From assembly GCA_040143965.1 (NCBI GenBank), contig JASJQH010006947.1:1-33702 (forward strand): a stretch of 33,702 nucleotides of DNA, given 5' to 3'. Made by a program: the position numbers and the translations under genes. Origin of the DNA: Basidiobolus ranarum. Lineage: Eukaryota. Shown piece by piece: positions 1 through 33,702 of this stretch (within the stretch, counting starts at the first letter, position 1; each line of letters begins with the position of its first letter). The notes under the pieces were generated by a model that did not search any database, was not told the origin of the DNA, and was given only the letters and a program-made list of their open reading frames with translations.

Positions 1-103
1 TTATACGCCAGCCTTGCATGGAAGAAGATCCATAAATGAATCTAGAATTTCCACCCTTGTCGGTTTCTTTCGAGGTAACAGGTTCAGATAGAGTTTGTCC
101 CAT
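1..103 (-). CDS. PTC2: Protein phosphatase 2C (Ptc2/Ptc3 type), 5' end only; runs off the left edge
   Basis: Reverse strand from ATG at 103 reads MGQTLSEPVTSKETDKGGNSRFIYGSSSMQGWRI. This is the characteristic MGQTLSEPV N-terminus and SMQGWR motif of fungal Ptc2/3. Not in the ORF track. A probable 5'-UTR intron lies at 180-274 (GTAAAT...ATTAG on the minus strand). Confidence 0.93.
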   Translation of the reverse strand, partial: MGQTLSEPVTSKETDKGGNSRFIYGSSSMQGWRI

Positions 104-1103
104 TTGTTCAGTTTCTTTATGAAGTAGTCAGTATAGCTTTGTTTATGATTTTGAGCGCACGTCAAAAAGTTTTCAAGTTCTAATAGTACACGTGATACTA
201 AGGATCAGATTAACGTAGAACTTCGATCAGTATCCTTCACAATATTAAGTCAAGAAAAGGAATAATATATTTACCACTGTAGAAAGTATTGAAACGTTAA
301 GTTCGTACTTTATCTAAAGATTATTTAAGGAGTGAACTAAAATAGGTCTTCGTGAAAAGGACTAAATTACACGAGGGAAAGAGTGAAATAGGCTTCAGGA
401 AAATTGAAGGAAAATTGAAATAGAGAGAACTTCTCAAGAAGTATTTCATTCATCGTCGTTACTCGCTGTACTGGTCTATTCCGATCCGTGACGTTAATCA
501 AATGACGATTATTACTGATTAAGAAATTATAGGAGATATTTTTAGGGGAGAAGGGAGTGGGGATCACCTTGGAATCCATAGGACTTTGGCTAGCAATTTG
601 CGCCATCTACTGTTGTCATCTGGTCGCTTATTACCTTATGCTTGACCTTGATTAGTTGGAATTAGTTTGAATCAGGTCGGGTCGGGTCAGGTGAGATTCT
701 CATCAATATTAACATGAGTCCCGTGACGTAAGCTATTAGTCGATGACTAATAATAAGCCTTGACGTAATCTAGCTTGTTTTAGCCGTAGCTATGTCCTTT
801 ATTTTTACTGTAGTCAAATGAACAAGGTATAATTAGCAGACATGGAAAATACAGTGTCAGATCATGTCTCTTTGATTAGCAAGTGGCAAGATTTATCAAT
901 AATGGGTTGACAAGTGCTATTACAACGAAGTGTTATCCTAGATTTATCGTATTCAAGACTTTATTGCTATTGGTACTACTATTCAATGGATCGTATTGTT
1001 TAGACAGCATCCTTCATGAGGACAAGCCAAAAACTTGCTATATAAATAGACATGTGATATTATTGAACTCTAACTGATTCGGTTGAGTATCAACGTAAGC
1101 TTT

Positions 1104-1832
1104 ATGAGTATATTCGTATTGATTCATGGTGCTGAAATGGGCCTTTGGGCATGGGAGAAGTTAGTCCCATACCTTGAGTCTTTGGGACACCAAGTTGTGA
1201 CCTTCGATTTACCTGGCTCATACGAGCATGTGTGTGAAGCTAAAAACGTTACTCTTGCCTCTTATGTTTCATTCACTGTACAGGCCATTCAAGACTTGGG
1301 CAAACCTGTGTTCCTAGTTGGTCACAGTTTTGCAGGAATGGTTATCTCACAAGTTGGAGAGCTTATACCCGACCGTATTCAAGCCTTAATATACTTGACA
1401 GCCTTTCTTCCCATGGATGGTCAATCTGGGTCGGACCTTGTGCAACGAGATGCTGCAGGGGAACTTAAGGACGCAATTGTGATTGTGGATGAAGATAGGT
1501 GTCAAACCAAGCCTGAAGCTATTAAGGATATTTTTCTAAATGATTGTACCCCAGAGACAGTTCAGTGGGGAATTTCAAGATGTCGTCCACAGATATACAA
1601 AGTTATGAGGGAAACCGTGAAATTATCCGATGAGAAATTTGGCAAGCTAAAGAAAGTGTATATTTCTTGTTTGAAAGATCGCGCTATCTCACCTGCGCTT
1701 CAGAAGTTAATGTATACTAGTACACCCTGCGACGAAGTTCTTACTTTGGATGCAGGACATGTTCCTTCCCTATCTATACCTAGTGAATTAGCTAACCTTC
1801 TTGGAACAATTGCTAACAAATATGAACCATGA
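1104..1832 (+). CDS. Alpha/beta-hydrolase, methylesterase/SABP2-like (Abhydrolase_6), 242 aa, intronless
   Basis: ATG at 1104. Motifs FVLIHGA, DLPG, nucleophile elbow GHSFAG, YLTAFLP, acid residue in CLKDRAI and catalytic His in DAGHVP. TATATAAA at 1039-1046. Confidence 0.9.
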   Translation: MSIFVLIHGAEMGLWAWEKLVPYLESLGHQVVTFDLPGSYEHVCEAKNVTLASYVSFTVQAIQDLGKPVFLVGHSFAGMVISQVGELIPDRIQALIYLTAFLPMDGQSGSDLVQRDAAGELKDAIVIVDEDRCQTKPEAIKDIFLNDCTPETVQWGISRCRPQIYKVMRETVKLSDEKFGKLKKVYISCLKDRAISPALQKLMYTSTPCDEVLTLDAGHVPSLSIPSELANLLGTIANKYEP

Positions 1833-2060
1833 GAACCACTGGTTTATCAAATTTTCTGTATGCACGTAGGCCATTCCATTTAGTTTTATGTGGATTAATT
1901 CTTTTAAATGGCAGGTGAATCAATTTTAATGATTGGAAAAGACATTCATCAGCTTGATGACTGTGAGCCATAAATTCCGAGGAAATTATTACATATTTAA
2001 ATACAACACAACATAACCTGCTTTCCACTTGTTGGATTTCCTACGTGTATCATTTATACT

Positions 2061-2658
2061 ATGGAATACATATTTGATAATATGACCGCCTGGTTTGCAC
2101 CTAGCGTTCCACTTGAGTATCGTAAACTTTGGGGTAAATACTCAGCTTAATTAAATACTAAGTCAAACGTGCCGCTAAGTTTCAACTTGTAGTTGAGAAT
2201 GGTGGAAAGATTCAAGCTGATTATAAAGATCCTGGTGTAGAATATCTATTCAGTCAAAGTTCCGAAGATGCTCAAATAGAGGAGTAAATACGACTTGGAT
2301 ACTACTTAATTTACACCAAGGTTAAAATATTTTATTAGTTTACTTCAGCAGGGAGATATGTTAGTATTTAGTTCTGAATGGATACAAAGATCGATGAAGG
2401 TTGGCTATCGACTAAAGCTTGGAAAATTCCTTTTATTTGAAGGTAACAAATGCCCTAATTTTTTTGGAAGTTATATTACTAACTGACGAACCAGAATTAC
2501 TCTCAAGTCAACAAACTACAGAGCAACATAATGAACCTTTAAAAGAACAAGAGTTCATTTCAACTACCCAGCATCACGCTAAGATACCAATAGAACTTGC
2601 TCAAAATGAGGAAGCTATTGGTACACCGAGTAGGTCGAAGCGTCTACGACGCATATAG
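2061..2658 (+). CDS. TERB2-like (BRCT-like N-terminal domain) protein, 143 aa; join(2061..2133,2193..2283,2339..2442,2495..2658)
   Basis: Three GT-AG introns (59, 55 and 52 nt; TACTAAC in the third) give one open frame: MEYIFDNMTAWFAPSVPLEYRKLWVENGGKIQADYKDPGVEYLFSQSSEDAQIEDLLQQGDMLVFSSEWIQRSMKVGYRLKLGKFLLFEELLSS...GTPSRSKRLRRI*. The pattern WFxxSV...RxxWVxxGGxI...LFS...VF...LGxFxL matches the TERB2 N-terminus as recalled. Confidence 0.75.
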
Positions 2659-3066
2659 GATGTAAATTACGTAATAAAGCACTGATGCTCTGTTAAATTC
2701 ATCGATAATTCCAACCATAATATTCACTTTTTTTATTATCCAGATTTCTATCATGAATAACTTGCATTAATTTTCATTAGGTTCTTTAAGGAACATGATA
2801 TTTCATGAATTTTGATAGTTAAGTTCATAATTTGTTACATATCACTAGTCATAAGACACCTTTGGACTACTGAATAAATGAATTGTCAGTGGTAGACAAG
2901 GTTCTAGAAAAGACTTAAAATGACCAGAAAATATGGAGCTTTATTTCGAGCAAAGTGCTCTGAAAACGATACAGGAGAAGGGTTTGACATGAAGTGGTTG
3001 ACATGAAATGGATTAAGGGGGGTGCGATTTGATGATAAGAATGACCAAGATAGCTCCTTCTGATAC

Positions 3067-3774
3067 TTAGTACAAGGGACCATTGTAGGAGTCTCGAGAA
3101 CCATAGTTACCAACTAGAGGAACTTTTGAATTACCGCCATAGTTTCCACCTTTGTAGTACTGCTTCCAGCTACCTTGAAGATTCTTTACGAGGTCTCCAT
3201 ATTTGCCGGTGCCTGCTTCAGCTACAGCCAAGCCAAAACCTTGCTTCATTCCAAGCTCATAACCAGATTTTTCTCCCAATTCGAAACCTTGCTTGAAGCC
3301 TGCGGTTTCTCCTTTCTTCTCAGAGATCGCCTCAGCGTTGTTGTATCCCTTCCAGTATCCCTTGTCAATTCCATCCTGAACTCCATCTTTCCATCCGGTG
3401 ACAACTCCTTGACGCTCGCCCTTGTAGCTACCTTTTTTGGTCCCTTTAGAAAAACCATCTTTGCTACCTATCTTGTAGCCCTCACCATATCCTGACTTGC
3501 GGCCTACGTTGTAACCATTATCATATTGATCATATTGGTTATTGTAGCCATCTCCATGATTACCCTCACCATACCCACCTCCGTAAGGCTTGGTTGGTTT
3601 CACAGGCTTGTATTTCTCATCATAATCATTATGGTTCTCGTCATATTTAGTCTCGTAAGCAGGCTTTACGATACGTCTGGGACTTGTCTTCGCAACCGTT
3701 GATGCTGGATCCGCATCTACTAGGACAGCGGAGAATGTGGCTACAGCAACCAAAGCAAAGGCAGAGAATTTCAT
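3067..3774 (-). CDS. Secreted Gly/Tyr/Lys-rich protein with period-4 glycine (GxxxG) core, paralog 1, 235 aa
   Basis: Signal peptide MKFSAFALVAVATFSAVLVDA. About 25 in-register G/A/S-xxx tetrads. Intronless. TATAAA on the minus strand at 3860-3865. Confidence 0.85.
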   Translation of the reverse strand: MKFSAFALVAVATFSAVLVDADPASTVAKTSPRRIVKPAYETKYDENHNDYDEKYKPVKPTKPYGGGYGEGNHGDGYNNQYDQYDNGYNVGRKSGYGEGYKIGSKDGFSKGTKKGSYKGERQGVVTGWKDGVQDGIDKGYWKGYNNAEAISEKKGETAGFKQGFELGEKSGYELGMKQGFGLAVAEAGTGKYGDLVKNLQGSWKQYYKGGNYGGNSKVPLVGNYGSRDSYNGPLY

Positions 3775-4336
3775 GATGACTGTGATGAGAAATGAGAGTG
3801 AATATGGAGTGGGACAAGTGCAGACACTGGTGAAGAACTTGAATGTCTACAAATTGCTATTTATACCTTGATTTCATGAGTTTCAGCTGTATCTCCCTAA
3901 CAAGGAGTTCAATCATTAAAGCGTGTCACATTTGTTTCATGTTGGTTGGAACAATCTTGAACATATGAAACGGATCCTTTACATAAGAGGATTCATTATA
4001 GCTGCTCTAACAGGATAACTTCGATATCGGCCTTTTCATGCTTATTCTCCATTATTATATATATTTCAGCTTGTTTACTTGTTTGCAAGCCCAGCTCTGG
4101 TGTGGGTTTGGCTTGGGGTAGGAGTTTCATAACCAGGCATTATGATTTTGGGATATTTTCAGATTATTTTGAAAGAGGTGTTAATGTAATTGGATGACGA
4201 GAGAACTGTATTTTATTCATGAATGTATGGAAGAGAAGGAACCTTTGAAATTTTGGATGAAAAGGGGGAAGGCGAGGGAGAGAGAAAGGTTTGGAGATAT
4301 TACGAGTCAAGATACAAGTAGTCTGTTATCTACTTT

Positions 4337-5197
4337 CTAATATCTAACATTGCTAATTTTTTCATCGTAAACACCGTAGTTATTCCCCTTGGAATTGTAA
4401 CTATCATAGCTATCATAATTATCATAGCTATTTCCCTTGTAACTATCATAGCCATATCCCTTGGATTTAATGTCATCGAAGCCGTATCCCTTGGATTTGA
4501 TGCCTCCATAGCCAATTCCCTTGGATTTGTAGCCATCATATTCATCTCCCTTCAAGTTATAGCCACCATCATTGTAGTGCTGTTTCCAGCCGTCCTTGAA
4601 CTTGTGAACTAAGCCTTCATACTTTCCTGTACCAGCTTCAGCGGCTCCTAACGCAAGCCCCTTTTCTAAACCTAGCTCGTAACCGGATTTTTCACCTAGT
4701 CTTAAACCCTCCTTGAATCCGGCTTCCTCTCCCTTCTTCTCGGCGACCTTTTGAGCTTGATCGTATCCATTCCAGTATCCCTTGTCAACTCCGTCTTGGA
4801 TGCCCTCTGCCCATCCGCTAGCAGCTCCTTTCAATTCACCCTTTGAAGAACCCTTAACAAAGCCCTTCTTGAATCCCTTCTCGCTACCAATCTTATAGCC
4901 GGTCTTATATTCGGCTTTACGGCCGTCATTATATCCGTTATCCCATTGGTCATAATGGCTGTTGTAGCTCTTTTCTTTGCCACCATAGCCCTTATCTTTA
5001 CCACCATTGTAGCCTTTGTCGATTTTCACTGGACTAGTTCTACTGACTTTCTGACCACCACCATAGCCGGTTTCCTTGACAATTTTAACAGGACTGGTCT
5101 TAGCTACCTTCTGAACAACTTCTTCAGGCTCAGCAGAGACAAGAAGAGCAGGAGAGGCACTGACAATGACGGCTAGGGCGAGGGTGGAGAATTTCAT
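4337..5197 (-). CDS. Secreted Gly/Tyr/Lys-rich protein with period-4 glycine core, paralog 2, 286 aa
   Basis: True start is ATG 5197 (MKFSTLALAVIVSASPALLVSA), supported by paralog 1 and by TATAAA at 5286-5291. The core aligns to paralog 1 without gaps. C-terminal KSKG(I/Y)G(Y/F) repeats. Confidence 0.85.
   Translation of the reverse strand: MKFSTLALAVIVSASPALLVSAEPEEVVQKVAKTSPVKIVKETGYGGGQKVSRTSPVKIDKGYNGGKDKGYGGKEKSYNSHYDQWDNGYNDGRKAEYKTGYKIGSEKGFKKGFVKGSSKGELKGAASGWAEGIQDGVDKGYWNGYDQAQKVAEKKGEEAGFKEGLRLGEKSGYELGLEKGLALGAAEAGTGKYEGLVHKFKDGWKQHYNDGGYNLKGDEYDGYKSKGIGYGGIKSKGYGFDDIKSKGYGYDSYKGNSYDNYDSYDSYNSKGNNYGVYDEKISNVRY
4440..4535 (-). repeat. Three imperfect 30-bp coding tandem repeats (YKSKGIGYGG / IKSKGYGFDD / IKSKGYGYDS)
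   Basis: CCCTTGGATTT recurs at 30-nt spacing on the + strand (about 4458, 4488, 4518). Confidence 0.75.
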
Positions 5198-6105
5198 GAT
5201 GGCGAGAGAGGAGAGGTGTAAGGAAAATGCTGAGAGTAGGAGAGCAATTGGACACACCAAGTACAATGTCGCTTGAGCTGGTCCATTTATACGAAAATAA
5301 CAGCAACCTTGAATAGATTTCCTTGATTCATGCATGAATTGAATGTTGATGCGAATACCCCTTTGTTTCGTTTCGCTTCACTTTACATCATATTCAATAT
5401 CTGTAGATACTCCTTGAATCTCTCCTTATGAAACTCATCAACGAAACCCCCTTTATTTCTGGGATTATTCCGGAAGTTTTTTTCTTACTAATTCACCAAT
5501 GAATTCTTGAGATACTCTGGGAAGCGTCACGGGTGATTTCAGTTACCGCTTTACCACCCAGCTCAGGATAAGCCAGGGTTTCAATTGAACGCAATGAATA
5601 TGGTACATAAGGTAATTGAGATTGGGTAATTGCTGAAACTTTCTTCTTTCTGGAGGTTTTCAATACGTATTATAGTTACCTGGGTATCTTTGGTGATATG
5701 TTCCACTGCTCCAGAACTGTAAAGGAGCGGTGACTATTAGTAATGATTCTGTTAACAATTCACCAATAAAGTGACTGTGGCACGAAATCAGGTTGCCAAG
5801 ATCAAATCTAAAGACTGAATATGTTAGTAGAAAAACACGACAGATTCTTAGACGCTAAATAAAGTTAGAGGTTGATCCGTATCTTCTTTCGTCAGTGTAG
5901 CACTGCATGCGAGCTATCCATTGGATATATCCGTAATTATTGTAACACTTGCCGTATAAATGGTAAATTCACTATGATGCGCTTGCATAGTATAGATTAA
6001 TATTAAGCTTATCTCATCACTATCGAATACTCTAAATACAGGATCATCAACATTTTGCTACTTCTACTGTCACTTCTACACTTATCCTCAGAGAAAACCT
6101 CCACC

Positions 6106-7632
6106 ATGAAAGCTCAACACTTCTATAAGAAGATTTTGAGAGAGTCTCCGGAGATATATAAATATGAACTCAAGTCAAGTTCGGCTCGAGCAAGTCCCTT
6201 CAAATCCTGGGGAATTTGTTTATGTTTATTACTGTTAGGTGCTACATTCTTGGGAGTGGTTCGAGTGAATTCAAACTCTCCGAACGAAGTCCAAGAAAGT
6301 CTAATTACCTCTAATTGTCCTTCTCTCACACATCCTAATCTCCCAGCGTTAGGAGAAGAAGAATGCGAAGAGGTGACCTCTCTAGACGCAAAATTCAGGG
6401 TATTCAATTGTAAATCTTTGGATATGTGCCAGGCTGGATACATCAAGATTCAACGTATTAACCAAGAATATTGTGAGTTGGCCAAAAACATCCGCTACTC
6501 TCAAAGCCCTGTCCATAGTCAATACTTTGGTCTTGTTGATGGACCCGATACTTTCTATGTTAACTTTACTGGTGCTCAGAAGCTAGCGGTATCTGGGTGG
6601 AAGTTCAACAGCGATTGTAGCTATCATTACCCATATAATTTCTATAACTCTGGCGAAATTACTCTCAATATCGTACATGTTTATGAGAATTTCAACGGAG
6701 TGAACGAAGTATCTCAGGAATGGCCCCAATATCTTGGGAATATTATTGTTCAGGATCATATTGATGCTATATGTCCTCAATGTCCTACTCTAAACATCGG
6801 CGAAAAGGGCTTCGGCCCAGGTGATTCCCCGGTAAATATGCCTTTGTCCATTTGTAGCTATGATAGACCGGTTGAAGGAGCATGGATTCCAACTAAGGAT
6901 AAGGCACTCTCTACCTCAGGTTACCTATGGTCTCCGATAGGATGTCGGTACCCGTACAAATACAAATCGGTTGTAGAGAGGACATGCTTAAAGAATTCAC
7001 GCTCCATTTTATTTACTGGTGACTCACAAATTCGAGTTACATTCGATAGCTTATGGCGCCGCTTGGAAGGGCAAGCGGAAAGAGTAGATGCCTTGAATCG
7101 TTTCTTGGACCGCACGAAAGTCGTGGGTAATGTAACCCTCTATCATCACAAGGATGTATTCTTGGAAGATATCGTGAGTCGCACAGCAAAAGAACTGTTA
7201 CAATATGATGTGATTGTATTTAATTTCGCACAATGGCCTGCCTCGGGGCCAAAAAATGGTGGACACTGGACTACGGAGAAGTATCTATCCACGCTAACCA
7301 ACGTGACCAACTTCTTAATAGATATACAAAACTCTCGTCCAAAGGAGAAGCCTTTGCGTCTGATATGGCATGGCATACACGCCTTCTCTTCTGTTAATCC
7401 ATACTCCAAGAGTCGGGTCGACTGGCGCACCAACTCACGACTAAAAAATTGGGACGTATTTTCAGAAGCTCTAATGAAGGCGCAGAAGATTAGTGCCATC
7501 AACTCCTTTCATATTACGTACCCAATGATAGATACCAGTCCTGATAAAGCTCATTATTTTGGCACTGATGCTGAAGAGGCTATTGTAGATGAAACACTGC
7601 ACAAGTTAGACCTGTGTAACTCAATTAATTAA
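6106..7632 (+). CDS. Type-II membrane SGNH/PC-esterase-family protein (TBL/Cas1/NXPE-like O-acyl esterase or transferase), paralog 1, 508 aa
   Basis: ATG 6106 in CCACCATG context. One N-terminal TM segment (GICLCLLLLGATFLGVV), a Cys-rich stem, WSPIGC, ILFTGDSQIR (GDS) and C-terminal DKAHY (DxxH). Intronless. Confidence 0.85.
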   Translation: MKAQHFYKKILRESPEIYKYELKSSSARASPFKSWGICLCLLLLGATFLGVVRVNSNSPNEVQESLITSNCPSLTHPNLPALGEEECEEVTSLDAKFRVFNCKSLDMCQAGYIKIQRINQEYCELAKNIRYSQSPVHSQYFGLVDGPDTFYVNFTGAQKLAVSGWKFNSDCSYHYPYNFYNSGEITLNIVHVYENFNGVNEVSQEWPQYLGNIIVQDHIDAICPQCPTLNIGEKGFGPGDSPVNMPLSICSYDRPVEGAWIPTKDKALSTSGYLWSPIGCRYPYKYKSVVERTCLKNSRSILFTGDSQIRVTFDSLWRRLEGQAERVDALNRFLDRTKVVGNVTLYHHKDVFLEDIVSRTAKELLQYDVIVFNFAQWPASGPKNGGHWTTEKYLSTLTNVTNFLIDIQNSRPKEKPLRLIWHGIHAFSSVNPYSKSRVDWRTNSRLKNWDVFSEALMKAQKISAINSFHITYPMIDTSPDKAHYFGTDAEEAIVDETLHKLDLCNSIN

Positions 7633-8222
7633 CCTTTTACCCTTAATTATATATATTTCCTTGTTTAATCTATGCCTGGCTCTTTCTTAATAAAATTGAT
7701 GAAATGGGTTAGCGGAACTCTGTAAATCCTATGCTCGACAGGCCTTGGTAATCGAAAGAATCTCATACCAAATAGAGTCGGGTGATGTAACATGTATAGC
7801 ACTGAAGAAAGTAATACCCACGAAAGTGATAACCTCGTGTTAACAGGGAATGTCTCTATTTTTGGGGCGAGAGAATTTCGCGGTATGAGACCGTCTCACA
7901 AGGTCCACTTACAGAACCCCGTATCACCTTGTTGAGGATATAACCTAGTACTAAGAGTATGATCATCAGACAACCAACTTCATGTATCCCAATAAGTAGG
8001 TCATTTAGACGCTCTTTCTGGCTAATAATCAGAATTAACTACATGCAAAGTAATGAGAATAGTAATGGGAACATTGAAGACACATTTCAACGAGCCTTGA
8101 TGTCATAAGTAATGTAATGATTGAAATAGGGGATTGTTATTATGACTATATGCACATTATATCCATCTTGCCTATATATATGTCGCCAAATCATCCCCAT
8201 TACTTTTTATTAAAGTTTACCG

Positions 8223-9743
8223 ATGCCTCATAATAGCTTTACCGAAAAACTCTTACAAAACTCTGAAGAAGATTTAGATGAAGTTAAAGTAAACCTCCCT
8301 GTACGGAAATTACTGAGACGAAAATTCCGATTGATCTGTTCGCTGCTGATAGTTTTCGGGCTAAGCCTCATTGGCTATTTAGCTATTTCAAAAGAGCAGT
8401 CTTATGCCAGTATATCAGACACAAGTTGCTCTTTGAACGAGTTGAAGAGTGTCTCTAGAGTGGAGGATGAATCTGACTGTAACATTATTTCAAATACTTC
8501 CACCGATTTCCAAATATCTATTTGTCAATCACGGCGAAACTGTCACTCAGGATACGTTCTTATCGAAAGAACTGATAAGAAGTACTGCAAAGAAGCGAAT
8601 GATATTGAGATTTCGCCTAACCCTTCGTATACAGAGCTTTTCCATGCCTTCGACGGGCCTGACACATTCTATGTAAACTTCACTGGAGTGGAGAAATATT
8701 CCATTTACCAATGGCTATATGATGAAAACTGCGCTTACAAGTTTCCATATCAATTCTCCAACGCGGGAGAGGTCTCTATGGAAATAATTCATGTATACAA
8801 GGATTATGATGGAGTTAACGAGGTTTCTCAAAGTTGGCCCCCGTATTTAGGAACAACTTTAATTACTGGTTATAAAATGGAGGTCTGCCCTGGATGTCTA
8901 ACTATCGATAGTCATGGTGCAAGGTTCGATACTTCCTCTAAGAAGATACGAGAATGCAGCCGTGAAATCTCGACACCTGGCGCTTGGCTCGCTGTAAATC
9001 CTCATACATCTATCAATATATCTACTTCCGGGTATGTATGGACACCGCTCGGGTGTCAATACCCTAACACATTCCGTGGAAATAGGGACAACCAATGCTT
9101 TCGGAACAAACGATCCATTTTATTTTTTGGTGATTCTCAAATTCGTGTAATGTATGAAAATCTATGGAGGCGTCTGGAAGGTCAAACAACAAGAGTGCAT
9201 GCTATTACGAAGTTCTTCGACATGAAAAAAGAGATAGGCAACATTACACTTTGGCACCACAAGGATGTTTTCTTAGAAGATATAGTTACAAGAAACGATA
9301 GTTATTTGATGAGCTTTGACACATTGGTCTTTAACTTTGCTCAATGGCCTGCATCTGGGCCAGCATTCGGCGGACATTGGACTACAGAGCGGTTTTTGAA
9401 TGCATTAAATAACATCACCGATTTTTTAATCGGGGTTCAAAATCGACGCCCTAATGAGAGGCCCCTGCATCTGATATGGCAAGGAATCCATGCGTTTTCC
9501 ATGAAAAATATCTACTCCAAAAAACGCAATGATTGGCGCACTCTGAGTAGACTGAAGAATTGGAACCGTCTAGCCGAAAATATGGTTCGTTCCAAGGGAA
9601 TCAAAACTATGAATTCATTCGAGATCACATATTCGATGTTAGATACCAGTCCCGATAATGCCCATTACTATGGCACAGATGCTGAGGAAGCAGTTGTAGA
9701 TGAAGCAATTCATAAGTTGGATTTGTGCACCCCTTTTCTTTAG
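8223..9743 (+). CDS. Type-II membrane SGNH/PC-esterase-family protein, paralog 2, 506 aa
   Basis: TM segment LICSLLIVFGLSLIGYLAI, WTPLGC, ILFFGDSQIR and DNAHY. Shares long blocks with paralog 1 (DGPDTFYVNFTG, HHKDVFLEDIV, VFNFAQWPASGP). Confidence 0.87.
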   Translation: MPHNSFTEKLLQNSEEDLDEVKVNLPVRKLLRRKFRLICSLLIVFGLSLIGYLAISKEQSYASISDTSCSLNELKSVSRVEDESDCNIISNTSTDFQISICQSRRNCHSGYVLIERTDKKYCKEANDIEISPNPSYTELFHAFDGPDTFYVNFTGVEKYSIYQWLYDENCAYKFPYQFSNAGEVSMEIIHVYKDYDGVNEVSQSWPPYLGTTLITGYKMEVCPGCLTIDSHGARFDTSSKKIRECSREISTPGAWLAVNPHTSINISTSGYVWTPLGCQYPNTFRGNRDNQCFRNKRSILFFGDSQIRVMYENLWRRLEGQTTRVHAITKFFDMKKEIGNITLWHHKDVFLEDIVTRNDSYLMSFDTLVFNFAQWPASGPAFGGHWTTERFLNALNNITDFLIGVQNRRPNERPLHLIWQGIHAFSMKNIYSKKRNDWRTLSRLKNWNRLAENMVRSKGIKTMNSFEITYSMLDTSPDNAHYYGTDAEEAVVDEAIHKLDLCTPFL

Positions 9744-10465
9744 ATAAATTGTATTTCATTGTAAATTTGAGTTTATTGCATCCTTTGGCCTAACCGTAAC
9801 TACCCCCCTCCCACCACCATATTGGTGTCCAACTAATCATTTGGATTGAAACCTTTGAACTGCCTACTAATACTTGCCTTTATCTATTTGATCCGGAGAA
9901 CTATTTAATAAATGCAGTTCAAAAGGGGCCATCTCTGAACTATTGGTCACAAAACATTGCATTTGAATTACAGCCCTTTCATATTTAATACTTTTAAATG
10001 AAACAGCTAAAACTCTGCTTTTTAATGTCAGAATTGCGGTAAATATGTAGAAGCTGCAACAATCTGCAATATCCTTGTTTGGTCCAATATCCCGTATTTT
10101 GCGATCCCATCTTTCCTTCCCTTCCTTTATTCTCAATTCTAATTAGCTTGTATCGTACTATTCGTATACTGATAACTTCTTACTTTTCTGTTATTGAGCT
10201 TCACTAGCATTCTTCTTTTAGACCTTTTCTTCTTAGAATTATCTGTTATTCGGAGTGCGAACTTCTTTTTTCTTTCTATAATTTACCATCAATACGATTT
10301 CTACTTCGCTTAGTCAGTAACATTCGTCTGCAATTAGCTCTATTATATTATCGCCTTTAACATTTTATATATACACATTTCTGTAAAAGAAAGCGTCCCT
10401 AGACAGCATTATAATTTAACGCCTCTTAACACGGCCTGTGAATAGCCTAAGCCTCTCGCTTCATC

Positions 10466-11930
10466 ATGTCTAAGCCAGATTTATTTGAAAGGCGTAAAAT
10501 GAAGAGTGTATCTAAGCCAACGACAAAAGATGATTTTGAGGTAAATTTGTTTATCTCCTTCATATATATCTGCAAATGCTTACTTTTTTCTTTATTTTGT
10601 AAATTTCTCATTTATACAATAGCTTGATAAAAATTCACTCGGCGAGTCATCACAAAATAACTCTTCAAAACATATCATACCGACTCCTCCCTCTTCGCCA
10701 CTGGTTTTGACATCTTCACGAGCTGGTCCTTCTTCAGTATTGTGTCTACAACAGCAACCTTTTATTTCCTCTGCAATTACCATTCAAGCCCCTGAAACCA
10801 ATGAGAAAGTCACTGACTTGGTTTCCATAAGGTCTGGCTCATATTCACCTACTGTTCACTCGTCCTCCGAATCCGAACCCTATGTTCACAATTTTAAATC
10901 GCCTGAATGCCAGCATTTTGCACCGGAGCTACTATATAAAATATTCTCATATCTTTCATTCACGCAAGCATCGCTGGGAGCTTGCGCGCTTGTTTGTAAA
11001 CAGTGGAATTCCATTGCATGTACTATTCTTTGGCGTCGACCCATATTTACCTCACTCAGCTCGGTCGAAAAATTTATCTCCGCACTTAATATAGATCTCA
11101 CATTGCAGCCTGATCTTTCGTCACTTCCTCCACCTTGCCTCACACCCTCGTCCTCTAATATATCGAGCTCACCGATTGCCTCCACATCTTCGTTTACTGT
11201 AAGCAGCACCAGTGAATATGGTGGTCTCACTCCATCTGATCACACACCCTGTTCTGATATGAATTCCCATAATAATCATTCAGAAATAGCAGCGCAACGA
11301 TACGCCTCACTAGTTCGCATCATCGATTTTACGTTATTAGATGAGATACACCGGAATAGTACAGTTCTATCACATCATATAGTCCGTTTGATCCCATTAG
11401 TACAACCAAGCCTCCAGTGTCTTGATCTTGGCTTTAACAAAGGGGTTAAGAATTTTGATTTACAACGGCTTTCCCCCTGGCTCTCTAATCTTACCTCATT
11501 AAATCTTGCTGGTGGTGGACGTACAGACATAGTACTTACCAAGTTGAGTAAGCATTGTCCAAATTTGACCCGACTTTCTGTAAGTTGGAACTCACAGCTT
11601 ACTGACTTTGGGTTTGTGGAGATGGCTAGACATTGTCGAAAATTACGAGCTCTTGATCTTACCAATTGTGCACAAATTACCGATACTGGAGTTATGGCAT
11701 TAGCGGTATATTGTACACAATTACGAGTATTGAGTGTCTCATATTGTCAATGTGTTGGAGAGGTAGCCATTTGGGAACTAGTTCGAAGTTGTAAAGAGTT
11801 GAAATTAATCAACGCTTTAGGATGTATCAACTTATCTAGAAGGTTCCCAGATGAACTTAAAGTGAAATATCCCGAACTTCTAATTAATGTACCAGGTGTC
11901 CTTCCATTTTACTATCCAGAAATTGCTTAG
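10466..11930 (+). CDS. F-box/leucine-rich-repeat protein (Grr1/FBXL-like), 460 aa; join(10466..10540,10623..11930)
   Basis: Exon 1 MSKPDLFERR...DDFE, phase-0 intron 10541-10622 (GTAAAT...AATAG), in frame with the long ORF. F-box FAPELLYKIFSYL...ACALVCKQWNSIACTILW. Cys-containing LRRs (CPNLTRLSVSWNSQLTD, CRKLRALDLTNCAQITD). Confidence 0.9.
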
Positions 11931-13545
11931 ATTTCTCACTTCCATTCCCACTCCCCCACTCACATTATCACCCTAACTCGTTTGCCTTGATACTTTGAGC
12001 TTTTCTCTTCAAAATTCCCCTTTTCAAATCGAACCAAATAGGTTGATATTTTAGCGTATGAAGAAATTATATGTATATATATACATATACATGTATAACG
12101 TCTACCACTCCTTCTATTATAACTCATAAGGTAACGAGTGAACTAAGGAAGTCTTTGAATTGATTTTCAGTGCTTGTGAATCCGTAACTATGTTAATTAT
12201 CATTTGATATATAAGGACCAAGTTGGGTATATATGACATATTCTCAACCAACATTGGATTATATTGTTCATTTATTTTCACTCAGCCCAGACCCAGACCC
12301 AACAACCTCCACTCTCAACTTCAGCCCCCCCTCCCCAACTAAACCTCTCACTTAAACTTCCACTCATTATAAATGAATCTTCATTATACCATATAGTTTA
12401 AAAGAAACTAATTTATGCTTACTCTATAATTTTTATCTTGTGAATACTGTTCATTGGAAATATTCTAAACATTTTTATCCGATTCATTTCGGTTTATTCC
12501 GGAGAAATTCATGATTTTCCTTTCAGATATATTTCTAGAATATTCATTTACCTTATACGTCATACAGGGGAGGATATCAATTGGAATTTAATTGGCTCTA
12601 GTATGTCACTGTATTCGTTATTTTAATCATTCAAGAGAATATTGAATTGGTGGTGTAACAAATAAAATTTCATTCAAAAATGGTGTTGATGAGGATAGAA
12701 TCTCTAGAATAAAGGTGTCGTGTGAGTCTTTGACTACGGATATATAGAAAGCATCTATCCTATCTGTAAACTGTAAATAGTAATATAATACTTGACCTTA
12801 TCCCTCCTACCAGGTCAACGTATTAAACAAAAAGGATGTATTATTAAACCACCAATACGTTGGATTACTTCTTTCGAAGAAAATGCTGAATTTGAAGTAA
12901 TTTGTACTGTGGTTCTCCTGGCATATAGGGTTCATCTGTATCAATCAGTGTTGACCTGAATGTCTTCTGATAACCAAGCTATCTATTATCAAGGACAAGC
13001 AAATTCAAAAATCATCTAAAGAATACTAATGTATGATTTCTTTTATATTCAAAAAAATGATCTAACATGTATTAAACAATCGTTGACTAAATTATTGCTA
13101 GTCAAATAAATCAATGGTTTAAAAATGAGTATATATGTGGTCATATGTACAGATGGATTGGGGGTTTTTCTTATTTCCTTTTTCTATTTTTTTCTTTTTT
13201 TTTTCTCGCTTGGTAAACTAGAGAACGTAAGAAACTCGTTAAAATGTGAAAAAAAAAATGGGTACATGGGATGGTAGTCATCTAGAACCAAACTTCAGTG
13301 ACAGCGAATTACTTCACTGTCTTTTACAGGTTTTTTTGGATTTTCTGTTCTAACTGTAGCAAAGAAAAAAATGATTGGAAAAGTGTGGAGTCCGGGAAGA
13401 AAAAACATCAGATTCACTTATAGGTTGAATAACAAAATGTAAGCATACGTTGAAACATAAGTAGTTATATCAGATCAGCCTCATGGCGGATCCAATTTCA
13501 AAAAGAATGCAAGGAATACGGTGGGTGATAGTAACGGAAAACTAT

Positions 13546-14352
13546 TTACAAGAGAAATGATTGCAGAGGCTGATGGCGATTGAACCCTTCGCTACCACGG
13601 TTTCTTTTATACGAATGCTTACTGCACGCAATAAGTTCATTTTTAACTGTAAGATGACAACCGCAGGGCGCCTGGGTGGGTTGCGCATCCCAAGCTTGAG
13701 CTTGAGCGGCGGTATTCAAGTTATGTTGAAGAGTGCTTAACCATTGATTGTATTCATCAGAGCTGACAAATAAATCATAGCGTAATGCGGTCAAGAATTC
13801 AATCTCAACGAAATTTAAGACATGAATGGGGAAACCAGCAGTTTCTGACCATGTTTGATTAGTATAAACTAGGTCGTCGTGAAACTTGGCGGCGGTAATC
13901 AGGGCAACAGTGAACAATAGGAATTCATGACCAGGCTCTGGTTTAGCCATCGGATTGTTCACCTTGTACTGGTGGAGATATTTCACACTAAGAAGAATAG
14001 AAGCGGAGCTGATATACAGCTTACGCATAAGTTCTTTAGCGTAGTTTCTGAAGGCGGGACTCGCGGAGTAGGAACCCCAGGTGTTGCTTCCATGAATGAT
14101 ATTATATACCACATCAGCAATTAAGCCTGTGATATCGGGGTGGTCTTCCAAGCTCGGTGCCGTGAAGCCACTGGAGGTGTGCATCGCGGGCACCTGTTGT
14201 GGTTGAACCATACCAGTAGACTGCAATGCAGTCGGTTGGTATTGGGCACTTGAGTGATGATAGAAAGGGACATAACCTAGATTTGAACGATTCGAGGTAC
14301 CATTATTGGAGTTGGGTACAGACCAATGATATTGGGAGTCCAAGGTGTTCAT
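13546..14352 (-). CDS. Pho85-type cyclin (Pcl/Clg1-like), 268 aa
   Basis: Cyclin box LFTVALITAAKFHDDLVYTNQTWSETAGFPIHVLNFVEIEFLTALRYDLFV, typical of the PHO80-like cyclin family. First ATG at 14352. Confidence 0.9.
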   Translation of the reverse strand: MNTLDSQYHWSVPNSNNGTSNRSNLGYVPFYHHSSAQYQPTALQSTGMVQPQQVPAMHTSSGFTAPSLEDHPDITGLIADVVYNIIHGSNTWGSYSASPAFRNYAKELMRKLYISSASILLSVKYLHQYKVNNPMAKPEPGHEFLLFTVALITAAKFHDDLVYTNQTWSETAGFPIHVLNFVEIEFLTALRYDLFVSSDEYNQWLSTLQHNLNTAAQAQAWDAQPTQAPCGCHLTVKNELIACSKHSYKRNRGSEGFNRHQPLQSFLL

Positions 14353-16264
14353 AAACAATAGATTAAAGAAAGAGGATATTCAAAAAGTACCCTTGTCTAT
14401 CTAACGACTCTTCGTAAGTAAAGGAGAGGGATGGGGGGAAGGCGGTGATCACCAGAAAAGCAGAAGCAAGTTCAGTGCGATACAGATCCATCATGGCAAG
14501 ACTGGCCTTTATATACGACGCTCACTCTATCACCAATTAATTATTCAACACACATAAATAAGGAAAGGGAAAAAAAGAAGGAATGATCCAGAAAATACAT
14601 ATATAATTTATACAGATAGAATAGGATAGTTATGGATTTACTAGTGATTAATGATACTTTGAGGGTGAACCAATGAATAGGCGAGTCTAGTGCATGGTAC
14701 CAACCTCCAAGCAAAATTTATCTATGATGATTGTTGATACGCGCCTTGAAGATATGGATGCAGCTGCGGCTTTCATCATCTGATGATTACTCTTATTTAT
14801 GAAAGTTAACTTACAAGCATTCATCTAAGCATCTTCAGCGTCCAGAGCATTCAAACACATAAAGTCCAATTTCGTGATGATTCGCCGATTGTTGAATGTT
14901 TTCTTCAAAATCCAAGTTCAACAGCAGAAGCCTACTCGCTACACGATTGGATGAATTTATAGACAATTCATTTGTCAGACATTTCCTCGCTAGTTATAAG
15001 TTCGAATTGCGTCTCATTGGGCCTTACTTAGTAAGCTGCAGTCAAAGTTCCTAACCAAAGAAATAGCTTAACATTGTTTATTTCTGGATCAACCATATCA
15101 AGGCAGTACTAACCCTGTAGCCCTATGACATAATAATATTTGATTTAATCATCCGATTTAGCCCTTGCTTTGTCTGAAACTGAGCCACAGGCGATGGTGA
15201 TAGAAAAGATCGCACAATTTTGATTAAGCCGGTGTTTGTGTTGGGTAAGGGCTGGAAAGAAAGCCCCACACATATTGATTGAGAATCCTTTGAAGCTAAT
15301 ACAAGGGATGTTATTGGTGACGCAAACTGATTGAAGAGGTGAAAGTCTAGTCAGGTCATCGATAGTGTTCGGTATGCTAGTTGATTTCTCCTAGAGGCTC
15401 CTAAACATCCAATAACTCGGCCATTGCTCTTTTTCACATGAAAACAGTACACGTTTGCAACATCGTTTATCGCATGGATTTTTGGAAATCTAAGCCACTC
15501 ACCCCTTAGGATGGACCATGGATGACCCTAACCCTACATAAAGAAAAGCATTCCCTGTAGGTTGACTGCTTATATATATTCCATAACCCTGGCTGTAAGC
15601 AGGAATAAATTCAAACTCTACTCGCATACATTGACCCAAGCTTTCCCTAACCCTATATCCACTCCAGTGTTATCTCAGTAGTTAAAGGTGTTGAAACAAC
15701 CCCTTTATTATAAAATAGCATTATACCAATGGTGGGAATATCATCATAGAAGCAAGATCTATACGGTGTTATCTCAACATAAACTTATCACTAAAAGCTT
15801 GGTTAAAATGCTACCCAGACCTTGAATAAAGAAAGTCGGAAGATGCCAGGTAAGGACAGAAGTAAATCCATGGGATTCATGTAGTGAATGGATACTTGGA
15901 TTGATCTAGAAATCACAAACGAGCATGCACGCATACATATATAGTCTCATGATCTTAATTACGACAAATCTCAATCAATTGTCTCATGAATGAGGTAGTT
16001 CAAAATACCTTTTTTATTTTACCTTATTTAAGCATACTCGGCCTGGGCTGGTTACCAAAAAGGGGAGGGGATTGCACCGACGTAGATGCTATCCACTCAA
16101 ACGTAGTCAACTCTAGGGCTTAATTCACAACTGTAGCTGTAGTTCTATTATCTTTCTCACTTTCGTTACTTGCCATTTTTTAAATACTATTATTTCATAC
16201 TTATACAAATATTCACAACTACATACTCTTTACTCTACCACAAATAAGTAAACATCACTTCTCT

Positions 16265-18262
16265 ATGTCGCACATCCAATCCAATACGTACAGTCAGGGC
16301 TCTTCTATGCAAACAAACGATTCAAATGAAGACAGATACTATGGAAAGACACGCATCTCCGATTCTAGCAATGTATTCCAAAATGGTAAGGAAAATAGAA
16401 ATGGAAAGCGGACAGATAGCCGTTCCTCAACTCCAGTCTCTCGAGAAAACTCTTTCCAAAAGAACAGACCTACCCACAATGGTAGGGTAGGTCAAGGGTT
16501 TTCCAGTGACTCCCGCAAGAAAGGAAAGACTCAACAACCACATGCAGAGGTGGACTTCTCAAATAATTATGAAAGCTATAAGAAAGTAAAACCATCTGGA
16601 GAGTCATCAGCTCAAAATAGTCCTGTTATCACTAGAGTATCCAGTACAGAGTCTAATTCTGCCAACACTCTTGATAACAAAATTTCTGCTTGGCATTCGC
16701 TCGCACCCAGTGATGAAAATGGACATCGCTCAGTAGGTTCCGGACAGCTTCACAGGAGAGGGAAAAACTACAAGCCAGTAGGCGAGAGACGTATCATTGT
16801 TCAAAAAGAAACTCGGAATGCTAACAGAAAAAAACCCACATCTCAGCGTACAGGCACAGGCTATTCTACAAAGTCCTCTACTCCTGGGTTTGTTTGGCAA
16901 GAAGAACCCAATAAATCTGTACAAAAAGCACCAATTCCTTCAAAAGCTAAGAATTATATTGATACACAAAAAGTGGACGTCTCGACAGAGGAAGCCTCGA
17001 AAGCAACTGAGCTAAAACAAAGAGATCTCGCAGTTCCCAAAAGCAAAGGTGGAAAAACCTCAAGCATAGCAAGTACTAGTAAACTTCGAGTTGATTGTCC
17101 GGAATTTAAGCCTTCTCTGAATTTTGATTTTTCAAAGCTCAACTTCAATTCCAATAAGACTGCAACCGAGACTGTGAAATACAATCTATCAGCAAGTGGT
17201 GAGATTGACCAGAATAAAGAGCCGAGAATTGAAGGGAAAAGAAGTAGAAGTGACACGGGTTCTTCTACTCCTTCACAGGACTTATCTCATATATCTAATG
17301 ACATTACTACCCCATCAAGCACAGCAACGACACCAAAACTTTCTGGATTTAACCTGTCGTCTCGTTGGAATTTAAATGCTCCCGCTTTTGTTCCCAAAAG
17401 TGCATTTTCATTTGTTCCCTCAACCCCACCTACAATTGAGAGCAAAATTCCTACCGCCACAGCAACATCCACATCTAATGACTACACAATGACTGGCAAA
17501 AAAGACGAAGACTTCAAATACCAAAACCCGAGTGTCTTCCAATATCCTGAACAAACCGAATATCAATTCGAACCCACCTTCCATGCACAACCGGAAGCAT
17601 ATGACAGACATCTTTATACAGCTTCTGAGTTCACTTATCTGACATCCAACTACCAGGGATTGAACGAGTTAGATTATCCGGCTAATCAGGTGGAAGAGTT
17701 TCATTATACTGCCAACGAGGCGTCTAATGACACTGAATTTATCTATGACAGGGGATTCGAGGGTGAGGCAGTCTACCCGACTCCTGAAGAAGAATACGTC
17801 TATCCCTCAGACAAGAATGACTTCCAGTATAGCCATCAATATGAGGCAAGCCACTACTTACCGGCTGAGGTAGAGGTGAAACCACTATCACAAACGATAT
17901 TCAAGTTTTCAAAACCTGAAAGTAAGAAGGAAACATCTAATATTGAGCCTAAACCAGCTAGCTCTCGAGTAAATGGATCACCATCACAAACCAACTCCAG
18001 GTCCGGAAATAGGGATGAAGTTTCGACTGATAACAGTGGAGGCTTAAAAAATCAAGAGATCAAAGAATCAGAATCACTTGTTGTCGGAGTTGAGCTGAAG
18101 GATGGCTCCATTCAGCCAATCGAAATCTACCCTAACGATGATTTGGAAAGTAAAGCTCGCCAGTTTTGCACTCTTTGGGATATATCTGGTAGAAAAATAG
18201 TGCAGAGATTGGCATCTAGACTAGCTCAAGAACGAGAGAACCATCCTCTACGCATATCTTAA
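16265..18262 (+). CDS. Largely disordered 665-aa protein with two PAM2-like motifs and a small C-terminal PFU-like globular domain
   Basis: Long intronless ORF. SKLRVDCPEFKP (17078-17113) and SRWNLNAPAFVP (17360-17395) fit the PAM2 consensus SxLNxxAxEFxP. C-terminal VGVELKDGSIQPIEIYPNDDLESKARQFCTLWDI. Confidence 0.75.
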   Translation: MSHIQSNTYSQGSSMQTNDSNEDRYYGKTRISDSSNVFQNGKENRNGKRTDSRSSTPVSRENSFQKNRPTHNGRVGQGFSSDSRKKGKTQQPHAEVDFSNNYESYKKVKPSGESSAQNSPVITRVSSTESNSANTLDNKISAWHSLAPSDENGHRSVGSGQLHRRGKNYKPVGERRIIVQKETRNANRKKPTSQRTGTGYSTKSSTPGFVWQEEPNKSVQKAPIPSKAKNYIDTQKVDVSTEEASKATELKQRDLAVPKSKGGKTSSIASTSKLRVDCPEFKPSLNFDFSKLNFNSNKTATETVKYNLSASGEIDQNKEPRIEGKRSRSDTGSSTPSQDLSHISNDITTPSSTATTPKLSGFNLSSRWNLNAPAFVPKSAFSFVPSTPPTIESKIPTATATSTSNDYTMTGKKDEDFKYQNPSVFQYPEQTEYQFEPTFHAQPEAYDRHLYTASEFTYLTSNYQGLNELDYPANQVEEFHYTANEASNDTEFIYDRGFEGEAVYPTPEEEYVYPSDKNDFQYSHQYEASHYLPAEVEVKPLSQTIFKFSKPESKKETSNIEPKPASSRVNGSPSQTNSRSGNRDEVSTDNSGGLKNQEIKESESLVVGVELKDGSIQPIEIYPNDDLESKARQFCTLWDISGRKIVQRLASRLAQERENHPLRIS

Positions 18263-18545
18263 TAAACAGCTTGTACTTTTGAGCTTACCCTAGGCCATCT
18301 GAGAATAAATATCCACCCTTCGCTAGAGTATGCTGTGCTCTGTTTCTAAAGATATTTACAGTGTAACCGCTCGATGTACTTCCTGATCTTCACCAACTAC
18401 TAAGCCATCAGAATAGCCCGCCTCCACCCAGAATAGGAAATGGATCCATCAAATCATGATTTGTACGAGTATTTTATTGATACAAATGAATTAAAAGGAA
18501 CTAAATAATTTAAGCGAAGATAATATCATGACAACAGAAGTTTCT

Positions 18546-19802
18546 TTACTTCATGGACTCTGCTAAATGTCTGCTAATGATCAGACGTTGAATTTGGGAA
18601 GTTCCTTCATAGATTTGGAAGATTTTGGCATCACGCATTAATTTTTCGACCGGATATTCGGTATTGTATCCATTGCCACCAAATATTTGTACTGCGTCAG
18701 CAGCACACTTATTGGCTACTTCAGATGCAAGTGCTTTAGCAATACTTGCGTAATATGTATTACGTTGGCCCTGATCACGCATCCATCCGGCTCTCCAAAC
18801 CATCATACGAGAGGATTCAACACCCATGGCCATGTCTGCGAGCATGAAAGAGATTGCCTGATGTTGAATAATTGAGCGTCCCATAGTTTTGCGTTCCATC
18901 GAGTATTTCAAAGCTTCATCTAGAGCACGACGAGCAAGTCCGACAGCACCGGCAGCAACCAATGGACGAGTGATATCAAAAGCCCCCATGGCAATCTTGA
19001 ATCCCTTGCCAACCTCACCTAAACGATTTTCATCCGACACTTCAACATCTTCAAATGTGATACCACGGGTGTCACTAGCTCTTTGACCCATGTTGATTTC
19101 TTTACGACCAACGGAAATTCCTGGGGAATCAGCGTCTACAATGAATCCGGTGAAAGCATCACCAGCTCTGGCACTAGCATCAGTTTTAGCTAACACAAAG
19201 TACCAGTTGGCTTTTCCACCATTTGTGATCCACATCTTTTGACCATTAAGGATCCATTTATCTCCCTTCTTTTCAGCTTTGGTTTGGATACTAGCTACAT
19301 CAGATCCAGCGATAGGCTCAGTGACGCAATAAGCGGCCATTAAAGGCTCCTCAGACATTCTACCCAAGTATTTCTTCTTTTGCTCGTGGCTAGCAGCCAA
19401 GATGACAGGAGCTTCAGCAAGACCGTTGGCCTCCATAGCGGTTTGAATACCGGTACAACCATAAGCCAATTCTTCACTGACTATGGCACTATCCAAAACA
19501 CCCAAGCCCATACCTCCGTAATCTTGAGGAATGTGCAAGTTGACTAGACCAAGCTCCCAAGCTTTCTTGATGATCTCAGTTGGATATTCACCAGTCTGAT
19601 CATGATAAGCTGCCTTTGGAATGATCTCTTCTGCGGTGAATTTACGTGCTAATTCTTGAATGGATTGCTGGTCTTCAGTAAGTGCAAAGGCGGGACCTCC
19701 AACAGGAACTTCCGAGGACAAGTAACGGCGAGCAATGGTTGGTAGCAAACAAGATTGACGAGATAGAGTCTTGAGGGGATTAACGATGGTTTTCACGATC
19801 AT
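18546..19802 (-). CDS. ACADM: Mitochondrial medium-chain acyl-CoA dehydrogenase, 418 aa, intronless
   Basis: Arg/Ser-rich presequence. [74 protein letters not shown] (catalytic Glu in YEGT, MCAD type). Confidence 0.96.
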
Positions 19803-19992
19803 ATTGTTTATTAGAGTTATTATGGGTGAAGTGAGTGTGTACTACTAACAATAGTGTGAAAGGTCTATCGGGATGTGGTGAAGAGTGATGTGGTTAAATC
19901 AGTCAGGCAGGGTCTATAACTTTATACTATTGATGGGTTCAGGAGAGTCAGGAGGGTGTGACTAAGGATTGTTATGAAAAGGACGGAAGAAT

Positions 19993-20246
19993 CACGTGTA
20001 ATCAGTGTCTTAAGTTGCATGAGTCATTACAAAGAGTAATTAATATCTAAATTTGGATGAGGATAGTGATCTTTTGTATGGAGAATCACTGGCTCATTGT
20101 CCTAATGACAAGCAAACGTCCTTAGCAGTGAGATATCGAGTTATGCAACCTGTATCACCATCGGATTCTAGCTTACAAAAGCCACGTGAAGACTTTGCTG
20201 ATTTATTGCACTTGACACAGTTTGGAATGTAGCGCTCATTCACGTG
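19993..20246. promoter_or_regulatory. Cluster of three CACGTG E-boxes in the divergent ACADM / GPI-protein intergenic region
   Basis: CACGTG at 19993-19998, 20183-20188 and 20241-20246. Confidence 0.4.
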
Positions 20247-20638
20247 ATAGCTTTGAGGAATGCGGTCGTGGGAAAAAAGAGCAGTCCCATCAGAGCTTAT
20301 CCATCAGATGTTATATCATCTCGAAGTTACAACAGAGCCTACATACCAATTAATCAGATGTTACAAAGAAATGTATCTTGTTTCGTTTAGGAGGAAATAT
20401 TACTCCAGATAACGATGTTGCAATAAATAATCTACTTGACTATTCAGTTATGTGTACGCTACCTGCTCAATATGTCTTGTGAGAAGTATTGATGCAATCA
20501 ACATGACGTCCATATTCGCTACTGAAATCAAATAAGCTTTCTCACTTAACGTTTGATTTATGAAAGATTGTCGCTCAATGTTTATATAAACTTCCGTGTT
20601 CTATTCAGTCAAGTATTAGCACTAAACATCTTTTACAA

Positions 20639-21541
20639 ATGAAGAGATTTAACTTTGGACTCTTGATAGTTGCACTTTCTACGTTGACCGAAAGATCACT
20701 AGGAAGCGGCGTGGAACCACGAGCGAACGACATGCCCGGTGTCTACCAAAACCCATCAGTATCTGGATTCCAATGGCCAGCGGGCCAGAGGTTCATGGTG
20801 GGAAACGGTAACAACCCTGGAGTTTACTTTTTGCCTGTTACTCCACAACAGGCACAACAACCAGATTTTTCTAAATTTCTTCAATCGTTACAATCAGGTG
20901 CTTCAAATCCTTTTTTCCAGACATCTAATACCGCTCCAAAATCACCTGTTCTTCTGGTACCTGGAATTACTAAGCCAAATATGCCGCCATCGGTCCCCAA
21001 CGCACCTAAATTACCGGTGATAGCACCTGCCTCTCCAGTTCAACTCAATAACCAGGATAAGCTGATTGCCCCTCAACCTCTGCCTATTCCTAAAGATGTA
21101 ATAGTTGAGAAGCCGGTTAATCACCCACCACTTCCAGAGCCAGTTAATCGCCCAGAGTTGGTTAATTCGCAGGTGATTCTAACGGTACTACCCACCCCAG
21201 ATTCGCCATTACCTAAACAGAGTGAGTCGAGTCCACAAGAATCAGTGCAAAATACTGTACCACCTGCTAGTCAAACACCAGCAGCAGCAACCAACTCGGC
21301 ACAAACATCTCCTGCTCAAACCCATGCCGCTTCAAACAGAAAGGCAACCTCCGGAACTTCAACCCATAAATCTACCACTCAGACCACCTCAAATTCCAAA
21401 GCCAGTTCCACAACTCGTTCCACTACTACTCGTTCCCCTACTCCAACTGCAGAGGCTAACTGGGCACTCGATAAGATTGATCCGAATAAATCACTGGTGT
21501 TATTTACACTGTTGGTATTCACCAACTGGGTACGAGGTTGA
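20639..21541 (+). CDS. Secreted Pro-rich then Ser/Thr-rich protein, probably GPI-anchored, 300 aa
   Basis: Signal peptide MKRFNFGLLIVALSTL..., Pro/Gln-rich middle, Ser/Thr stalk and hydrophobic C-terminus SLVLFTLLVFTNW. TATATAAA at about 20583. Confidence 0.78.
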   Translation: MKRFNFGLLIVALSTLTERSLGSGVEPRANDMPGVYQNPSVSGFQWPAGQRFMVGNGNNPGVYFLPVTPQQAQQPDFSKFLQSLQSGASNPFFQTSNTAPKSPVLLVPGITKPNMPPSVPNAPKLPVIAPASPVQLNNQDKLIAPQPLPIPKDVIVEKPVNHPPLPEPVNRPELVNSQVILTVLPTPDSPLPKQSESSPQESVQNTVPPASQTPAAATNSAQTSPAQTHAASNRKATSGTSTHKSTTQTTSNSKASSTTRSTTTRSPTPTAEANWALDKIDPNKSLVLFTLLVFTNWVRG

Positions 21542-21771
21542 GTAGAATTCAATTCAATTAGTTGATCCTTTAATCAATTTCATTCTCACATATCCAATTT
21601 TACTTTGATTTTCTTGGCAGTCTAAATCCAACAATAAACTCAGTTTAACTACATTTATTCTGGATGCTGGACATTTGTTTGTCTAAAAAAATGACGGATG
21701 TAATGAAAAATAATGAATCTAATTATATGCGATGATATGTTCGAAAAAGGCTCGATATATGGTCATGAGCT

Positions 21772-23491
21772 CTAATCTTGTTTTGATTCAAAATCCATTA
21801 AAGCCTCCATATTGTAATGCTGCCTTAAGCTATTGATAATGGTATTTAGATTCTCGCCATTTAAGATATTGGTCATATCAAAGAGAGTTAAATTAATTCT
21901 ATGGTCAGTCACACGATCCTAGGGCATGAGGTATGATATTAGAGACTTATTGAGAGAAACGATTCATAAAGTATATATCACCTGTGGGAAATTGTAAGTT
22001 CGGATCTTTTCCGATCGTTCACCAGTGCCAATCTGAATTGAATTTAGTGAGAAAGTATTCAGCAAACTCAAAGATACATACGAATTTTACCTGTTTGTTT
22101 CTGGAGTCTCTTCGTGCTGTCTGTAACTTCATTCTTTCTTGTTCATAGAGTCTTGCACGCAGTACTTTAAGTGCTCTAGCTTTGTTCTGTGTTAAGGAAT
22201 ATCATTTAGTAAGATAGTCGCGAGAGTGTGACGCTCAAATATTACCTTATGTTGGGAACGCTCATCCTGCATTGCAACTACAATACCAGTTGGGATATGG
22301 GTGATTCTAACAGCACTGTCAGTAGTATTTACATGCTGACCGCCAGCACCACTAGAGCGATATAAATCTATACGCAAGTCACTCTCTCGGATCACAACAT
22401 CAACCTATTCATGAATAAAATCTTAGTAATTTTACTCCAATTTGCTAACATAAAATAAAATCTTGAATTACTTCTGTAGGTTGAGGCATAATGGCAACCG
22501 TAATAGTACTAGTGTGAACTCTTCCTTGACTTTCCGTAGCAGGAACTCTTTGTACTCTATGAACACCGGACTCAAATCGAAGTTTACCAAACACTCCACG
22601 ACCAACAATTTCTACGACCACATCTTTCACCCTATTGTTAGAGTCTTCTCCACCTGACATAACATCCACTTTCCATTTTTGTAATGCAGCATAACGTTGA
22701 TACATCTTCAAAACTTCATTAGCAAAAAGCGCTGCCTCGTCACCACCAGTACCCGCTCGAATTTCTAACATGGCACTACCTTCATCTGCCGAGTCTTTAG
22801 GCAGCAAAGATGATACCACCATTCCTTCCTTCTCCTTAATTATAGCCAAAACGGACTCACATTCTTCTTGAGCCATTTCTTGAAGGTCTGGATCTTCAGA
22901 ATTTAACATAACTTCAAGTTCTTTCAGTTCCTGAAAAGAAAAGTAAAATGAATGATTAGCCTAGTGCTTCACTCCCTCTCGAAAAAAATCACACTCTTAC
23001 GTTATGAGCCTGTTTGTATTCTTGGAAGGGTAAAACGACATCACCAAGTTCGCTTAATTCTTTTGAAATTTCCGTCATTTTCTCAGAACTAAGTTCCATC
23101 TAGTTGATAATACGTCAGAAAAAACCTGAAACCAAGTAACTATCGATTATTTACTAAAAAAACCCTTCGTAAAAAATATAACCTACATTTTCAGAAAGTT
23201 CCTTGACTAACTTAGAATGACGCTGTTCGGCAACGTTCAGGTTTTGAAGAATTTTTTCACTAATTACCGAACTTTGATATGTAGCAGCGGCTTATTAATA
23301 GTAAACGGTTAGCGTCATACGTTCTATTTTGGTGGAATAAATAAATGTTAAGCGCAAGTAAAAATAATACCATTTTGATATCTCGACAAGGAAAAGGAAC
23401 GAGTTATTGAAGTAAGCGGTTGGTATAGTTGGTTTATTACAGCTTCTCTGTATACTCTAGGAAGTATCGGACAGTATTTTAATAGTAACAT
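21772..23491 (-). CDS. MRF1: Mitochondrial peptide chain release factor 1, 411 aa; complement(join(21772..21918,21982..22032,22091..22186,22246..22404,22472..22930,23001..23099,23187..23290,23371..23491))
   Basis: Seven GT-AG introns give a continuous frame. Motifs [24 protein letters not shown] (PxT), [16 protein letters not shown] (GGQ) and [19 protein letters not shown], with an N-terminal presequence. Confidence 0.95.
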
Positions 23492-24031
23492 TATTTGTTC
23501 GAATAAACCTGTACACTAAGCCTCTTCGTTCTCGTCAAGTTTCGAGGAAATATTTTAAAATTTCGTTGGACCTCTAATAGACAAATTCCTGCTTTGACTT
23601 CATTCATAGTTGAAATTAGTAAAAATCATTCAAAATTTGCTTAATTAGCAATTTATAATCGTATTGTAAAGTATTTTCTAAATAACAGTAATTCTATGGA
23701 ATGACGACTTACCATACTTTACTAGGAATTCAATCTTCAATTTAAGCATAGCTAAATTGAATCCAAAAGAGATTAGAGAGATTGATTCTCGAAAACTTAA
23801 CGAAAGAGTGCTAGGAAATATTGAGTAAACTGAAGGGATAATCATCCTACTAATGTTAATCAAATAACTCCCTAGAAAACCATTCACGATTCAGCTCAAA
23901 AATGCATTATTAATCGACCACTCTAATTATCGCTTATCCCCTTTTTTTTTGTATATATAAGTATATATACATACTGAATAATGTTTCAGTATTGAAATTT
24001 TTGCAACACTTTGGTGTTTTCTTGTCTGGTA

Positions 24032-25086
24032 ATGCCTTCACAAACCAATGTTAACAATTTACGAAAATTATCGAATAGAAGTATCGTTGATAGAGTCTCA
24101 AATGGTCTTCGCCTCAGTGGAGATAATAAGGTCGATCTGTCCACAAGCTCTAAATCCGAGTTAGAATATATGTTGCGGAAGAATGAGGCTTTGCTTTCCA
24201 ACAAGTAATAACGTGAAATTTCTTAAATGTCATATAAACTTAGCTTACTGTGAATAACTCACCAACTTGTTTTGTACAACACTTGGTTGTGTTGGGGTTT
24301 CGTTGTGAATTTTTAAAAGGAGTTTAGTTGGTAATCTTAAAGATAAAGGAGAGAAACTTCGCTTGCAAAACGCGGAAATCAAACAACATTTAGCTGCCCT
24401 TATGGAAATCAATCAATTGGGTGACCAGTTAACTCAAATGGATCTTTCTACTGACACTCCTTCTGAAAGTACCAAAGAAAAGATTGATAGACAGACTGTT
24501 TCTCCAAAGACCCATGCTCTTCTTAACATGTCTTCTGTAAGTTCTGGCCATTCAATTGGATATTTGTATTAACTTGACTGACACAGTCTTTTCTTGATTT
24601 TGAAGTCAAAGCAAGGTCATACTGGTCTAGCCATTCCATTGTCACAAGAAGAATCTTTGAAACTATTGCAAAATCGTCGTCAAGAGTTGGAGGTAAACAA
24701 CCTCGATCTTATTGATAACGTTATAATAAGTAGAGATACTGACATCACTTTTAGGCTGCGGGTATCCAAAATGCTATCGAGAAACTTAAGTTCAGTTCAG
24801 GTAGTACTTCAAAGTCCGAGAAATACTCGTTCATCGATCAAAAGTATGCATCGTTTCTTGATTACTATTCCTCTTGGGATTTTAACTTATTATTACGAAC
24901 AGTTATCGAGATGAAGGTGCAGCTATGGATGAGAGTGAAGAGGAAAGTGATGATGACTCATACTGTAGCAATGATACCGACTCTACAGATGCTTGGCATG
25001 GTATATCTTTCACATTTACAAATGAGCTAACCCTAACCTTAAGATACTAATCGATTGCAATTGTAGAAGAAAATAGCGATGCATAG
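24032..25086 (+). CDS. POLR2M: Gdown1/GRINL1A-like protein (RNA polymerase II subunit M-like), about 227 aa; join(24032..24204,24320..24536,24606..24692,24755..24843,24903..25000,25067..25086)
   Basis: Spliced product contains DLSTSSKSELEYMLRKNEALLSNKSLVGNLKDKGEKL and PLSQEESLKLLQNRRQELEAAGIQNAIEKL...NYRDEG plus an acidic tail. These match, in order, the conserved N-terminal (LPDKG) and C-terminal (LSIEESL...YR, acidic end) blocks of animal Gdown1 as recalled. Acceptors of introns 1 and 2 have in-frame alternatives. Confidence 0.72.
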
Positions 25087-25426
25087 TTTGTATGGTTCAG
25101 TATGTAAAGTTCCTTTTTGAAATGGCCTCTGTTGATTTGTTTTTGAAAACCATCCAAAATCCAAAAAAGCAGTCACAGTATATTTAGACTCAAATAAATT
25201 TCAGTATTTTGTAAAATGAAGTATACTCTACCTGTATATATATATATATATTAGTAAGTGAAATTACACATTTTGAGTGAATCCACTTCTTCTGGTGATA
25301 CAGATTGAATGGAAATTTCAAATGTATTCCAGCACAATGGTGAGCATACATTGAATGCTATAATGAGTATTGGTTTAAAGATTGTCATGCTGATATATTA
25401 GCAGTTGTACCACTGAAATCACCTGG

Positions 25427-25992
25427 ATGGAAGAATCTCACTCCACTATTAGTCCGGACAACCATATTAAAGGACAACAAGAGCCTACCCAAACCAAACA
25501 TGACTCATTTCAAAGCGTAACCTGCAAAGCAAAATCAAGCAAGAAAAGCAGCTATTCCTCTCGAAAACAAAATCCAACTAAAGTAAATAAAGAAAAGTGT
25601 GGCCCCAAAAAGCCTAGGAGCGCATATATCATGTTTACCATCAACGAAAGGTATATAAGAGTTTTTGTTATCTGTGGTTTAATCTTTGAAATAATCACCT
25701 ATGCATTGAAGACCGCGACTCAGCGTAGAATATCCGAAGGCCTCGGCTACACGCTTGCTAAAATTACTTGGCGCAAAATGGAAAACGCTGTCTGATATAG
25801 AGAAAAAGGTACGCTATCATGGATACAGCAGCCAAAATTTTTTAGTAAATCTATGCTTTACTATAGCCCTACGATGATATGGCCCAACGAGATAAGCTGC
25901 GTTATGAAGCAGAAAAGAGGAGGCATCACTTGGGATGTTCCCCTGAGACTATCAACTTGTCTCAAGAGTTCTTATTTCAATCAGATTTATAG
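25427..25992 (+). CDS. HMG-box protein, HMGB/NHP6 class, about 148 aa; join(25427..25650,25712..25808,25867..25992)
   Basis: Spliced box GPKKPRSAYIMFTINERPRLSVEYPKASATRLLKLLGAKWKTLSDIEKKPYDDMAQRDKLRYEAEK. The start codon is uncertain (possible 5'-UTR intron at about 25340-25401). Confidence 0.85.
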
Positions 25993-26260
25993 GAAAATAG
26001 GAAAGAATTTGTTGGTGCGTAACATTCATCTTCTGTAAGTACCACATTGAACGGGCGCAAAATCAACTCTATACAGATGGTTATCATATTGTAAAAATAC
26101 AATATCCGCAGGATCAAAGAATATTTCTAATTTCATGTGTACGTGCCGCAGTATATAATTCAAAAGCTTTTAAAATAAAGTGATCATCTCAGTATGAGGA
26201 AAATTTCAAGAGTATATCAGCATAGAGTGATTGGCCACTCTTATGATTTTGCAGGCTTGG

Positions 26261-27230
26261 CAACTCCACGTGTACATCGTGGATGAACCCTATTCCCTTA
26301 ATTATATAAAACTGTCACTTTGCTTTTAATTTTGGAAAAGTATTACTTACCGTTTTAAAATGGGCCGTGAAAACATGAAGATTGGTACCTGCTGCTTTTG
26401 CATCAGTGTTCGAACTGCTACTTTGATTTTAGCCACTCTTGGGGCAGTATGTAGAGCTGATGATGTATTTTTACAACTAATTTGCTAATATAACGTTTAT
26501 CTTTTAAACATAGCTTGGTAATCTTCTTACTATCCTCACTTATGGCTTACAACCTGTCTATTCCTTCGGTTACACTCAGAATGTCATTTCCTACTTATTT
26601 TTCCTCATCTGTTGTGCTGGCGTTTATGGCGTTTGGAAAGAAAACATCCGCATGATCAGAACGTTCGTTGTATACTATTGGATGACTTTTACCATCAGCA
26701 TGATTTCTGTTGTTATGTTCAGTTTGACTGTTTTCCAAAGAGAAGATTCTGTTTGTGAGGAAGTGAGCAGCAACCCCGAATTTGAAATGGATATGGATAC
26801 CTGCTACCAATACTACTTCAAGATTGCTCTTGGCACTGTAATTGCATCTTGCATAAGCTTGGTTTTTAATGTAAGTGCAATGTTGGTTTAAACATTCTTT
26901 TATTTACTTCTCTGACTAAATTTCTATGTAGCTTTATTGTGGTATTGCTGTCTGGTCCTATTATCGCCAAATTTCTCTCCCAAGTGATTACACTAGTGTC
27001 CCTCAAGAAGAGTTGGGTAAAGGTGGCGAGAAGTGCTAAATTCTCAAAAGTATGGGCGTGTTTCTCGATGTAGTTTATTCCAAATTTTATTTTCCATAAA
27101 TGTATTACATGTTCAATAGGAACACGTACCACTTTTCTATATCAAATATATATCCTAACCAGAAGGAAGGTAAAGGAAAATAAACGATATCACCAATAAT
27201 TATTGATCTTGGTTTTGATGAAGTTTCTGT
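26261..27230 (+). repeat. Duplicated unit, copy 1 (promoter + four-TM gene A + 3' flank)
   Basis: CCACGTGT..ATC.TGGATGAACCCT.TTCCCTTAAT.ATATAAAACTGTCAC, both introns and the 3' flank are shared with 29606-30575. Confidence 0.85.
26360..27039 (+). CDS. Four-TM membrane protein A (tetraspanin/LAPTM-like topology), 183 aa; join(26360..26446,26514..26870,26932..27039)
   Basis: MGRENMKIGTCCFCISVRTATLILATLGA|LGNLL...; four hydrophobic segments, a loop with two Cys (SVCEE...DTCY), and tail VWSYYRQI...YTSV (YxxPhi). Two phase-0 GT-AG introns. Confidence 0.87.
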
Positions 27231-27337
27231 TTATGAGGAAAGGATGTATGTATGAGCATATAGACATTTATATATCAAGTGCATTTTTACTCGAAAAAGC
27301 AATCTTTATATATTCTTCTCTGGATTACACCAGTTTA

Positions 27338-27590
27338 ATGCGAGTCCTGAAGTCTCTAAAGTTTATACCTATTGCTATTGTGTGGGATTGCTGCCTCGAT
27401 TCTTGTCACTTTTAGAACAGAATGCATAGCTGATTAGATACCTGAAATACTGATATAAATGAGAAAGTCGTTTGTCAAAGATTACATATTTGGGCTGACT
27501 TTGAAATGAGCATTGATACCTGTCTAAATATTATCTCAAAATTGCTCTCAGTATTGTGATTGTGAGGCTTGGTTGTTAATGAAAGTGCAT
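27338..27590 (+). pseudogene. Decayed A/B-type four-TM gene copy with internal deletion
   Basis: TTTGAAATGagcattGATACCTG...AAAATTGCTCT...GCTTGGTTGTTAATGAAAGTGCA matches the end of exon 2 of gene A. An exon 1 remnant has lost its donor (CAGAATGCATAGCTGAT versus CAGTATGTAGAGCTGAT). Confidence 0.7.
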
Positions 27591-27718
27591 TACGGATCTA
27601 AATATTTTCAACCTATTTTGTTAAGTTCCCATACTTTAGCTAGGCGTAGATGCATCGGTCATAGTCACTTTCAGAGCAGTACTAGGTAACTGGTATAATT
27701 TTGATCCTTGAAATATAG

Positions 27719-27910
27719 CTTTGCGACAGTTTCCAAATCCTCATGTACTGCAACAAACTTAACTATCCAGTCTCGCATAATCTAAATTTTCTCTTTCCAC
27801 CACTCACCTACTATGCACTATTTTTTTGGTATAGAGATGACAGAGTAACAGGCTTTCAAACTTGCGTTTGGTCTGTCAGGGTGTGCTCCGTAGTAATAAC
27901 TCTTCTCAGG
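27719..27910 (+). pseudogene. Truncated C-type four-TM exon 2 fragment
   Basis: After the acceptor TTGAAATATAG it reads LCDSFQILMYC...YALFFWYRDDRVTGFQTCVWSVRVC, homologous to gene C LCGSLQILIYC...CGFFYWYRDNRPKVVQICSRTAWVC. No exon 1 and no downstream continuation. Confidence 0.7.
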
Positions 27911-28101
27911 ATCAATGATGTTTTTCGTCCTTATTTTTCCATCTTCGTTTCGATGAAATTTCCGCGTATGGGAAAAGGATGTATGTTATTGCCTGAGTCT
28001 ATAATGTGTCACTTATATATATTCCTCTTCGTATTAAGCCTTCCTGTTTTATAGCTCTGGTGCGTTAGAAGCTTGTACCGCTTCATTAGCTGATCTTCAA
28101 G

Positions 28102-28533
28102 CTTTGGGATATTCTTCAAATCCTCACCAATTGCAACAAACGTCACCATTTTCGTACAATATAGATGTACTTGTTTTCTTCCCACCATTCATCTACTGTA
28201 TTCAGTTTAACAGGTATAGAAATGATAGAATGAGGGATGTTCATATTTATATACGATCAATTACATTTATCTTCTAGATTTAGAATTTGGTTTGTAAAGG
28301 CTGGAGTGGCAACATTGAAATGGATTAGTACAACAAGAGTCAATACTGGATTTGATTTTACGGATAAGTACTGTGCTGATCTACGCACTTTCCATTTATT
28401 TTGCAGATCTTGTTTCAATGTTTCAATAGATTGTAACTGGTATTACACTAGTACTGAACTACTACACCTTTGGCTGGGTGAATCCAAGGCCATTCAAACT
28501 ACCTCTTCCTCCAGGTATATTCCAAACCCATAG
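28102..28533 (+). pseudogene. Decayed C-type four-TM copy with frameshift and several stops
   Basis: LWDILQILTNCNKRH...RYRNDR...ITFIF*I*NLVCKGWSGNIEMD*YNKSQYWI*. The terminal block LGESKAIQTTSSSRYIPNP* matches 32050-32110. Confidence 0.75.
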
Positions 28534-28949
28534 CTTGTATGCAAACTCTTGATAAAATTTTGATAATATATGCTCTTGACTATATGATCTGCTCGAAAAA
28601 ACCGAAGCAAGCGCAAAATATTTAACTATGTGGATTCAATCATGACAGCAGGATTCCTCGAGAGTAGATAGATAAGTGGGCTGAATAGAGAGTGCTTTCT
28701 CAATGTAGCTCAGCAGTCTGATTGTATTCCACGTTCATCACAAACCCCTTTGACCGTACCAATACATCTGCAGGAAAATAAGTATCAATGATTGTGCTAA
28801 TTAGACACCTAAGTTACAGATATATCTTCGGTTGGTTCCATACTGGAGGCTTCAAGCAGTTCATTTATAATCCTGTACCATGCAATCCTCTCCCCATCTT
28901 TTTCAGGCTTCTTAGTAATGTTATTGGAGTCAGGATTATTAAAGCGGTG

Positions 28950-29100
28950 ATATGTACTGGATAGGAATACGCGTCTTAAGTTTGGTTGTCAACGCAAATA
29001 CTCTGTTTATTCCAATGGCTTCATATCTGCATAGCTTTATTGTTGTCTGGTCTCATCGCCGAACCTCTGTTCAAAGCATTAACTCCAGTATCACTCGAAT
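28950..29100 (+). pseudogene. Short remnant of A/B-type exon 2 end / exon 3
   Basis: ATAGCTTTATTGT..TGTCTGGTCTCATCGCCGAACCTCT resembles the gene A exon 3 start GTAGCTTTATTGTGGTATTGCTGTCTGGTCCTATTATCGCCAAATTTCT. Confidence 0.5.
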
Positions 29101-29605
29101 CAGCTCGAGTTAATACGTTGGAAAGAACTGTGTAATAGGGCTGGGTAAATACATAGCCTTTGCAACTATTACTTCATGTCATTCATAGAATTGTATTATA
29201 GTGGCAACTATAGCGCCACCAAAAAATGATTATGATCACAATGAAAAAAGTGGGTTCAACTATGGCCTAACATAATAATTGATTATCCTAATGGCCAAAT
29301 GATTAGAATCGGTAGATACCTCATATGGTGCCAAATTTCCAAATCAAAAATATTTCGTCAACCACGAAACTAGGCATTGTTTCAAGTAACCCAATGATAG
29401 TAGCTGAACCCGATTTAGCTATTGCATGGGCTAAATCGATTATTCTATGCAAACATGAAGCTATAACGGAAATCAGCATCGATATCATCTAGCACACTAG
29501 TTACATCGACTGACAATAAATACAATTGCAAGTACACCAGAGATGCGTTAAACATCACTGATGCTAAACCAGATAATGAATTTAATTCGGGTCATGAAAA
29601 CGTAG

Positions 29606-30575
29606 CAACCCCACGTGTGCATCATGGATGAACCCTGTTCCCTTAATCATATAAAACTGTCACCTCGCGATTAAATCTTGAAAAAATATTATCTACCGTG
29701 TTTTAAAATGGGTCGTGTTGGCATGATTAATACCTGCTGCTTTTGTATTCGTCTTCGAACTGCTGCTTTGCTTTTGGCCACTCTTGGGGCAGTATGTAGA
29801 GTTGATTATATATTGCACTATCATTTTACCGACTTAACTTTACATCTTCAAATATAGCTTGGTAACCTTCTTGCTACTCTCATCTATGGCTTGCAACCCG
29901 GCAATTCGGTCAAATACATCCAAAGTGGTATTTCCTTCTTATGTTTCCTCGCCTGTTGTGCTGGTATTTATGGTATCAGGAAAGAGAACATCCGAATGAT
30001 AAAGATGTTCGCTGTATACTATTGGATAAATTTTGCTCTTAGCATAATTTTTGTTGTCATATTTAGTTTGACTGTCTTCCAGTTGGAGGATTTCGTTTGC
30101 CAGGAATTGAGTAGCAACCCTGAGCTTGAAATGGACATGGATACCTGCTATCAATACTACTTCAAGATTGCTCTTGGCACTGTAATTGCAACTTGCATAA
30201 GCTTGGTTTTTAATGTAAGTGCCATGTTGGTTGAACCATTTTTTTATTTATTTTTCTGACTAAATGTCTATGTAGCTTTACTGCAGTATTGCTGTCTGGT
30301 CTTATTATCGCCAAATCTCTCCTCCAAGTGGTTACACTAGTGTCTCCCAAGAAGAGTTAGATGAAGATGTTGAAGCGAATTGAATTCTTTATAAATATGC
30401 GCATATTTATTAATACAGTTCAACCATTCCAAAGTTGGTTTCCCATCAATGTATTAGATGTTTAGTAGAAACGAATACCACTTTCTCTCTATCAAATATG
30501 TATCCTAACAAGAAGAAAAGCATAGAAAAGAATAAATGATATCGCCGGTAAGTATTAGCCTTAGTTTAGATGAAA
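29606..30575 (+). repeat. Duplicated unit, copy 2 (promoter + four-TM gene B + 3' flank)
   Basis: High nucleotide similarity to 26261-27230, including non-coding parts. Confidence 0.85.
29708..30383 (+). CDS. Four-TM membrane protein B, 182 aa; join(29708..29791,29858..30214,30276..30383)
   Basis: Close paralog of gene A with identical intron positions and exon 2 and 3 lengths (357 and 108 nt). MGRVGMINTCCFCIRLRTA...EMDMDTCYQYYFKIALG...VWSYYRQI...YTSV. Confidence 0.87.
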
Positions 30576-31199
30576 CTCATATGTGATGAGTGATCTTCCT
30601 TTATAGATAGTATTCTTCAAGTACATTGGAGTTTGGCTAACCTAGTATACAATCCAAGCGCAGTTGCGTAAATTTATAGCCTTGCAATACATCTCATTCT
30701 CCAAGTATATCTCAACTAACTAATCCTACAGAGCATGAATGGTGTCTCATGAATAACATATAGACACCTATGACGTCACCAAAAAATACTCCCGTGTTAG
30801 ATCACTTCAATCAAAAATGAAGAAAAGGTATGAAAGTCAAGCTATTAAATTATATGCTTTCAACTGATCCATTTTGGTATGAGAAATTTGAATTGTGAGA
30901 GACTCAACATAAACAAAGTTGGACAAGTATATCCACGCAATTTACTCTGTTGATTATTCAGGTACAGTCGGGTGCATACACTCACAAACCTTGGCAAATA
31001 TGGATTTATTTCTCAACACGTGCTCTTTTCTCTCCATCCAATTTGGATCTAGACACGTAGGAAGGTGAAGGAAAGTAAGAACTATTTCACTAGAAATAAT
31101 TCACCTCAAAAGAAAGGATATACAGATGCTCATATTGGTATTATATAAAAAATATATTCTTCCCCGTAAAAAGTTTATTCCTACACTCCCGAATTTATC

Positions 31200-32110
31200 A
31201 TGAATCGTTTATTTTACATCTTTTTTTGGATATTAGTTGTATAACGATTTTAGATATTTTTCAACGGGTATGTAAAACTGGCTTACGCACATTAGACAAC
31301 TCATCTACCGATATGATATTAATTCTCGTACCACAGCTTTGGGATACTCTTCAAATCCTCTCGTATTGCAACAAACGTCACCAACTACTCTCGTACAATT
31401 TAATTGCAGTTTAGTGTTTTCTGCTATTCATCCACTGTGCTCTGTTTTACAGGTATAGAAATGTCAGAATAAGACATGCTCGAATTTGTATACAACATGC
31501 TTGGTACTGCTTCATTATCTCTATTCTTTGCACTATGACAAGTACTTTTATCTGCCAAAATGAAGATTCGGTTTGCGAAGACTTGAGTAACAACACTGAA
31601 ATGAAAGAGCAAAACCAAAAGCCAGTACTTGTTTTTGGTTTCATGGGTAAGTATTGCACTGATCGATCCATTTATTTTGATGACTAAATGTTCTATATAA
31701 TTTTCATTTGTTGTGTTTTTGGTATTGTGCTAGGATTAAACGGAATTGGGCGACACCAACAGAAGAATAATTATTTTAGAAGCCAAAGTAAAAGATTTCG
31801 TAAGTAGGCATAATCTTAAGTCACCAAATCAGCATTTAATAAATAATGATTAAAAGCAATATTAATGCATGCAATAGTCATTAATTGGTGTTTGATCTTG
31901 GTTTATATATCTAACGTACCTTACTATGTAATTTACTTAGACCAAACATGCTAGATTATAAATCAGGTGCTCTATTTTACACTTGGTACTTCCCCTTAGT
32001 TTTACTACTTAGTTCTTGATCACTTTCACTCTATCATTGTCTCAGTGGATTTAGGCCAAATCAAGGTCATTCAATCTACTCCCTCATCCAGGTGTATTTC
32101 CACGCCATAG
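31200..32110 (+). pseudogene. Near-full-length C-type four-TM pseudogene
   Basis: ATG 31200 (MNR...), frameshift at or near the T7 run at 31221-31227, intron 31268-31336. Exon 2 reads LWDTLQILSYC...AV*CFLL...WYCFIIS...QNEDSVCEDLSNNTEM with in-frame TAG at 31412-31414. Exon 3 remnant FWYCARIKRN and terminal LGQIKVIQSTPSSRCISTP*. Confidence 0.75.
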
Positions 32111-33036
32111 ATTGTATCATTGAACACTTTATTAATTTGTAACACTGTATAATTGATTACTACTGTATGGTTTTACTATGTATATCGGCTTGAAGAATTT
32201 TCCACTTCAAGAACTGAAGCGAATGCAAACTATCTAAACATGGGGGCTCAGCCATGACTTAAACTGGTTGATTATCCTATTTAGACTGCACCAAATGGAA
32301 GTAATTTTTAATCACCAAACACTGGCCTGTATTAATATTGTATTTCGACCATATATAAATGGGATAAGAGCATCATTCAAAAGTGATAACTCCTTGGAGA
32401 TATGGGGTGTACTTCGATGTAACTCAACCGTCCAATTCTACATTTTCCACAATGGGGACGGTTAGCTTCTTAATGGACGCTGACGAATAAGCTGGTGTTT
32501 CACCAGCAATGAGTTACCTCGATCAACCTTGACTTTAATAGGAAAAAAGAATATGTGGATGATTTTATTGCCATTTTTGTATAAAGGTTCCTTTTTTTCG
32601 GAAAAAATCGCCTTTAGCTTAATTTATACTATGTCATTTTAGCAAGTATTCAAAACTGGGTACGTGTAGACAAATAAATTATTGATATAATTTGGATTTT
32701 TAAAACCCTTTTGAACCTTCTCATCGTTTCTTATATTACTCATTGATATCTTCATAAATACGATAATAAGAGTCAGGATTGATTGTTTTAAGTCAGTATG
32801 AAGCCAGATTTACTAACCGCAAGACTGTTTTGGGTCATTGAATCAACTCATCAATCAAAAATAGTACTATTCATTATTTAGTATTCAATCCCAGTAGATA
32901 GATTAGAGAGGCGAAGATTCTATGGTAGTAGGAGGAAAAGATGAATGGATAAACATATTGCCAACCTTATATAAAATCTATTCGTATCCTCGAATTAAAA
33001 TCTCCTTCATTCCTCTTTATGTCACCGGAATCTAAA

Positions 33037-33702
33037 ATGAATCGAGAAAATTTGAGAATTAGTATATTGTACTTTGCACTTAGTTTCAGTACCTGGCTGT
33101 TAGTTTTGCACACTCTTGTATCAGTAAGTAGAACTGCTGTTGTCTGCCAGACAAGCCATCTGCTGATATAACTTTGCTTTTGAAATATAGCTTTGCGGCA
33201 GTCTTCAGATTCTTATATATTGCATACAACCTAGCCATCCCTTCCTATATAATCAAGACGCCCTTACGTACTTTGTACTATGTGCCTACTGCGGGTTTTT
33301 TTATTGGTATAGAGATAATAGGCCCAAAGTTGTTCAAATATGCTCTCGAACTGCCTGGGTATGCCTTATTATTAATATTATTCGCATCGTTCCGATTACT
33401 TTTGTCATCAAGAATGCGGATTCGACTTGTAAGGGCTTGAATAACATCGCTGAAATGGAAACCTATACCAACATGCAATACTGGGACTTGGCTGTGTGTG
33501 TAAGTACTGCTTATCTAAACACTTTCCTTTCATTTTGCTGAGTGAATTTCCGTATAGGCTTTAAATGGTATGCAAATATGGATTTGTCATGACAAAATTA
33601 AGGGAAATCAAAACTCCATTCCATATTTCTGGGCGGGTTTGATTATCAGTATGCTTGGTGCTTGCAAATTTGGTTTAGATGTCTTTTGTGAAAGAATGAG
33701 TA
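33037..33702 (+). CDS. Divergent four-TM family member C, 3'-partial; join(33037..33123,33191..33499,33558..>33702)
   Basis: Exon 1 is 29 codons like gene A (MNRENLRISILYFALSFSTWLLVLHTLVS). Phase-0 GTAAGT introns sit at equivalent positions. Exon 2 is open (LCGSLQILIYCIQP...KNADSTCKGLNNIAEME) and exon 3 ALNGMQIWICHDKI... is open to the window end. Not in the ORF track. Confidence 0.72.

What the first reader, a model, noticed from the sequence alone, without database searches (positions are those of the whole stretch)
24032..25086. Compact fungal Gdown1/POLR2M-like gene, a Pol II regulator normally called metazoan-specific
Seen: six exons splice into a ~227-aa protein, while the ORF track shows only meaningless fragments. 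The N-block DLSTSSKSELEYMLRKNEALLSNKSLVGNLKDKGEKL lines up without gaps to human Gdown1 [37 protein letters not shown] (recalled). The C-block LSQEESLKLLQNRRQELE...AIEKL...YRDE plus acidic tail lines up to LSIEESLALQKQQKQ...LAERL...YREV plus acidic tail. Known: Gdown1 binds Pol II (Pol II(G)), competes with TFIIF, makes transcription Mediator-dependent and is absent from budding yeast. Inference: this is a minimal orthologue with a much shortened central region, implying Pol II(G)-type control predates the animal-fungal split. The LPDKG motif reads LKDKG here (24336-24350). Five spliceosomal introns among fungal-type genes argue against contamination. I cannot exclude that domain databases already list such fungal hits.
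Basis: partly seen in the sequence, partly recalled or inferred. Interest (0 to 1): 0.85.

Follow-up and report, generated by a model that had tools for sequence, protein, structure and literature searches.

The report
Fungal Gdown1-like Pol II partner
A six-exon gene of the fungus Basidiobolus ranarum encodes a short but genuine relative of Gdown1, an RNA polymerase II-binding regulator that papers describe as animal-only, so this protein family is older than stated.

Summary
Exons 24032-24204, 24320-24536, 24606-24692, 24755-24843, 24903-25000 and 25067-25086 (+) splice into a 227-aa protein. It is letter-for-letter the NCBI record 'hypothetical protein K7432_002612' of Basidiobolus ranarum.

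Single-sequence evidence is weak: Pfam GCOM2 scores 13.4 bits against a cut-off of 27. Profile evidence is strong:
- A two-species Basidiobolus profile searched against 1.84 billion proteins found 13 hits at E<=1e-3. They include GRINL1A-like proteins of animals and unnamed proteins of four other fungal genera.
- A profile of seven named fungal proteins hit only human Gdown1 among 177,635 PDB sequences, at E 1.2e-12.
- hhalign of Basidiobolus against six named animal proteins gave 99% probability over residues 34-213.

The N block matches the human RPB10-binding region, and LKDKG stands where the human protein has LPDKG. The C block matches the protrusion-binding region, the YR motif and the acidic tail. 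The middle, external-binding region was not detected.

It most likely docks on Pol II by two anchors, but no binding, expression or structure test could be run. Four papers from 2020-2026 call Gdown1 metazoan-specific, and my searches found no paper reporting a fungal one. It is a new member of a known family, of moderate interest.

The parts
24032..24204 (+). Exon 1: ATG at 24032, residues 1-57 plus the first two bases of codon K58. An in-frame TGA lies 36 nt upstream of the ATG.
24205..24319 (+). Intron 1 (115 nt, GTAATA..AAG). If it is retained, the frame stops after 58 aa.
24320..24536 (+). Exon 2: last base of K58, then residues 59-130.
24134..24455 (+). N block, residues 35-103, interrupted by intron 1. 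It aligns without gaps to human Gdown1 residues 15-83, which cover the RPB10-binding region (residues 19-73).
   Evidence: region limits from PMC13443923, section 7
24336..24350 (+). LKDKG, the local form of the LPDKG motif. L64, D66 and G68 are invariant in 15 of 15 aligned family members.
24537..24605 (+). Intron 2 (69 nt, GTAAGT..AAG, CTGAC branch site).
24606..24692 (+). Exon 3: residues 131-159.
24633..24909 (+). C block, residues 140-191, interrupted by introns 3 and 4. It holds IPLSQEESL, a helix-like stretch and YR, and aligns to human residues about 302-354. That range covers the protrusion-binding region and the middle arginine of the cytoplasmic anchoring signal.
   Evidence: PMC13443923; PMC9728996
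24693..24754 (+). Intron 3 (62 nt, GTAAAC..TAG, CTGAC branch site).
24755..24843 (+). Exon 4: residues 160-188 plus two bases of N189.
24844..24902 (+). Intron 4 (59 nt, GTATGC..CAG).
24903..25000 (+). Exon 5: last base of N189, Y190-R191 (24904-24909), the acidic tail up to H221, and the first base of E222.
25001..25066 (+). Intron 5 (66 nt, GTATAT..TAG, CTAAC/CTAAT branch sites).
25067..25086 (+). Exon 6: end of E222 to A227, then stop TAG at 25084-25086. An AATAAA follows at 25193.

Best explanation
The locus is a real six-exon gene of Basidiobolus ranarum. It encodes a compact (227 aa) member of the Gdown1/GRINL1A (POLR2M) family.

Shown: homology to animal Gdown1 in two collinear blocks.

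Inferred: the protein is largely disordered on its own and docks on RNA polymerase II by two anchors.
- The N block (residues about 35-93, including L64-K-D-K-G68) would fold into the short helices that sit on RPB10 and touch RPB3 in the human complex.
- The C block (from about P141-L142 to about 185) would lie on the base and tip of the RPB2 protrusion.
- A conserved YR and an acidic tail follow.

Bound in this way it would occupy the sites used by TFIIB, the small TFIIF subunit and promoter DNA. Pol II carrying it would then be unable to initiate, and it could also hold the RPB3/RPB10/RPB11/RPB12 sub-assembly together during Pol II biogenesis, as proposed for the human protein.

The human middle anchor (external-binding region), NES1 and the S270 phosphosite lie in the part that is missing here. 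Release would therefore have to be controlled differently.
For: Gene model and independent orthologue:
- The gene model equals NCBI protein P0001.
- An orthologue of the same length exists in B. meristosporus on a 181,543-base contig: 72% identity, no indels.

Searches starting from the fungal side:
- The Basidiobolus profile against 1,835,955,588 proteins gave 13 hits at E<=1e-3. Of the 12 besides B. meristosporus, 4 are named animal proteins (3 of them 'DNA-directed RNA polymerase II subunit GRINL1A-like'), 4 are named fungal proteins and 4 are unnamed.
- 5 of those 12 pass Pfam GCOM2's cut-off, and 4 more have GCOM2 as their best or only sub-threshold hit.
- PDB searches: human GRINL1A is the only hit of 177,635 sequences in 4 of 4 searches. 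E-values were 0.067 for the single sequence, 1.9e-14 for A3, 1.2e-12 for the named-fungi profile A5 and 2.2e-36 for the mixed A2.
- hhalign of A1 against six named animal proteins: 99.0%, E 2.3e-18, residues 34-213.

Reverse test:
- A metazoan-only HMM scores P0001 at 68.4 bits and P0002 at 75.9 bits; the best of 1000 shuffles scores 10.5.
- The C half alone scores 24.1 and 32.0 bits. Without the acidic tail it scores 14.8 and 20.3 bits. 0 of 1000 shuffles reach these values.

Interface residues named in PMC13443923 section 7, mapped through:
- human L44 = L64 (L in 15 of 15 family members)
- human R30 = K50 (K or R in 12 of 15)
- human L304 = L142 (L, I or V in 15 of 15)
- human Y353-R354 = Y190-R191 (YR in 13 of 15)

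Other:
- ESM Atlas top feature hit scores 0.93, to a GCOM2 cluster.
Against: - Pfam GCOM2 is below threshold: 13.4 bits against 27, and no better than a Spectrin hit at 14.6 bits. 0 of 7 named fungal proteins reach the cut-off.
- With the named-fungi profile A5 the C block is not significant on its own (12.3 bits, i-E 0.98). hhalign of A5 against A4 aligns only the N block, 58 columns.
- The C half alone gave no usable ESM Atlas feature hit.
- Human R33 corresponds to A53, human L303 to P141, and the motif proline is K65.
- No counterpart of the human external-binding helix was found. Only about 34 residues link the two anchors.
- The Atlas's own model of the protein is poor (pTM 0.30, pLDDT 0.55).
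- Nothing here shows that the gene is expressed, that the protein binds Pol II, or that it affects transcription.
- Reciprocal best hit within the Basidiobolus proteome could not be run because no genome is held.
Confidence: 0.7

Rival explanations
1. It is a true homologue of Gdown1 but has been repurposed. Only the conserved N module still works, or the protein binds something other than assembled Pol II (for example only an RPB3/RPB10 assembly intermediate, or a chaperone such as URI1). In that case no Gdown1-bound, repressed polymerase form exists in this fungus.
For: - The middle anchor and the human regulatory sites (NES1 at 191-199, S270) have no counterpart (sites).
- The C block is much weaker than the N block: 19.9 against 53.6 bits.
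- It is not significant with the A5 profile.
- The human protein is proposed to act in assembly of the RPB3 sub-complex (PMC13443923 abstract and discussion).
Against: - Both anchors are kept between two Basidiobolus species: 51 of 69 identical in the N block and 36 of 52 in the C block, against 24 of 36 in the linker.
- The hydrophobic position equal to human L304 is kept in 15 of 15 family members.
- The C block beats 1000 of 1000 shuffles even without its acidic tail.
Confidence: 0.17
2. The N block is a TTF2-type LPDKG module rather than a Gdown1 one. On this reading the protein is a fragment or relative of the SNF2 termination factor TTF2, which shares the motif.
For: The JBC 2014 and NAR 2022 papers say that TTF2 shares a conserved LPDKG motif with Gdown1. 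A Pol II-TTF2 prediction overlaps the RPB10-binding domain (bioRxiv 2025.12.10.692585).
Against: - All 13 hits are 227-327 aa long. None of the 17 family proteins scanned shows an SNF2 or helicase domain.
- The C block, the YR motif and the acidic tail follow the layout aligned to human Gdown1.
- No TTF2 chain appeared at E<=10 in 4 of 4 PDB searches. I could not check whether the PDB copy holds a TTF2 chain with that region.
Confidence: 0.04
3. The gene is animal DNA, either contamination or a recent transfer from an animal host. Basidiobolus lives in amphibian and reptile guts (recalled, not from a call).
For: Basidiobolus scores higher against the metazoan HMM (68-76 bits) than the chytrid and Dimargaris proteins do (20-48 bits).
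Against: - A second species carries the gene on a 181,543-base contig.
- Relatives exist in Blastocladiomycota, Chytridiomycota and Kickxellomycota.
- In the tree the 7 named fungi plus one metagenome protein sit on one side of a branch with support 83/93, and the 5 named animals on the other. The data do not reject one fungal clade (AU p 0.375).
- The short spacer is shared by all the fungi: 73-111 residues against 116-214 in the animals.
- The neighbours are ordinary eukaryotic housekeeping genes in the same AT-rich, short-intron style.
Confidence: 0.03
4. The similarity is chance resemblance between helical, charged, low-complexity proteins.
For: Single-sequence scores are marginal: Pfam E 0.09, PDB E 0.067, Spectrin repeat E 0.047. 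The tail is 44% acidic.
Against: - Library-wide E-values down to 1e-5 for bona fide GCOM2 proteins among 1.84 billion.
- hhalign E 2.3e-18.
- 0 of 1000 composition-preserving shuffles come near the real scores for either half.
Confidence: 0.03

Closest known systems
Human GDOWN1 / POLR2M / GRINL1A (368 aa; PDB chains 28jc_M and 9t5h; Pol II-RPAP2-GDOWN1 cryo-EM, PMC13443923)
   Same: - An N-terminal block aligns without gaps to human residues 15-83, the RPB10-binding region with the L-x-D-K-G turn.
- A C-terminal block aligns to human residues about 297-365: the protrusion-binding region, a YR that equals the human Y353-R354 of the cytoplasmic anchoring signal, and an acidic tail containing a Trp.
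- The blocks come in the same order.
   Different: - 227 against 368 aa, with 74 against 256 residues between the motif G and the start of the C block.
- No detectable external-binding region (human 224-255), NES1 (191-199) or S270 site.
- The motif reads LKDKG instead of LPDKG.
- Human R33 and L303 are not kept.
- Only 1 of the 3 anchoring-signal arginines is kept.
Pfam PF15328 (GCOM2, 'Putative GRINL1B complex locus protein 2')
   Same: It is one of the two top Pfam hits for P0001 and the top hit for P0002, aligned at the start of the model (profile positions 1-72).
   Different: - The score is 13.4 bits against the curated 27, so by Pfam's rule this protein is not a member. That is why the public record is a 'hypothetical protein' with no domain.
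- Matches to the model cover its first 39-135 of 214 positions in every protein scanned, and none of them reached the C block.
Unnamed fungal proteins of Paraphysoderma sedebokerense, Polychytrium aggregatum, Entophlyctis helioformis, Dimargaris verticillata and D. xerosporica
   Same: They share the two-block layout and a short spacer of 73-111 residues. All are annotated as hypothetical or uncharacterized.
   Different: - They keep the proline in the motif (LPDKG, LPDRG, LPDQG, LPDGG).
- They have longer N-terminal leaders.
- Dimargaris lacks the YR motif (WS in its place).
TTF2 (SNF2-family Pol II termination factor carrying an LPDKG motif)
   Same: It shares the short motif that in Gdown1 contacts the RPB10 site (papers).
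   Different: The protein here has no ATPase domain, is a fifth of the size (TTF2's size is recalled), and has a Gdown1-type C block.

Membership tests
Gdown1/GRINL1A protein family (homology) | Statistically significant sequence relationship to bona fide animal Gdown1 | tested here: met
   - Basidiobolus profile to animal GRINL1A-like proteins: E 1e-5 to 4.8e-4 in 1.84 billion.
- Named-fungi profile to human Gdown1: E 1.2e-12, the only hit of 177,635.
- hhalign: 99.0%.
- Metazoan HMM: 68.4 bits against a shuffle maximum of 10.5.
Gdown1/GRINL1A protein family (homology) | Conserved N-terminal domain with the LPDKG motif (JBC 2014, PMC4007455) | tested here: met
   Residues 35-103 align without gaps to human 15-83. 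The motif reads LKDKG. L, D and G are invariant in 15 of 15 members, and the P position also varies in named animals: LKDKG in Diadema, LADKG in Frankliniella and Neocloeon.
Gdown1/GRINL1A protein family (homology) | Conserved C-terminal domain (protrusion-binding region, human 290-344) downstream of the N domain | tested here: met
   - i-E 3.8e-4 with profile A3.
- 24.1 bits for the C half, 0 of 1000 shuffles as high.
- Collinear in hhalign.
- Against: i-E 0.98 with profile A5, and not aligned in A5 against A4.
Gdown1/GRINL1A protein family (homology) | Middle external-binding region (human 224-255) contacting RPB2 external domains and RPB12 | tested here: inconclusive
   No aligned helix was found. 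Only P120 lines up with the proline that ends the human region. The whole linker is about 34 residues. This feature may be specific to animals.
Gdown1/GRINL1A protein family (homology) | C-terminal YR within the cytoplasmic anchoring signal, plus an acidic tail | tested here: met
   Y190-R191 correspond to human Y353-R354. YR is present in 13 of 15 members. The tail is 36 aa and 44% acidic.
Gdown1/GRINL1A protein family (function) | Tight, salt-resistant binding to Pol II; competition with TFIIF/TFIIB; inhibition relieved by Mediator | not testable with these tools
A bench test is needed.
Gdown1/GRINL1A protein family (orthology) | Reciprocal best hit within the host proteome | not testable with these tools
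   No genome is held for this window. The forward direction is met: human Gdown1 is the only PDB hit, and GRINL1A-like proteins are the only named non-fungal hits.
Pfam PF15328 GCOM2 (curated membership) | Whole-protein score at or above the gathering cut-off of 27 bits | tested here: not met
   13.4 bits, E 0.09, for both P0001 and P0002. This is a limit of the model's sensitivity. It is why I file the protein under the Gdown1 family by profile evidence and not as a Pfam-defined GCOM2 member.

The most novel reading that the evidence does not exclude
Early-diverging fungi have their own Pol II(G)-like state. This would be a pool of RNA polymerase II held unable to initiate by a two-anchor Gdown1, used for assembly and import control or for global shut-down in resting stages. 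If so:
- the RPB10 anchor plus the protrusion anchor would be the minimal working core of Gdown1;
- the animal middle anchor, NES1 and S270 switch would be later additions;
- the factor would date from before the animal-fungal split and would have been lost in the lineage leading to yeasts.
Probability: 0.35. Interest if true: 0.75.

Novelty: new member of a known kind. Interest (0 to 1): 0.55.

Why it matters
Four papers that I read in passages call Gdown1/POLR2M metazoan-specific or metazoan-restricted: PMC7704258 (2020), PMC8887472 (2022), bioRxiv 2025.12.10.692585 and PMC13443923 (2026). A 2013 review says yeast and worms lack it.

Here the same two-block protein turns up in named fungi of four phyla: Basidiobolomycota, Blastocladiomycota, Chytridiomycota and Kickxellomycota. 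There is also a lead in Mucoromycota. This moves the origin of the family to before the animal-fungal split.

That fits the recent view of Gdown1 as a Pol II assembly and import factor working with RPAP2 and GPN1/3. Those partners have yeast homologues, Rtr1 and Npa3/Gpn3.

The fungal proteins also act as a natural deletion series. They keep the RPB10 and protrusion anchors and drop about 180 residues of the centre, which points to what the core of the protein is. They could also allow genetics in simple organisms.

Limits: this is comparative sequence evidence only, and domain databases already carry a few fungal GCOM2 hits.

Tried and rejected
- **Pfam, exon by exon:** 0 families for 5 of 5 exon translations at E<=10. 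The pieces are too short, so this says nothing.
- **The genome search 'own' with PF15328:** no genome is held for this window.
- **Third word-index protein search, with the fungal alignment A3:** only the 8000 candidates sharing most words were scored. It returned 5 proteins, 1 of them new (Dimargaris xerosporica). It gives no usable picture of the distribution, and in particular nothing on Dikarya.
- **ESM Atlas with the C half only (residues 120-227):** no usable feature hit. Structure rows were all below TM 0.5 and unrelated. The structure rows were likewise uninformative.
- **Metagenome loci:** A1 gave 114 pattern matches, of which 0 were confirmed by tblastn.
- **RNA features:** 0 Rfam matches, 0 tRNA genes and 0 tandem repeats in or near the gene, so no intron-borne RNA gene was detected.
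- **Complex prediction:** not attempted, because no Pol II subunit of a eukaryote could be obtained.
- **Papers not held:** PMC3259526 and PMC6298426. Supplementary files were not consulted; alignments in the supplements of the structure papers might show wider sampling.
- **Considered and rejected:** generic coiled coil or Spectrin-like protein, a TTF2 fragment, and animal contamination (see the rival explanations).
Full report
**1. What is in the sequence**

Between 23996 and 25050 the + strand carries only open fragments of 70, 87, 110, 91 and 54 aa. Joining 24032-24204, 24320-24536, 24606-24692, 24755-24843, 24903-25000 and 25067-25086 gives a 684-nt reading frame of 227 codons, ending in TAG at 25084-25086. 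In one search I had placed the last exon 10 bases off after misreading the ruler.

- All 5 introns start with GT and end with AG. They are 115, 69, 62, 59 and 66 nt long, with 0.31-0.33 GC against 0.39 in the exons.
- 3 of 5 introns have a strict CTRAY branch site 12-36 nt before the acceptor.
- An in-frame TGA lies 36 nt upstream of the ATG, and an AATAAA lies at 25193.
- Retaining intron 1 stops the frame after 58 aa. Introns 3 and 4 are not multiples of three.

**2. Whose gene it is**

- The spliced product is identical to a public record, 'hypothetical protein K7432_002612 [Basidiobolus ranarum]'. Its longest contig, 33,702 bases, is the length of this window. No Pfam domain is precomputed for it.
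- Basidiobolus meristosporus has a 227-aa counterpart on a 181,543-base contig. It is 72% identical and aligns without a single gap.
- Two separately deposited records agreeing on length and on every junction is the best junction evidence I could get.
- Homology also supports junction 1. Codon K58 is split by it and sits in LLSNKSLV; LSNKSLV recurs in the thrips GRINL1A record P0003.
- B. ranarum belongs to the phylum Basidiobolomycota.

**3. Is it related to Gdown1?**

Single-sequence tests are marginal.
- Exon pieces hit nothing in Pfam.
- The whole protein gets GCOM2 (PF15328) at 13.4 bits, E 0.09, against a cut-off of 27. A Spectrin repeat scores 14.6 bits beside it.
- phmmer against 177,635 PDB sequences returns one sequence, human 'DNA-directed RNA polymerase II subunit GRINL1A' (28jc_M, also 9t5h), at E 0.067. 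Residues 35-103 align without gaps to human 15-83, and a faint second stretch aligns 142-206 to human 304-359.
- The word-index search finds one protein outside the genus, a thrips GRINL1A, at E 0.31. Its pairwise BLASTP E-value is 9e-07 for the N block.
- The ESM Atlas's best feature hit (0.93) is a GCOM2 cluster.

Profile tests are decisive.
- A profile of the two Basidiobolus proteins, scored against all 1,835,955,588 representatives, gave 13 proteins at E<=1e-3. Besides B. meristosporus these are:
  - named fungi: Paraphysoderma sedebokerense (1.3e-06), Polychytrium aggregatum (1.6e-06), Entophlyctis helioformis (3.7e-04) and Dimargaris verticillata (6.7e-04);
  - named animals: Owenia fusiformis (1e-05) and the 'GRINL1A-like' proteins of Acanthaster planci, Diadema antillarum and Neocloeon triangulifer (1.4e-04 to 4.8e-04);
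  - four proteins from unnamed sources.
- Of these 12, 5 pass Pfam GCOM2's cut-off, 4 more have it as their best or only sub-threshold family, and 3 show no GCOM2.
- A profile of seven proteins, six from named fungi plus one metagenome protein (A3), hits only human Gdown1 in the PDB at E 1.9e-14. There are two stretches: the N block at i-E 6e-09 and the C block at i-E 3.8e-4.
- With seven strictly named fungal proteins (A5) the hit stays unique at E 1.2e-12. The C block then drops to 12.3 bits, i-E 0.98.
- hhalign of the Basidiobolus pair against six named animal proteins gives 99.0% and E 2.3e-18 over residues 34-213, through both blocks. A5 against the same animals gives 98.5%, but over the N block only.
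- In the reverse direction, an HMM of seven named animal proteins scores P0001 at 68.4 bits and P0002 at 75.9 bits. The best of 1000 shuffles scores 10.5.
- The C half alone scores 24.1 and 32.0 bits, and still 14.8 and 20.3 without the acidic tail. 0 of 1000 shuffles reach these values.
- The animal proteins in that HMM were chosen from the hits, so they are the animal members nearest to Basidiobolus.

**4. Anatomy against the solved human complex**

Section 7 of PMC13443923 describes three Pol II-binding parts of human GDOWN1:
- an RPB10-binding region (residues 19-73; three helices and the LPDKG motif; R30, R33 and L44 at the interface);
- an external-binding region (224-255);
- a protrusion-binding region (290-344, with L303 and L304).

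Through the alignments and the family alignment, the mapping is:
- The N block covers the first region whole.
- Human L44 is L64 here (L in 15 of 15). D66 and G68 are also invariant.
- R30 is K50. R33 is A53. The motif proline is K65, giving LKDKG at 24336-24350. Diadema (LKDKG), Frankliniella and Neocloeon (LADKG) also lack that proline.
- The C block covers the third region. L304 is L142 (L, I or V in 15 of 15) and L303 is P141.
- The nearly invariant YR (Y190-R191) equals human Y353-R354. That is the middle of the cytoplasmic anchoring signal R352/R354/R357 defined in PMC9728996.
- A 36-residue tail, 44% acidic, follows.

I found no counterpart of the external-binding helix. The human NES1 (191-199) and S270 also lie in the part that is absent here.

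The distance from the motif G to the start of the C block is 74 residues here, 73-111 in the five other fungal or fungus-like rows measured, 116-214 in the animal rows, and 256 in human. Compactness is therefore a fungal trait, not a peculiarity of this gene.

**5. Descent**

A maximum-likelihood tree was built from 16 rows, using 227 of 633 columns.
- The tree puts the 7 named fungi plus one metagenome protein on one side of a branch. The 5 named animals plus three unnamed proteins sit on the other. Support is 83/93.
- An AU test does not reject the 7 named fungi as one clade (p 0.375).
- Many end branches are long, so this is consistent with vertical descent but does not prove it.

The named fungi belong to Basidiobolomycota, Blastocladiomycota, Chytridiomycota (two orders) and Kickxellomycota. 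An Atlas cluster of 82 members, commonest phylum Mucoromycota, scored 0.89, and 11% of its members carry PF15328. That is a lead only. No named Dikarya protein is among the 13 hits, but only hits at E<=1e-3 were listed, so loss in Dikarya is not shown here.

**6. Surroundings**

- Upstream on the minus strand lies a peptide-chain release factor: PCRF domain at 22445-22960 and RF-1 domain at 22192-22404.
- Downstream on the plus strand lie exon pieces of an HMG-box gene at 25394-25877.
- Further genes are ordinary: acyl-CoA dehydrogenase, a cyclin, an F-box/LRR protein and tetraspanin-like ORFs.
- No Rfam family or tRNA was found in the window, and no tandem repeat in 23000-26000.
- Nothing in the neighbourhood bears on function.

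**7. How it most likely works**

Shown: homology in two collinear blocks to the two ends of Gdown1 that grip Pol II.

Inferred: the protein binds Pol II at RPB10/RPB3 with its N block and at the RPB2 protrusion with its C block. It would thereby cover the places used by the TFIIB cyclin domains, the TFIIF-beta linker and promoter DNA (section 9 of PMC13443923). The bound polymerase could then not initiate. Alternatively or in addition, it could stabilise the RPB3/RPB10/RPB11/RPB12 sub-assembly during biogenesis (abstract and discussion of the same paper).

About 34 residues join the two anchors. Whether they can span the distance on the enzyme is open. Without S270 and NES1, release and export would need other signals. 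I give about 0.95 to homology and about 0.6-0.7 to two-anchor binding of Pol II.

**8. Known or new**

- Passages in PMC7704258, PMC8887472, bioRxiv 2025.12.10.692585 and PMC13443923 call the protein metazoan-specific or metazoan-restricted.
- PMC3852498 says orthologues are absent from yeast and worms.
- PMC4007455 aligned species 'from insects to primates'.
- Full-text searches found no title or abstract start on a fungal Gdown1. I opened 4 of the listed papers and found no such passage. The searches were:
  - Gdown1 with fungi or fungal (4 and 5 papers);
  - POLR2M or GRINL1A with 'fung' (9 and 4 papers);
  - PF15328/GCOM2/IPR026213 (8 papers);
  - LPDKG (4 papers);
  - the family names since 2022 (129 papers, 30 listed).
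- Most subscription papers and all supplements were out of reach.
- Domain databases seem to hold a few fungal GCOM2 hits.

This is therefore a new, compact member of a known family in a kingdom where the literature says the family does not occur.

**9. What could not be done**

No host genome is held. No Pol II subunit could be brought in for a complex prediction. Expression, binding and effect on transcription remain untested.

Noticed in passing
window 25394-25877 (+): Two overlapping-frame ORF pieces just downstream look like a split HMG-box gene. The second piece matches Pfam HMG_box at 21.7 bits, below the 25.4 cut-off because it is only an exon fragment. The first piece ends in a PKKPRSAYIMF-type start of the box. 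The gene model was not worked out.
   Followed up: partly
window 22192-22960 (-), perhaps up to about 23290: The upstream neighbour on the opposite strand is a peptide-chain release factor (PCRF domain 183 bits, RF-1 domain 89.7 bits), split by short introns. About 740 bases separate its likely start from the Gdown1-like ATG, so the two genes diverge from a shared intergenic region.
   Followed up: partly
window 26514-26891 (+) and 29858-30259 (+): Two ORFs about 3 kb apart both give weak Tetraspanin matches (23.4 and 20.2 bits, below the 32.1 cut-off). They may be exons of tandem paralogues.
   Followed up: no
window 16184-18262 (+): An uninterrupted 692-aa open frame, the longest in the window, has no Pfam family at E<=0.001.
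   Followed up: no
window 18546-19841 (-): An acyl-CoA dehydrogenase (all three domains) reads as a single 431-aa open frame with no intron. Its intron-rich neighbours are different in this respect.
   Followed up: no
proteins P0004, P0005, P0013, P0015, P0030 (other fungi), alignment A2: In all fungal relatives measured (Paraphysoderma, Polychytrium, Entophlyctis, D. verticillata), the spacer between the two conserved blocks is short: 73-111 residues, against 116-214 in the animal rows. D. verticillata has WS where the others have the near-invariant YR (D. xerosporica P0030 was not in A2).
   Followed up: partly
protein P0011 (JGI/IMG metagenome; 291 aa; 4-member cluster): An Asn/Asp-rich relative of unknown origin groups with the fungi in the tree. 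It scores higher against the animal HMM (55.8 bits) than the named chytrids do. Its organism is unknown, and I did not try to trace it.
   Followed up: no
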